From a virus (lineage: Duplodnaviria > Heunggongvirae > Uroviricota > Caudoviricetes), in IMG/VR virus record IMGVR_UViG_3300020156_000003, positions 1-46,824 of that record: 46,824 nt of DNA. One strand, 5' to 3'. Position numbers and translations under genes: made by a program. Each line of letters opens with the position of its first letter. Positions within the stretch are counted from its first letter, which is position 1. Positions 1-46,824 of this stretch are shown here, piece by piece. The notes under the pieces are model-generated. The model saw nothing but the letters and a program-made list of their open reading frames with translations, was not told the DNA's origin and searched no databases.

Positions 1-1
1 C

Positions 2-124
2 CCGCTGCTGGAGGCAGCGAAAAAGAAAGGCTACCGTCATGTCGATGACGGCATGAGCCTGGCCTACCACTTCTATCAATACCTGGAGAAGGGCGCCAAT
101 GCCGACAATCCTGAAGCTGACTGA
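2..124 (+). CDS. 3' end of a hypothetical protein (truncated by window)
   Basis: Open frame PLLEAAKKKG...NPEAD* overlapping the start of the next gene. Confidence 0.5.
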   Translation, partial: PLLEAAKKKGYRHVDDGMSLAYHFYQYLEKGANADNPEAD

Positions 125-728
125 TCCGATGGTGAAGGAGGCCGCGCGCCACCCTGCACTCGATGGACTGAAGCGGATTGGCCGCGGTGCCTTCTGCGCC
201 GTGTATGACAAAGGCGACACGGTCGTGAAGATGACCTGCGATCCGATCCAGTATGCGTTCACCTGCGACGCCTGGAGTCCCGAAGGGCCGTTCTTCCCGC
301 GCCTGGTGGAGAACCACTTCTGCATCGGCGAAACCTGGAAGGGTGTGCCGATCTACCTGTTTGAAGTGGAAAAGCTGGCGCCGGTGCGCCGCGACTCGCC
401 GGCCCACATCAAGCGCTTGGCGCGTCGCCTGATCAAAGCGACAGCGGACTCGATGTGGTCGCAGGCAAGCCGGCACCGACGCGGCAGCTACGTGAATCAG
501 AAGCGGGATGCGTCCATGAGCGCGTTGCAGGAAGTGATTGACGAAGGCAAGCTGCCGGCCGATCTGCTGGAGGCGCTACAGGATGTCCACACCTTCGTGT
601 CCAACTACGACGCCATGATCGACTTCCACGGTAAGAACCTGATGCTGCGTGGCGAGCAGTTGATCCTGAATGATGTGGTGGCGGATCCGTTGCAGGTCAG
701 GGCGCTATGGGGGAAGGCTTACCTATAG
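99..728 (+). CDS. Protein-kinase-like fold protein
   Basis: Gly-rich loop IGRGAFCAVY, VVK lysine, catalytic-loop-like DFHGKNLM, metal-binding-like ILND. Confidence 0.7.
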   Translation: MPTILKLTDPMVKEAARHPALDGLKRIGRGAFCAVYDKGDTVVKMTCDPIQYAFTCDAWSPEGPFFPRLVENHFCIGETWKGVPIYLFEVEKLAPVRRDSPAHIKRLARRLIKATADSMWSQASRHRRGSYVNQKRDASMSALQEVIDEGKLPADLLEALQDVHTFVSNYDAMIDFHGKNLMLRGEQLILNDVVADPLQVRALWGKAYL

Positions 729-731
729 GAA

Positions 732-775
732 TCAGTCACGAATGACTTGCGGCGCCTATGTGCGCTTGCGATGAT
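732..775 (+). promoter_or_regulatory. Operator TCAGTCA-cgaa-TGACTTG overlapping the -35 of a sigma70-like promoter
   Basis: Operator 732-749; TTGCGG(747)-17-GATGAT(770) with extended TG. Confidence 0.65.
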
Positions 776-807
776 CTTTCTACCGACAAATAACAGGGAG
801 AACTGGA

Positions 808-1062
808 ATGTCCGCAGTTGCAACCGAGCCGATTCGCGTAACGAACACGCAGCACGCCGACCTGATGCGCTTTGCCTTCAATCAGGTGTGCAACCAGGAG
901 GACTGGAAGGCGCCGATCGACTGCCTCGTCCCGTGGGAGCTGGCGAACGTCTACATCGACGCCATCACGTTCATGACCGGCGTGCGACCGAGCTATCTGA
1001 AGGACGGCAGCATGTGCCGCCTGACGTGCATCGGCTACCGCGCAGGGCCGGCAGGAGGATAA
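808..1062 (+). CDS. Hypothetical phage protein, 84 aa
   Basis: SD GGGAG upstream; typical codon usage. Confidence 0.7.
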   Translation: MSAVATEPIRVTNTQHADLMRFAFNQVCNQEDWKAPIDCLVPWELANVYIDAITFMTGVRPSYLKDGSMCRLTCIGYRAGPAGG

Positions 1063-1064
1063 AC

Positions 1065-1553
1065 ATGAAGCTGAACAAACGAGAGATGGCACTGATCCTG
1101 GCAGGACTGCGCCTGCTGCAACAACAACTGACGAGCGGCGATGGTGCGCGCAGCCTGCCGCCTGGCATCGAGGACATTCTGACCGATTCGGACATGGAGA
1201 ACTGCCCGCCCGAGCGCATCGATCGCCTGTGCGAGAAGATCAACTTGGACGATGAGAAGGCGGAGACTGGCGATATGCCATTCGAGACACCGATTCGCAT
1301 TGAGGACGAGCGCTTCCTGGTGGCCGCCGACAACGAGCTGATTATCGAGGCATGGGCGCATGGGCCTGGCGAACTAGACGCAATCGTGAAGGCGGTCAAT
1401 TCGCACCAGCCGGCGGTGGACGCGCTGGCGAAGTGCTACAACGCGCTCGGCGATTGGGTGGACATCCAATCGAAGGGTGATGAGCGCGAGTCCGACCAAG
1501 AAGCGCTGCGTGAGGCCGCCCAAGTGTTGCGCGCGGCAGGGCGATTGGAATAG
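1065..1553 (+). CDS. Hypothetical protein, 162 aa (start re-called at ATG 1065)
   Basis: SD GGAGGA just upstream; directly follows the previous stop. Confidence 0.7.
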   Translation: MKLNKREMALILAGLRLLQQQLTSGDGARSLPPGIEDILTDSDMENCPPERIDRLCEKINLDDEKAETGDMPFETPIRIEDERFLVAADNELIIEAWAHGPGELDAIVKAVNSHQPAVDALAKCYNALGDWVDIQSKGDERESDQEALREAAQVLRAAGRLE

Positions 1554-1590
1554 GAGCGAACGTGAAACGAGGCTAACTTGGGGCAGATAA

Positions 1591-1619
1591 TTGCCGCAAA
1601 GTAAAGGCGCAGCTATGAT
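1591..1619 (+). promoter_or_regulatory. sigma70-like promoter
   Basis: TTGCCG-17-TATGAT upstream of the gene at 1646. Confidence 0.6.
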
Positions 1620-1645
1620 CTTGCCCTCACCATCAGGAGCAGAAC

Positions 1646-1957
1646 ATGAACAAGATCATCCTTGCCGCCGCCCTCATGACCGCGGCGTTCGCCAACGCGC
1701 AGACTGTCGTCATCCCGCCGGCCGGCTTCCAGGCTGAGAAGATGAACGCCTGCCGCAAGTTTGGCGAGGCCGCCATCGACACGTATAGCATCTACAAGGC
1801 GTCGCCGAAGATGCTACCGAAACTGCGCGGTGCGCATCCGGTGGATGACCGCGTGATCGACGCGATTGTGGCGGGAAGGGTGCATGATCAGCAGGCTGCG
1901 TACCAGCTCGGCGTCGCCTACTGTTACGACTACATTGATGAACAGGCGAGAAAATGA
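1646..1957 (+). CDS. Small exported protein with Sec signal peptide
   Basis: MNKIILAAALMTAAFANA-Q signal peptide, two Cys, SD AGGAG. Confidence 0.7.
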   Translation: MNKIILAAALMTAAFANAQTVVIPPAGFQAEKMNACRKFGEAAIDTYSIYKASPKMLPKLRGAHPVDDRVIDAIVAGRVHDQQAAYQLGVAYCYDYIDEQARK

Positions 1958-2325
1958 CAGCTAAAGGATCCCGCGCCGGACTGCCGGTGAAAACGATTGA
2001 GGTTGGTGAGGAGCCGACCACCTGCATCTACTGCGGCAGCCGGACGAACATGATCGGCATCGCACTGAACGGCAAGCGGCGCGAGGTCTGCATCCACTGT
2101 GAGCAGCAATACGATGTGGAAGACGAGATCGAGACGATCGCGGACGATTCTGAAGATGCAGAGGAGGGCGTCACGATCCCCGCGCCATTCCAAGAGACAC
2201 CGATCCTGGACAAGATCCTGGCCGAGTTCGAGGGCAAGCCGGCAACGCCTGAGGTGGGTCAGGAAGAACTGAACCACCTGTTCGGCATCAAGCCTAGTCC
2301 GTATCCCGATTTCGGGAGTTACTAA
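1954..2325 (+). CDS. Zn-ribbon-like hypothetical protein
   Basis: CIYC...CIHC motifs, acidic linker, ATGA overlap with the upstream gene. Confidence 0.65.
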   Translation: MTAKGSRAGLPVKTIEVGEEPTTCIYCGSRTNMIGIALNGKRREVCIHCEQQYDVEDEIETIADDSEDAEEGVTIPAPFQETPILDKILAEFEGKPATPEVGQEELNHLFGIKPSPYPDFGSY

Positions 2326-2624
2326 TGAGTAGCCATTGGGAGTGGGAGGAGCGCGTGGTCAGGCGACATGAAGTGGACAAGCCATTTGCGCCTGAGAACG
2401 GGCGGCCGCTCAAGTTTGGCATCGGCGATAGCGTGATCTATACCAACGACGCCGGCATCGAGTTCTGCTGCCGGATTACCGGCTATTACCTGCCCGATCC
2501 AATCAACGCGATGTATGCGAAAGGCTCGCGGTATCTTGTGAACTCGTCCTCGCCGTGGTTTCCGGTGAAAGAGTCGGAGCTGCGTCTGGTGGCGTCAGCG
2601 CATCCCGATTTCGGTTCCTTTTAA
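2325..2624 (+). CDS. Hypothetical protein, possibly SH3-like
   Basis: TAATG coupling; KFGIGDSV...ITGY...YLV...VKESEL pattern. Confidence 0.65.
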   Translation: MSSHWEWEERVVRRHEVDKPFAPENGRPLKFGIGDSVIYTNDAGIEFCCRITGYYLPDPINAMYAKGSRYLVNSSSPWFPVKESELRLVASAHPDFGSF

Positions 2625-2629
2625 CGCTC

Positions 2630-2658
2630 TTGCGGATAAGTCATCGCTGAACTACAAT
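2630..2658 (+). promoter_or_regulatory. Promoter with operator in the spacer
   Basis: TTGCGG-17-TACAAT; TAAGTCA-tcgc-TGAACTA at 2637-2654. Confidence 0.65.
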
Positions 2659-2732
2659 TGCCTGTCTCAAGCCTGCGTGCGCTTGAGACTATATGTCTGT
2701 CGCATGTGCGACGACACACAAGGGAAGCCACC

Positions 2733-3080
2733 ATGTTTTGGATTATCACGAAGGATCACATCAACAAAGGCAGTGATGACGGCGTTTTATCCCGCGTCGG
2801 CACCTACATGACGAGCGGCCACCGCCTGCTCGACGCTGCCGTCTTTGCCGCTCCGCGGGAAGCAAGGCCGCAGATTCTCGAAGGCTGCAAGCAGGTGTGC
2901 GACTACGAGTTCCGCCTGTATGACGACGACGGCGAGCTTTACTACGAAGGCTTGTGCTACCGGCTCGACAAGGCATCGGAGCAGGGCGCGTTCGAGCCGC
3001 TGGATTGGGCCGCCAACGAAGCCGGCTGCACCCGCATGGATTACCGCAAGAAAGGAGAGGCAGAATGGAAGACGCTGTGA
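2733..3080 (+). CDS. Hypothetical phage protein, 115 aa
   Basis: SD AGGGA; FRLYDDDGELYYEG motif typical of small phage proteins. Confidence 0.7.
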   Translation: MFWIITKDHINKGSDDGVLSRVGTYMTSGHRLLDAAVFAAPREARPQILEGCKQVCDYEFRLYDDDGELYYEGLCYRLDKASEQGAFEPLDWAANEAGCTRMDYRKKGEAEWKTL

Positions 3081-3295
3081 AAGGACACCTGTTCACGCCG
3101 CGCGTGAGCCATAGCTCCGATGACCGCATCCGGATGTCGCTCGGCGCGGCCGACTACGCCAAGATCAAGCGGGGCGGCCATTGGGGCGCCACCGTCACCG
3201 ATCAGAACACCGGCAAGACCTATCAGGTCGAAGGCGCCTCCTGCGGCCTGCCGCGGTGCTTCTGCGACGCCGTGATCGTCAAGGAGCTGACGTGA
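3077..3295 (+). CDS. Hypothetical protein, 72 aa (GTG start)
   Basis: GTGA overlap with the upstream stop; C-terminal CGLPRCFC. Confidence 0.65.
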   Translation: MKGHLFTPRVSHSSDDRIRMSLGAADYAKIKRGGHWGATVTDQNTGKTYQVEGASCGLPRCFCDAVIVKELT

Positions 3296-3543
3296 CCACA
3301 CCCGCCTACAAGATCACTGAGGACATGCTGATGGCGGCCGCCAAGGTCGACGACCTGGATGACGCCGTGCGCGGTGTGATGGATCAGGTCGGCATCACCA
3401 CCGGCGATGTCGCCGGCATCGTGCTGACTTCCTACCAAGACGAATGGGCCGACCTCGATTATTGGGGCCGCCTGGCTGCTCTGCGTGAATGGCGTGACGT
3501 GGAGCAAGTCCGTAACATCGACTACGCCAACATTGAAATTTAA
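3292..3543 (+). CDS. Hypothetical acidic protein, 83 aa (GTG start)
   Basis: SD AAGGAG and GTGA overlap. Confidence 0.65.
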   Translation: MTTPAYKITEDMLMAAAKVDDLDDAVRGVMDQVGITTGDVAGIVLTSYQDEWADLDYWGRLAALREWRDVEQVRNIDYANIEI

Positions 3544-3548
3544 ACAAC

Positions 3549-3716
3549 ATGAACATCCTCGACTTCAACGACCCCGATCCGATGACCCGCGCACACTTCG
3601 AGGCGCCCGACATTGACCTGCTCGACCGGCTGCCCAGCCTGTTCCCGATCCCCGTTTCGGCACCGGAACTGACCTTCCACATGCTGCCGCAATACTGCGT
3701 CCAGGAGGGCGGTTAA
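3549..3716 (+). CDS. Possible small protein, 55 aa
   Basis: ATG right after the upstream stop; followed by a hairpin; no clear SD. Confidence 0.4.
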   Translation: MNILDFNDPDPMTRAHFEAPDIDLLDRLPSLFPIPVSAPELTFHMLPQYCVQEGG

Positions 3717-3727
3717 ACCGCACGCAG

Positions 3728-3750
3728 AACAGGCTTGCACGCCTGTTTTC
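3728..3750 (+). terminator. Putative intrinsic terminator
   Basis: AACAGGC-ttgcac-GCCTGTT-ttc. Confidence 0.45.
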
Positions 3751-4008
3751 TTGCACGCAAAACAACGCCTTGGAAAAGCCAATAAATTCAATGACTTACA
3801 TCGCCTCGGATGCAGAGCTATTGCGGGAAGACTGCTGAACGCCTGACACGGTCAACTCAGCACTGAAGCAAAGCACCGGGAACCACGCGGAAGACGGGCA
3901 AAATCGCACTACAAGCGACCGGATCGACACCAGTCGATACCTGATGACACTGACCCTCTCCGACCGCTCAAAACGCGTTTAAAACGGTAGGAAACATGAA
4001 GCGCCAAT

Positions 4009-4054
4009 TTGCCCGTCCAAAAACCGCTTGCGATGATAAGTCATGAATGACTTT
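4009..4054 (+). promoter_or_regulatory. Promoter with operator just downstream of the -10
   Basis: TTGCCC-17-GATGAT; TAAGTCA-tgaa-TGACTTT at 4037-4054. Confidence 0.7.
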
Positions 4055-4068
4055 CAAAAGGAAGGGGA

Positions 4069-4404
4069 ATGGAAATCAGACAAAGCATGATCCTGATGCG
4101 TCCGGCCAACGAGCTGGAATATCAGCTCTACCAGGAGCTAACGCAACCGCTCGCCGATTGGGCTAAAGCGCATCCTGGCGAGCGTCCCGATCCGGCAACC
4201 CGTAGGCGCTTCAAGACGATCATGGACAAGATCGAACACGTCGGACTGCGCCCATCCCCGCTGGGCCTGCTTGTGATCGACCGGCCGGACATTCTCGAAG
4301 GAGAACATCCGATCGAGACGGTCGATCTCGTCACCCGCATGTGGATTGAAGCCTGGCTGCAAACCACCGGACAGATGAGGAGGCGCCATGCTTACTTCCA
4401 ATGA
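4069..4404 (+). CDS. Hypothetical protein, 111 aa
   Basis: SD AGGAAGGGG downstream of the promoter/operator. Confidence 0.65.
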   Translation: MEIRQSMILMRPANELEYQLYQELTQPLADWAKAHPGERPDPATRRRFKTIMDKIEHVGLRPSPLGLLVIDRPDILEGEHPIETVDLVTRMWIEAWLQTTGQMRRRHAYFQ

Positions 4405-4537
4405 AAAGCGCCGACAGACCAATGAGGCCCGCCGGCGCTTCGCATGGATGTGGATAGAGGATCTGATGTTCCGGATTTTCGTGGTCAGTTATGTGGTTTG
4501 GCTGATCTGTGACGGATACAGGTGGATTGCTCCCTAG
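4388..4537 (+). CDS. Possible small membrane protein, 49 aa
   Basis: SD GAGGAGG; hydrophobic stretch LMFRIFVVSYVVWLIC. Confidence 0.45.
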   Translation: MLTSNEKRRQTNEARRRFAWMWIEDLMFRIFVVSYVVWLICDGYRWIAP

Positions 4538-4674
4538 AACGCGACCTACAGGCGCAACCAGATTGTAGTGAAGACCAGGCAAGCACCGTTGAGGCAAAGC
4601 AAAACCTTGGGTGCCGCCTGCATCTCCGAAAACTATAAGTAGGAGTGTTTTCAGAGTATGAAATACATATAGAG

Positions 4675-4693
4675 AACGCTTGGGACTCCCAAG
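4675..4693. repeat. Palindrome CTTGGGA-C-TCCCAAG, copy 1
   Basis: AACGCTTGGGACTCCCAAG identical to 19838-19856; follows an AT-rich stretch. Confidence 0.8.
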
Positions 4694-4711
4694 GACGCGG
4701 AAAGGAGAAAC

Positions 4712-4948
4712 GTGACACCGGAGAAGCTGATCAAGGTGACGCTGAGACTGGCGTATCGGAACAAGATCCAAGAGATCAAACGTCGGAAAGCAATGAAGGC
4801 CAGGATTGCACGAATGATCGACCGGAACCGAGGCCAGGCCAACATGAGGCCGGAATGGGCAAGGACACTCGCAGGCCAGGCCATCACGGATGCCAGGCCA
4901 TCGGATAAGGAATGGATGAGGAGACTTGACCCGAGCTACGAGGAATAG
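4712..4948 (+). CDS. Basic hypothetical protein, 78 aa (GTG start)
   Basis: SD AAAGGAG; Arg/Lys-rich. Confidence 0.55.
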   Translation: MTPEKLIKVTLRLAYRNKIQEIKRRKAMKARIARMIDRNRGQANMRPEWARTLAGQAITDARPSDKEWMRRLDPSYEE

Positions 4949-5246
4949 GAGAGACGAAACACGCACAGAGACAGGACGATACGTGCGTAGAGGGAGAGAT
5001 CCTGTATGGGTAGGAGAGACGTATAGGGAGTGCGGCGGTATGTGTAAGGTTCGGTGCGGAACGTAATGCGTTCATCGTTCACCAAGGCTTTTCACCACAC
5101 CTTATACATTGCCTGCCGCCGATTCCCATGCCCATTCCACACAAAATCGTCCGCGGCGCCCCGAGGCAGGGTGAAACCATCCGGCCACACGCCTGGCCTC
5201 GCTCTCTACTATAAGACATCGACCACACAACTGTAAGAGGCAAATC

Positions 5247-5423
5247 ATGAAGGTTTCCGAGGTAGCCCTCGCACTGCATAACGCCGGCATCCCGTTCGCG
5301 GATGTGGCAACGATCATCAATACGCTCGTCTATGTGAAGGATCGCGTGGATACGCTGCCGGAGTTCACGCAGCGGTGCGGCACGTTGGCGGTGGAGCGGA
5401 TTAAGGAGATGGATGTTGGCTGA
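5247..5423 (+). CDS. Hypothetical protein, 58 aa
   Basis: SD AAGAGG; MKVSEVALALHNAGIPF... Confidence 0.55.
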   Translation: MKVSEVALALHNAGIPFADVATIINTLVYVKDRVDTLPEFTQRCGTLAVERIKEMDVG

Positions 5424-5559
5424 AAAGATCACCGTGCCGATCCCCAAGCCGAAGAAACGCATCGGCGTGATGCCCACCAGGCGGGAAAAGGACAAATCCA
5501 AAGAGATCCCCAGGCGCGACAAGCACCGGCGTCGGAGTACGGCTGACGACCCGGTATAG
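5413..5559 (+). CDS. Small highly basic protein, 48 aa
   Basis: SD AAGGAG; MLAEKITVPIPKPKKRIGVMPTRREKDKSKEIPRRDKHRRR... Confidence 0.55.
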   Translation: MLAEKITVPIPKPKKRIGVMPTRREKDKSKEIPRRDKHRRRSTADDPV

Positions 5560-5796
5560 GCGCCGTGTACGGCGGGCAGCCTGGTAAGGCATGGCGGCTC
5601 GGCCCGCCGTATAAGAACGCCACGGCCATCCGTGGAAAATTTGGATCAGCCTCGGAACGCCTAGGAATAATCTTCGGAGCTATCCTAGGCAAAGCGAAAG
5701 GATGTTTGGTTGGCGACCGCAAGAAGCCAAATACATGCCTGGTTGCGGTTGAGATTATGACGGTGCAGCGACGTGCTGCGACCAACCTATAAGATC

Positions 5797-6120
5797 ATGC
5801 AAACCACGACCCTGACCGGCATCGCCTACGAAGAACTGTACTGCGCACATCACGACAAGCGGACGATCCCGTTGCTCCTGCTGCGCAACCTGCACAAGCT
5901 GCCCGAGTGCAAATTCCACGCGAACGACGGCAACGACCACCTGATCCTGGACTACGACGGATGGTTCCGCTACATCCTGGTCAGCAACCAGATCATCACG
6001 GTCGGCGAGCACCGCATCGAGAACGGAATGGGCGACGTGCTGACCTGCGCGTCCTACAGCACGTACCAGGACGCGCTGCGCGCGTGCATGAACGTCCTGA
6101 CGACCGACAACGACCTGTAA
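5797..6120 (+). CDS. Hypothetical protein, 107 aa
   Basis: Strong C-ending codon bias; TATAAG just upstream of the ATG and no SD (possibly leaderless). Confidence 0.6.
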   Translation: MQTTTLTGIAYEELYCAHHDKRTIPLLLLRNLHKLPECKFHANDGNDHLILDYDGWFRYILVSNQIITVGEHRIENGMGDVLTCASYSTYQDALRACMNVLTTDNDL

Positions 6121-6203
6121 GGTTTCCTGACCACCGCACCGAAAACCCAGGCCGAAGGCGAACACAAGACCGGCGGGGAGAATAGGCTGCGACTGGTCAG
6201 CTA

Positions 6204-6340
6204 CCAGGCCATTTCCTAGGCCATCCACGGCATTCCACCACGCTCAGGCCAGGCCACGGCATTCCTCGGCCATCCACGGTACCAGGCCACTGACCGGCCA
6301 GGATCGAGGCCAGGCCACATCACCCATCCGGCCACACGCC
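6204..6340. repeat. GGCCA-rich non-coding repeat cluster
   Basis: 10 GGCCA in about 130 bp; GGCCATCCACGG twice; CCATCCGGCCACACGCC at 6324-6340 repeated at 5177-5193. Confidence 0.7.
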
Positions 6341-6410
6341 ACAGTGCGGTTGCGACCATACGTCTACTGCATCACGTCGATGCAGCAACCGACCTACAGG
6401 AGTGACATTC

Positions 6411-6566
6411 ATGAGCGCCATCGACCTCGCCTACTACCGTCGCAAGATCAAGCAGATCGGCACCTGGACGGGCGTGCGGTACCTGCGCAACCGCGGCATC
6501 CCGTTCGAGCAAGCCTACTTCGTCATCTTCGGACGCGCACCGCGCAACATCACCGTCACCCTGTAA
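6411..6566 (+). CDS. Small basic phage protein, 51 aa
   Basis: SD AGGAG; MSAIDLAYYRRKIKQIGTWTGVRYLRNRGIPFEQAY... Confidence 0.65.
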   Translation: MSAIDLAYYRRKIKQIGTWTGVRYLRNRGIPFEQAYFVIFGRAPRNITVTL

Positions 6567-6592
6567 TCCACATCGACCAGGAGAACTATGTC

Positions 6593-6844
6593 ATGAATGC
6601 CACCCTGATTGCCGCCGGACTGTCGCGCGCGGCTGACGCCATGCTGACGATGGAGCCGGAACCGGAAGTGAAGCTGCCGCCGGTCGACCACGCCATGAAC
6701 GCCGCCTGCGCCCAGCGCTTCCCTGAGCCTGCTGATGCGCCGCTGGTGTCCGACGACGAGATCGCCTACTGGGAAAGCCTGGCTGACGAGCTGGAAGCGG
6801 AGCGCAATCCGGTCAAGGTGCGGAAGATGAAGCGGCACTGGTAA
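6593..6844 (+). CDS. Hypothetical protein, 83 aa
   Basis: SD AGGAG; followed by a hairpin. Confidence 0.6.
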   Translation: MNATLIAAGLSRAADAMLTMEPEPEVKLPPVDHAMNAACAQRFPEPADAPLVSDDEIAYWESLADELEAERNPVKVRKMKRHW

Positions 6845-6852
6845 GTGCGCCT

Positions 6853-6880
6853 GCGAGCCGTCTGGATACGGCTCGCTTCC
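6853..6880 (+). terminator. Hairpin, possible terminator
   Basis: GCGAGCCG-tctggata-CGGCTCGC-ttcc; weak U tract. Confidence 0.4.
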
Positions 6881-7044
6881 TGGTCATGGCGCTTGCCTTG
6901 GAAGCGCCTGGCGTTCTGGATACGGCTGACGAACTGGTTGCCTCGGCGTGCCTCGGAGCGCCGCGCGCTGCGCCGCGGAATACGGCAGCGCTCCTGGTAA
7001 CGCTGGAGTGCCTAGGAAAAGGGCGAGCGCGTCGATGCGGATCG

Positions 7045-7163
7045 TCCTTGTTTGAGAACCGTCCTCAACTGCGAACCGTCCGCATTCGCACTCCATCCTC
7101 AAATGACAGCGCTCCTCATGTGCGAACCCTCCTCATTTGACAGTCATTCGCATTTTGCGTGCA
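7045..7163. repeat. Degenerate 17-bp-period tandem array (iteron-like)
   Basis: TCCTCA or a close variant starts at 7045, 7062, 7079, 7096, 7113, 7130 and 7147. Confidence 0.75.
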
Positions 7164-7415
7164 AAAAGCTATATGCACGCTTTATATGAAAAGAACGCAG
7201 TTTATACGAGTCCATATTACAACTCCATAGTTCACTAAGCACTGACTTAGAACGATAATCTCTACATACCACGACGCACACAACGATGCAGCGCGGTGCA
7301 GCAGACCCGATCTTTAAACCTGACAGAACCTGTATTCGCAATAGGGAAGCTCATAGCTATCTGAGTGTAACGCAGGTAAAGCAAACACTTTCTTAACTCT
7401 CAAAAGGGAAACATC

Positions 7416-8099
7416 ATGAAAAACTTTAAAGCAGAAACGATCGTTGCAAAACTCTTTAACGCAGTGACCGCACGCGTTCAAGCGCTGCGCGATGCTGAAC
7501 TGGTCGTTTCGTCTGAGTTCAAGAAGATTCTTGAGCACTACGCGCCCGACGGTAAGCATTACCGTTCATTCGTCGCGTGCGTCGAAACGGTGCGCGACGT
7601 GATTGATTTTGAAATGATGCTTAAGATCATTCAAAAGCATAAGCCCGCAGGTGCAAATGACGCGCAGTACATGCAAGCAAAGACCATTGAAAAGGTCAAC
7701 AAGTTTATCGTTGGTCTGGGTCAGAAAGACTTTCGCTTGCTCGATAACCATACGCGTTCACTCGTTGTTAATGCGATGTTGAACGACAAGCGCTTGACCA
7801 GTCGCGCAGCGTTCGCGTCACTGGTGAAGGTTGAATGGTCTGAAGAAATCAGCGAAGTTTTGCGCGCTCGTAATAACTACACTGCGGGCACTGGTAGCAC
7901 GCAACTCTCTAGCACGAAAGAGATGATGCGCACGCTGAAGCTGTCAGACGGTATCAAGGGCAGCAAGAACGCAGACTTCACCTTTAGCGCTGAAGCTGAA
8001 GCGCTCTTTGTTGAGCGCTTCGAGCAGGTCGCAAAGCTGGTCAAGACTAGCGAAGAAATCAGCGCAGAGATTGACGAGAACGACGAAATCGAAGCGTAA
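7416..8099 (+). CDS. Hypothetical protein, 227 aa, atypical codon usage
   Basis: SD AAGGGA; 0 of 25 Ala codons are GCC; acidic tail. Confidence 0.8.
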   Translation: MKNFKAETIVAKLFNAVTARVQALRDAELVVSSEFKKILEHYAPDGKHYRSFVACVETVRDVIDFEMMLKIIQKHKPAGANDAQYMQAKTIEKVNKFIVGLGQKDFRLLDNHTRSLVVNAMLNDKRLTSRAAFASLVKVEWSEEISEVLRARNNYTAGTGSTQLSSTKEMMRTLKLSDGIKGSKNADFTFSAEAEALFVERFEQVAKLVKTSEEISAEIDENDEIEA

Positions 8100-8108
8100 T
8101 CTTTAACC

Positions 8109-8140
8109 TGCTGCATCAGTCATGCGTGACTGATGCAGCA
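8109..8140. promoter_or_regulatory. Perfect 14-bp-arm palindrome containing an operator copy
   Basis: TGCTGCATCAGTCA-tgcg-TGACTGATGCAGCA. Confidence 0.7.
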
Positions 8141-8159
8141 TTCACACAAGGGATGCACA

Positions 8160-8291
8160 ATGCATGAATTCGCAAAGCAGCGCGAACAAGCAAAGCGCGA
8201 ACAAAGGGACTTTTTCATCAATGGTTTGTTGTGCGCTGGTCTGCTGTTTGCGTGCATGTACGCGTTCGCATACGCGTTGCAATCTGCTTAA
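8160..8291 (+). CDS. Small single-pass membrane protein, 43 aa
   Basis: SD AAGGGA; FFINGLLCAGLLFACMYAFAYAL hydrophobic helix. Confidence 0.55.
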   Translation: MHEFAKQREQAKREQRDFFINGLLCAGLLFACMYAFAYALQSA

Positions 8292-8452
8292 TTTTTGAGC
8301 AGACGCCCGAAGTCTTAGACGGATTGGACGGGCGGGATGGCCCTGCCTTCCTCAACTTCCGACCTCCGCAGACCCTTCCTTATAGAATCCGGCCGAGCCA
8401 GGATCCACATCCTTATACTTTCCCACTGCGAGGATCCGCCACCAGGCGCCCA

Positions 8453-8476
8453 TTGCCCAATTGCCCAATTGCCCAA
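8453..8476. repeat. (TTGCCCAA)x3 tandem repeat in the convergent intergenic zone
   Basis: Three perfect 8-mers. Confidence 0.8.
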
Positions 8477-8491
8477 AGCCCCGCGCCCCGA

Positions 8492-8863
8492 TTAGGATCC
8501 GCCATGAGATCCGCCAAATTTCCAGGATTCCAGAACAGGAACCGCGGCCTCCCTGGCTATCGAACACATATGCCGGGTGCCAACGCCGCCGGCGAACGCC
8601 GCGACCATGTCAGGCTTCGCTTCGCGAAGCATCCGACAGTTGCGCACGCGCCCCGCGTGGCCGCCATACCGATCCCACTCTGCCTCGAAGGTCTTGAACG
8701 AAATCCGGCGGGCTTGCGCCCATTGACGAGCGAACGTGTCCGCGCCCGAGGCGCCGCCTTCGACCAGGAGGGTGATGGTGCGCTTGGCGTGGATCGCGTC
8801 CAGGATCCGGAACACGAATGCCCGATCCTTATAGTCCCGGCCGCCCGTGACGAGAACAATCAC
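8492..8863 (-). CDS. SLOG-superfamily (DUF2493/YspA-like) protein
   Basis: VLVTGGRDY, VEGGASGAD, AGRVRNCRML, AFAGGVGT motifs. Confidence 0.8.
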   Translation of the reverse strand: MIVLVTGGRDYKDRAFVFRILDAIHAKRTITLLVEGGASGADTFARQWAQARRISFKTFEAEWDRYGGHAGRVRNCRMLREAKPDMVAAFAGGVGTRHMCSIAREAAVPVLESWKFGGSHGGS

Positions 8864-9099
8864 CAGGCGTCTCCATAGTCGTGCATGACGTGATCGCCTG
8901 GCGGCCCGTCAGGGAACACTTCCACCCACGCCCCATCTTCGACCATTTTCTCAATGCCCTCCGTGGTGTGCGGGAGGGCAAGTGGCTGGTCCATCGGATC
9001 GCCATTGCTGTGGTTCGTCTTCACGCAACGACCCGTCTCCGTGTCCAGCTCGACCAGCCAGTCGATCGACGCATACTTGGACTTGAAGTAGCGCTTCAC
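8860..9099 (-). CDS. Tandem paralogue 5 of the RYF/GxWxE family, 79 aa (GTG start)
   Basis: MKRYF...VEDGAWVEV...YGDAW; GTGA overlaps at both ends. Confidence 0.75.
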   Translation of the reverse strand: MKRYFKSKYASIDWLVELDTETGRCVKTNHSNGDPMDQPLALPHTTEGIEKMVEDGAWVEVFPDGPPGDHVMHDYGDAW

Positions 9100-9371
9100 C
9101 AGGCGTCTCCGTATTCCCAGGCCGCCGAAGCCGCGGTCACTTCCGGATAGATCGCCGTGCGCAGTTGCGGGAACAGAGCAAAAGCTTCTTCCTCCGTGAT
9201 CTCTACCCACTCCGAGTTGGAGGCGAGCAGGGCGCGAGCAGACTCGGCGTTGTTGCCGTGAAACGTCTTGATCACGTCATCTCGTTCGGCGCGCGTGACG
9301 GTGCTAGTGTGGTCGTGGCGCGTTACCCAGACATTGTGGCGCTTGTGCTTGATGTAGATCGGCTTCACCAT
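9096..9371 (-). CDS. Tandem paralogue 4, 91 aa
   Basis: MVKPIY...SEWVEI...YGDAW; SD GGAGG inside the upstream gene end. Confidence 0.75.
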   Translation of the reverse strand: MVKPIYIKHKRHNVWVTRHDHTSTVTRAERDDVIKTFHGNNAESARALLASNSEWVEITEEEAFALFPQLRTAIYPEVTAASAAWEYGDAW

Positions 9372-9613
9372 GCATCGACCTCCGATTGTGGCCTGTCCAG
9401 CAGCTCGGGCGTCAGCACGTATTGTTCCGTGACCTCGATCCAGTGACCTTTGGCGACATGATTGTGCGCATCTTGGAGGTTCCAGAACTTGCAGGCGACC
9501 AAGGTGCGTTCGGCGTCGTTTTTCACGAACCACACGCGGCCGTTCTCCTCGAACTTGAGCGCCAGGGCGTCCTTGAACTTGCCGCTCTTGTCGGTGAAGT
9601 AGCGCGCAGTCAT
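9365..9613 (-). CDS. Tandem paralogue 3, 82 aa
   Basis: MTARYF...HVAKGHWIEV...EVDAW. Confidence 0.75.
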   Translation of the reverse strand: MTARYFTDKSGKFKDALALKFEENGRVWFVKNDAERTLVACKFWNLQDAHNHVAKGHWIEVTEQYVLTPELLDRPQSEVDAW

Positions 9614-9903
9614 TACCAGTGATCCCCGTAGCAGGGCGCGGGAACGTCTGCGACGACGACGTAGCGCCTGCCATTCTCGTCAAACGCGATCTCGACCCAA
9701 TTGCCCTGTTGGACGTACCTCATGCACGCTTCGAGCGCGGGAACCCTTAGTTGATCCGTCGACTCGTAGACGGATCCGTCCTTGAGATGGGTCAGCAGCC
9801 GGCCATCATTCGTGACCTCCTTGTAGTCGGGACTGGTGGGGCGAGCGTCATCCGGCTGAAAGCGCAGCTCCGGATTGTTGTAGACGAAATAGCGGCTCAC
9901 CAT
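9613..9903 (-). CDS. Tandem paralogue 2, 96 aa
   Basis: MVSRYF...YVQQGNWVEI...YGDHW. Confidence 0.75.
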   Translation of the reverse strand: MVSRYFVYNNPELRFQPDDARPTSPDYKEVTNDGRLLTHLKDGSVYESTDQLRVPALEACMRYVQQGNWVEIAFDENGRRYVVVADVPAPCYGDHW

Positions 9904-10151
9904 ACCAGCTCCGCTGCGGTGGCTGGCGCATCGGGCATGAGCTTGCCCTCAAACAGCGTGTGCAGCTCGCCGGCCGGGATTTCGCGCCACCGACCTTTGG
10001 CGACATGCTCCATTGCGCACGCCATCGTGATGTGGTTGATAGACGGGTTTTCGCCATTACGCTTGTGAGCGACGGCACCGCGGTCGTCGATCGCCACGTA
10101 TAGCGTGCCGTCGCTGAATCCCTCCACATGGCTGAAAAAGCGTGGCCTCAT
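9897..10151 (-). CDS. Tandem paralogue 1, 84 aa
   Basis: MRPRFF...HVAKGRWREI...ELVW. Confidence 0.75.
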   Translation of the reverse strand: MRPRFFSHVEGFSDGTLYVAIDDRGAVAHKRNGENPSINHITMACAMEHVAKGRWREIPAGELHTLFEGKLMPDAPATAAELVW

Positions 10152-10432
10152 TGCTTCACCTGTTCGGCGGCCTTCAGCGCGGCTTCGAGCTGCGCCGGCG
10201 TCAGCCCCTTGAATTTCTGATACAGCGCGTTCTTCGGCTTGCGTGCCGCCACCTTGGCCTCGCGCTTGGCGACAAACAGCGGCTTGATGCCGTCGTCCTC
10301 ACCGGCGTAGTCCAGCAGGGTTTCGATGACCTCGCCCTGACTGAGCTTATATGCCTTGGCGATCGCGGCCAGTTGCTCCCGATGCGGGCCGTCGATGTCG
10401 ATGGAGTAGCGCGTGCGTTGTGTAGTTTCCAT
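10148..10432 (-). CDS. Ribbon-helix-helix-like DNA-binding protein, 94 aa
   Basis: RYSIDID strand followed by HREQLAAIAKAYKLSQGEVIETLLD helices; TATAAT upstream at 10480-10475. Confidence 0.6.
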   Translation of the reverse strand: METTQRTRYSIDIDGPHREQLAAIAKAYKLSQGEVIETLLDYAGEDDGIKPLFVAKREAKVAARKPKNALYQKFKGLTPAQLEAALKAAEQVKQ

Positions 10433-10504
10433 GATTTTGTGCCTTCGTGCGTTTGTTGAAATGCGTGCAAACTGATTATAGCGCTCGATCAAAATTGCAC
10501 GCGC

Positions 10505-10528
10505 AATAAAAAGGCGCCCGAAGGCGCC
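10505..10528 (-). terminator. Intrinsic terminator (minus strand)
   Basis: GGCGCC-TTCG-GGCGCC-TTTTTATT. Confidence 0.75.
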
Positions 10529-10554
10529 AAAGGAGACACACATGAAAACTGCCG

Positions 10555-10764
10555 CTATCGCACGTCAGCGGTGAAGCCCATCGGCGTTTCTTCGTCCTCG
10601 CCTGCTTCCTCCTGGCCGCCAAAGCCAGGCATGAACATCGGATGCGCCTGCGGTGGGGGTTGCAGAACGAGCAGGGCCAAAAGCGCGAGCGGGTTTTGCA
10701 GGACGACCATGCACACGATGACGGCGGCGATGATCAGGACGTTGACGGCGAGGGTGGGATTCAT
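10555..10764 (-). CDS. Small membrane protein, 69 aa
   Basis: Long N-terminal hydrophobic segment, acidic tail, SD AGGA. Confidence 0.6.
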   Translation of the reverse strand: MNPTLAVNVLIIAAVIVCMVVLQNPLALLALLVLQPPPQAHPMFMPGFGGQEEAGEDEETPMGFTADVR

Positions 10765-10776
10765 CTGGTCGCTTCC

Positions 10777-10798
10777 TAAGTCAGTAGTGAGGGATTCT
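10777..10798 (-). promoter_or_regulatory. Degenerate operator copy and TAGAAT -10
   Basis: TAAGTCA-gtag-TGAGGAT directly upstream of the SD of 10764. Confidence 0.4.
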
Positions 10799-10841
10799 AG
10801 GCTATCACGGCCTTATAGATTCGACCAAGAAGTTCCGGACG

Positions 10842-10870
10842 TTGCCATCGGGTAGGATCTCGCGTAACAT
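10842..10870 (+). promoter_or_regulatory. sigma70-like promoter
   Basis: TTGCCA-17-TAACAT. Confidence 0.5.
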
Positions 10871-11126
10871 GGCGAGGCCCTTTTACCAAGGGCATTACCT
10901 ACTGACGAGGAAAGAGAATGTTTGGATGGTCTGCACCCGATCTAGGCTAGGGCACGCGCAATTTGCGTGTGTCCCGAATCTAGCGTCCACGATGAGATAA
11001 GAAGACTTCACATCAGGAAGTCTTTGCTGGAACGTCTTTATCGAAAACTCTTAATTGAGTTAGGACGAGTTTTGATACTTAGGTGCGGATCGCTAAATTT
11101 TTTTTTACTTGAAGAAAGGTAAGTCG

Positions 11127-11303
11127 ATGATTTATAAGATTTTGTGTGGTTCCACCACTCTGGAAGCTTCGGATAAGTTTGAAACTAAGCTCCAAATTGA
11201 CCCCAAGGTCGTCGCCAATCACTTGAAGGCGCTATATGAGGGGGCGGGAATCGAAGTTATGGGTGTGGTGCAGATGTCAGAGTTTGAAATCGACATCCAT
11301 TAG
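11127..11303 (+). CDS. Small protein A, 58 aa (paralogue of 12339-12521)
   Basis: SD AAAGGT; about 28 of 60 identities with the paralogue by hand alignment; own terminator. Confidence 0.8.
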   Translation: MIYKILCGSTTLEASDKFETKLQIDPKVVANHLKALYEGAGIEVMGVVQMSEFEIDIH

Positions 11304-11310
11304 CGCAAGC

Positions 11311-11333
11311 AAGGGGCCAATCGGCCCCTTTTT
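11311..11333 (+). terminator. Intrinsic terminator
   Basis: AAGGGGCC-aatc-GGCCCCTT-ttt. Confidence 0.75.
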
Positions 11334-11341
11334 GTTGGCCG

Positions 11342-12079
11342 CTACTGAAGCAGTCCGAGCCGATACGCGAAGAAGGCGGTCGGATAGATGCCGGCGCGGT
11401 CGAATTGCGGCGGCAGGGTGCGCTGCATGTACTTGATCCGCGACGCCTTAATCCCCATGATGGTGGCAATCACGTCAGAAGTCTTGCCATCCAATACCCA
11501 CCGCAGATACTGGCGCTCCTGGGCGTTCAACTCGATGAAGAACTGCGGCAGGTTCTTCCGCAACAGACGCAACTCCATTGCCTCGACCACCGCCTGAATC
11601 AACGCGTGCGTCTTGTGTCTGACCTGCCAGCCGTCGTCAGGATTCCGCGACAGACCGACCATTGCCGTGGTGCCGCCCCGACCATCAATTACCTCCAGCC
11701 ATTTCAGGTGTACGCCGGCCGCGCGCGCCTCGCGCAGAAAGTCGCGGCGCGTCCAATAGTAGTCGCTGCCGCCAGCGACCGGCGCGCTGATGCGCTTGCC
11801 GTAGCAGACCTTGGAGCCGTGGTTTGTGGCTGACGGGTTCAGGAACTTTTCTTGCCAGTCGTCCCTGAAGTTACAGAAGAAGGAAAAGTGCGGCTCGGCC
11901 AAGGATGACGGGTACTCCAGCCCGTAGGCGACATAGCGATAGCCAAGCGCATTGGCAAGCGAAACGAATTTGCGAAAGACTTCGCTCTCATGTTCAACCG
12001 CCAGCTCCCGGCAGCAGTCGTCCTCCCACTGCTCCACGCTGGCTTCAAATGAATCTGTGCTGCACATACCACGCTCCAC
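11342..12079 (-). CDS. LuxR-family regulator (autoinducer-binding-type domain plus HTH), degenerate ligand pocket
   Basis: LGYRYVAYG...NFRDDWQEKF N-domain; ELNAQERQYLRWVLDGKTS...AYRLGLL C-terminal HTH. Confidence 0.8.
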   Translation of the reverse strand: MERGMCSTDSFEASVEQWEDDCCRELAVEHESEVFRKFVSLANALGYRYVAYGLEYPSSLAEPHFSFFCNFRDDWQEKFLNPSATNHGSKVCYGKRISAPVAGGSDYYWTRRDFLREARAAGVHLKWLEVIDGRGGTTAMVGLSRNPDDGWQVRHKTHALIQAVVEAMELRLLRKNLPQFFIELNAQERQYLRWVLDGKTSDVIATIMGIKASRIKYMQRTLPPQFDRAGIYPTAFFAYRLGLLQ

Positions 12080-12338
12080 GCGAACTGTCTACAGCACCTT
12101 TGTGCTTTGATCCGCGTGGCGTCTTGCTATAGAGTTCGCACCTGCTTTCATTTCTCCGATGCAACACATTCTGGCATACGTCGAATGGGAATGGCAGGGA
12201 GAAGGCGTTTAGCGCAAGGAAATACCGTTCTGGTGTGAGAAATCACCAACAAAGTTCTCTTTGATGCCGCTGTCATGGAGGTCAACTGCCTGGCAGGTCG
12301 ACCGCGGCTCCATTTTTCATCACTACAAAGGAAGGATC

Positions 12339-12521
12339 ATGATTTTCAAAGTGCTATGTGCGCAGCAAAACGGAGAGGTCAGGGCGGACAGGTTCGAGAC
12401 GCAGCATCTTCTCAGCAACCCGCGCCATATTGCCGACCGCATCCGGCAACTGTACGAAGGTTCGGATGTGGAAGTCATCGGCGTTGTGCGCGTGTCCGAA
12501 GTGGACATCGACATTCACTGA
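12339..12521 (+). CDS. Small protein A', 60 aa, divergent from the luxR-like gene
   Basis: SD AAGGAAGGA; shares MIxKxLC, DxFET, LYEG, EVxGVV and IDIH with protein A. Confidence 0.8.
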   Translation: MIFKVLCAQQNGEVRADRFETQHLLSNPRHIADRIRQLYEGSDVEVIGVVRVSEVDIDIH

Positions 12522-12528
12522 CCCTTCG

Positions 12529-12548
12529 GGGCCGGCGCTCGCCGGCCC
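12529..12548. terminator. GC hairpin between convergent genes
   Basis: GGGCCGGC-gctc-GCCGGCCC. Confidence 0.55.
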
Positions 12549-12551
12549 AAC

Positions 12552-14294
12552 TTACGCCGCCAGCGTCGCGCGCGCAAACCCCAACTGTTCCATGTCGAAG
12601 TCCCGGCCGCCTTCGTAGATGAAGCGGTCAAATCCCGGTGTACCCTTGATGATCGCCTGACGCTGCTTGGCGTGCGTGACCAAATGGTCATTGAATGCGT
12701 CGGCAAAGTCGATGATGAAGCACAGGTTTGGCATTCCATTCTTCTTTTCGCGCAGCCCGCGACCGATGCGCTGGCGCAGCGCGACCTCGGCCTTCCCGCC
12801 GCCGGCCAGAATCACGTAGCCGACCGCCGGCACGTCCACGCCCACGTCAAGAATGGTGGTGCCGATCAGGACGTCAATGTCGCCGCGCGCCAGGCGTCCC
12901 AACGCGCGCTTACGGCCCTCCTGGTCATCCTCACCCTGGATGAACTCCACCCGCAGACCGGCTTCGGCGATCGCCTTTTTCAGCTTGTCACCGTGCGCAG
13001 TCTGCTGCACCAGGATCATGCCGTTTAGGCCGTAGCGTGACATGCGCACGCATTCCTCGACGATCAGTCCGTTGCGGTAGTCGTTGTCCACGATCCCCAG
13101 GCGGTACGCGGCCTGCCAGCCAGTGCCGCGCATGAGCTTTTGCGGCTTGAACTTGAGTGGCACGAACTTGAAATGCGGCTGCGCCAGGATGCCGCGGTCG
13201 ATCAGGGTTTCCTCGCTGACCTTGATGGCGATCGGCCCCGCGCACGCCATCAGGCGCATGTTCGATTCCTCGTTCTCCTTCATGAACGGGGTGGCGGTGA
13301 GCGCCAGGCGGTAGTGCGCGTTCTTGCAGTGGCGCAGGATCTCGTAGTAGCTGTTGCCGGACGCTTCGTGCGCTTCCTCCAGGATCACCAGCCCAAACAT
13401 GGACAGCAACTGGATGGTGCGAGCGCGGTCGCGCATGTGCTCCGCGACTTTCACCGCGGCTTCCGCGCGCATCTTGCCCACTAGCGCCTTGCGTTGGGCG
13501 ACCTGGCGCGCGTCAAGCGCTTCGAGCTGGCGCTTGCGCTCGGCCGGTTTGACGCCGGCGGCCAAAAGCCGATTCTCCAGCGCCCTGTGTTCCTTCAGCT
13601 CGGCCTTGACGCGGGCGTCCGTCATTTTGTCCAGCTCGCCGTCGATCGTCTTTTCCTCCAGGCGCGAGATCAAGGTCTGCACCATGCCCACGCACATTTT
13701 CTTGACCGCTTGCCGCGTGTTCCCGTGCTCGTCAACGATGGTGTGACCGAATTGGCCGTCGCCCAGCACCGATACGGGCACCCCGAGGTCTTTCTCGAAC
13801 GCGTCTTTCATCTGGTACATCAGAATGCCGCGCGTGGTCAGAAACAGCGTGGGCATGTTGATCGAGGCGAAGGCCATGCGGGCGATGCGGCTCTTGCCGC
13901 CGCCGGTGGCAACCTGCGCGATGATCGCGCCGTGCTTGCGCAGCCGACGGATGACCTCCGGCTGGTAGTCGTAGCGACCCTCGTAGCCGAAGCTGTCGAT
14001 CACCGGCAGCTCCGGCCCCTGCGGCTCGGGCAGCGGCTTGCGCGCCAGGCGTACTTCGTAGCCCTTGTGCCGCAGCTTGGCGGCGACGAAATGCACGAAG
14101 CCGGCGGGGAAGGTGCCAAGCTTGAAATCCAGGAAGGAGCTGCGGCCATCCCAATTGCCGCGCTTGAAGGCAATAGTGTGCTCGGCGCCATCCACCGCAT
14201 ACGACAGGATGGACTGGACTTCAAGCTTCACGTCTCGCGTCGGCTCATGGAGCTTGGCGACGGTGGCGTTGGAGGCGATGGTGACGACGGTCAT
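12552..14294 (-). CDS. Superfamily 2 (DEAH-type) helicase
   Basis: ATGGGKS, LEEAHE, LTATP, TTILDVGVDVP and QRIGRGLR motifs; alternative TTG start at 14306. Confidence 0.9.
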   Translation of the reverse strand: MTVVTIASNATVAKLHEPTRDVKLEVQSILSYAVDGAEHTIAFKRGNWDGRSSFLDFKLGTFPAGFVHFVAAKLRHKGYEVRLARKPLPEPQGPELPVIDSFGYEGRYDYQPEVIRRLRKHGAIIAQVATGGGKSRIARMAFASINMPTLFLTTRGILMYQMKDAFEKDLGVPVSVLGDGQFGHTIVDEHGNTRQAVKKMCVGMVQTLISRLEEKTIDGELDKMTDARVKAELKEHRALENRLLAAGVKPAERKRQLEALDARQVAQRKALVGKMRAEAAVKVAEHMRDRARTIQLLSMFGLVILEEAHEASGNSYYEILRHCKNAHYRLALTATPFMKENEESNMRLMACAGPIAIKVSEETLIDRGILAQPHFKFVPLKFKPQKLMRGTGWQAAYRLGIVDNDYRNGLIVEECVRMSRYGLNGMILVQQTAHGDKLKKAIAEAGLRVEFIQGEDDQEGRKRALGRLARGDIDVLIGTTILDVGVDVPAVGYVILAGGGKAEVALRQRIGRGLREKKNGMPNLCFIIDFADAFNDHLVTHAKQRQAIIKGTPGFDRFIYEGGRDFDMEQLGFARATLAA

Positions 14295-14299
14295 AGGGC

Positions 14300-14354
14300 T
14301 TGCCAAGGTGTTTTCGTTGGAGTAAAGTATAAGTCACCAATGACTTAGACGCAA
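14300..14354. promoter_or_regulatory. Overlapping divergent promoters sharing one perfect operator
   Basis: Plus: TTGCCA(14300)-17-TAAAGT. Minus: TTGCGT(14354)-17-TATACT. TAAGTCA-ccaa-TGACTTA at 14330-14347. Confidence 0.8.
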
Positions 14355-14367
14355 CGATTCTATAAGT

Positions 14368-15018
14368 ATGCAAACGACACAACTGCTGGAATGCGATCCG
14401 CGCACTCTTCAGCCCAATCCCTGGAACACGAATGTCGTGAGTCCGGACAACGAGGCCAAGATCGATGAATCGATCAAGCGGCTCGGCATGTTCAAGCCGA
14501 TCGTGGTGCGCACACTGGACGATGGCGCGCTACAAATCCTGGGCGGCGCGCACCGCCGTGACTCTGCGATCCGGCTCGGCATGAAGAAGGTTCCGGTCAT
14601 CAATCTCGGCTCCATCGACGATAAGAAGGCCAAGGAGATCGGGCTGGTGGACAACGGCCGCTACGGCGCCGACGACACGCTGCAACTGGCCGAATTGCTC
14701 GACTCCCTCGGCGCACCCGAAGACCTCGCGAAGTTCATGCCGTACACCGATGCGGATTTCGCGTCGATCTTCTCAAGTGTGAATATAGCGCTCGACGATC
14801 TTGATCTGCCCGATGACGACGGCGCAGCCCCAAGCGCGCCCGCCCCCAAACCCGCGCAGACCCACGCGGTCATGCGCTTCAAAGTGCCGCTGGGCGACGA
14901 CCAGATGATTTCGGAAGCTGTCGCCAGGGTGATGAAGCAGCAAGGCTTCACCGAGGCCGACGAGCTGACCAACGCCGGCGACGCTCTCGTCCACATTTTC
15001 AAGAAGGCAGGGTACTGA
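14368..15018 (+). CDS. ParB/Srx-domain protein 1
   Basis: LQPNPWNTN...SIKRLGMFKPIVVR...ILGGAHRR. Confidence 0.85.
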   Translation: MQTTQLLECDPRTLQPNPWNTNVVSPDNEAKIDESIKRLGMFKPIVVRTLDDGALQILGGAHRRDSAIRLGMKKVPVINLGSIDDKKAKEIGLVDNGRYGADDTLQLAELLDSLGAPEDLAKFMPYTDADFASIFSSVNIALDDLDLPDDDGAAPSAPAPKPAQTHAVMRFKVPLGDDQMISEAVARVMKQQGFTEADELTNAGDALVHIFKKAGY

Positions 15019-15019
15019 C

Positions 15020-15190
15020 ATGGCACGTTGCGACGGCGGCTATCCCTTTTGCGAGGACTGCGTCCACTACGGTAATCCCACCGGCGAGTGCGACGAGTGC
15101 GAGGACGGCTCCATGTATGAGGAGGCTGACAGCGTCGAGGAGCTGTCGGTTCACGAACTCAAATTCATGATTTTGAAGGAGGCGGCATGA
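15020..15190 (+). CDS. Small Cys-rich protein, 56 aa
   Basis: CEDC...CDEC; coupled to both neighbours. Confidence 0.55.
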   Translation: MARCDGGYPFCEDCVHYGNPTGECDECEDGSMYEEADSVEELSVHELKFMILKEAA

Positions 15191-15294
15191 GTCCGGCTGT
15201 GTTTGTGACTTGGGTGCTGGCCGTCGCCTTCAGCTTCCTGATCTTTGGCACTCTTTTCGCGGGCGCCTACGTCTGCTGGAAGGACATCAAATGA
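15187..15294 (+). CDS. Small membrane peptide, 35 aa
   Basis: SD GGAGG, ATGA overlaps, one TM helix. Confidence 0.5.
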   Translation: MSPAVFVTWVLAVAFSFLIFGTLFAGAYVCWKDIK

Positions 15295-15473
15295 TCGACT
15301 GGTGGATTGTTCCGACCATCATCACGCTGCTTGGTATCGCCGGCATGGTTGGCAGCCTGTTCGGGCGTGACTGGTTCGAGGCGGGTCTGATCGGCATGGT
15401 CGGGGCCGTCATTCTCTTTTGCCTGGCGCCGATCACCTGGATCGTGTGTCTTTTGTTGAAAGTGTTCTCATGA
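15291..15473 (+). CDS. Small two-TM membrane protein, 60 aa
   Basis: SD AAGGA, ATGA overlaps, two hydrophobic segments. Confidence 0.6.
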   Translation: MIDWWIVPTIITLLGIAGMVGSLFGRDWFEAGLIGMVGAVILFCLAPITWIVCLLLKVFS

Positions 15474-16114
15474 AGATCCAGAAATGGGGCATCGAGCGCG
15501 TCATCCCCTACGAACTGAACGCGAAAATCCATGATCCCGAGCAGGTCAAGCGTATCGCCAAGTCGATCGCCGAGCTTGGATGGGATCAGCCCATCGTGGT
15601 GGACAAGAACGGCGTGATCATCAAGGGTCACGGCCGGCGCCTGGCCGCCATCTCGCTCGGTTACAAGGAAGTGCCGGTCTTGGTGCGTGACGACCTGACG
15701 CCGGATCAGGTGAAGGCCGCGCGCCTGGCGGACAACCGCGTTGCCATCGGCAACATCGACGCCGAGCTGCTTGCCAAAGACCTGGCCGATCTCGAATTCG
15801 ACCTGACCGGCATTTTCGACGCCAAGGAGCTGGAGTTCGTCACGGCCGATCTGGGCGAGCTGAACCAGGATGCCTTCGTTGCCGACCTGGACGCGGAGAT
15901 TGCCGCGCAGGCCGACGAGACGACCAACGCGATCGCCGCGGCGGCCGACAAGGCGGTGCCGATCCAGAAGGCGCTGGGCTTTAAGGCGATCAAGGGTTCC
16001 GACGAGCGCGCAGTTGCCATGTTCATGGCGCAGTTGGAGGCCGAGTCCGGATTGACCGGCGCAGAAGCCTTCATGGAATTCATTCGCGCTTTCGCTCCTG
16101 CGAGTAAGTCATGA
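15470..16114 (+). CDS. ParB N-terminal-domain protein 2
   Basis: IPYELNAKIH...SIAELGWDQPIVVD...IIKGHGRRLAA...RLADNR. Confidence 0.85.
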   Translation: MKIQKWGIERVIPYELNAKIHDPEQVKRIAKSIAELGWDQPIVVDKNGVIIKGHGRRLAAISLGYKEVPVLVRDDLTPDQVKAARLADNRVAIGNIDAELLAKDLADLEFDLTGIFDAKELEFVTADLGELNQDAFVADLDAEIAAQADETTNAIAAAADKAVPIQKALGFKAIKGSDERAVAMFMAQLEAESGLTGAEAFMEFIRAFAPASKS

Positions 16115-16122
16115 GTGACTGC
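16105..16122. promoter_or_regulatory. Operator copy over a stop/start junction
   Basis: TAAGTCA-tgag-TGACTGC. Confidence 0.55.
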
Positions 16123-16719
16123 ATTCGCGTCGCAGTTGTCGCGTTTGTGACGGCCGTGTTGCTCGCCTGCGGCGGAGGAGGCGAGGGCGGCGCATCGCCG
16201 CGCACGGTCGTTGAGCTGTACGGCGAATCGACCATGACCGGCTACGGCGCGACCACCAGTCTGCCCGCCGAGCTGCAAAAGCTGCGCCCCGACCTGGAGG
16301 TTATCGGGCGCGGCGTCAACAGCACGACAGCCAGCGACCAACTGAAGACCTGGAACCCGCAAGCGTCGCCGGCACGGCTCGTCGTCATCAACCGCGGCAT
16401 CAATGAGCCGTACCGGGGCGTGCCGCCCGAACAGTTCCGCGCCGATCTCGCCCTGCTGGTGCGGCAGGCGCGCGACGCCGGCAAGCACGTCATCCTCCAG
16501 ACCCCAAACCCCGTGACCGGCGAGCTGGCCGCCGGCGTGCAGACAAGCGCGCAGGTAGTGCGGGAGGTCGCGTCCGCGATGAATGTGCCGCTGTCGGACG
16601 CCAACGCCATCCCAAACGCTGCCTCCCTGCTCGTCGACCCGCTGCACCCGAGCAACGCGCTGATCGGCCTGATGGCGTCCGATCTGGCGCGACTCATTCC
16701 CACCGAAAGGAGCAAGTAA
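16111..16719 (+). CDS. SGNH/GDSL-type hydrolase lipoprotein
   Basis: Lipobox LLAC; block I LYGEST, block III NRGINE, block V DPLHP. Confidence 0.75.
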   Translation: MSDCIRVAVVAFVTAVLLACGGGGEGGASPRTVVELYGESTMTGYGATTSLPAELQKLRPDLEVIGRGVNSTTASDQLKTWNPQASPARLVVINRGINEPYRGVPPEQFRADLALLVRQARDAGKHVILQTPNPVTGELAAGVQTSAQVVREVASAMNVPLSDANAIPNAASLLVDPLHPSNALIGLMASDLARLIPTERSK

Positions 16720-16883
16720 TGGACAAATTTTGGATGTGGTTGGCCTGGCGCCTGCCGCGACGTGCCGCGTATTGGGCGGCGTGCCGCGTGATGGCCCACG
16801 CCACGGTCGTTTATTCGACCAAAACCGCTTGCGAGCTATCGCCGGCCGACTGCCTGAAGGCATGGAGCGAAAAAGCGAAATGA
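16719..16883 (+). CDS. Small Trp-rich protein, 54 aa
   Basis: TAATG and ATGA coupling; MDKFWMWLAWRLP... Confidence 0.55.
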   Translation: MDKFWMWLAWRLPRRAAYWAACRVMAHATVVYSTKTACELSPADCLKAWSEKAK

Positions 16884-17536
16884 CCATTTACACCGTAGAC
16901 AAACGCTTCCACACGGAAGTTGAGCGCACGCCGCGCGTACTGGAGATCGCCGAAGCCTTCGGCCTGGGCCTGGACGACAAGGAGTTCGTCGTCTTCGATA
17001 ACCAGCCGATCGAGATCGAGCAGGGCGACGTGGTGTATGTGACCGGCCAGTCCGGCGCCGGCAAGTCGACCGTGCTGCGCGAGCTGAAAAGCCAGATGGA
17101 AGCGGCCGGTCACCAGATCGCCGACATCGACGCTATCCCGATGGTCAATTCGCCGCTGATCGACCAGATCGGCAAGAACACCACCGAGGCGCTGAACTTC
17201 CTGTCGATCGCCGGCCTGAACGACGCCTACCTGTTCATCCGGAAGCCCCATGAGCTGTCCGACGGCCAGCGCTACCGCTTCAAGCTCGCCAAGATCATCG
17301 AATCCGGCGCGAAGGTCTGGGTCGCCGACGAGTTCCTGGCCGTCCTCGACCGCACCACGGCCAAGGTGATCGCCTTCAACTTGCAGAAGGTCGCGCGCAA
17401 GCTCGGCGCCACGCTGATGGTCGCCACCACCCATACCGACATGGTCGCCGACCTGGCGCCCACCGTCTACATCGAGAAACGCTACCGCGAGAAGATCCAG
17501 ATCGTTCGCGCACCGGAAGGACTGAAGAATGCATAA
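16880..17536 (+). CDS. Stand-alone ABC-type ATPase
   Basis: Walker A GQSGAGKST, signature LSDGQR, Walker B WVADEF, ATTH; no TM partner. Confidence 0.9.
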   Translation: MTIYTVDKRFHTEVERTPRVLEIAEAFGLGLDDKEFVVFDNQPIEIEQGDVVYVTGQSGAGKSTVLRELKSQMEAAGHQIADIDAIPMVNSPLIDQIGKNTTEALNFLSIAGLNDAYLFIRKPHELSDGQRYRFKLAKIIESGAKVWVADEFLAVLDRTTAKVIAFNLQKVARKLGATLMVATTHTDMVADLAPTVYIEKRYREKIQIVRAPEGLKNA

Positions 17537-17858
17537 CACCGACGACGCCAAGTTCATGGATGACGTACTGAAGCGCTCCTACGGCGCCCCGGTGGTGGTC
17601 ATGTTCCATTCGCCCACCTGCGGCCCCTGCGCCTCCATGAAGCCGATGATCGAGCGCCTGGCGACTGAGTTGGGCTTTTTGCTGGTTGGCGTGGACGCCT
17701 CGCGCAACCGCGGTCTGGTCACGTCCGAGTCCGTACGTGCGGTGCCAACCATGATGATCTACAAGAACGGCAAGCAGCACGGATCTTCCCTGGCCGGCGC
17801 CAAGACGGAGCCGGTGGTTCGCTCCTACCTGCACGCCCACGGCGTCGCTGGAGCCTAA
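17529..17858 (+). CDS. Thioredoxin-family protein
   Basis: CGPC active site; VRAVPT cis-Pro motif. Confidence 0.85.
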   Translation: MHNTDDAKFMDDVLKRSYGAPVVVMFHSPTCGPCASMKPMIERLATELGFLLVGVDASRNRGLVTSESVRAVPTMMIYKNGKQHGSSLAGAKTEPVVRSYLHAHGVAGA

Positions 17859-17859
17859 C

Positions 17860-17982
17860 GTGGGCGCATTCGTCCTTGACCTGCTTGGCACCTTCACGCT
17901 TCTGGGCCTGATCTGGGGCGTGTGCGCCATCTTCGACTACTTCGACAACGACAACGACGACGATCCGTGGAGCTACGCATGA
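17860..17982 (+). CDS. Possible small membrane peptide, 40 aa
   Basis: GTG after SD GGAG; one TM helix and acidic tail; ATGA overlap. Confidence 0.45.
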   Translation: MGAFVLDLLGTFTLLGLIWGVCAIFDYFDNDNDDDPWSYA

Positions 17983-18440
17983 CACACGAACAATTTTCCT
18001 TCTGGCTGGAAGGCTACCTGGCCGCGGGCGGCACCGACATCGCGGTGATCCGCGCCAAGCTGGCTGAGATCCGCCTGCCGAACCCGCACATGCCCCACGT
18101 CGGCATTCGCACGCCACAAAAGTGGCCTGAAAAGACGCCCATCTTTGGGCCGGACAACACAATGACGCGCACCCTGGAGCTGCGGCCGAGCGGCTTCCCG
18201 ACCGGGCCGGTCGTAACCAGTTACCTTGCCGGGAATGACCGCGTCCTGCTGTGCGACGCTGTCGCCAAAGGGGCGGGCGCTGACAACGCCGGCACCTGGG
18301 TGGGCGGCCACATCGATGACCAGCGCGAAGCCCTCCATGCCGCACGCTCGCGCACTGCGGCGCAAGCGTATGCCGAGCAGGAGGAGATCGACACCCAGAA
18401 TGCCCTGCACACGCTGCGCCGGTCCTCGGAGGCGCACTGA
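17979..18440 (+). CDS. Hypothetical protein, 153 aa
   Basis: MTHEQFSFWLEGYL N-terminus; coupled to both neighbours. Confidence 0.6.
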   Translation: MTHEQFSFWLEGYLAAGGTDIAVIRAKLAEIRLPNPHMPHVGIRTPQKWPEKTPIFGPDNTMTRTLELRPSGFPTGPVVTSYLAGNDRVLLCDAVAKGAGADNAGTWVGGHIDDQREALHAARSRTAAQAYAEQEEIDTQNALHTLRRSSEAH

Positions 18441-19429
18441 TGATCGTCGCCGACAACGCCGACATCCTGATCGAGCGCCGACAGGTTCCCGCCGGCCACG
18501 CGCTGTCGCTGCTGTCGCAGATTTACGTCGAGCGCGGCACCAAAGCCGATTGGGATCTGCTGCATGAACTGCACTACAAGGCGGAGAACCTGGGGATCGG
18601 GCCGAAAATCTACCGCTGCGTGCTGGACGGGCAGGTGATCGGCGTGGGCGTCATGACGGTGCCCAAGATGCTGCTGTCGGGCCGCAACGAAGCGATGCCC
18701 CACATGCGCCCGAACACCAATGGACGCGACAGCAAGCTGATCAACCGTCACCGCGCCCTGTGGTTGAACGCGCACTCCTGCACGAACTCGCGACTGGTGC
18801 TGGATACCATGTACCGCGGCGCCGGCATTGCGTACCGGATGCAGAACCTCATGATGCGCATGACGGGCTGCCGCTTCGTGGAGTTCCAGTCGAGCATGAG
18901 CAAGTTCAACCCGTTCGCGGCCAAGGCCGGCATGAAGTTCACCAAGCCGCGTCGCTCGGGCAATTACGAGAAGGGGCTGGCATTCTTTCGGCGCTGGTTC
19001 ACGTCCATGCCGATGGATTACGTGGGCGTCAAGGCCGAGATCGAGGCGTTTCCGCCGGCCGTCCGCGACAAGTGCATCGCCGAGATGCGCAAGTTCTACT
19101 ACACCTGCTCCAGCATGGAAAAGTCGGGCGACAACCGCGCCAACGGCACATCGCGCGTCGAGGCGATGGAGGTCGGCTACCTGCTCAAGTCCCTGCAACA
19201 GCTCGTCCTGGCGAGTCCGCTGTACGGCATTTTTGAGAATCCCGACTTCGGCCAAGCGCTGCCGGCACGTCTGCCGCTGGTGGCGTTCGACAACCAACCC
19301 CTGACCGCGCCGCTGGATGTTGCCGCGGCCAACGAACAAATGAGCCGAGTCGAATGCCGCGAGGCGATCGCGTCGGCCATGCAAGCCTTTGATGAGGATG
19401 AAGATGCACCTGACGGCCAAGCAGATTGA
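18440..19429 (+). CDS. GNAT-fold acetyltransferase-like protein (ABC-ATPase-associated)
   Basis: LHELHYK and RLVLDTMYRGAGIA acetyl-CoA-binding motif A. Confidence 0.75.
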   Translation: MIVADNADILIERRQVPAGHALSLLSQIYVERGTKADWDLLHELHYKAENLGIGPKIYRCVLDGQVIGVGVMTVPKMLLSGRNEAMPHMRPNTNGRDSKLINRHRALWLNAHSCTNSRLVLDTMYRGAGIAYRMQNLMMRMTGCRFVEFQSSMSKFNPFAAKAGMKFTKPRRSGNYEKGLAFFRRWFTSMPMDYVGVKAEIEAFPPAVRDKCIAEMRKFYYTCSSMEKSGDNRANGTSRVEAMEVGYLLKSLQQLVLASPLYGIFENPDFGQALPARLPLVAFDNQPLTAPLDVAAANEQMSRVECREAIASAMQAFDEDEDAPDGQAD

Positions 19430-19739
19430 ACTGCTGCGCGTGATCGCTGCCGGCAACGGGCCGGGCGAGCCGTGCGACCTGGACGAAATCCTGGAGCGCG
19501 TGCGCTATGAAACGACCAAGGCGAGCCTTCAGTTCTCGATCCGCGCGCTGATCCAACGCGGCCTGATCGAGAAGAAGGACGTGGAGAAGCGGCGCGGCCG
19601 GCAGCGGCGACCGATCGCCATCACGACCTTGGGACTTGGGTATGTCGGCGGGCCGAAGACAACGGCCCCCGCGAACCCCATCATTTCCACGGTCGAGGAC
19701 GATGCACTGGATGCCGCCCTGGAGCTTCTGGAGCCGTAG
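19404..19739 (+). CDS. Winged helix-turn-helix protein
   Basis: LTAKQIELL...DLDEILE...SLQFSIRALIQRGLIEK...ITTLG; SD GAGGA. Confidence 0.75.
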   Translation: MHLTAKQIELLRVIAAGNGPGEPCDLDEILERVRYETTKASLQFSIRALIQRGLIEKKDVEKRRGRQRRPIAITTLGLGYVGGPKTTAPANPIISTVEDDALDAALELLEP

Positions 19740-19757
19740 AGGTAATGGAAGCCTTTA

Positions 19758-19857
19758 CTTGGGACTCCCAAGCCGTTTCTATAAAGTATTTAATACTTAG
19801 AGAAAGTAAATAAGTAATGAAGAAAGTATTTGCGGAAAACGCTTGGGACTCCCAAGC
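19758..19857. repeat. Two CTTGGGACTCCCAAG palindromes flanking an AT-rich segment
   Basis: Copies at 19758-19772 and 19842-19856. Confidence 0.85.
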
Positions 19858-19944
19858 CACGGAACCAGAAGTAGAGGTCTGCGGAGAGGGATTTGACGCC
19901 GGAAAGAAAAGCAACGCGGCTGCCCCGTTCCTTGCGTTAGAAGG

Positions 19945-19988
19945 TAAGTCACGAATGACTTGACAAAGTTGCGGAGATGGAATAAAGT
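19945..19988 (+). promoter_or_regulatory. Packaging-operon promoter with operator overlapping the -35
   Basis: TAAGTCA-cgaa-TGACTTG; TTGACA(19960)-17-TAAAGT. Confidence 0.8.
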
Positions 19989-20011
19989 TCGCCCTAGATT
20001 GTTCCTCCTAC

Positions 20012-20039
20012 GGGCGCCCTCCCTGCGCCCATTTTTTTT
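20012..20039 (+). terminator. Intrinsic terminator in the leader of terS
   Basis: GGGCGC-cctccct-GCGCCC-A-T8. Confidence 0.65.
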
Positions 20040-20057
20040 GCCTGAAGGAAACATGAA

Positions 20058-20714
20058 GTGACAAAAGCAGCAACGAAAGCGCCGACCGCAAAACGCCTGA
20101 CCCCGAAGCAGTGGGCCGAGGCGGAAGCGCTTTGGGAGTCCGGCGCCGTCACCTACGAAGACCTGCGCAAGAAGTTCGGGCTGGCTCAGTCCTCCTTCGA
20201 GCGCCATTTCAAGAAGAAGGGCATCGTCAAGGGCGCCAAGGCTGCCGCGACCAAGAAGAAGGTTGAGGAAAAGCTGGAAGCCGCGGCGATCGACGAAGCG
20301 ACGGTGCTGGCCGCCCGTATCCGCGAGACGAAAGAGCAGCACTACACGATGGCGAACAACATCGGCAAGCTGATCTGGAGCGAGATCCTGGAGGCCAAGC
20401 GCAACAGCCACCCGATTGCAGTCGCCATGAACAACATCAAGACGCTGCGCGAGGCTGCGGCGTCCCTGGCGATTGTGCGCGCCGAGAAGTGGAGCGTGCT
20501 GGGCCTGGACAAGCCCGACGCCGTGGATCCGGATGAGCTGCCAGAACTGGTGATCTCGGAACTGACGGCCGAGCAGATCGAGGAGCTGCGCCGCCGCGAC
20601 GAAGCCGATCTGGACGACCTGGAGAGCGCGCCGAACCAGAACGCGGTGCAGCCCGACGAGGAGGGCGCCGATCCTGACGAAGACGACGAGAACGACATCG
20701 TCGTGGAGAGCTGA
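20058..20714 (+). CDS. Terminase small subunit-like DNA-binding protein
   Basis: N-terminal HTH (RLTPKQWAEAEALW...LRKKFG), acidic tail, directly upstream of TerL. Confidence 0.75.
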   Translation: MTKAATKAPTAKRLTPKQWAEAEALWESGAVTYEDLRKKFGLAQSSFERHFKKKGIVKGAKAAATKKKVEEKLEAAAIDEATVLAARIRETKEQHYTMANNIGKLIWSEILEAKRNSHPIAVAMNNIKTLREAAASLAIVRAEKWSVLGLDKPDAVDPDELPELVISELTAEQIEELRRRDEADLDDLESAPNQNAVQPDEEGADPDEDDENDIVVES

Positions 20715-20716
20715 TC

Positions 20717-21982
20717 ATGGCGATGAAGGCGTCGCTGAAGCTCCATCCCAAGCAGATGCTCGTCTTCCGGTCGCCCAAGCGCTTTCGCGTGGTGGTGGCC
20801 GGTCGCCGTTGGGGCAAGACCGCGCTTTCACGCGTCCTGATCATCACCCGCGCCAAGAAACGCAAGTCGAAGATTTGGTATGTGGCGCCGACCTACAAGA
20901 TGGCAAAGCAGATCATGTGGAACGACCTGCTGGAAGCCATCCCAAAGCGCTGGATCAAGAAGGTCAATGAGACGCGTCTGGAAATCTCGCTGGTCAACGG
21001 CACCATCATCGAGCTGAAGGGCGCCGACAAGGGCGACTCGCTGCGCGGCGTTGGCGTGGACTTCCTCGTCCTTGACGAGTTCCAGGACATCGATCCGGAA
21101 ACCTGGACGAAGGTCTTGCGCCCGACCCTGGCAGACCGCCGCGGCGACGCGATCTTCATCGGCACCCCGAAGGCGTACAACTACCTCTACACGCTCTACA
21201 AATACGGACAGCGCGGCGAAACCTATGTCGATGACAAGGGCAGGACGCGGCGCAATAACTGGGAGAGCTGGCAGTTCCCGACCATCACATCGCCGTTCAT
21301 CCCGATCTCCGAGATTGAGGCTGCGCGCAACGACATGGACGAGAAGTCGTTCAAGCAGGAGTTCGAGGCGTCCTTCGAGACGATGTCCGGCCGCGTCTAC
21401 TACCCGTTCGACCGCAACGATCACGTCGGCCAGTATCCGTTCAACCCGAAGCTGCCGATCTGGGTGGGCATGGACTTCAACATCGACCCGATGTCCACCG
21501 TGATCTTCCAGCCGCAGAAGAACGGCGAGTTGTGGGCGGTGGACGAGATCGTGCTGTTTTCCTCGAACACCGAGGAAATCTGCGAGGAACTGGAGAAGCG
21601 CTACTGGCGCCATCAGGTGCAGATCGTGGTCTACCCCGACCCGGCCGGCGGCCAGCGCCAGCACGCGCGCGGCGAAACCGACCTGGACATCCTGCGCGAG
21701 AAGGGCTTTAAGCGCCTGAAGTTTCGCAAGAAGCATCCTGCGGTGGCCGACCGCGTCAACGCCGTCAACCGGATGCTGCGCGCGGCCGACGGCACCATTC
21801 GCCTGCGTGTGGACGAACGCTGCACGCACTTCATCAACGCCTTGGAGCAGACCATCTACAAGCCTGGCAGCCGCGACGTGGACAAGTCCGGCGGCACCGA
21901 GCACAGCGCCGACGCAGGCGGTTACTGCATCGAGCTGGAATTCCCGGTGCGTAAGGTTGAGATTGGCGGCCTGTCTCGATAG
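20717..21982 (+). CDS. terL: Terminase large subunit
   Basis: VAGRRWGKT, LRGVGVDFLVLDEFQD, IGTPK, GMDFNIDP nuclease motifs. Confidence 0.95.
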   Translation: MAMKASLKLHPKQMLVFRSPKRFRVVVAGRRWGKTALSRVLIITRAKKRKSKIWYVAPTYKMAKQIMWNDLLEAIPKRWIKKVNETRLEISLVNGTIIELKGADKGDSLRGVGVDFLVLDEFQDIDPETWTKVLRPTLADRRGDAIFIGTPKAYNYLYTLYKYGQRGETYVDDKGRTRRNNWESWQFPTITSPFIPISEIEAARNDMDEKSFKQEFEASFETMSGRVYYPFDRNDHVGQYPFNPKLPIWVGMDFNIDPMSTVIFQPQKNGELWAVDEIVLFSSNTEEICEELEKRYWRHQVQIVVYPDPAGGQRQHARGETDLDILREKGFKRLKFRKKHPAVADRVNAVNRMLRAADGTIRLRVDERCTHFINALEQTIYKPGSRDVDKSGGTEHSADAGGYCIELEFPVRKVEIGGLSR

Positions 21983-21984
21983 GC

Positions 21985-22014
21985 TTGACATATAAGTCAC
22001 CACTGAGTTACGAT
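21985..22014 (+). promoter_or_regulatory. Portal promoter with operator in the spacer
   Basis: TTGACA-18-TACGAT; TAAGTCA-ccac-TGAGTTA at 21993-22010. Confidence 0.75.
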
Positions 22015-22022
22015 CCAACGCT

Positions 22023-23660
22023 ATGAAAATCCAAAAGCCAGGCAACACCGCCGTCATCGACCCCAAGGACGCCACCGTCACGACGGCGGGCGCGCCTGCT
22101 ACGGACGAGCAAAAGCGGCTCAAGCACCTGATCTCCCGCCGCCACCCGAAATACGCCGACTTCCTGGAGCACTGGAGCTTCCTGGAGCAGACCTACGAGG
22201 GTGGCCGCGAGTGGTTCAAGGATCATATCTTCCGTTACATCAAGGAAGGCGATCAGGAATTCAAGGAGCGGCGTCAGCGGGCCTACCGCTTCAACCACAC
22301 CCGCGAAGTGGTCGACCTCCTGAACAAATACCTGTTCAAGCAGCACATCACCCGCAACGAGACAGACGCTCCCGAAAGCGTCAAACGCTTCTGGGCGCAG
22401 TCCACCAAGAATGGTCTGGGTATCCGCGACTTCGCGCGTCAGGCAAGCAAGAAAGCGTCGGTTGCGGGACGCATCGGCGTGGTGGTCGACAACAATGCCG
22501 CGCCTGGCGCGGTCATCTCCAAGGCTGATGAGAAGAAGGCCGGCGTGCGCACCTACGCCTACATCGTCGGCCCCAAGCAACTGCTGGACTACTCCTTCGA
22601 CGAGAACGGCGAGCTGAATTGGGCGCTGATTCTGGAGTCGGCGCGCGATGACGCCGATCCGATGGAGTCCTCCGGCGACGAGCGCCCGCGCTACCGCCTG
22701 TGGACGAAGACCGACTGGCTGCTGCTGGAGGAGTCCGGCAAGGGCGGCAAGAAACAGGTCAAGATCGTCGGCCGCGGCGCACACAAGCTCGATGAAGTGC
22801 CGGTCATCCTGCACGACAACATCATCTCCGACGAGGATTACATCGTGCCGTCGCTGATCGACGACATCGCCTATCTGGATCGCGCCACCGCGAACTACCT
22901 GTCCAACCTGGACGCGATCATCCAGGATCAGACCTTCTCGCAACTGGCGATGCCGGCGCAGAACGTCATGCCTGGTGATGACAACTACAACACGTTGCTG
23001 AACATGGGCACCAAGCGCGTGTTCCTGTATGACGGTGAGAGCGGCGTGCAGCCGCACTACCTGTCGCCGGATCCGAAGCAGGCGCAGATGATCCTGGCGG
23101 TCATCAACAAGATCATCAACGAGATTTATCACACCGTCGGCCTGGCCGGCGAGCGCACCAAACAGGATAACGCGGTGGGCATCGACAACAGCTCCGGCGT
23201 CGCCAAAGCCTACGATTTCGAGCGCGTCAACGCCCTCCTGCAAGCGAAAGCGGACAGCCTGGAAGCGTTCGAGAACAAGTTGGCGCGGCTGGTTGCGAAG
23301 TGGAACGGCGAGGACGGCAAGATCACAAAGGATCTCGTTACCTATCCGGACGACTTCGACACCCGCGGCCTGTATGACGAGTTCGACATTGCCGCCCGTC
23401 TGATGCTGGTGCAGGCGCCCGACGCAGTGCGTCGTCATCAGATGGAGACGGTGATCGACAAGCTGTTCCCACAACTGGCGGAAGACCTGAAGAAGACCAT
23501 GCTGGATGAACTTAAGGGCTGGCCGATCGACCCGATCGAGCAGGCCGCCGAGATGGCGAAGGCCACCGCGGTGGCGGCGCCCAAGGCGGGTGACCAACCC
23601 GCGAAGTCGCCGGCAGGGCAGGGGTCGGTAAAGAAGGACACGCCGGCCAAGAAAGATTAA
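22023..23660 (+). CDS. Portal protein
   Basis: Position after TerL, 545 aa, SGVAKAYDF motif. Confidence 0.85.
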   Translation: MKIQKPGNTAVIDPKDATVTTAGAPATDEQKRLKHLISRRHPKYADFLEHWSFLEQTYEGGREWFKDHIFRYIKEGDQEFKERRQRAYRFNHTREVVDLLNKYLFKQHITRNETDAPESVKRFWAQSTKNGLGIRDFARQASKKASVAGRIGVVVDNNAAPGAVISKADEKKAGVRTYAYIVGPKQLLDYSFDENGELNWALILESARDDADPMESSGDERPRYRLWTKTDWLLLEESGKGGKKQVKIVGRGAHKLDEVPVILHDNIISDEDYIVPSLIDDIAYLDRATANYLSNLDAIIQDQTFSQLAMPAQNVMPGDDNYNTLLNMGTKRVFLYDGESGVQPHYLSPDPKQAQMILAVINKIINEIYHTVGLAGERTKQDNAVGIDNSSGVAKAYDFERVNALLQAKADSLEAFENKLARLVAKWNGEDGKITKDLVTYPDDFDTRGLYDEFDIAARLMLVQAPDAVRRHQMETVIDKLFPQLAEDLKKTMLDELKGWPIDPIEQAAEMAKATAVAAPKAGDQPAKSPAGQGSVKKDTPAKKD

Positions 23661-23667
23661 CCAACCC

Positions 23668-23695
23668 GCCCGCCCAGAGAACCGGCGGGCATTTC
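23668..23695 (+). terminator. Possible terminator after portal
   Basis: GCCCGCC-9nt-GGCGGGC-atttc. Confidence 0.4.
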
Positions 23696-23733
23696 AACTC
23701 TGATGACCAAGAGAATGGTCGGAAAGGCAAGCG

Positions 23734-24603
23734 ATGCATAAGTGGTGGATGTTCAAGATGAATTCCTGGGGTCTGCAAGATCAAGCCAAGGGCGATGGCG
23801 ACCCCGGCGGCTCCGGCGGTGGTGGCGGTGGCGGTGATGACGACGCGGCAGCCAAGGCCAAAGCGGAAGCTGAAGCGGCGGCCGCAGCCGCGGCAGCCAA
23901 GAAGCCGACCGACGAGGAGGCCAAGCTGCTCAAGGAAGTGATGCAGAAGAAGGAGGCGCTGCAAAAGACGCAGGCCGACCTGACCGCGGCACAGGAGCGC
24001 CTGAAGGAATTCGACGGCATCGATCCGGCCGAGATCAAGAAGCTGCTCCAGGCGCAGAAGGACGCCGAAACCGCGCAGCTCGAAGCCAAGGGCGAATACG
24101 AGCGCGTCAAGCAGCGCATGGCCGAAGAACACGCCAACCAGACCAAGTCGCTCCAGGAGCAGATCGACGCCCTGAAGGCCCAGCTCGGCCAGAAGGACGG
24201 CGCCATCAATGAATTGTCCATTGGTGCGCAGTTTGCTCAATCGACCTTCATTGCCGAGGAGCTGACGCTGACCCCGTCCAAGGCGCGCGTGGTCTACGGC
24301 GAGCACTTCGATGTGGTTGACGGCAAGGTCGTTGCGTTTGACAAGCCGCGCGGCGCCACCAACCGCACCGCGCTGGTTGACCAGTACGGCAACAACGTTG
24401 GCTTCGACGAGGCGCTGCGCAAGATCGTGGACGCCGACCCCGACAAGGACGCTCTGTTGCGCAGCAAGGTCAAACCCGGCGCCGGCAGTGACAGCAAGAA
24501 GGCCGATCCGAAGCCCAAGCAGGAGATTGCGGACACGTCCACTGGCAAGATCGCCAACGGTCTGAAGTCGCTGAACCTGCTGAACACTGGCAAGATCGCT
24601 TAA
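23734..24603 (+). CDS. Capsid scaffolding protein
   Basis: Gly/Ala-rich then coiled-coil protein between portal and MCP; SD GGAAAGG. Confidence 0.8.
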   Translation: MHKWWMFKMNSWGLQDQAKGDGDPGGSGGGGGGGDDDAAAKAKAEAEAAAAAAAAKKPTDEEAKLLKEVMQKKEALQKTQADLTAAQERLKEFDGIDPAEIKKLLQAQKDAETAQLEAKGEYERVKQRMAEEHANQTKSLQEQIDALKAQLGQKDGAINELSIGAQFAQSTFIAEELTLTPSKARVVYGEHFDVVDGKVVAFDKPRGATNRTALVDQYGNNVGFDEALRKIVDADPDKDALLRSKVKPGAGSDSKKADPKPKQEIADTSTGKIANGLKSLNLLNTGKIA

Positions 24604-24613
24604 CGGCGTCACA

Positions 24614-24675
24614 TAAGTCACTGGTGACTTGACAGTAGCCAAAAAATCGGTTATTGTTCCGTCATCGGTGACTTA
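24614..24675 (+). promoter_or_regulatory. Capsid promoter flanked by two operators
   Basis: Operators 24614-24631 and 24658-24675; TTGACA(24629)-17-TATTGT. Confidence 0.8.
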
Positions 24676-24793
24676 GAGCGACTTAGGCTCCGAACAACTC
24701 TTTAACCAAGAGTGGGTATTGCCTAAGTCGACACCTGATACGCGACTAGGCGGCACCAACTCCATTCGTGCATTTTCTGAAAGGAATTGAGCA

Positions 24794-25705
24794 ATGCCTC
24801 TGTTGCGACAAGAAGCTGAACACCTGTCGAACAACCAGCTCATTGCTGGCGTAATCGACGAAATCATCGACCGCGATGATCTCTTTGCCATCCTGCCGTT
24901 CGTGAAAACCGAAGGCAAGGCATATGTCTACAACCGTGAAGATTCCCTGGGTGGCGTCGACTGGCTGGATCCGAACGATCCGATCAACGAGTCCGCCGCT
25001 ACGTTCACCGAGCATGTCGCCAAGCTGCGCATTCTCGCTGGTGACGTGGACATCGACAAGTTCCTGGCGCAGACCATGAGCGACACCAACGACCAGATGG
25101 CGATCCAGATCGCCAAGAAGGCGAAGGTGATCGGCCGTGCGTTCCACCAGGCGCTCGCGACCGGCGACTCGACTGCCAACCCCAAGCAATTCGACGGCCT
25201 GGCGAAGATCGCATCGACCCTCGGCGCGACCCAACAAGTGTCTGCCGGCACCAACGGTAACGCACTGACCCTGACCATGCTGGACGAACTCGTTGACGCT
25301 GTGCCGAACGGCGCCGACGTGATCGTGATGCGTCGTGGCACCATCCGCGCGTATCGCGCGCTCCTGCGCGCTACCTACGGCACCGACGCTGTCATGCAGC
25401 AGCTCGAAAACTTCGGTCGTCCGATGCTGACTCACAACGGCATCCCGATCATCATGAACGAGTTCCTGGCTGGCAACGAAGTCAAGGGCAGCAACGCCAA
25501 CACCGCTTCGGTCTACGCTCTGCGTCTGAACGAAATGGACGGTCTGCATGGCCTGTATGGCGGCGACAACGCCGGCATCGTGGTCGAGAACATCGGCACG
25601 GTGCAAAACAAGGACGCGACCCGCATCCGTCTGAAGTGGTACTCCGGCCTCGCGCTGAAGTCCACTCGCTCGGTGGCTCGTCTGTCCGGCGTGACCAACA
25701 TCTAA
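24794..25705 (+). CDS. Major capsid protein
   Basis: 303 aa after the scaffold, highly biased codons, followed by a strong terminator; resembles the SSU5-type MCP from recall. Confidence 0.9.
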   Translation: MPLLRQEAEHLSNNQLIAGVIDEIIDRDDLFAILPFVKTEGKAYVYNREDSLGGVDWLDPNDPINESAATFTEHVAKLRILAGDVDIDKFLAQTMSDTNDQMAIQIAKKAKVIGRAFHQALATGDSTANPKQFDGLAKIASTLGATQQVSAGTNGNALTLTMLDELVDAVPNGADVIVMRRGTIRAYRALLRATYGTDAVMQQLENFGRPMLTHNGIPIIMNEFLAGNEVKGSNANTASVYALRLNEMDGLHGLYGGDNAGIVVENIGTVQNKDATRIRLKWYSGLALKSTRSVARLSGVTNI

Positions 25706-25707
25706 AC

Positions 25708-25740
25708 CTTGCGACTCAGTCACAAGTGACTTAGAATAGA
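25708..25740 (+). promoter_or_regulatory. 33-bp promoter/operator cassette, copy 1
   Basis: TTGCGA-17-TAGAAT with TCAGTCA-caag-TGACTTA; identical to 30059-30091. Confidence 0.85.
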
Positions 25741-25763
25741 GGCGGGCTTCGGCCCGCCTTTTT
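25741..25763 (+). terminator. Intrinsic terminator after MCP
   Basis: GGCGGGC-TTCG-GCCCGCC-TTTTT. Confidence 0.9.
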
Positions 25764-25781
25764 CATATCTGAAAGGAAAAC

Positions 25782-25976
25782 ATGAAGCTCAAGATTGTGC
25801 AGGCCGGCTATGAAAACTTCACCGGCGAAATGGGCCATATCGAGTTCAAGGACGGCGTGTCGGTGCTGGACGTGCATCCCGATTTTGCCCGCGCCATCGG
25901 CACCATCGTCCAGGTGGAGCAGGTCGTCGAGGCAGTCGAGGCGGTCGAGCAAACCGAAGAAGCCGACGAGGAGTAA
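25782..25976 (+). CDS. Small virion-associated protein, paralogue of the next gene's N-terminus
   Basis: MKLKIVQAGYENFTGEMGHIEFKDGVS; SD GAAAGGA. Confidence 0.7.
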   Translation: MKLKIVQAGYENFTGEMGHIEFKDGVSVLDVHPDFARAIGTIVQVEQVVEAVEAVEQTEEADEE

Positions 25977-25979
25977 TCC

Positions 25980-26456
25980 ATGCGCTTGAAGCTGACTCAA
26001 CCAGGCTTTGAAACCTACTCCGGACAGATGGGCGTGATTAACTTCACCGACGGCCTGTCCGACAACCATGTGCGCCCGCAGGATGCGATCCGCATGGCGG
26101 CCACCATGCTGTGCGAGTGGGAAGACGGTACGCCGGCCAATGTCGCGCAGGCCATCATCGACAACGCGCACACCGCGGCCACCGTCGAGGTTTTCAACGA
26201 GCTGACCGCCGACGCCGCGATCCGCGCGCAGCAGGCTGAAGCCAACGGCCAGAGCGACGCGCCGGCCACGCCGACGCCGGAGTGGGGCACGCTCGGGCAG
26301 ACCGTCGTCTACACGCAGGCGGAACTCGAAGCGATCGCCGACAAGGATGGCATCAAGGGCCTGCGCGCAATCGCGACGCCGCTGAACGTGCGCGGCAACT
26401 CGATCAACGAGCTGATCCGCGGCATTGTCGCGGCCAACGCCGTGACCAAGGAGTAA
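25980..26456 (+). CDS. Head-associated hypothetical protein
   Basis: MRLKLTQPGFETYSGQMGVINFTDGLS; small helical C-terminal domain. Confidence 0.7.
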   Translation: MRLKLTQPGFETYSGQMGVINFTDGLSDNHVRPQDAIRMAATMLCEWEDGTPANVAQAIIDNAHTAATVEVFNELTADAAIRAQQAEANGQSDAPATPTPEWGTLGQTVVYTQAELEAIADKDGIKGLRAIATPLNVRGNSINELIRGIVAANAVTKE

Positions 26457-26459
26457 GCA

Positions 26460-27290
26460 ATGGACGTTTTTCTCGCAGGCACCAATGTCACGCTCGTTGT
26501 GCCGCTGACCGACCGCAACGGCAACCCGTTGACGGTGTCGGCGATCGAATATCGCGTGATTGACCAGGACGGCGCGGAAGTGCTGCCTCGGGCATCCTTG
26601 ACTGGCTTTGCATCGGGCGACGCATCGGCGTCGGTCGCGGTGCCTGCCGAGAAAAACACCCTGGCTGAAGGCGTCCTGCGTGCGATGCGCACCGTGGAGC
26701 TGTATTGCACCGTGGCCGGCAATCAGATGATGCTGCACGGCCATTACGTAATCGAGACGGCAAACGTGCTGGTGGCGGGCGTCAACTCGTTCCAGAACTA
26801 CGCGCAGGCCGAGTTCACCGCACTGTCGATCCCCGGCATCCCTGGCTGGACGACAGCGCCCGAGGCTGACCGCATTGTTGCGCTGATCGAGGCCAGGCGC
26901 CGGATCCTGAAGCTGTCGTTCACCGCGCTCGCCGATACGCGCGATCAGTCCAGCCTGTTCTATGTGGCCGAGGGCAGCTACAAGACCAGCGTACCCGGCG
27001 GCATCATGGGGCTGGCCGGCGACATGGAGGAGTTAAGCGAGGCGCAGTTCAACGCGCTGCCGCCGCGCTTTCTCGAAGCGCTACGCCTGGCGCAAGTGGC
27101 CGAGGCGGACGCGATCCTCAACGGCGACCCCATCGAGCAGCGGCGCCAGAAGGGCTTGATCCTGGACGCCATCGGCGAATCCCGCCAGATGTTTCGAGAC
27201 GGAAAGCCGCTGGAGCTGCCGGTGTCCAAGCGCGCACTCGGCTACCTGGCGAAATACACGACCTTCAACAAGCGGATCGGGCGGGGCTGA
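26460..27290 (+). CDS. Putative head-tail adaptor / structural protein
   Basis: Position in the connector module; SD AAGGAG. Confidence 0.6.
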   Translation: MDVFLAGTNVTLVVPLTDRNGNPLTVSAIEYRVIDQDGAEVLPRASLTGFASGDASASVAVPAEKNTLAEGVLRAMRTVELYCTVAGNQMMLHGHYVIETANVLVAGVNSFQNYAQAEFTALSIPGIPGWTTAPEADRIVALIEARRRILKLSFTALADTRDQSSLFYVAEGSYKTSVPGGIMGLAGDMEELSEAQFNALPPRFLEALRLAQVAEADAILNGDPIEQRRQKGLILDAIGESRQMFRDGKPLELPVSKRALGYLAKYTTFNKRIGRG

Positions 27291-27934
27291 TGGACTTTGA
27301 ACTGTATGCCTCGGAAACGGCAGTCGACTACGCGGGCTTTGCGGCCGGTTTGACTGCGCGCTACTTGACGGTGCGCGCCGGCCGCGAGATCACCCCGAGC
27401 GCAGTGCATGAGTTGCGCATGAGTGGGCTGGCCGCGGTCGTATCGTTCGTCAGCCGTGCCAGCGAGCGCGCAGACCGATACCTGTATAACCTCACCAATG
27501 GCGACGCCCTGATTGCGCGTGAGCGTCACGTCAACGAGTTGCGCAGCATCGCAGTCGGGAACGCGAACGATCTCGCGACCCGGCTCATGGCCGGCACCCC
27601 GCGGCTGGCGTCGTTGCTCAACCGTGAGGCTGGCGCCATCGGGCAACTGCTGGCGGCCAAGGTTGAGACGGTCGAGCTGACCGCGACCGACCGCTCCGGA
27701 CGCCGCTGGCCGGCGGACAAGCTGGTCGCGCTGGTGGCGCGCGAGTTCGCCTATAACGCATTCATCGATCAACAGCTCGCCACCATCGGCACGGACATGG
27801 TCGAGGTCATCCATCCGGATCCCAGCCACGCCCACAACGGTGTGAAGCTTTACAAGCATGAGTTGGGCGCCTACCGGCGCGCTATCTTCCATCCGAATTC
27901 CCAGGCACAAGTGAGGGCGTATGTTCCTGCCTAA
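27290..27934 (+). CDS. Putative head morphogenesis / structural protein
   Basis: TGATG coupling; DRSGRRW...FHPNS motifs reminiscent of minor head proteins. Confidence 0.55.
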   Translation: MDFELYASETAVDYAGFAAGLTARYLTVRAGREITPSAVHELRMSGLAAVVSFVSRASERADRYLYNLTNGDALIARERHVNELRSIAVGNANDLATRLMAGTPRLASLLNREAGAIGQLLAAKVETVELTATDRSGRRWPADKLVALVAREFAYNAFIDQQLATIGTDMVEVIHPDPSHAHNGVKLYKHELGAYRRAIFHPNSQAQVRAYVPA

Positions 27935-28268
27935 CAAAACCTGTCGCATCCAGCTCTCGGCCGGCAAGGATGTCTACGGCCAGCCCAAGCCGGGGCGCTA
28001 CGTCACCGAGCGCTGCGCCATCGTCAAGCTTGTCATCACGTCCGACAAGACATCTGTGCGCGCTGACAGCAGTGCCTCGCGCGGCAACTCCAAGGAGACG
28101 GAGGCCAACTCGGTGATTCTGTTGGCGCCGACCACCGAGGCCAAGATCGACGACATCATCGACGTCGCTGGCGCCCGCCTGCAAATCGTGGGCAAGTCGC
28201 CGCAGCATGACGTGACCGGCCGCCTGGATCACTACGAGGTCATCGCGCAAATCTGGAGCAAGAAATGA
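27921..28268 (+). CDS. Putative head closure (head-tail joining) protein
   Basis: DVYGQP N-terminus, DDIIDVAG, size and position. Confidence 0.65.
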   Translation: MFLPNKTCRIQLSAGKDVYGQPKPGRYVTERCAIVKLVITSDKTSVRADSSASRGNSKETEANSVILLAPTTEAKIDDIIDVAGARLQIVGKSPQHDVTGRLDHYEVIAQIWSKK

Positions 28269-28648
28269 ATTTGATGCCACTTGCTGACCGCCTGGAGGCC
28301 GCCGGCCTTGGCACCAAGGGCGTAGACCTGTTTCTAAACATGATGCCGGCCGACGTGACCACGGCCATCATGATGCGCCCGCCGCTGCGCGGCACGCCGA
28401 TCGATTGGGAGCTTCCCGGCTTCTACAAGGCCGAGTTCCAGTTGATCGTGCGCAGTCCGTCCTACGAGGACGGCCTGGCGTTGACCAATCAGGTGGTCGA
28501 CGCGCTGACGATCATCCAGGAGGAGGTTGTCGGCCCGCTCGCCTTCAACTACTGCCGCCCGCGCACCGAGCCGGTCGCGTTTCCGATCTCCGAGGGCAAC
28601 CTCTTGGAGTTCAATGTCTATTTCGACGCCTGCTACGTGAAGGGCTGA
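28265..28648 (+). CDS. Putative tail terminator protein
   Basis: EFQLIVRSPSYEDG motif, size and position. Confidence 0.6.
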   Translation: MNLMPLADRLEAAGLGTKGVDLFLNMMPADVTTAIMMRPPLRGTPIDWELPGFYKAEFQLIVRSPSYEDGLALTNQVVDALTIIQEEVVGPLAFNYCRPRTEPVAFPISEGNLLEFNVYFDACYVKG

Positions 28649-28649
28649 T

Positions 28650-29123
28650 ATGCCGATGGTCGTCAACGGCGTCCTGTCCGTGCAGGAGATGCTGCTCAAC
28701 CTGGATCACGAAGGCGCGCGCCGCGTGGTGCGCGAGCTATACAAGCAGGCGCTCAAGACGCGCGACCTGGCGCGCAAGTTTGCGCCGGTGGACGAGGGCA
28801 ATCTGGAGGAGGCCATCAAGGTGCATCCGGACGAACTCGGCGTCAAGCGCGACGCCTTCGGTCGCTTCGCGCGCACCGAGGTCGAGGTCTACATCGACAT
28901 GGACATGCCGATCGACGGCCGCGACGGCAAGACCGTGGGCGACTATGCCTACATCCAGCATGAATGGCTGACTCCGTACGGGCCGTGGAAGCTCGGCGAG
29001 AAGTCGGTCAGGAAGCAGAATGGGCAATCCGAGCAGGTCGGCGGCGGTTTTCTGGAGCGCGCCGCGCAGGCGATCGAAGATGAAATTGAAGACGCCCTAC
29101 TGGACATCCTGAACGATTTGTAG
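28650..29123 (+). CDS. HK97 gp10-like tail completion protein
   Basis: APVDEGNL...YAYIQHE...FLERA. Confidence 0.7.
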   Translation: MPMVVNGVLSVQEMLLNLDHEGARRVVRELYKQALKTRDLARKFAPVDEGNLEEAIKVHPDELGVKRDAFGRFARTEVEVYIDMDMPIDGRDGKTVGDYAYIQHEWLTPYGPWKLGEKSVRKQNGQSEQVGGGFLERAAQAIEDEIEDALLDILNDL

Positions 29124-29126
29124 TAG

Positions 29127-29179
29127 TGGAAATAAAAGGCGTTTTGTGCTATAGTCGCCGCTCAGTCACAAGTGACTTA
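29127..29179 (+). promoter_or_regulatory. Tail tube promoter with downstream operator
   Basis: TGGAAA-17-TATAGT with extended TG; TCAGTCA-caag-TGACTTA at 29162-29179. Confidence 0.75.
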
Positions 29180-29206
29180 ACAACCTCTTTGCAAAGGAGT
29201 TTTTGA

Positions 29207-30058
29207 ATGAGTGATACCAAAAACGTCAAGCTGGGCGTTTGCAAGGCATTCTTCGACGGGAATGACCTTGGCTACACCAAGGGCGGCGTGGAAGTGACGG
29301 TTACGACCGAAACCCACAAAGTCGAAATCGACCAGTTCGGCAAGACCCCGATCAACGAATACATCATGGGCCGCAGCGTCCAGGCGAAGGTTCCGCTGGC
29401 CGAAACCACGCTGGACAACATGGTGCGCATCATGCCTGGCGCGACCCTGACCGAAACCGGCGGCAGCAAGGCGACCGGTACGATCACCATCGCCACCAAT
29501 CCGGCCGACGGCGAAACCATCCTGGTCAACGGCGCCACCTTCACCTTCAAGACCGTTGCGGCCGGCGCCAATGACGTCGCCATCGGCGGCACATCGAACG
29601 TCACCGCTACCAACCTGGCGGCCAAGTTGAATTCGTCCGTCATCGCCTCCGTCGCGAAGGCCGATTACACCGCGGCGACCAACGTCGTGACCGTCACCTA
29701 CGGCAGCAAGTCCGTCGCCGGTAACGGCTTTACCCTGGCAACCGGCACCGCCGGCGTCAAGGTCACGATGTCGGGCGCAACCCTGGCCGGCGGCGCCGAC
29801 GTGACCGAGGCGTATGTCGAAGTGACCTCCGGCGTTGGCACTGACCTGCTTTCGATCGCCAAGGAGCTGCGCCTGCACCCGGTCGCGCTGCCGGACAACG
29901 ACTACTCGGAAGACTTCGTCATTCCGCTGACCGCGACTGCCGGCGCGCTGAACTTCGCCTACAAGCTGGAAGATGAGCGCGTCTACAACGTGGAGTTCAA
30001 CGGCTACCCGGATCCGGTGACGAACAAGCTGTTCTACGTCGGCAAGGCTCCCGTGTAA
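29207..30058 (+). CDS. Major tail tube protein with an internal beta-rich insertion
   Basis: LGYTKGGVEV tube motif, strong codon bias, upstream of TAC/TMP. Confidence 0.85.
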   Translation: MSDTKNVKLGVCKAFFDGNDLGYTKGGVEVTVTTETHKVEIDQFGKTPINEYIMGRSVQAKVPLAETTLDNMVRIMPGATLTETGGSKATGTITIATNPADGETILVNGATFTFKTVAAGANDVAIGGTSNVTATNLAAKLNSSVIASVAKADYTAATNVVTVTYGSKSVAGNGFTLATGTAGVKVTMSGATLAGGADVTEAYVEVTSGVGTDLLSIAKELRLHPVALPDNDYSEDFVIPLTATAGALNFAYKLEDERVYNVEFNGYPDPVTNKLFYVGKAPV

Positions 30059-30091
30059 CTTGCGACTCAGTCACAAGTGACTTAGAATAGA
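30059..30091 (+). promoter_or_regulatory. 33-bp promoter/operator cassette, copy 2
   Basis: Identical to 25708-25740. Confidence 0.85.
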
Positions 30092-30110
30092 ACTTCCGAA
30101 ACCTAGACCA

Positions 30111-30140
30111 AGGCCGGCTGCCATTAAGCCGGCCTGTTTT
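30111..30140 (+). terminator. Intrinsic terminator after tail tube gene
   Basis: AGGCCGGCT-gccatta-AGCCGGCCT-gtttt. Confidence 0.75.
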
Positions 30141-30158
30141 ACAAGAAGGAGCTGTGAA

Positions 30159-30500
30159 ATGGCAAAGATTCTGAACGTCGACAAGCTGTCCGCCAAGTCC
30201 GACAAGGCGCGCGAACTGCGCATGAACGGCGTGGCGTACCCGGTCGTGGAAATGACCGTCGACAACTTCCTCGCCACCACCAAGACCGCCATCGCTCTGA
30301 CCAAGGATGCCGAGGCGACGATGGACATGGCCGTTGAAGCCACCATCGACGCCATTCTGCGCAGCGTCCCGAGCCTGCCGCGTGCCGAACTCGGCGGCCT
30401 GTCGCTGGCGCAGTTGAACGTCATTGCCGCCTTCGTGCGCGGCGACGAAATCGACGAAGCCGAAGATGCGCCGGAAGGCGAGGGCGAAGCGGGAAAGTAA
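30159..30500 (+). CDS. Tail assembly chaperone (gpG-like)
   Basis: Position between tube and TMP; ends at the slippery site. Confidence 0.8.
   Translation: MAKILNVDKLSAKSDKARELRMNGVAYPVVEMTVDNFLATTKTAIALTKDAEATMDMAVEATIDAILRSVPSLPRAELGGLSLAQLNVIAAFVRGDEIDEAEDAPEGEGEAGK
30491..30497 (+). promoter_or_regulatory. -1 programmed frameshift site G GGA AAG
   Basis: Same heptamer as lambda G-T; the -1 frame stays open into the 30548-30832 ORF. Confidence 0.85.
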
Positions 30501-30832
30501 GTCGCCCGAAGATTGAGGAGATCGACTTCGGTTTCTTCTTCTGTCGGGTGATGCACTTCTACGGACAGACCTACGAGGCGATGCTCGCGTTGCCTCTCAA
30601 AACCTTCTGGCTCCTGAACGAAAACATCGATCGGATCCAGGCGCAGAAGGACGCACGCTCGCTTGACCTGGCGCGGATTTCCCAAGCCGTCGGCGACGCA
30701 CCACAGCAATTCCGGCAGCAGCTCGTCATCGAGGCCGGAACGATCGTCAAGGTGGCCGAGGAAAGCCCTCTGGCGGCCAGGCGTGACGAGGCGGGATTTG
30801 CGGAGCTGAAACGGATGGCAAAGTTGATGTAA
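30491..30832 (+). CDS. Frameshift extension of tail assembly chaperone (gpT-like)
   Basis: GKVSRPKIEEIDFGFFFCRVMHFYG... in the -1 frame. Confidence 0.8.
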   Translation, partial: GKVSRPKIEEIDFGFFFCRVMHFYGQTYEAMLALPLKTFWLLNENIDRIQAQKDARSLDLARISQAVGDAPQQFRQQLVIEAGTIVKVAEESPLAARRDEAGFAELKRMAKLM

Positions 30833-30837
30833 ACGCC

Positions 30838-30855
30838 TAAGTCACCAGTGACTTT
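30838..30855. promoter_or_regulatory. Operator copy upstream of TMP
   Basis: TAAGTCA-ccag-TGACTTT. Confidence 0.7.
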
Positions 30856-30879
30856 GGCACCAAGCATGAGGTCTTGAGC

Positions 30880-33800
30880 ATGGCAATTGGTAAGGAAATC
30901 AAGGTTGTTCTGAGTCTGGACAAGGACGGGTTCTCCGTCGGACTGCGGGACGCCAACGGCCAGCTCAAGACGATCGCCAAGCAGATGGAGCAGACATCCG
31001 GCTCCGTCAAACGCATGGAAGACCACATGCACTCGTTCGGGCAGAAGATGCACCGGACGGTCATGACGCTCGGCATGGCGCGTTTTGCGCTCATGGACGT
31101 GCATGACATTTTCCTGGCCTTCCCGAAGGCGGTCTTGAAGACCGGCGGGGAGGTCGAGCGCCTGACCAAGCTGATGGAGGGGTTGTCCTCCGAAACTGAC
31201 AAGGTCAAGAAAAAGGCCGAGGCGCTGGCAAACACCAAGTTCCTGTTCAACATGGCGCAGAACGCGCCGTTCGAGGTCAAGGCCATCGGCGACGCGTTCG
31301 TGAAGCTGAAGACTGGCGGCCTCGATCCGACCAACGGCTCGCTGCAAGCGCTCATTGACGGCGTCTCCCGATTCGGCGGAACGTCCGATCACCTGCACCG
31401 CGCTTCCATTGCGATTCAGCAGATGGGCGGCAAGGGCAAGATTTCGATGGAAGAACTGCGCCAGCAGATCGGTGAAGCTGTGCCGAACGCGATGGAGGCG
31501 ATGGCGCAGGGTTTCGACATGACCGTTGCCGAGCTGGACAAGGCGGTGTCGAAGGGCACCGTGTCGGCCGCGCAGGGCTTGAAGAAGATGCTGACCGTCA
31601 TGGGAATCCAGAATGCCGGCGCCGCCGCCGAAATGATGGGCACCTGGACGGGTATGCTGGAGCAGTTGAAGACCAAGTGGGAACTGTTCAAGCTCGACAT
31701 CGGCGGTTCGGGCATGTTCGACACGTCCAAGGCTGCGCTGCAAGAGCTGCTTGACGCCTTCAACGGTGAGCAGTCGGGCGACTTTGCGCGGTCGATTGGC
31801 CGCACTATGAACGACATTGCGCTGTCGATCATCAACGCGACCAAGACGGTCGTCGAATTCCGCGAAGAAATCGGGTCGGCTGCCAAAATGTTCGTGATCT
31901 ATTGGGGCGCGGCTAAGGCTGCCGGCGCCCTGGCGGCAATCAAAGGGCAGTTTGACAGCCTGCGCGCAACGCAGGCGATGTCGGCCGCCTGGACGCAGGC
32001 GTATGCGGAGAATCAGGCGCGCAGCAAGGCCGCCTGGGCGGCCGCCAATGCCGCCGGCGTCAACAAGGTCATTGTTGAGAACCAGCGCGAGATCGCTGCC
32101 GAGAAGGCGAAGACCGCCGCGCTGCACACCGAGCAACTGCGCCAGTTGCGCAACCAGATCGCGACCAACGAGGCGATTCTGGCCGCCAACCGCAAGCGCA
32201 TTCTCGAAGCGCAACTGCTGGAGCAGGAAGTCGCGCGTAGTGCCGCGGTGCGCGCGGTCGCCGCCGGCACCGCCAATGCCGCACAGGACTTGGAGGCGCA
32301 GGTATTGATGCGCAAGGCCGAGCAGGCGCGCAACGCCGCCGACCAGGCGGGTGAATACAGCAAGAGGCTGGCGGAGCAGACCGTGGCGCTCCAGAACCAG
32401 AGGGCGGCACTGGAAAACTCCAAGCGCGCCATCTCCGACAAGGCCCGCGCACTGATGGGCCTGAACGGCCACCTGCGGATGGCCGTCGAGGCGCACAAGG
32501 AGCAGGCCGCCGCCATCACCAAGGCCAACACTGCAATGGGGCTGATGGGCAGCGCTGCGCAGACCGTCATTGGCGGCATTCGCAACATGCTGTCCGGTAT
32601 GAACGGGCTGATCATTGCCATCATGGCGGTCGCCTACGCCTGGGACTTCTTCAGTAGCAAGGCGAAGAAGGCTGCGGAGGATGCGCAGTACGCCCTGAAC
32701 ATCAAGGACATGGCCGAGCGCCAGCAGACCAACAAGGAATCGATCGAGGGTACCGAGCGCCAGATCGCCAAGGATCGCTCGAAGGTCGACGCCAACAACG
32801 TCGAGATCGCGCTGGAAAAATCCAATCCGCTCTACCATCACAAGAAAGAGGGCGCGGCCATGCGCGCGCGTGTGGAGGCGCTGGAGGCGGACAACAAGAA
32901 GCTGCTGAAGGCGATCAGTGACGCGGAGCAGGGGCTGGCTGCCGGCAAGAAGGACTTTGAGGAGCGCACCGTACAGTCGCGCGCCTACGAGTTGCAGACG
33001 GCTGCCGACACCAAGGCGCTCAAGGCGATCGACAAGCTGCAAGGCGACCGCAGCAAGATCGTCGAGGAATTCAAGAAGAAGACCGCGCCAAGCACGGCAG
33101 AAACCGAAGCCTACAAGAAATCGCTGCGTGCCAAGGATGTGGAGATCCTGGAGGCGCAGCGCACGTCGCTGCTGGCATCGGCCGAGGAATATCGCAAGCT
33201 GGCCCAGGATGCCGAGAAGACTGAGATTCAGAAGCAGTCCTACCTGGCGGCGGCCGCCGGCCTGGACAAGCGCCGCGCCGACCTGGCGGAAAACATCAAG
33301 TCCCGCACGGAAGATTTCAACCCGATGGCGGGCAAGGACGATAAGGACAAGGGCAAGGGGCTGACCCCTACTGACGACCTGCTGTCGGCGATCGCGCGCG
33401 ACAAGCGCAAGCTAACCGACGCGACGCAGGAGATGGACAAGCTCAACGGCGAGATCGTCGACGTGGCGGCACTGCGCAAGCAGGCTAACGAGCAGGTCGC
33501 GCAGATCGTCGAGCTGGATCGGCACCGTAAGATCGTTCACAAGCCGGAAGACGTGGCGCTGGCCGAGAAGCTGCGTTTTGAAAACCTGATGATCGAGGAC
33601 GCTCTCAAGCTGCAAAGCGCCATCGTGCCGAAGGTGGAGGAGCAGCGTGAGCGTCTGCGCCAGTTGCAGGAGCGGATCGCTTCGGGCGATTACCGCGAGC
33701 GCCCGGTCAGTGAGGACGAAAAGATGCTCGCGATGCTGGAGCGGCGCAAGGCGTCGCTCGCGGACGCCGCCGCGGCGATGGATCCGGTCATCGCCAAGCA

Positions 33801-35058
33801 ACGCGAGCTGCTGGAAGTGGGGCGTTCGGTCGACGTTGCCGTGGGCATCATCGGCAATGAGCGAAACCTCCAAGACCTGCGCATCGCCACAATTCGCAAT
33901 GCCCGCGAGAGGATCGGCGCCGAACATCAGCGCGAGATTGCTGACGTACAGGCGAAATACAGCTTCTTGATCAGCAAGGCAAAGGAGAATTCGGCCGAGC
34001 GCGTCCGCCTTGAGCAGCAGATGGCCGAGGAGATTCGCCTTACCAATGAGCGTCTGGTGATTGCGTTGGAGTCGCCGCTGGACAGAATGTCGCGCGATTG
34101 GGAGGACACCTACGAGGCGATCTCCCAGGCGCAGGCAAATTGGGGCGAGGGCTTCGTCGACATGCTGACCGCCAATCTCGGCAAGGGCCGAATGGAGGTC
34201 GGCGCGTTCGTACGCGGCGTGCTGCAAGACATCGTCAACGCCAAGCTGAAAGAGCAATTGGCGCTTCCGTTGAACAACATCCTGTCGAGCGCCGGCGGCG
34301 CGCTGATGGGCGGACTGTTTGCGCCGCCTGTCAAGGCGGCTACCGACGAGACGGTTGCCGAGTCGGCCCGTTTGCTGGCGATGAACGCCGCCGCGGAGAA
34401 GGCGACCGAAGGGCTGGCTGACGTTGCCAGCAAGGGCGCGGCCGAGGCGGTCAAGGGCGCGGTGATGTCGGGCATGTCTGACGCTAAGGCGGCCGGCACT
34501 GCGGAAGTGCTGTCGATGTCCTTCATGAAGACGACCTCGGCGGCCGAAATGCTGGCACTGGCGCTGCAACAGGCGGCATCGGCCGCGGGCGGCAACGCGG
34601 GCGGCAGCCTGGTCAGCGGCCTGCTAGGCGGCATGGGCGCGGCCGACTATGTTAGCGGCGGCACCGCCGGCGCAAGCTGGACGTCCGGCTTTGACCTGAC
34701 CGGCTTTGCCAATGGCGGGATCATGACCGGCCTGGGGCCGGTGCAGTTGCGCAAGTACGCCAATGGCGGCATCGCCAACTCCCCGCAACTGGCACTGTAT
34801 GGCGAAGGCTCGATGCATGAAGCGTATGTGCCGCTGCCGGACGGCCGCTCGATTCCCGTGACCATGCGGGGCGGGCAGCAAGCGCCCGAGGCACCCTCTG
34901 TAACGGTCAACGTGATCAACCAGAGCGGCCAACAGGTCAACGCGCAGCAGGGCAACCTGCGCTTCGATGGCAAGGGCTATATTCTCGACGTGGTGATGAC
35001 CGCGGCCAACGCCCCCGGCCCGTTTCGCGACAACCTGAAGAATGCTGTGAAAGGATAA
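30880..35058 (+). CDS. Tape measure protein, about 1392 aa
   Basis: Ala-rich helical protein; tape-measure motif QMGGKGKISMEELRQQIGEAVP; FANGGI...GEGSMHEAYVPL C-terminus. Confidence 0.9.
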   Translation: MAIGKEIKVVLSLDKDGFSVGLRDANGQLKTIAKQMEQTSGSVKRMEDHMHSFGQKMHRTVMTLGMARFALMDVHDIFLAFPKAVLKTGGEVERLTKLMEGLSSETDKVKKKAEALANTKFLFNMAQNAPFEVKAIGDAFVKLKTGGLDPTNGSLQALIDGVSRFGGTSDHLHRASIAIQQMGGKGKISMEELRQQIGEAVPNAMEAMAQGFDMTVAELDKAVSKGTVSAAQGLKKMLTVMGIQNAGAAAEMMGTWTGMLEQLKTKWELFKLDIGGSGMFDTSKAALQELLDAFNGEQSGDFARSIGRTMNDIALSIINATKTVVEFREEIGSAAKMFVIYWGAAKAAGALAAIKGQFDSLRATQAMSAAWTQAYAENQARSKAAWAAANAAGVNKVIVENQREIAAEKAKTAALHTEQLRQLRNQIATNEAILAANRKRILEAQLLEQEVARSAAVRAVAAGTANAAQDLEAQVLMRKAEQARNAADQAGEYSKRLAEQTVALQNQRAALENSKRAISDKARALMGLNGHLRMAVEAHKEQAAAITKANTAMGLMGSAAQTVIGGIRNMLSGMNGLIIAIMAVAYAWDFFSSKAKKAAEDAQYALNIKDMAERQQTNKESIEGTERQIAKDRSKVDANNVEIALEKSNPLYHHKKEGAAMRARVEALEADNKKLLKAISDAEQGLAAGKKDFEERTVQSRAYELQTAADTKALKAIDKLQGDRSKIVEEFKKKTAPSTAETEAYKKSLRAKDVEILEAQRTSLLASAEEYRKLAQDAEKTEIQKQSYLAAAAGLDKRRADLAENIKSRTEDFNPMAGKDDKDKGKGLTPTDDLLSAIARDKRKLTDATQEMDKLNGEIVDVAALRKQANEQVAQIVELDRHRKIVHKPEDVALAEKLRFENLMIEDALKLQSAIVPKVEEQRERLRQLQERIASGDYRERPVSEDEKMLAMLERRKASLADAAAAMDPVIAKQRELLEVGRSVDVAVGIIGNERNLQDLRIATIRNARERIGAEHQREIADVQAKYSFLISKAKENSAERVRLEQQMAEEIRLTNERLVIALESPLDRMSRDWEDTYEAISQAQANWGEGFVDMLTANLGKGRMEVGAFVRGVLQDIVNAKLKEQLALPLNNILSSAGGALMGGLFAPPVKAATDETVAESARLLAMNAAAEKATEGLADVASKGAAEAVKGAVMSGMSDAKAAGTAEVLSMSFMKTTSAAEMLALALQQAASAAGGNAGGSLVSGLLGGMGAADYVSGGTAGASWTSGFDLTGFANGGIMTGLGPVQLRKYANGGIANSPQLALYGEGSMHEAYVPLPDGRSIPVTMRGGQQAPEAPSVTVNVINQSGQQVNAQQGNLRFDGKGYILDVVMTAANAPGPFRDNLKNAVKG

Positions 35059-35061
35059 CTG

Positions 35062-35433
35062 ATGCCGAACCCCGTTTTCCCGACCCTGGCCCTGACCAAC
35101 GGCGGCCAGGACTCGAAGGTCTACAACGTCGAGCAGGAGGATCCCGCGCTCAAGTCCGACCTGGAGGGTGGCTACGTGGTGTCGCGGGCAAAACATACCC
35201 GCAAGCCGCGCAAGACCTTCACCACCGGCTACCGCGCCGTCTCGGACGCAGACCGCAAGATGCTCCAAAACTTCTACGATACCGTGCGCGGCGGCGCCGT
35301 CATCTTCGATTGGACGGATCCGGTGGACGGCATCGTCTATCAAGTGCGCTTCGTGGAAAAGTTGCAATGGAAATATGTCGGCATTGGCGAGGCGAAGCTG
35401 TGGGACGTGCAATTCCGCGTCCAGCAGGCGTGA
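35062..35433 (+). CDS. Distal tail protein (lambda gpM-like)
   Basis: Follows TMP; GGAVIFDWTDP motif. Confidence 0.75.
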   Translation: MPNPVFPTLALTNGGQDSKVYNVEQEDPALKSDLEGGYVVSRAKHTRKPRKTFTTGYRAVSDADRKMLQNFYDTVRGGAVIFDWTDPVDGIVYQVRFVEKLQWKYVGIGEAKLWDVQFRVQQA

Positions 35434-35437
35434 TCGG

Positions 35438-35466
35438 TTGATAAGTCATAAGTGACTTAGTATAAT
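35438..35466 (+). promoter_or_regulatory. Near-consensus promoter with a perfect operator in the spacer
   Basis: TTGATA-17-TATAAT; TAAGTCA-taag-TGACTTA at 35442-35459. Confidence 0.85.
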
Positions 35467-35477
35467 CCACAGTCACT

Positions 35478-36110
35478 ATGAGCAAATCCCTATCCGTCGC
35501 AAGCGTCATCGAGAAGAACCGGCTGTCCTCGGACACGCCCTGGCTGATCACGCTCGACATCGACGTAATTGATCCCGCCACCGGCGACAAGGTCGAGACG
35601 ATCTACTTGGTGCGCAACACCGAGCCGATTACCTTCAACGGCCACGCCTACCAGCCCGCATCCTTCGACATCGAACTGAAGGAGGAGAGCGGCAGCCAGC
35701 AGACCGTCAAGCTGTCCATCAAGGATTACAGCAAGGCGGTGCAGGCCAAGATGCAGCAGTACGCCGGCGGCGTCGGGTTTCATGTCGCGGTCATGGTGGT
35801 CAACGCCGGCAACCTCGACGCGCCGCCGGAGATCGTCGAGAACTTCGAGGTCATCGGCGCCTCGTCGGCCAATTACGTCTGCTCGTTCTCCCTCGGCGCG
35901 GAGAACGCGCTGACCAAGACCTTTCCGCGCCGCCGGCAGACCCGCGACTTTTGTCAGTGGCGCTACAAGGGCGAGCAGTGCGGCTATAGCGGCCCGATGC
36001 AGTCCTGCGACCTGACGCTGGCTGGCCCGAACGGCTGCAAGGCGCACAACAACACGATTCGCTTTGGCGCCTTCCCCGGTATCAATACGCGGGATGTCAA
36101 CTATGGCTGA
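35478..36110 (+). CDS. Minor tail protein (lambda gpL-like)
   Basis: CQWRYKGEQCGY...C...GC...RFGAFPG cysteine pattern. Confidence 0.85.
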   Translation: MSKSLSVASVIEKNRLSSDTPWLITLDIDVIDPATGDKVETIYLVRNTEPITFNGHAYQPASFDIELKEESGSQQTVKLSIKDYSKAVQAKMQQYAGGVGFHVAVMVVNAGNLDAPPEIVENFEVIGASSANYVCSFSLGAENALTKTFPRRRQTRDFCQWRYKGEQCGYSGPMQSCDLTLAGPNGCKAHNNTIRFGAFPGINTRDVNYG

Positions 36111-36495
36111 TTTTGCCGATTTGATCGGTGTGCCGTTTGAGTACGGGGGCCGCGGCCCCGACACGTTCGATTGCTATGGGCTGGTGCTGGAGATGGCGCG
36201 GCGCGACGGCAAGGCGCTGCCGGACTTCGGTGACGGCGCTGACTGGATGCTGCCCGGTAAGCAGAACCGGGTGGCGGCCATGATGGGCGCCTCGATGCCG
36301 CAATGGAAACAGATTGAAAGCCGACCTGGCGCCGTGGTGCTGATTCGCATCGGGCGCTTCGTGTCGCATGTGGCCTATCAGATCGACCACTACCGCATGA
36401 TCCACGCGTGGGATCAGAGCAACGGCGTGTCGATCGTGAAGATTGATGAATGGCGGCACCGGATTGTGGGGTTCTACGAGTATGTCGGAAACTAA
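36103..36495 (+). CDS. NlpC/P60 tail-tip protein (gpK C-terminal-like)
   Basis: GVPFEYGGRGPDTFDCYGL...HVAY...MIHA. Confidence 0.85.
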   Translation: MADFADLIGVPFEYGGRGPDTFDCYGLVLEMARRDGKALPDFGDGADWMLPGKQNRVAAMMGASMPQWKQIESRPGAVVLIRIGRFVSHVAYQIDHYRMIHAWDQSNGVSIVKIDEWRHRIVGFYEYVGN

Positions 36496-39400
36496 GAAGC
36501 GGCGCAGCAAGCGCAACACGATGGATGGCACGTCGCGCAGTCTCGCGCAGCGTCACATGATTCCGGTCATCCGTGTTACCAATCCGTTCGATCCGCGTCA
36601 ATTCGTGCGCGAGGAGCTGGCCTGGTCGCCGACCAAGACGCTGGCGGAATACTTCCCGCTGTCGCCGACTTCGCTGGTGATTTCGGTCAACGGAAAAATC
36701 ATTCCGAAAGAGCGGCAGGCTGTCACCTATCTGGACAAGACCGACAATGTGGTCGCTTGTCCGGTGCCGGCCGGCGGCGATGACGACGGCAAGGGTATTT
36801 TGTCGATGGTGGCGATGATCGCGGTAGCGGTGTTCGCTCCGTACGCGGCCGGCTCGATCGCCAGCACAATGGGCGTCTCATCCACGATTGGCGTCGGCTT
36901 GATCAAGGCTGGCGTCATCATGGCGGGCAGCCTGCTGGTGCATTCGATCTTTGCCCCCTCCAAGAAGTCCGACACCAAGGATTCGCAGACCTACGGCATC
37001 GACGGCGCCAAGAACACTGCGCTGGAGGGCATTCCGGTGCCACTGTGCTACGGCCGGTTCCGCATGGCCGGCAACATCGTCGGTTTGTACATCGAAAACG
37101 ATGGCGATACCCAACACGCCTACATGCTGATCAATGCTGGCGAGGGGCCGATCGCGTCCATTTCCGACATCGAGATCAACGACAATCCGCTATCCGACTA
37201 CAAGGACGTCGAGATCGAGACGCGCCTTGGTACGGCAAACCAGACGCCGATCCCTTGGTTTGCCGACACTGTCGTTCCGAACAACCTGAACCTGAAGCTG
37301 ACGACCGACTGGATCCATTACACGACGGCGGGCAGCGTGGACAAGGTGCGCATTGACATTGTCGCCCCGATGGGACTGGCCTCGATCGACAAGAAGAAGG
37401 GCGGCACGCGCGAGCGTCACGTCGATCTGGAGATGGAGTACCGCGCAGCCGGCAGCAACGCCACCTGGGCGCCGATCCCCAAAGTGTCGGAAGTGATCAA
37501 TTCGCGGACGGTGCGGGTGCTAGGTGTCGCCGATGAGTTTGCGGACACCCATATCTTCTCCGAGGGGCGCGTTTATCGCCTGGTCAACAACGGCGCCGGC
37601 GAGACATCCTGGCTGCCGGAAACCGCGCCGATCAAACTCAAGTACGCCTACGACGACACTGGCGTTGTGGTGTCGGATACCTCGGAGCTGGAGTATCTGC
37701 GGGAGCATGTCAGCTCGCTGACGACTGCCTGGACAGGCGGGGCGGACGCCGGACAGTCCACGACTTACGGCACGATTCCGGTGTACGGCGCCGTGACACG
37801 CATCTCCGGCAATAGTCGCAATCCTGTGCGTAAGTCCTTTTCGTCCGGGGTTTTGGCGAAGGGCAAGTACGAGTTCCGGATCCGCCGGCCGCAGCCGCCC
37901 GAAAGCAAGACCGATCCGAACGTGCTTGACGAGCTGGCGGTGACGGACATCAACGAGATCACGCTGGATGATGTCGCCTACGCCAACACGGCGCTCGTCG
38001 GCGTCAAGATTCGGCTCACCGACCAGCTCAACGGCATCCCCAAGGTCACGTTTATCAACGGCGGCAAGATCGTCAAGATTTACGGCAAGCCGACGCCGGC
38101 CGCTGCGGAGCAGTGGTACGAGGGGCCGAGCGACAGTCCCGCCTGGGTGACGTGGGACATGCTCACGCACTCCCGCTACGGTGGCGGTATGGCCGAAGCC
38201 CGCATGGATTTCCGCGCCTGGAAGAATTGGGCGCAGCATTGCGTGGACAAGAACCTGACCTTCAACGGCGTGCTCGATACCGAGCAGACGGTATGGGACG
38301 CCACGCAGCCGGTCTTGCGCTGCGGTCATGCGCAGATCGTCAACGTCGGAACCCGCTTTTCGGTGGTCGTGGAAAAGGCGACCGATCCGGTGATGATGTT
38401 CTCGGTCGCCAACATGATCGAGGGCAGCTATAAGGAAACCTGGCTTGGCACCGCCGATCGCGCCAACGAGGTCGATGTCACCTTCTACGACAAGACCGAC
38501 AAGTACAAGGCGCGCACCATCAAGGTCTACGACCCGGCCGTGATCGCCTCGGGCGCCAAGCAGCGCACGTCTGCTGTCACGCTGCTTGGCGTGGACAATC
38601 ACGAAACGGCGCTGAAGGAAGGGCAGTTCCTACTTAACCTGAACCGCAAGATCCTCAAGACGGTCGAGTTCTCGGCGCCGCTCGAAGCGGTCGCCTGCAC
38701 CGTGGGCGATGTCGTGCTGGTGCAGAACGACATGACCGATTGGGCGGTCGCAGGACGCTTCGAGGCCGGCTCCACTAGCTCGCAGGTCAAGCTCGACCGC
38801 GATGTGACGATGGAAGCGGGCAAGCAGTACAAGCTGCTGGCGATGATGGATGCGGTACAGCGCTTCTCTGGCGTGGTGTCACAGGTCATTGGCACGTCCG
38901 TATTTCTGCCTGGCTTCACCGGCCAGCAAACGGTCAAGCGCCTGCAAGCGAACGGACGCGACGTGCGCGTCACGGACACGTTCCAGGGCGGCGTGATCGT
39001 CGAGGATGCTACCGGCCTCGCTGCCGGCACGGCGGTGAGTCTGTGGGATACCGACGTGATCGAGGAGCGCGGGGTGGTCAACGCCGGCGGGACTTCGTCC
39101 GTCCTCACGCTTCAGTCGCCGCTGACTTATGCGCCGGAGCAGTTTGCGAATTGGATGTTCGGCGAGACGACTAAGGTCAAGTCGCCATTCCGCATTAAAT
39201 CGATCACCGGCAGTCACGAATATAAGCGCGACATCACGGCCCTGCAATACGACCCCGAGGTCTATGACTTCGACCGCTACGGCAGCGGCGCGCTGCCTAT
39301 CTTCACGCCGACGACCGCGGCCATCGGTCATGTCGGCAATCTGAGCGCCTACGAGGAGACGTACGTCGCCGGCGAGCAGATCGTGTCGAAGGTGTCGGTC

Positions 39401-41362
39401 GGCTGGATGGCTCCGCTGGTGGGCAACTACGGCGGGGCGGACGTACTGGTCAGGCGCACGGAGGCTGATGGTTTCGAGAAGGTCGCCAGCGTCTCGTTCC
39501 GTACGTCGACCACCATTGCCGCGCAGCGCGACGAGACACTGGCGATCAAGGTGGTCGCCTTCGATGTGTACGGCAAGCGGGCCAGCGCGGAAACGGCGCC
39601 GGTGGTTTCTATTACGGTCAAGGGTGAAGTGCCCGACCTGGACGTGGGCGATGTTACCGGCGCTGATTTGTACTGGAGCGGCCGTGACTGCAAGATTTCC
39701 TGGCGCTACAACGCGACCACGCACGCCTACGAGTTCGGCTCCGAACCGACCGGCGGTGATGCTGGCGCCCTGGATCCGCACTTCAAAGACTACGAAATCC
39801 GCGTCTACAATCAGGACAAAACGGTGCTGCGCCGTACCGAATACACCACGGACAGCAGCTACACCTATACCTACGACAAGAACCACGCCGACGGCCTGGC
39901 GCGCTACCTGACGTTTGAAGTCCGGATGCGCGACAAATTTAACAACCTCGGCAAGCCGGCCGAGCTGGACGCCTACAATCCGCCGCCGCAGGTGACGGCC
40001 GTTCTCGCTCAGTCCTCGTTCGACTCGGTCAATGTCGCATACTCGCACGATAATGCGGCCGACTTTGCCGGCGCGATCATCTGGATCTCCGACCTGGCGT
40101 CGGATCTGGCGAACGCGAACAGTATCGACGCGGCATTCAAGCGCTATGAGGGGCCGGACACATCGGTGCCGATTGGCGGCCTGGCCGCCAACAAGGATTA
40201 CTTCTACCGCATCGCCGCCTACGACGCCTTCGGCCCGACCGAGCTGCTGCCGACGCCGGTACAAACCTTCAAGACGACCTTCCTCGACATCGAGGCTATC
40301 GCCGACGGCGTGCTTGGCGACTCCAAGCTGATTCCGGCGCTGAAGGAGCGCATTGACCTGATCGATGCCGACGAGTTCGTCGCCGACAGCGTCAACGCCC
40401 GCATCAACCATCTGCGCGAAGACGTGTTTGAGGGCGAGAACGGACTGCCGGCGGCAATGGCGAAGATCATCGCGATCGACGACGTGTCGGCAACCAGTAC
40501 ATCTGCCAACGCCAAGTCCCTGTATGAGCTGAAGGCGCAGGTGAACGATCCTGAGACGGGTCTGCCGGTGGCGCTCGCGCAGATCGACGAACTGAACAAC
40601 ACCAGCGCCAGCAGCACGTCCGCCCTGGCCCAATATGCGCGCCAGTTGCGCTCGCGCATGGATAACGTGGGCGGCGTCACGCTTGAGCAGGCAATGGAGA
40701 CGCAGGCCGACATCAACGGCACGCTGGGCGGGCAGTACACGGTCAAGATGGAAACCGACGCCGGCGGCACCACTTACGCCGCGGGCTTTGGCCTTGCCAT
40801 GAACTCGGACGGCACACCGGGCGGCACGTCCTCCGAATTCATCGTGCGGGTGGACAAATTTGCCGTCATTCACCCGCTGCACCAAAACCTGCGCCCGTTC
40901 ACCATCGGCACGGTCAACGGCCAGCCTGGCAAGGTGATCATCGACAGCGCCATCATCGGCGACGCCAATATCGGCACGCTCAAGATCAACGGCGACGCCG
41001 TCACGGTGCCGATCACCGCGACGCAGTCGTGGCTGCCCAACCGCCTGGGCGGCACTGGCGTGAACAACTGGCAGCAGATCAACAAGGTCAAGATTGTGCT
41101 GGATCAGCCAGGCATCGTGTATGCGATGGCGACGATTTCCCAAAACTTTGGCACTGGCGTGCGCCATTGGGAGGCGCAATTGCTGATCGACGGCGTGCTC
41201 GGGCCACACATCGGCGGCGAAGTGGTTGAAACCGGCCCCGCGCTATCGATGTCGCGCATGTGCGCGGCCGGCACGCACGAAGTAACGGTGAAGTGGTTTG
41301 GCAAAGACGAAGGGGTGGGTGTGTATTCCTGTGAACTGTTTGTGATGGGGGCGAAGCGATGA
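36482..41362 (+). CDS. Central tail fibre / tip attachment protein (gpJ-like, with gpI-like N-terminus)
   Basis: IPVPLCYG, INAGEGPI, PAWVTWD, FNGVLD, GDVVLV, FGLA...FIVRVDKFAV motifs; exact start uncertain. Confidence 0.9.
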   Translation: MSETKKRRSKRNTMDGTSRSLAQRHMIPVIRVTNPFDPRQFVREELAWSPTKTLAEYFPLSPTSLVISVNGKIIPKERQAVTYLDKTDNVVACPVPAGGDDDGKGILSMVAMIAVAVFAPYAAGSIASTMGVSSTIGVGLIKAGVIMAGSLLVHSIFAPSKKSDTKDSQTYGIDGAKNTALEGIPVPLCYGRFRMAGNIVGLYIENDGDTQHAYMLINAGEGPIASISDIEINDNPLSDYKDVEIETRLGTANQTPIPWFADTVVPNNLNLKLTTDWIHYTTAGSVDKVRIDIVAPMGLASIDKKKGGTRERHVDLEMEYRAAGSNATWAPIPKVSEVINSRTVRVLGVADEFADTHIFSEGRVYRLVNNGAGETSWLPETAPIKLKYAYDDTGVVVSDTSELEYLREHVSSLTTAWTGGADAGQSTTYGTIPVYGAVTRISGNSRNPVRKSFSSGVLAKGKYEFRIRRPQPPESKTDPNVLDELAVTDINEITLDDVAYANTALVGVKIRLTDQLNGIPKVTFINGGKIVKIYGKPTPAAAEQWYEGPSDSPAWVTWDMLTHSRYGGGMAEARMDFRAWKNWAQHCVDKNLTFNGVLDTEQTVWDATQPVLRCGHAQIVNVGTRFSVVVEKATDPVMMFSVANMIEGSYKETWLGTADRANEVDVTFYDKTDKYKARTIKVYDPAVIASGAKQRTSAVTLLGVDNHETALKEGQFLLNLNRKILKTVEFSAPLEAVACTVGDVVLVQNDMTDWAVAGRFEAGSTSSQVKLDRDVTMEAGKQYKLLAMMDAVQRFSGVVSQVIGTSVFLPGFTGQQTVKRLQANGRDVRVTDTFQGGVIVEDATGLAAGTAVSLWDTDVIEERGVVNAGGTSSVLTLQSPLTYAPEQFANWMFGETTKVKSPFRIKSITGSHEYKRDITALQYDPEVYDFDRYGSGALPIFTPTTAAIGHVGNLSAYEETYVAGEQIVSKVSVGWMAPLVGNYGGADVLVRRTEADGFEKVASVSFRTSTTIAAQRDETLAIKVVAFDVYGKRASAETAPVVSITVKGEVPDLDVGDVTGADLYWSGRDCKISWRYNATTHAYEFGSEPTGGDAGALDPHFKDYEIRVYNQDKTVLRRTEYTTDSSYTYTYDKNHADGLARYLTFEVRMRDKFNNLGKPAELDAYNPPPQVTAVLAQSSFDSVNVAYSHDNAADFAGAIIWISDLASDLANANSIDAAFKRYEGPDTSVPIGGLAANKDYFYRIAAYDAFGPTELLPTPVQTFKTTFLDIEAIADGVLGDSKLIPALKERIDLIDADEFVADSVNARINHLREDVFEGENGLPAAMAKIIAIDDVSATSTSANAKSLYELKAQVNDPETGLPVALAQIDELNNTSASSTSALAQYARQLRSRMDNVGGVTLEQAMETQADINGTLGGQYTVKMETDAGGTTYAAGFGLAMNSDGTPGGTSSEFIVRVDKFAVIHPLHQNLRPFTIGTVNGQPGKVIIDSAIIGDANIGTLKINGDAVTVPITATQSWLPNRLGGTGVNNWQQINKVKIVLDQPGIVYAMATISQNFGTGVRHWEAQLLIDGVLGPHIGGEVVETGPALSMSRMCAAGTHEVTVKWFGKDEGVGVYSCELFVMGAKR

Positions 41363-41778
41363 TTCAGTGGACGCTTTATAACACGGCAACCGGCGCGGTA
41401 ATTCGCACCGGCAGCGCGATGACGGTCGAGCAGGCGAACGCGCAGGTCGAGCCAGGAACGAACATCGTAATGCAGAACCTCAACCCTGCCACGCAGGTTG
41501 TGACGGGCACCACCCCGACGCCACGACAGACGCAGTCGTGCGTGGCGAACAAGACGACCTTTACGGCCAACGGCACCGATTTCGTGTCGATTTCGCCGGT
41601 TGAGGCGGGCGCACTGGTGACGATCACGCCGCCGACGGGTGTCGGCATTGAGCCGATTCCGACACAGGCGATCAATGATGGCGTGCTGGAAATCACGACG
41701 ACGGTGGCCGGCACCTACAAGGTGGTGATTTCCAAATTCCCGAAACAAGACTTTGTGGTGAACCTGAATGCGAATTAA
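41359..41778 (+). CDS. Tail-associated hypothetical protein
   Basis: ATGA overlap; beta-rich composition. Confidence 0.65.
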   Translation: MIQWTLYNTATGAVIRTGSAMTVEQANAQVEPGTNIVMQNLNPATQVVTGTTPTPRQTQSCVANKTTFTANGTDFVSISPVEAGALVTITPPTGVGIEPIPTQAINDGVLEITTTVAGTYKVVISKFPKQDFVVNLNAN

Positions 41779-43309
41779 CATCCGCCCCGTATCAGCTCCT
41801 GACATCACTGGGGTAACAGCTTCGTCCGGCATTCGCCTGGTCACCTTGCGCTGGACGGTGCCGGCGACGAACGTGGATCATGCGAAAACCGAAATCTGGT
41901 GGTCGAACGTCAACAATCGCGCTGGCGCTACCAAGATCGGCGAGGCGGCAGCTAACGTCTTCGTCCATAACAATGCCGACCCTGCGCAGGTTCATTACTA
42001 CTGGCTGCGTTCGGTCAACGGCTACGGTCGGGCCGATGGCAACTGGACGGCGGCGGTCAGCGCCACGCCCTTGCAGGCGGGGCAGTATGACATCCAGGCC
42101 GGGGCGATCAAGACCAGCCACATGAGCGCCGACTATGTGTACGCCGGCCGCATCAGCGTTGAGCAACTTGATGCCGGGGTAATCACGGCGACCGTCTCAA
42201 TCAACAGCAATGGCTACATCAGGGCGTCCGGCTCCAATACCACGGGTAACTCCGAGGCGGGTGCGGCGTCCGTCTTCGGCAACGCCAACGGCACTGCGAC
42301 GGGAGTGTTCGGTCATAGCGGCACCGGCATGGGGGTGTTCGGCCTGACCGCGGGCGGCAGCTCCCCTGGCACCAAACCGATCGGCGTGCGCGGCGTGGCG
42401 ACAGGAGGAATCTACGGGGTAGGGGTGCAGGGCGAATCGGTCACCGGCTATGGCGTGATCGGCATTACCTCCAATGGCCGCGGCGTGTACGGCGAATCGC
42501 TCTCTACCGGCTATGCAATCTACAGTAACGGCCCCGCGTATGTGTCCGGCCCCTTGACGGTCACAGGTACCATCAACGGCACCGTGTCGTACGCGTCTTC
42601 CGCGGGATCTGCAAGCACGGCGGGGACGGCCACCAATGCGAGCTACGCAACCACGGCAGGTAACTCCATCTCCACATCGAGTCTTTCGGGTGGTCGTTGC
42701 CTGGCTGCTACGAGTAATTCCGGAGAGACGGCGGGCACCTTCACCAACTATGGTTCTGGCAAGGAGCTTCTGTGCGCAGGCGGCAGCCATGCAGCCTATG
42801 CGTTCGCCGGCAAGGGCAAGATTTATGCCGCTGACGGATTCACGGCCTTCACCGGCGCCCACGAATCGCTCATCGACAAAAATAGCGCCTGGGAACCGGG
42901 CGACATCGTCATCGACAAGGCGATCATCCACGCGCCCGATGTCAATAACGCCACGTCGGAGATCGAGCTGTCTTTTGTACCGTGCCAGAAAGGCGCCTTC
43001 GGCGTGATCACTGAGTCGCGCCCGCTTGACCAGTATGTCCTCGTTGGCTACGCCGACTGGTGGCACTATGAGCCGACGCATCTGGTAGCGACCGTCAACG
43101 GGGTAGGCGAGGGCAAGATCAACGTCTGCGGCGAGGCCGGAGCAATAGAAAAGGGCGACCTGATCGTGACATCGTCCATGCCTGGCAAGGGCATGAGGCA
43201 GTCTGACGATCTGGTGCGCTCCTACACGGTCGCCAGGGCGCGGGAATCCGTACAGTTTGACGACCCAACTCAGGTGCGGCAGATCGCCTGCGTATATCTT
43301 TGCGGCTAG
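41768..43309 (+). CDS. Tail fibre/spike with probable C-terminal autocleaving chaperone domain
   Basis: N-terminal FN3-like segment, Gly-rich GVxG repeats, FTGAH...GEGKINVCGE...GDLIVTS..PGKGM C-terminus. Confidence 0.7.
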   Translation: MRINIRPVSAPDITGVTASSGIRLVTLRWTVPATNVDHAKTEIWWSNVNNRAGATKIGEAAANVFVHNNADPAQVHYYWLRSVNGYGRADGNWTAAVSATPLQAGQYDIQAGAIKTSHMSADYVYAGRISVEQLDAGVITATVSINSNGYIRASGSNTTGNSEAGAASVFGNANGTATGVFGHSGTGMGVFGLTAGGSSPGTKPIGVRGVATGGIYGVGVQGESVTGYGVIGITSNGRGVYGESLSTGYAIYSNGPAYVSGPLTVTGTINGTVSYASSAGSASTAGTATNASYATTAGNSISTSSLSGGRCLAATSNSGETAGTFTNYGSGKELLCAGGSHAAYAFAGKGKIYAADGFTAFTGAHESLIDKNSAWEPGDIVIDKAIIHAPDVNNATSEIELSFVPCQKGAFGVITESRPLDQYVLVGYADWWHYEPTHLVATVNGVGEGKINVCGEAGAIEKGDLIVTSSMPGKGMRQSDDLVRSYTVARARESVQFDDPTQVRQIACVYLCG

Positions 43310-43339
43310 TTGTAAGTCACAGATGACTTATGTTAAGAT
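43310..43339 (+). promoter_or_regulatory. Promoter with a perfect operator in the spacer
   Basis: TTGTAA-18-TAAGAT with extended TG; TAAGTCA-caga-TGACTTA at 43313-43330. Confidence 0.8.
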
Positions 43340-43367
43340 GCGGCCAATATTTCGATAGGTGGCGTAC

Positions 43368-46300
43368 ATGGCGCAGCTCAAGCAAGTCGTATCGGTTACA
43401 CAAGGCAGTCAGCAGGTCGTCATCTCCGGTGTCGACCTGGCTTCCCGCATCAAGAAGAACCATATCTTCATGGTGGAGGGGGCGCTCGTACCTTATACCG
43501 TGGCCGATGACGCGACCTACAACGGCGCCAACACGCTAGTGACGCTGACCGGCGCATACGCGCAGTTGACGAACGCAAGCGCCTCGGGCGTCTTCGTGAC
43601 CGACTACACCTATCCGGATCTGATTCCGACGATCTCGCAAGGGGATGTAGGTACCGCCGCGATCTTCACGAAGGCGATGTACCGGATCCAGGACATGATC
43701 AAGGTCGTCAGTCCCACAGGATTGCAGGAGTACGTCGACTTGGCGAACCAAGTGGCCGCAGATCGCACGGCAGTGGCGACACTTAAGACGCAGGTGGAGA
43801 CGGATCGGGCGGCAGTTGAAGTGGCCGCGTCGGTTGTTGAGGCTGCACAGGCAGCGGCGACGACCGCCAAGAATGACGCACAGGCGGCAAACACTGCTGC
43901 GCAGGCTGCCAAGACCGCTGCCGAGGCGGCGTCGTCCAGCGCCCAATCCGCAAAGACAGACACCGAGGCGGCCGCAGCCGGCGTCATCAACAGCGCCACC
44001 CTCGCGACAAGCGCCAAGACGGCGGCGGAGACAGCTCGCGACGCGGCTGTGGTGGCGAAAACGGCCGCCGAGACTGCCCGCGACGAGACGCAAACCTATC
44101 GGGGCGATGCGCAGGCGGCAGTCGCGCAGGTGCAGACCGACAAGGAAACCGTGACGTCCGCGGCATCCCAGGCGCTCGCGTCGGCAAATAACGCGTGGAC
44201 GTATCGCGGCGAGGCGCTTGCGGCGCGCGCAGATGCGGTCGGCGCAGCGGAAGACGCTGTGGATGCGAGTGCGGAAGCGCTCACGTATCGCAACGACGCT
44301 CAGGCGGCGAAGACCGCCGCAGAAGCGGCGAACACAAATGCGCAGACGGCCAAGGGGGCAACGGAAGCTGCCCGCGACACTGCTGTGGCGGCAAAGACGG
44401 CCGCAGAGACGGCGAAGACCGATCTGGAGGCGGCGCGCGATGCCGCTGTGGCAGCAAAGACAGCGTCGGAGACGGCGAAGTCGGCGGCGGAAATCGCAAA
44501 GACTGCCGCCGAGACGGCAAAGACGGGCGCCGAAACCGCAGCAAGCAACGCCGCCAACAGCGCAAGTGCAACACAGACGATTGTTGCCGCCCTCGACGCG
44601 GCGCTGATCTCAATCCGCGCCCGCTCGCTTGGCGCATTTTCGACCGCGACCGAGCCGGTGGTAGACGGCAACGGCAACGCGCTCACGGAAGGCGATGAAT
44701 ACTTCAACACCGACACGAACAAGTGGCGTGTGTGGATTGATCCGACGGGATGGGAAGATCAGGACGCAGACGCCCAGGCGGCAATGCAGAACGCGCAGGC
44801 GTCTGCCGCCAACGCTGCCGCTTCCGAGGCGTCTGCGCTAACTTACAAGAACAACGCGCAGTCCTTCGCGGCGACGGCAGAAGGGCATAAGAATGCCGCG
44901 GCCGAAAGCGCGACGAGCGCAGGGACGGCCGCGAATGCGGCGGGCGGCCACGCGGACGCTGCCTCGGCCAAGGCTGGCGAGGCGTCCGCCTCCGCAACGC
45001 TCGCCCAGGATTGGGCAACCAAGACGACCGGCCCCGTCTCGGGCGCCGAGTATAGTGCGAAGAAGCACGCCCTGGATGCTGCGGCCAGTGCCGCAGCAGC
45101 AGCGGCTTCCGCAGGACAGGCGGCGTCGGGCCAGGTGAATGCAGATTGGACTGAGGCCAATCCGGCCTCGAAAGCCTACATTCAGAACAAGCCTGCCCTT
45201 GCGGCGGTCGCTACGAGCGGAGCGATGGCTGATGTGACTGGACTGGCTGATGCCCTTGCAGGGAAAGCAGATGATGCCCATGCCCACACCATCTCTGATG
45301 TGACTGGACTGGTTGACGCCCTTGGTCTGAAGGCTGACAAGTCGAACACCTACACCAAGGATGAGACGGATGCGGCTATTGCCGGTGTACTTGATGCCGC
45401 TCCTGAAACGCTCAACACGTTGAATGAGTTGGCGGCTGCTCTTGGTGATGATCCGAACTTCGCTACCACTGTAGCGAATCAAATCGGCACCAAGATGGAC
45501 AAGTCGGGTGGCACCTTCACCGGCCCCGTCACCCTGGCTAATGGAAGGCTGCGGTCGACGGGTACGTTCAATGTGGACGGAAGCGCCCCGAACGCATCCG
45601 GACACGATGACGGATTGTATGTTGCTGACCTTGGCACCACTTCGGGTACAACTGGCAACCCCACTTATGTGCCTGCTATTGTCGGTCGGCTTAGCAGCAC
45701 TCGCAACATCGCTCTTTCCTTCGATGACCAGGGTTACTTGTGGGGGTTCCGCAGCCACACCACTGGCACAGAATGGAAGTGGCAATCCAAGGCGAAGTAT
45801 GCCGACCGATTGACATCGGCTCGCACAATCAATGGCGTAACCTTCGACGGCAGCGCCAATATCACGCTTTCCAAAGCAAACATTGGACTTGGCAATGTCG
45901 ATAACACCAGCGATGCGGACAAGCCAGTATCGACTGCGATGCAAACAGCCTTGAACGGCAAAGCTGATAAGTCAGAATCCGCTACATTCCTTGCTTTGTC
46001 GTTGGCTACTACTAGTGGGCAGACGTACACTGTGACCGGCAGCGACGAGACACTTGAGCAGTACCGCAACAAGTTCATTGTTATTGGCAACAACACGCTC
46101 AATCTCAACGGGGTAGGTTTCCCTGACGGGTGGAAGTGCCGCGTCTTCCTTAACACTAATTCGGCCAACTCCAAGCTGCAAATTGCTGGAGTCGATCAAC
46201 TTGCCACGCGCACACAACCTGCACATGTGGAGGTCGTATCACGGAATGGAACTTTGACGCTGTACCGTCTTATGCATGACAGTACGTTGTTTGGTACCTC

Positions 46301-46577
46301 TAATCCCGCCGCCCTCGGCGCGGCTGCACCTGGAACTTCGATCTATGCCGCCAGGGCAGACCATGTACATGCGATGCCGACTGCGGCAGACCTGGGAACC
46401 TATACGGCTTCCGAGGTTGACGGGGTGCTTGGCGCAATCTCTGGCCCTCTCACCGAGACTCAGTTGCAGAACCTCTCTGCGATTTCTTCGGCCATCAATG
46501 ATGACCCGAACTTCGCCGCCAACATTACGGCACAACTCGGTGACATCGAAGCCGCACTCGCAGCTATTCTCGCCTAA
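43368..46577 (+). CDS. Long side tail fibre with Ala/Thr-rich coiled repeats
   Basis: AKTAAETA repeats; APETLNTLNELAAALGDDPNFATT and GNVDNTSDADKPVSTA fibre motifs; SD AGGTGG. Confidence 0.85.
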   Translation: MAQLKQVVSVTQGSQQVVISGVDLASRIKKNHIFMVEGALVPYTVADDATYNGANTLVTLTGAYAQLTNASASGVFVTDYTYPDLIPTISQGDVGTAAIFTKAMYRIQDMIKVVSPTGLQEYVDLANQVAADRTAVATLKTQVETDRAAVEVAASVVEAAQAAATTAKNDAQAANTAAQAAKTAAEAASSSAQSAKTDTEAAAAGVINSATLATSAKTAAETARDAAVVAKTAAETARDETQTYRGDAQAAVAQVQTDKETVTSAASQALASANNAWTYRGEALAARADAVGAAEDAVDASAEALTYRNDAQAAKTAAEAANTNAQTAKGATEAARDTAVAAKTAAETAKTDLEAARDAAVAAKTASETAKSAAEIAKTAAETAKTGAETAASNAANSASATQTIVAALDAALISIRARSLGAFSTATEPVVDGNGNALTEGDEYFNTDTNKWRVWIDPTGWEDQDADAQAAMQNAQASAANAAASEASALTYKNNAQSFAATAEGHKNAAAESATSAGTAANAAGGHADAASAKAGEASASATLAQDWATKTTGPVSGAEYSAKKHALDAAASAAAAAASAGQAASGQVNADWTEANPASKAYIQNKPALAAVATSGAMADVTGLADALAGKADDAHAHTISDVTGLVDALGLKADKSNTYTKDETDAAIAGVLDAAPETLNTLNELAAALGDDPNFATTVANQIGTKMDKSGGTFTGPVTLANGRLRSTGTFNVDGSAPNASGHDDGLYVADLGTTSGTTGNPTYVPAIVGRLSSTRNIALSFDDQGYLWGFRSHTTGTEWKWQSKAKYADRLTSARTINGVTFDGSANITLSKANIGLGNVDNTSDADKPVSTAMQTALNGKADKSESATFLALSLATTSGQTYTVTGSDETLEQYRNKFIVIGNNTLNLNGVGFPDGWKCRVFLNTNSANSKLQIAGVDQLATRTQPAHVEVVSRNGTLTLYRLMHDSTLFGTSNPAALGAAAPGTSIYAARADHVHAMPTAADLGTYTASEVDGVLGAISGPLTETQLQNLSAISSAINDDPNFAANITAQLGDIEAALAAILA

Positions 46578-46588
46578 AGGAATTACAC

Positions 46589-46824
46589 ATGACCATCGCT
46601 GATCAACTGCTCGCACTGAACACTGTCAAGCAGAACATCAAGACTGCTATCGAAGCAAAGGGAGTGACTGTTGGCGCTGCTCCCTTCACTGACTATCCGA
46701 CGAAAATCTCCGAGATCCCCGTTGGCGATCCGGCAGAAGCTATACCGACAGTTACCCCTTGGGCAAGACCAGCGGATTGGCTGGCTTTGCCTGCCATAAC
46801 GCAAGCGGAGAGCAAGTTCGTTGG
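46589..46824 (+). CDS. 5' part of a further tail-fibre-associated protein (truncated by window)
   Basis: SD AAAGGA; MTIADQLLALNTVKQNIKTAIEAKGV...WARPADWLALP. Confidence 0.7.
   Translation, partial: MTIADQLLALNTVKQNIKTAIEAKGVTVGAAPFTDYPTKISEIPVGDPAEAIPTVTPWARPADWLALPAITQAESKFV

Follow-up and report, generated by a model that had tools for sequence, protein, structure and literature searches.

Selection has cleared one short CC-centred word from both strands of a small phage DNA island, from its promoter to the motif AAGTCYTAGA, and this island probably makes up the outermost 0.85-1.3 kb at the right end of the virion DNA, as triangulated in relatives. The pattern suggests that an enzyme reads the purged word, possibly the phage's own DNA-modifying enzyme. 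The analysed stretch of 46.8 kb, called the window below, is the opening part of a complete circular 110.7-kb phage assembly. The genome size of ~110 kb, the gene order of helicase, ParB-ParB-ABC-GNAT, TerS, large terminase (TerL) and portal, and the related TerL (Table 1) place the phage among the siphophages of the nickie/SSU5/RHEph10 group, and it is probably temperate because a homologue of the island gene sits inside a 743-kb Herbaspirillum huttiense contig. No published description of this island was found in the literature; the lineage-specific words, the boundary motif and the triangulation from terminal-repeat sizes are new from this analysis.

Table 1. Features of the island, its flanks and the terminase neighbourhood (window coordinates)
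Feature	Position	Strand	Remarks
17-bp tandem array, 7 units, inner island border	7036..7154	+	six units carry one avoided word each, in 17-bp phase
CC/GG-poor island	7132..8319	.	rho 0.37, GC 0.48; no KCCD on either strand over 7228-8319
Sigma-70-like promoter	7231..7259	+	9/12 match; one such match expected by chance
Gene of the 227-aa conserved phage protein	7416..8099	+	PHROG 9272/4202
Perfect 14-bp inverted repeat	8109..8140	.	holds one copy of the 18-bp operator-like palindrome
43-aa ORF, one hydrophobic segment	8160..8291	+	peak hydropathy 1.98
Boundary motif AAGTCYTAGA	8310..8319	+	inferred right end of long terminal repeat (terminase cut/recognition site)
Second conserved element, GGCCCTGCCTTCCTC core	8339..8361	+	found in the window's clade ~20 bp beyond the motif; flank CC-dense
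Two ParB-like genes, stand-alone ABC ATPase (16730-17536), thioredoxin-like gene	14368..17858	+	first part of candidate cassette
GNAT-fold acyltransferase, candidate reader/modifier of the avoided word	18440..19429	+	predicted from fold search
DNA-binding protein (probable small terminase) and large terminase	20058..21982	+	TerL 60-63% identical to nickie, RHEph10 and SSU5

The purged word in the window and in its relatives

The initial annotation had described five CC/GG-type sites as missing from positions 7140-8335 and abundant elsewhere, with GCGC and CGCG retained, and this description held. GGCC, CCGG, CCWGG, GGNCC and CCNNGG were all absent from the region, although 30 sites would be expected if it had the site rate of the remaining window and 15.8 if its own base composition is taken as the basis. 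None of 1000 shuffles keeping that composition reached zero; GCGC (18) and CGCG (15) had normal counts. The gap free of the named sites covered 1,328 bp (7011-8339), the runner-up in the whole 110.7-kb genome being 498 bp. Shuffles that preserved dinucleotides gave only 3.3 expected named sites, and 35 of 1000 had none, so the loss of the named sites follows from the lack of a shorter word. The comparison of observed and expected k-mers with shuffled controls, which had been proposed as a check, confirmed the depletion and identified its driver, after pooling of relatives, as [GT]CC[AGT] (KCCD) and its complement [ACT]GG[AC], avoided on both strands. The KCCD-free gap was 1,096 bp long (7224-8320), and the second-longest gap genome-wide was 110 bp. 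Among 1,205 frequent degenerate 4-mers this gap ranked top with 84.6 expected sites skipped, while the best gap outside the island in the same scan skipped 38. ACC/GGT and CCC/GGG stood at normal levels in the island, and the avoided word was not depleted in the remainder of the genomes of this phage and its relatives.

A depleted stretch around a homologous gene was found in seven loci (L001-L007) and about twenty further contigs, and the same gene, place, boundary motif and purge were shared by more than 25 relatives, down to remote homology. Pooled over the loci of the window's clade, KCCD occurred 15 vs 295 and 12 vs 358 times on the two strands, and the five loci not used in defining the word had 0-5 vs 55-111. 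The word differed between lineages, being BCC in L054/58/59/62, nearly all CC contexts except ACCG in L068/69, and RCCK in SSU5, Cyrano and pJN2-26 (Salmonella, E. coli and Klebsiella; 0 vs 24-26 each). In nickie and the Rhizobium phages every CC/GG was avoided. The nickie island ran for 1,137 bp without any CC or GG, with the purge continuing through non-coding DNA to the end; the CC/GG-free stretch measured 851 bp in B1VFA and 1,279 bp in V1VFA-S (next gap 74 bp in both), and the RHEph10 island held 7 CC/GG in 1,221 bp. The island proteins of nickie and the Rhizobium phages had no Gly, Pro or Trp, and selection was strong enough in some lineages to strip these residues from whole proteins; a paralogue encoded outside the island has kept them. 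The word class followed both the TerL tree and the GNAT tree of the phages, and phage lineage is confounded with host. To our knowledge RCCK is not the specificity of any restriction enzyme or PAM in E. coli or Salmonella, and the word avoided by the island matches no recognition site known to us.

Weak or short islands were present despite an intact GNAT in L018/L044, L017, L061, BUCTxx99 and JGB6. In the Xanthomonas/Stenotrophomonas relatives (BUCTxx99, ANB28, JGB6) only a promoter stretch of 130-260 bp was clean, and in JGB6 and ANB28 it lay ~1.1 kb inside the boundary motif. The inner border of the island tracked the transcription unit, falling at the promoter in the window's phage and at gene ends in the Rhizobium phages, and the island of V1VFA-S was 338 bp longer where one gene is added.

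The island borders and the probable virion end

The right island edge carried AAGTCYTAGA, exact or with one or two bases changed, in 29 of the 29 loci compared. In the window's phage the KCCD-free gap stopped 1 base past the motif, in 18 relatives the avoided word resumed 10-37 bases after the motif start, and the outer flank beyond it was dense in avoided word. Terminal repeats of 3,605 bp in B1VFA and 3,939 bp in V1VFA-S have been published (PMC12509600), and Nican01 has a long terminal repeat (PMC11256456). These two Rhizobium genomes, B1VFA and V1VFA-S, were mapped on each other, and a 3,605-bp stretch was required to match 3,939 +/- 3 bp. Of 95,197 testable positions only 243 gave the size match within 3 bp, while 22% of positions could not be tested; the matching right ends spanned 43,218-43,460, a 243-bp interval with the motif inside it, at 43,247. 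A tolerance of +/- 10 bp admitted two more intervals, one of them inside the island. The deposited orientation of the B1VFA and V1VFA-S records is not at the virion ends. Because the published repeat sizes place the right end in the interval holding the motif, the island is probably the virion tip, and the placement of the island at a physical end of the virion DNA, already proposed in the initial annotation, is very probably correct. The relatives argue strongly that a long direct terminal repeat would have its right end at the motif; its left end was not located in the window's phage. Contigs aligned to the window showed neither ends nor depth steps, and the small proportion of RNA runs gives no evidence of expression; the sequence was best represented in a soil metagenome, which may be its source. 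The island end appears to be the somewhat likelier one to enter the cell first, since the purge extends right up to the terminus while its inner limit is set by the transcription unit.

The record of ANB28 (PQ434692) ends exactly 3,800 bp from the motif, near the Rhizobium repeat sizes; this record end was excluded from the evidence, as it falls inside a gene and the orientation method is not stated. A second member of the 227-aa family, B1VFA_058 (L023:20335-21258; also L010:26115-26951), lay 2-4 kb inside the motif and was not purged, and in B1VFA it stood ~680 bp away from where the repeat is inferred to begin on the left. The annotated gene of RHEph10 gp097 (L010:29106-29786) is probably a shadow frame, with a family-like ORF on the opposite strand.

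At the inner border the KCCD-free gap begins just upstream of the -35 element of the promoter. The tandem array there had a 15-bp version at the same border in L006 and no counterpart in most relatives. As to an iteron replicon, the array occurred here and in L006 only, no Rep family match was found for the 227-aa protein, and the annotated RepC of B1VFA is located elsewhere. The 18-bp palindrome TAAGTCA-N4-TGACTTA had 36 sites genome-wide at <=2 mismatches (732-43330 in the window and the rest of the genome), one copy lying at 8116 between the two island genes, and the boundary motif resembles two half-sites of this palindrome fused. Short CC-rich words (CCATGG clusters, 8-bp and 24-bp repeats) recur beside the island, in the left flank of L002, L003 and L007 and at 8449-8476 and 6861-6938 of the window. 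A YAcAr/SLOG gene (8492-8863) lies shortly beyond the boundary motif, and L003 has one too. The leaders of the island gene in L003, L004 and L007 carry an exact boxA-like GCTCTTTAACA ~1.0 kb left of the motif, which has no counterpart in most other relatives.

The island protein and the cassette beside the terminase

The 227-aa gene and the 43-aa hydrophobic ORF named in the initial annotation both exist. Structural modelling of the 227-aa protein (pLDDT 88.7) gave a helical N-terminal part, a winged-helix domain at ~100-205 with a three-helix bundle and a beta wing, and a short disordered acidic tail. Nearly all of the top 50 fold matches were winged helices over residues 92-214 with Z 5.7-7.4, values below 8 that denote a common arrangement only. 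The fold at ~100-205 resembled MarR/PadR winged helices and the N-terminal winged helix of Mrr-like endonucleases (Z 6-7.4, rmsd 2.2-4.8), but the 227-aa protein has an extra helical N-terminal part and its family is unnamed in Pfam/NCBIfam. The atlas gave a borderline match to an Mrr_cat (Mrr-type endonuclease) cluster with TM 0.50. No Pfam or NCBIfam family was matched, Foldseek found no match in the PDB, and a single-sequence search of isolate phages and viral contigs returned nothing, whereas the alignment-based search did find relatives, 32 close and 141 at profile level, all unnamed. The Rhizobium island proteins were remote members of the family, with E values from 7e-10 to 5e-7 against a small database; for nickie gp019, SSU5_120 and the Xanthomonadaceae island proteins the profile was not significant, and the C-terminal pattern was alike by eye.

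The protein had been described as acidic-tailed and taken for a counter-defence factor. The short acidic tail was borne out by the model, but the body is basic, with 31 K+R and 26 D+E in residues 1-205, and an acidic DNA mimic of the Ocr/ArdA type was rejected on the basic body and the winged-helix fold. The model is consistent with a DNA-binding early regulator or protector, for which a counter-defence role would be possible. The 43-aa ORF is optional in the family and not found in every relative, and small hydrophobic ORFs recur at its place in some of them, without clear sequence conservation.

Upstream of the terminase, the genes for ParB, ParB, ABC ATPase and GNAT were present in every group member. 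The product of 18440-19429 scored Z 8-10 to many GNATs, carried an invariant RGAG motif, had Acetyltransf_1 neighbours in the atlas, and showed the fold with acyl-donor motif A that marks the GNAT superfamily. Its score to Mu Mom (8bv8) was Z 8.9, tied with ordinary acetyltransferases, and it had no sequence match in the PDB, Mom included. PHROGs (phrog_886) and RefSeq label it 'ABC transporter ATP-binding subunit', yet it is a GNAT-fold protein. Among isolates, matches to the GNAT and ABC ATPase came from 31 records, of this phage group only. No C5 or N6/N4 methyltransferase was found in the window's genome. A gene for a GDSL-like lipase/acylhydrolase (16111-16719) is inserted between the ParB and ABC ATPase genes and is not there in L002 and nickie; an acyl-removing enzyme within an acyl-transfer cassette may be of interest. 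In L003 a gene for an Acb2/Tad1 hairpin (anti-defence sponge) is inserted in the ParB cassette (L003:17129-17419).

Known systems offer partial parallels. Mom acts on a degenerate, non-palindromic target. Mu Mom is a GNAT able to modify dsDNA (PMC13219725), and it shares with the protein here the GNAT fold and a late operon beside packaging genes, but there is no sequence match, and in the phage here ABC and GNAT are encoded by separate genes, accompanied by two ParB genes. Iyer et al. 2013, as cited in PMC7824862, predicted a base-acylation system that pairs a GNAT with an ABC ATPase, and the same protein pair is encoded here. Phage base modifiers that depend on ParB act on particular sequences and are frequently encoded close to terminases, and those with thymine dioxygenases modify DNA post-replicatively (PMC13229309); the ParB-like partner and terminase neighbourhood are alike, but the phage here has no dioxygenase and the chemistry differs. 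No report of a genome region sparing the target word was found in the literature on Mom or GNAT-ABC systems.

Explanations for the purge

As a tentative first choice, to which we give somewhat less than an even chance, we propose that the terminal unit, the first to be expressed, is kept free of the word on which the phage's own ParB/ABC-ATPase/GNAT base-acylation cassette acts. On the linear virion DNA the island would then form the transcription unit nearest the end; this end would enter the cell first, its winged-helix gene would be the first expressed, and the word would be read by a sequence-specific enzyme of the phage, with the ParB/ParB/ABC-ATPase/GNAT cassette next to the terminase as the likeliest candidate. 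The cassette would acylate G or C late in infection, in parallel with Mu Mom on adenine, leaving the bulk genome marked and the tip unmarked so that host RNA polymerase could read the tip. Another need for an unmarked tip may be that modification-dependent nucleases or glycosylases would find nothing until the winged-helix protein binds and protects or activates the remainder. A single ever-present enzyme would give a complete, degenerate and lineage-specific purge, and the promoter-only clean stretch of the Xanthomonas/Stenotrophomonas relatives fits promoter reading as the core need.

The link of the cassette to the word is circumstantial. The word cannot be assigned to the GNAT because it tracks TerL as well, and the link is weakened since hosts differ between lineages and some GNAT-bearing members have weak islands. 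As the repressor/integrase region is not purged, a full transcription block by the mark would need a removal step, and none was found in the analysis. With more reserve, the purged island may record the enzyme specificity in each lineage (KCCD, BCC, RCCK, CC), with G/C acylated genome-wide and the winged-helix protein letting the marked remainder be read or protected. Were the cassette the reader, a modification predicted in 2013 and never characterised would gain a target motif, and the sparing of an entry gene from self-modification would be a new principle.

Host defence acting on unmodified entering DNA, the main rival and in general terms the view of the initial annotation, is a possible but rather unlikely explanation, in which the tip, entering first, lacks words that host systems recognise, such as those of enzymes cutting CC/GG-containing restriction sites, phosphorothioate-linked systems (GpsG/CpsCA) or type I-F CRISPR with its CC PAM. 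The island lies at the inferred terminus, the nickie purge reaches the end through non-coding DNA, and the words could be host-specific since hosts differ among the phage lineages. Precedents are the T5 first-step DNA (PMC10644984) and the leading regions of Murciavirus (PMC12455610). As in T5/BF23 first-step-transfer DNA, a constrained terminal segment is combined with a long direct terminal repeat (in relatives here) and with small early genes, one of them DNA-binding, and the inner-border repeats recall the injection-stop region (PMC10644984). Unlike T5/BF23, the island is ~1.2 kb rather than 9.7 kb and covers the outer third of the repeat only, a degenerate 2-4-base word rather than particular restriction sites is purged to zero, the phage is probably temperate, and no A1/A2/dmp homology was seen. 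In the avoidance of type I R-M motifs by Autographiviridae (T7; Murciavirus, PMC12455610), the motif is likewise absent near one end and present elsewhere, but there it is a known host recognition site, whereas here it is lineage-specific and non-palindromic, and the island has no Ocr-like acidic mimic as in T7.

Our results also showed that common palindromes without CC/GG were not avoided. In the island, 6-bp palindromes of this kind were over-represented (21 vs 9.7 expected), and in the nickie and Rhizobium islands they numbered 129 vs 57.5 expected and included CTGCAG, GTCGAC and GAATTC. The claim in the initial annotation that restriction sites are the target therefore found no support, the word being moreover degenerate, non-palindromic and lineage-specific. 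The island works in the manner of the T5 first-step region and the Murciavirus leading region, but it was not assigned to a T5-type first-step class, as both palindrome counts speak against a general depletion of restriction sites. A plain CC PAM misfits, since ACC and CCC are tolerated in the window's clade; type I-F PAM avoidance would fit nickie and the Rhizobium phages only. RCCK is common to phages of three enterobacterial genera, and patchy defences would be unlikely to yield a complete purge with loss of Gly, Pro and Trp. A host-encoded reader would mean an unrecognised defence with 2-4-base specificity in enterobacteria, pseudomonads and rhizobia. The analysis provides base-level predictions in culturable phages (nickie, B1VFA, SSU5, Cyrano) for the virion-end position and for the enzyme-read word of each lineage.

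Less probable again, and in our estimate improbable, is that another phage factor (a nuclease, nickase, ParB-like or winged-helix protein, or the terminase) reads the word, and that the tip is word-free for cutting, repeat duplication, packaging or ejection, not for expressing entry genes. The end of the purge at the terminus motif, the word-dense outer flank, the inner 17-bp array carrying the word in phase, and the tracking of TerL as well as GNAT by the word class would all agree with such a factor. Its action would be hard to reconcile with an inner border that follows the transcription unit, instead of a fixed length or the whole 3.6-3.9-kb repeat, and with JGB6 and ANB28, which are clean only in the promoter stretch inside the motif.

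An effect at the level of RNA or codons, whether through codons chosen for high expression or through selection against Rho rut sites (YC), is very improbable. GCT, GCA and GGT codons are typical of highly expressed genes, and boxA-like words occur in some leaders. The codon pattern itself was as first described, the 25 alanines of the 227-aa gene using GCT 4, GCC 0, GCA 11 and GCG 10 times, against 154 GCC among 393 alanine codons in ten other genes of the phage. Synonymous shuffles keeping codon usage nevertheless gave 19 expected KCCD sites in this gene, where there are 0 (0/5,000 shuffles). Both strands and non-coding DNA were purged as well, the TC dinucleotide occurred exactly as expected (805 vs 805), and the major capsid gene uses GCC and GGC freely.

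A recent horizontal transfer that brought in low-GC DNA, or mutation pressure acting locally by cytosine deamination on an exposed end, would agree with the GC of 0.48 in the island vs 0.60 but is scarcely credible, since other genome windows with GC <= 0.50 carried 50-67 KCCD sites vs 2 in the island, the CC/GG loss was compensated by GC/CG and not TC/CT, and gene, place, motif and purge are alike in more than 25 relatives. The tests thus led us to reject, for the window's clade, low GC, recent transfer, codon bias, Rho avoidance and a plain CC PAM as explanations. Gaps of 438 bp for SGCS and KCGM occurred in two other low-GC stretches of the genome, at ~67,000-67,440 and 46,725-47,160; they are far weaker than the island and may reflect mere AT-richness.

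Follow-up and report, generated by a model that had tools for sequence, protein, structure and literature searches.

Does a luxR gene set between two related small open reading frames (ORFs) in a phage genome mark a purpose-built, signal-responsive switch, or can such a layout have another origin? The locus that raises this question lies in a 46,824-nucleotide stretch of viral DNA (hereafter the window; IMG/VR record IMGVR_UViG_3300020156_000003) and consists of small ORF A (11127-11303, plus strand, 58 aa, acidic with a pI of 4.9), a luxR gene (11342..12067, minus strand, 241 aa) and small ORF A′ (12339-12521, plus strand, 60 aa, acidic with a pI of 5.4). A is convergent with luxR and A′ is divergent from it, with 271 nt between luxR and A′; beyond A′ lies a gene for a UvsW-like DEAD/ResIII helicase (12552..14306, minus strand). 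An initial annotation of the window interpreted this triad as a lysis/lysogeny switch in which a LuxR without a LuxI responds to a cue and drives twin small effectors. Its description of the small ORFs as plus-strand paralogues of 58 and 60 aa with about 47% identity is correct: aligned end to end, A and A′ share 47% of their residues (E 1e-19) and are true paralogues, and a search of the whole 110,824-bp phage genome found exactly these two copies of the family.

The locus belongs to a phage whose genome of about 111 kb carries direct terminal repeats and whose gene content indicates that it is temperate and integrating. It has a tyrosine integrase and a CI-like repressor, the latter conserved in its relatives, and these phages make up a lineage of roughly 110-kb temperate phages, probably of Betaproteobacteria. 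No S24 peptidase domain was found anywhere in the phage genome, and the triad lies ~54 kb from the int/xis/repressor region.

Inspection of the DNA around A suggests that this gene is a separate unit with its own predicted promoter and terminator. The promoter region of A (11044..11099, plus strand), located by a consensus scan and a palindrome scan, contains a sigma-70-like promoter-like site (-35 TTGATA at 11072-11077, 16 nt, -10 TAAATT at 11094-11099) and an inverted repeat (AAAACTC, N16, GAGTTTT, at 11044-11073) that overlaps the -35 element. Just 3′ of A, in the stretch between the convergent A and luxR genes (11311..11340, plus strand), there is a terminator-like hairpin (11311-11330) with a T-run. 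The promoter-like site (11072-11099), the terminator-like site and a low GC content (45% vs 60% for the genome) together give A the profile of a moron. On the far side of the triad, a GC-rich hairpin can be read from the sequence at 12522..12550, between the convergent A′ and helicase genes, and it has no T-run. The intergenic DNA is partly AT-rich, as had been proposed, with a GC content of 47% at 10765-11126 and 51% at 12068-12338. A consensus scan of the plus strand over 12080-12338 found no promoter-like site for A′.

The luxR gene, which has an alternative GTG start at 12079, encodes an autoinducer-binding-type domain and a LuxR-type helix-turn-helix (HTH). The first exceeds the cut-off of 23 bits for Autoind_bind (Pfam PF03472), with a score of 31.8 bits, or 33 bits when the whole genome was searched, and the second matches Pfam GerE with 18.9 bits, just below the cut-off of 23.5. 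The entire protein can be aligned to RhlR and QscR (E about 1e-14), and its HTH to those of RhlR, QscR, SdiA and TraR. The phage contains exactly one LuxR/GerE gene, and its complete 110.8-kb genome has no match to the LuxI family (PF00765), in agreement with the original description of a minus-strand luxR without luxI.

Alignments to RhlR and to homologues from the protein’s own clade also bear out what the initial annotation had said of individual residues. The consensus E, L and G of the HTH are kept as E184, L188 and G194 (E178, L182 and G188 in TraR numbering), with G194 invariant across the clade. In the ligand pocket, the first Trp is kept (W71, equivalent to RhlR W68 and TraR W57), Tyr has become Phe (RhlR Y72, TraR Y61, is F75), and the Asp-Pro and second Trp are lost (RhlR D81-P82, TraR D70-P71, is G84-S85; RhlR W96, TraR W85, is G99). 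Among the nine conserved LuxR residues given in PMC10134790 are the pocket positions W57, Y61, D70, P71, W85 and G113; W57 is the only one of the first five that is kept, and G113 could be mapped only without confidence. Asp70-Pro71 and Trp85 are lost clade-wide, where the motif reads HHGS (NHGS in the window LuxR). The best solved relatives, RhlR (PDB 7r3j/8dq0) and QscR (3szt) of Pseudomonas aeruginosa, align in both the ligand-binding domain and the HTH, but the residues that contact acyl-homoserine lactone (AHL) directly are replaced in the window LuxR except for the first Trp. We predict that this LuxR probably cannot bind the usual AHL signal; because Asp70-Pro71 and Trp85 are lost in the whole clade, its cue would be either something other than a classical AHL or no ligand at all. 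In plant-associated LuxR solos (OryR, XccR and PsoR), W57 and Y61 are changed and Asp70 is kept. The bacterial non-AHL solos PluR, PauR and OryR/XccR/PsoR (PMC10134790) resemble the window LuxR in having no synthase and a substituted six-residue pocket motif. Both Tyr61 and Asp70 are present in PluR and PauR (motifs TYDQCS and TYDQYI), in contrast to the clade of the window LuxR, which keeps W57 but has Gly at Asp70.

The clade to which this LuxR belongs has a characteristic setting. Its 11 homologues, with 43-59% identity to the window LuxR, come from metagenomic contigs only, and seven of the nine examined are phage-like; identity to any named LuxR is 23-27%, and a scan of GTDB genomes for the clade found nothing. 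The gene order in five of seven fetched contexts is that of P2-like temperate phages: Toprim primase, Ogr/Delta, CI(S24), a gene divergent from LuxR that we call p130, and a serine recombinase. In a sixth context, LuxR adjoins an HTH_3/S24-like repressor. The p130 product has about 130 aa (111-167 aa), belongs to no known family and is unrelated to A and A′. A divergent partner gene is kept in every locus where the upstream side of luxR can be read (6/6; the five P2-like phages and L072, described below), and the seven loci fetched for the closest LuxR homologues yielded no detectable relative of A or A′. Neither Pfam nor PHROGs matched A, A′, p130 or any of the adjacent small genes, and pattern scans of IMG/VR for A/A′, p130 and the LuxR clade gave no matches. 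The predicted model of p130 (pLDDT 70) has a best PDB match with a Z of 3.8, and its AFDB matches are unnamed proteins.

The closest relative of the window phage, L072, is a 4-kb contig that ends within luxR and has a helicase 89% identical to that of the window. The order of its genes is LuxR, then divergently p130, small ORF P0016 and the helicase. The end of the contig encodes the N-terminus of a LuxR of the same clade (E 9e-12), the p130 homologue (E 2e-37) ends 27 nt ahead of P0016, and P0016, the syntenic orthologue of A′, lies in an operon divergent from this LuxR. A global alignment shows the window to be collinear with L072 over the 5′ end of luxR, a dyad, a promoter block and a junction, with p130 missing; a search of the whole window-phage genome also found p130 absent. 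Because the window is collinear with L072 and yet lacks p130, the triad appears to be an imported LuxR-p130 cassette minus p130. The same comparison bears on the two small ORFs. A′ is 59% identical to P0016, and A is an older paralogue or xenologue of A′. A recent tandem duplication of A and A′ arising from the luxR insertion was considered and rejected, since A′ shares more with P0016 (59%) than with A (47%); the differing base composition of A also rules it out.

Several elements remain in the DNA between luxR and A′. An 18-bp dyad (ACAGCAC, N4, GTGCTTT) at 12091..12108, 24-41 nt upstream of the luxR start, is kept in L072; its local alignment score is 28 vs 15 +/- 2 for shuffled sequences, and 0/500 shuffles reach it. 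It is the sole good copy in the genome, with no second copy near A or A′, and we consider it a candidate LuxR (auto)operator. Farther from luxR, comparison with L072 and the P2-like loci points to what is left of the divergent p130 promoter block, now degenerate, at 12140..12180 (plus strand). In L072 and the P2-like loci, the intact block has a TGTTGA-N6-TCAACA dyad and a TTGACA -35 element; the window counterpart has CTGGCA in place of this -35 and a disrupted dyad. A 20-bp inverted repeat (CAACAAAG, TTCT, CTTTGATG) follows at 12247..12266, and the stretch at 12301..12338 (plus strand) is homologous to the 3′ end of p130 and the Shine-Dalgarno junction before the L072 small ORF. The homology of this junction is modest (local score 20 vs 13 +/- 2.3 for shuffled sequences, with 9/500 shuffles reaching it), and by this comparison it is a leftover of the p130 deletion. 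The triad contains no convincing counterpart of the dyad that the P2-like loci share upstream of luxR: a PWM of this dyad/-35 block, which is a putative LuxR box at most, scores 2.6 at best in the triad vs 30-33 at true sites. No binding site common to luxR and either A′ or A was found, and Rfam over 10500-12700 returned only a chance miRNA match.

The distribution of the small ORFs is quite different from that of LuxR. While a word-index protein search with the A/A′ profile returned just the two window proteins, an exhaustive HMMER search identified five further members of the family, of 58-61 aa. The family loci (L072, L073, L074-77, L078/79 and L097) all have helicase and ParB_N genes, with LuxR in L072 only, and more distant members occupy the same position in L012 (two copies), L054, L041 and a Massilia contig (hhalign probability 90%). 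The helicase is thus a conserved anchor, beside the small-ORF family in all relatives; the small ORF is usually a stand-alone gene near it and mostly convergent with it, and the region downstream of the helicase varies among relatives, holding a membrane protein, ParA, YAcAr or other small genes. None of 60 IMG/VR loci of the helicase lineage carries LuxR. LuxR and a small ORF occur together in the window and L072, and only there; five LuxR-less relatives have the small ORF beside the helicase.

What the small proteins do is suggested, tentatively, by their predicted fold. The model of A′ has a beta-beta-alpha-beta fold (pLDDT 87), and its best solved match is T7 Gp2 (Z 5.7, rmsd 2.5 Å, 51 residues aligned), an RNA polymerase inhibitor that binds the beta′ jaw of its target. 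By Foldseek, the comparison with Gp2 gives an E of 0.57 and TM scores of 0.65/0.76, below the level that shows kinship; the next matches are an ACT-like repressor domain and a designed protein, followed at lower Z by Dmd and p56, both small phage inhibitors, and the scores as a whole are too low to tell kinship from a common small fold. T7 Gp2, T4 Dmd and phi29 p56 share with A′ this compact fold, a similar size and acidity, but no sequence similarity. By analogy with other small phage proteins of this fold, the likeliest role for A and A′, put forward tentatively, would be to bind or inhibit a protein of the host or the phage stoichiometrically. A fold search of BFVD with A′ returned uncharacterised small phage proteins only, and the ESM Atlas offered nothing beyond unnamed clusters and weak structural matches to unrelated entries. 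A complex prediction for A′ with the CI-like repressor gave a score of 0.00, which in the absence of control runs counts neither for nor against binding.

We favour, with roughly even confidence, the interpretation that the triad is a composite locus produced by insertion and deletion, rather than a co-evolved module or purpose-built switch. The comparisons with relatives indicate that the small ORFs, an acidic family of 58-61 aa, are resident in the phage lineage and native beside the helicase. They likewise indicate that luxR was imported, since it belongs to a clade otherwise found beside the CI of P2-like temperate phages with a divergent p130. Alignment with L072 indicates that the LuxR-p130 cassette was inserted directly upstream of a resident small ORF and that p130 was later deleted in the window phage, where remnants of its promoter region and junction now abut A′. 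In this account luxR is transcribed from a promoter of its own, and its product probably recognises the unique dyad at 12091-12108. As with related LuxR proteins, its target would probably be the divergent transcription unit, which in this phage consists of A′ only. The dose of A′, which has no consensus promoter of its own, would thereby be tied to whatever LuxR senses, whereas A would be expressed independently from its own sigma-70-type promoter, with its own terminator. Control of A′ by LuxR is plausible because A′ is divergent from luxR, as is the operon that holds its orthologue in L072, where luxR is of the same clade. However, given the degeneracy of the p130 promoter block, A′ may not be expressed at all, may have a promoter that escaped recognition or may be independent of LuxR.

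That last point also fits a different account, in which LuxR is a stand-alone cargo (moron) regulator of host or distant phage genes, involved for example in lysogenic conversion or eavesdropping, and inserted in a variable region without control of A or A′. We regard this as a real possibility, although not the one we would choose. In its favour, the p130 promoter block has decayed, and luxR has genome-like GC and an intact ORF with every clade-invariant residue kept; the sole clear dyad lies directly upstream of luxR itself, and the variability downstream of the helicase agrees with such an insertion. On the other hand, the divergent partner found in all six readable loci implies that the local divergent promoter is the main target of these LuxR proteins, and collinear remnants of the divergent region have been retained up to A′.

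A bolder extension of the composite-locus interpretation, which we consider rather unlikely, is that LuxR and p130 constitute an undescribed phage sensory module. Its receptor, without the Asp-Pro and second Trp used by all characterised LuxR sensors, would be ligand-free or tuned to a cue yet to be discovered. Its output in P2-like phages would be p130, convergent with cI, and the result SOS-independent induction. The lineage of the window phage would have captured this module, and after the loss of p130 the receptor would have been rewired onto a resident small inhibitor, A′.

The switch originally proposed for the triad, according to which a cue sensed by LuxR turns on both small ORFs and their products, as antirepressors, disable the repressor and trigger prophage induction, is improbable. 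Nothing found here speaks for or against an antirepressor role as such. The model of this switch is the transcription factor (TF)-smORF induction modules, where the TF switches on the smORF promoter and the smORF product disables cI to bring about lysis, including the XRE-LuxR-smORF modules of Aeromonas phages Apop and ARM81ld (Silpe et al., Nature 2023, PMC10432266; Silpe and Bassler, mBio 2019, PMC6456758). Those systems and the window locus have in common a temperate phage, a LuxR-type receptor without LuxI and a divergent small ORF without a known domain; a TF gene with a divergent smORF, the arrangement of the Silpe 2023 modules, is present as luxR/A′ and does not extend to the convergent A. 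An antirepressor route would make sense for a temperate phage whose repressor has no S24 cleavage domain, and the home of the LuxR clade is an immunity region beside CI. The differences are nevertheless extensive. The Aeromonas phages are linear and plasmid-like, whereas the window phage is integrating, ~111 kb long and has direct terminal repeats; their LuxR proteins bind C4-HSL, whereas the window pocket lacks Asp70-Pro71 and Trp85; and the window luxR has no XRE partner gene in its operon. The window small ORF is resident in the lineage and present in LuxR-less relatives, the ~130-aa partner typical of the clade has been deleted, and a second, convergent paralogue is present. Co-travel of TF and smORF, another trait of the Silpe 2023 modules, is confined to the window and L072. 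Five relatives have the small ORFs without LuxR and no small-ORF relative was detected in seven LuxR-clade loci, which contradicts the idea of twin effectors driven by LuxR. The claim that LuxR drives A as well fares no better, given the convergent orientation of A, its predicted promoter and terminator, its deviant GC and the lack of a dyad copy near it. The absence of a shared operator from our searches, the distance of ~54 kb to the int/xis/repressor region and the loss of the clade’s conserved partner, p130, also count against the switch.

TraM and QslA are anti-activators and Aqs1 is a phage protein, and all three act on LuxR-type receptors. That A and A′ flank luxR as modulators of phage or host LuxR-type receptors in the same manner is very improbable: small acidic proteins do adjoin the LuxR gene in the window and L072, and protein partners of such receptors are documented in general (review PMC13043044), but the family is conserved in relatives without LuxR and resembles TraM, QslA and Aqs1 neither in sequence nor in fold.

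The composite-locus interpretation has implications beyond this phage. When a regulator gene inserts into a duplicated resident family, a small ORF-regulator-small ORF layout can result, and alone it is no evidence of a module. The locus also brings to light a distinct LuxR clade, found on metagenomic contigs that are mostly phage-like, without the AHL-contact residues and with its own conserved partner beside the CI of P2-like phages. To our knowledge, few phage LuxR receptors have been studied experimentally, and those bind host AHLs; if this clade works as a sensor, the range of cues available to the phage lysogeny/lysis decision would be wider. The window phage shows such a cassette moving between unrelated phage groups and then decaying or rewiring, and if the sensory-module idea set out above were true, the locus would be a natural case of a regulatory module swapping its output.

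The minus-strand luxR (11342-12067) lies between two small plus-strand ORFs, A (11127-11303; 58 aa) and A' (12339-12521; 60 aa), which share 47% identity from end to end (E 1e-19); the phage genome has no further copy. The LuxR scores 31.8 bits against Pfam Autoind_bind (cut-off 23) and 18.9 bits against GerE, slightly below the cut-off of 23.5, and it aligns to RhlR and QscR over full length (E about 1e-14); the whole phage genome lacks a gene for a LuxI-type synthase. All of the features that the initial annotation had seen in this triad are present, among them two paralogues of about 47% identity, a LuxR-family gene between them and the lack of a luxI. The arrangement is best accounted for by a regulatory cassette that was imported, has partly decayed and lies between two resident copies of a small gene.

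The virus record is complete (110,824 bp, with direct terminal repeats), and the window covers its first 46.8 kb. The phage is temperate: it carries a tyrosine integrase (64786-66015), an Xis-like gene (HTH_17) and a CI-like repressor of 152 aa (66679-67137). The repressor is kept in related IMG/VR phages at 49-71% identity; no S24 peptidase domain was found anywhere in the whole phage genome. The closest kin among genome assemblies are a 113-kb Massilia sp. contig, whose helicase is 77% identical to that of the window, and betaproteobacterial MAGs, so a betaproteobacterial host is likely. The Massilia contig (L098, NZ_JBJCIU010000006.1, isolate TN1-12; 112,962 bp) is as a whole of phage-genome size; it probably points to the host and may be a relative that can be cultivated.

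An exhaustive profile search recovered five further members of the small-ORF family (58-61 aa, same pattern), and all of their loci (L072, L073, L074-77, L078/79 and L097) carry UvsW-like helicase and ParB_N genes of the window's type, with the small ORF in most cases transcribed towards the helicase, at distances from a few hundred bases up to a few kilobases. More remote members sit at the equivalent place in the IMG/VR relatives L012 (two copies), L054 and L041 and in the Massilia contig (hhalign probability 90%). Outside the window, luxR and a small ORF were found together only in L072; a six-frame scan of the small-ORF loci detected neither LuxR nor its partner family p130 in any of the others. 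LuxR is likewise absent from all 60 helicase-lineage loci from IMG/VR, and no relatives of A or A' were detected in the seven fetched loci of LuxR homologues. Because small ORFs occur in LuxR-less relatives and none in the LuxR-homologue loci, the family is an accessory gene resident in this phage lineage, present independently of LuxR. One other protein from the profile search, P0017 (844 aa; nine near-identical repeats of about 95 aa), was rejected as a member: its match (E 2e-7) covers profile positions 6-40 only and was judged a repeat-driven chance match.

A word-index search found 11 homologues of the LuxR (43-59% identity), every one of them in a metagenomic assembly, and pattern scans of IMG/VR and of GTDB genomes returned no clade members; among named LuxR proteins the nearest (Acinetobacter AbaR-like, Ralstonia, Burkholderia and Variovorax) reach only 23-27% identity. 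Five of the seven fetched contexts have the gene order of a P2-like temperate phage: Toprim primase, Ogr/Delta, a small cox-like ORF, CI with an S24 domain, p130, luxR and a serine recombinase. In these loci p130 is convergent with cI and luxR is divergent from p130. The p130 ORFs (111-143 aa) form one family, which has no Pfam match and whose model matched no known fold (best PDB match Z 3.8; AFDB matches to unnamed proteins only). The sixth context places luxR beside an HTH_3/S24-like repressor, and the seventh in a chromosomal biosynthetic cluster. The four-gene block of CI(S24), p130, LuxR and serine recombinase spans L004:4775-7448, L006:4784-7382, L007:4792-7382, L009:4894-7379 and L010:741-3315. 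Between luxR and p130 there is a TGTTGA-N6-TCAACA dyad beside a conserved TTGACA -35 element (L004:5887-5908, L005:22-43, L010:1866-1883, L072:193-210), with a variant, TGTTTAC...GCAACA, in L006 and L007; this dyad is a candidate operator of the LuxR clade or else a back-to-back pair of -35 elements.

L072, a contig of 3,972 bp, shares 89% helicase identity with the window, which makes it the closest relative found. Its left end has, on the minus strand, the start of a clade LuxR gene (36 codons; E 9e-12 against the clade profile), followed by a 166-nt spacer, a plus-strand p130 homologue (E 2e-37), 27 nt, the small ORF P0016 and the convergent helicase. P0016 is 59% identical to A', above the 47% between A and A'. 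In a global alignment, window 12000-12560 is collinear with L072 1-1010, the 5' end of luxR included. Both share an 18-bp dyad immediately upstream of luxR (window 12091-12108; local score 28 versus 15 +/- 2 in shuffles, with 0 of 500 reaching 28). The window next carries a degenerate copy of the p130 promoter block, which in L072 and the P2-like loci contains the TGTTGA-N6-TCAACA dyad and the TTGACA -35 for p130. Roughly 400 nt of p130 are then absent from the window, and the alignment picks up at the p130 3' end and the Shine-Dalgarno junction that immediately precedes A' (a score reached by 9 of 500 shuffles); no p130 is left in the window phage genome. The simplest history is that an ancestor common to the window phage and L072 acquired a LuxR-p130 cassette immediately upstream of its resident small ORF, and that p130 was later deleted in the window phage.

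The original proposal of a lysis/lysogeny switch in which LuxR drives twin effectors, with a hypothetical antirepressor role for them, is borne out only in part, and its two halves on LuxR control fare differently. Control of A' is plausible, if on balance doubtful: it is favoured because the clade keeps a divergent partner gene wherever that side is visible, because the small ORF of L072 sits in the p130 operon and because A' lacks a consensus promoter (a scan of its upstream DNA gave no promoter-like site), and disfavoured because the promoter block of that partner has degenerated in the window. Upstream of A' lie a 20-bp inverted repeat (12247-12266) and an 11-bp palindrome (12286-12296), neither with counterparts elsewhere, and a weight matrix of the dyad/-35 block upstream of luxR in P2-like loci gave no convincing match in the triad. 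The dyad at 12091-12108 is the sole good copy in the whole genome; because it lies 24-41 nt from the luxR start, it suggests autoregulation of luxR. Control of A is unlikely, since A has its own sigma-70-like promoter (TTGATA, 16 nt, TAAATT; 11072-11099) and terminator (hairpin and T-run; 11311-11330).

A behaves as an autonomous unit and is either an old paralogue or a xenologue. It is roughly equidistant from the other core members (33-47% identity), and its GC content is 45%, against 55% for A' and 60% for the genome. In L012, the nearest IMG/VR relative, a membrane-protein gene and no regulator separates the two small-ORF copies, so the presence of two copies in this region is not tied to LuxR. 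The membrane protein (66-74 aa) is conserved in the accessory region (window 10555-10764, minus strand; L012:8254-8478; L041:8497-8697), and in L012 its gene occupies the slot that luxR holds in the window. An array of small paralogues (R[YF]F near the N-terminus, terminal Trp; window 8860-10543, L012:9006-10118, L041:8792-9405) is preceded by an RHH-like gene (100-131 aa); the closest IMG/VR relatives have kept both, which marks the array as a lineage feature. After the helicase-adjacent ParB_N gene, the relatives' operon encodes Tad2-like and Acb2/Tad1-hairpin anti-defence proteins (L073:3190-3906, L074:8096-8392, L097:7207-7488). No anti-defence genes stood out on inspection of the ORFs in the window equivalent (15020-15700), which instead include a 56-aa one rich in Cys and an 87-aa one for a membrane protein. 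One early operon of the window contains a Pfam-confirmed ParB_N-like gene (14368-15018) and a second candidate (15419-16114), judged by eye and by analogy with L074, which has two ParB_N genes.

Both small proteins are acidic (pI 4.9 and 5.4). The A' model, built from a ten-sequence alignment, has a beta-beta-alpha-beta fold (pLDDT 87); among solved structures T7 Gp2 matches it best (Z 5.7, rmsd 2.5 A, 51 residues), with YkzG, T4 Dmd and phi29 p56 further down the lists, at scores that do not separate kinship from a common small fold. All four are small proteins that act by binding another protein, and a stoichiometric binder or inhibitor would be the most natural role for the small proteins here.

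The LuxR pocket was mapped by alignment to wild-type RhlR (numbering verified against the chain) and across the clade, using the nine family-defining residues listed in PMC10134790. As the initial annotation had read it, the first Trp is kept (TraR W57, here W71), the Tyr has become Phe (Y61, F75), and the Asp-Pro (D70-P71, G84-S85) and second Trp (W85, aligned with G99) are lost; the HTH retains all three consensus residues (E184, L188 and G194). This pocket pattern recurs in 12 of 12 clade members, with an HHGS motif conserved where AHL receptors carry xxDP, and because it is common to all of them, the altered pocket is a clade trait and not decay of the window copy. Whereas PluR and PauR, sensors of non-AHL signals, retain Asp70 (PMC10134790), the window LuxR has Gly there, which places it outside the characterised sensors. 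It is predicted to be either ligand-independent or a binder of something unrelated to AHLs.

The literature searched gave no description of this clade. The block of CI, p130, LuxR and recombinase has the look of a sensory module, undescribed so far, within the immunity region of P2-like phages. The true novelty is the LuxR clade itself, which was found on metagenomic contigs only, mostly phage-like, and is marked by a pocket without the Asp-Pro and second Trp and by its pairing with p130 beside CI in P2-like phages.
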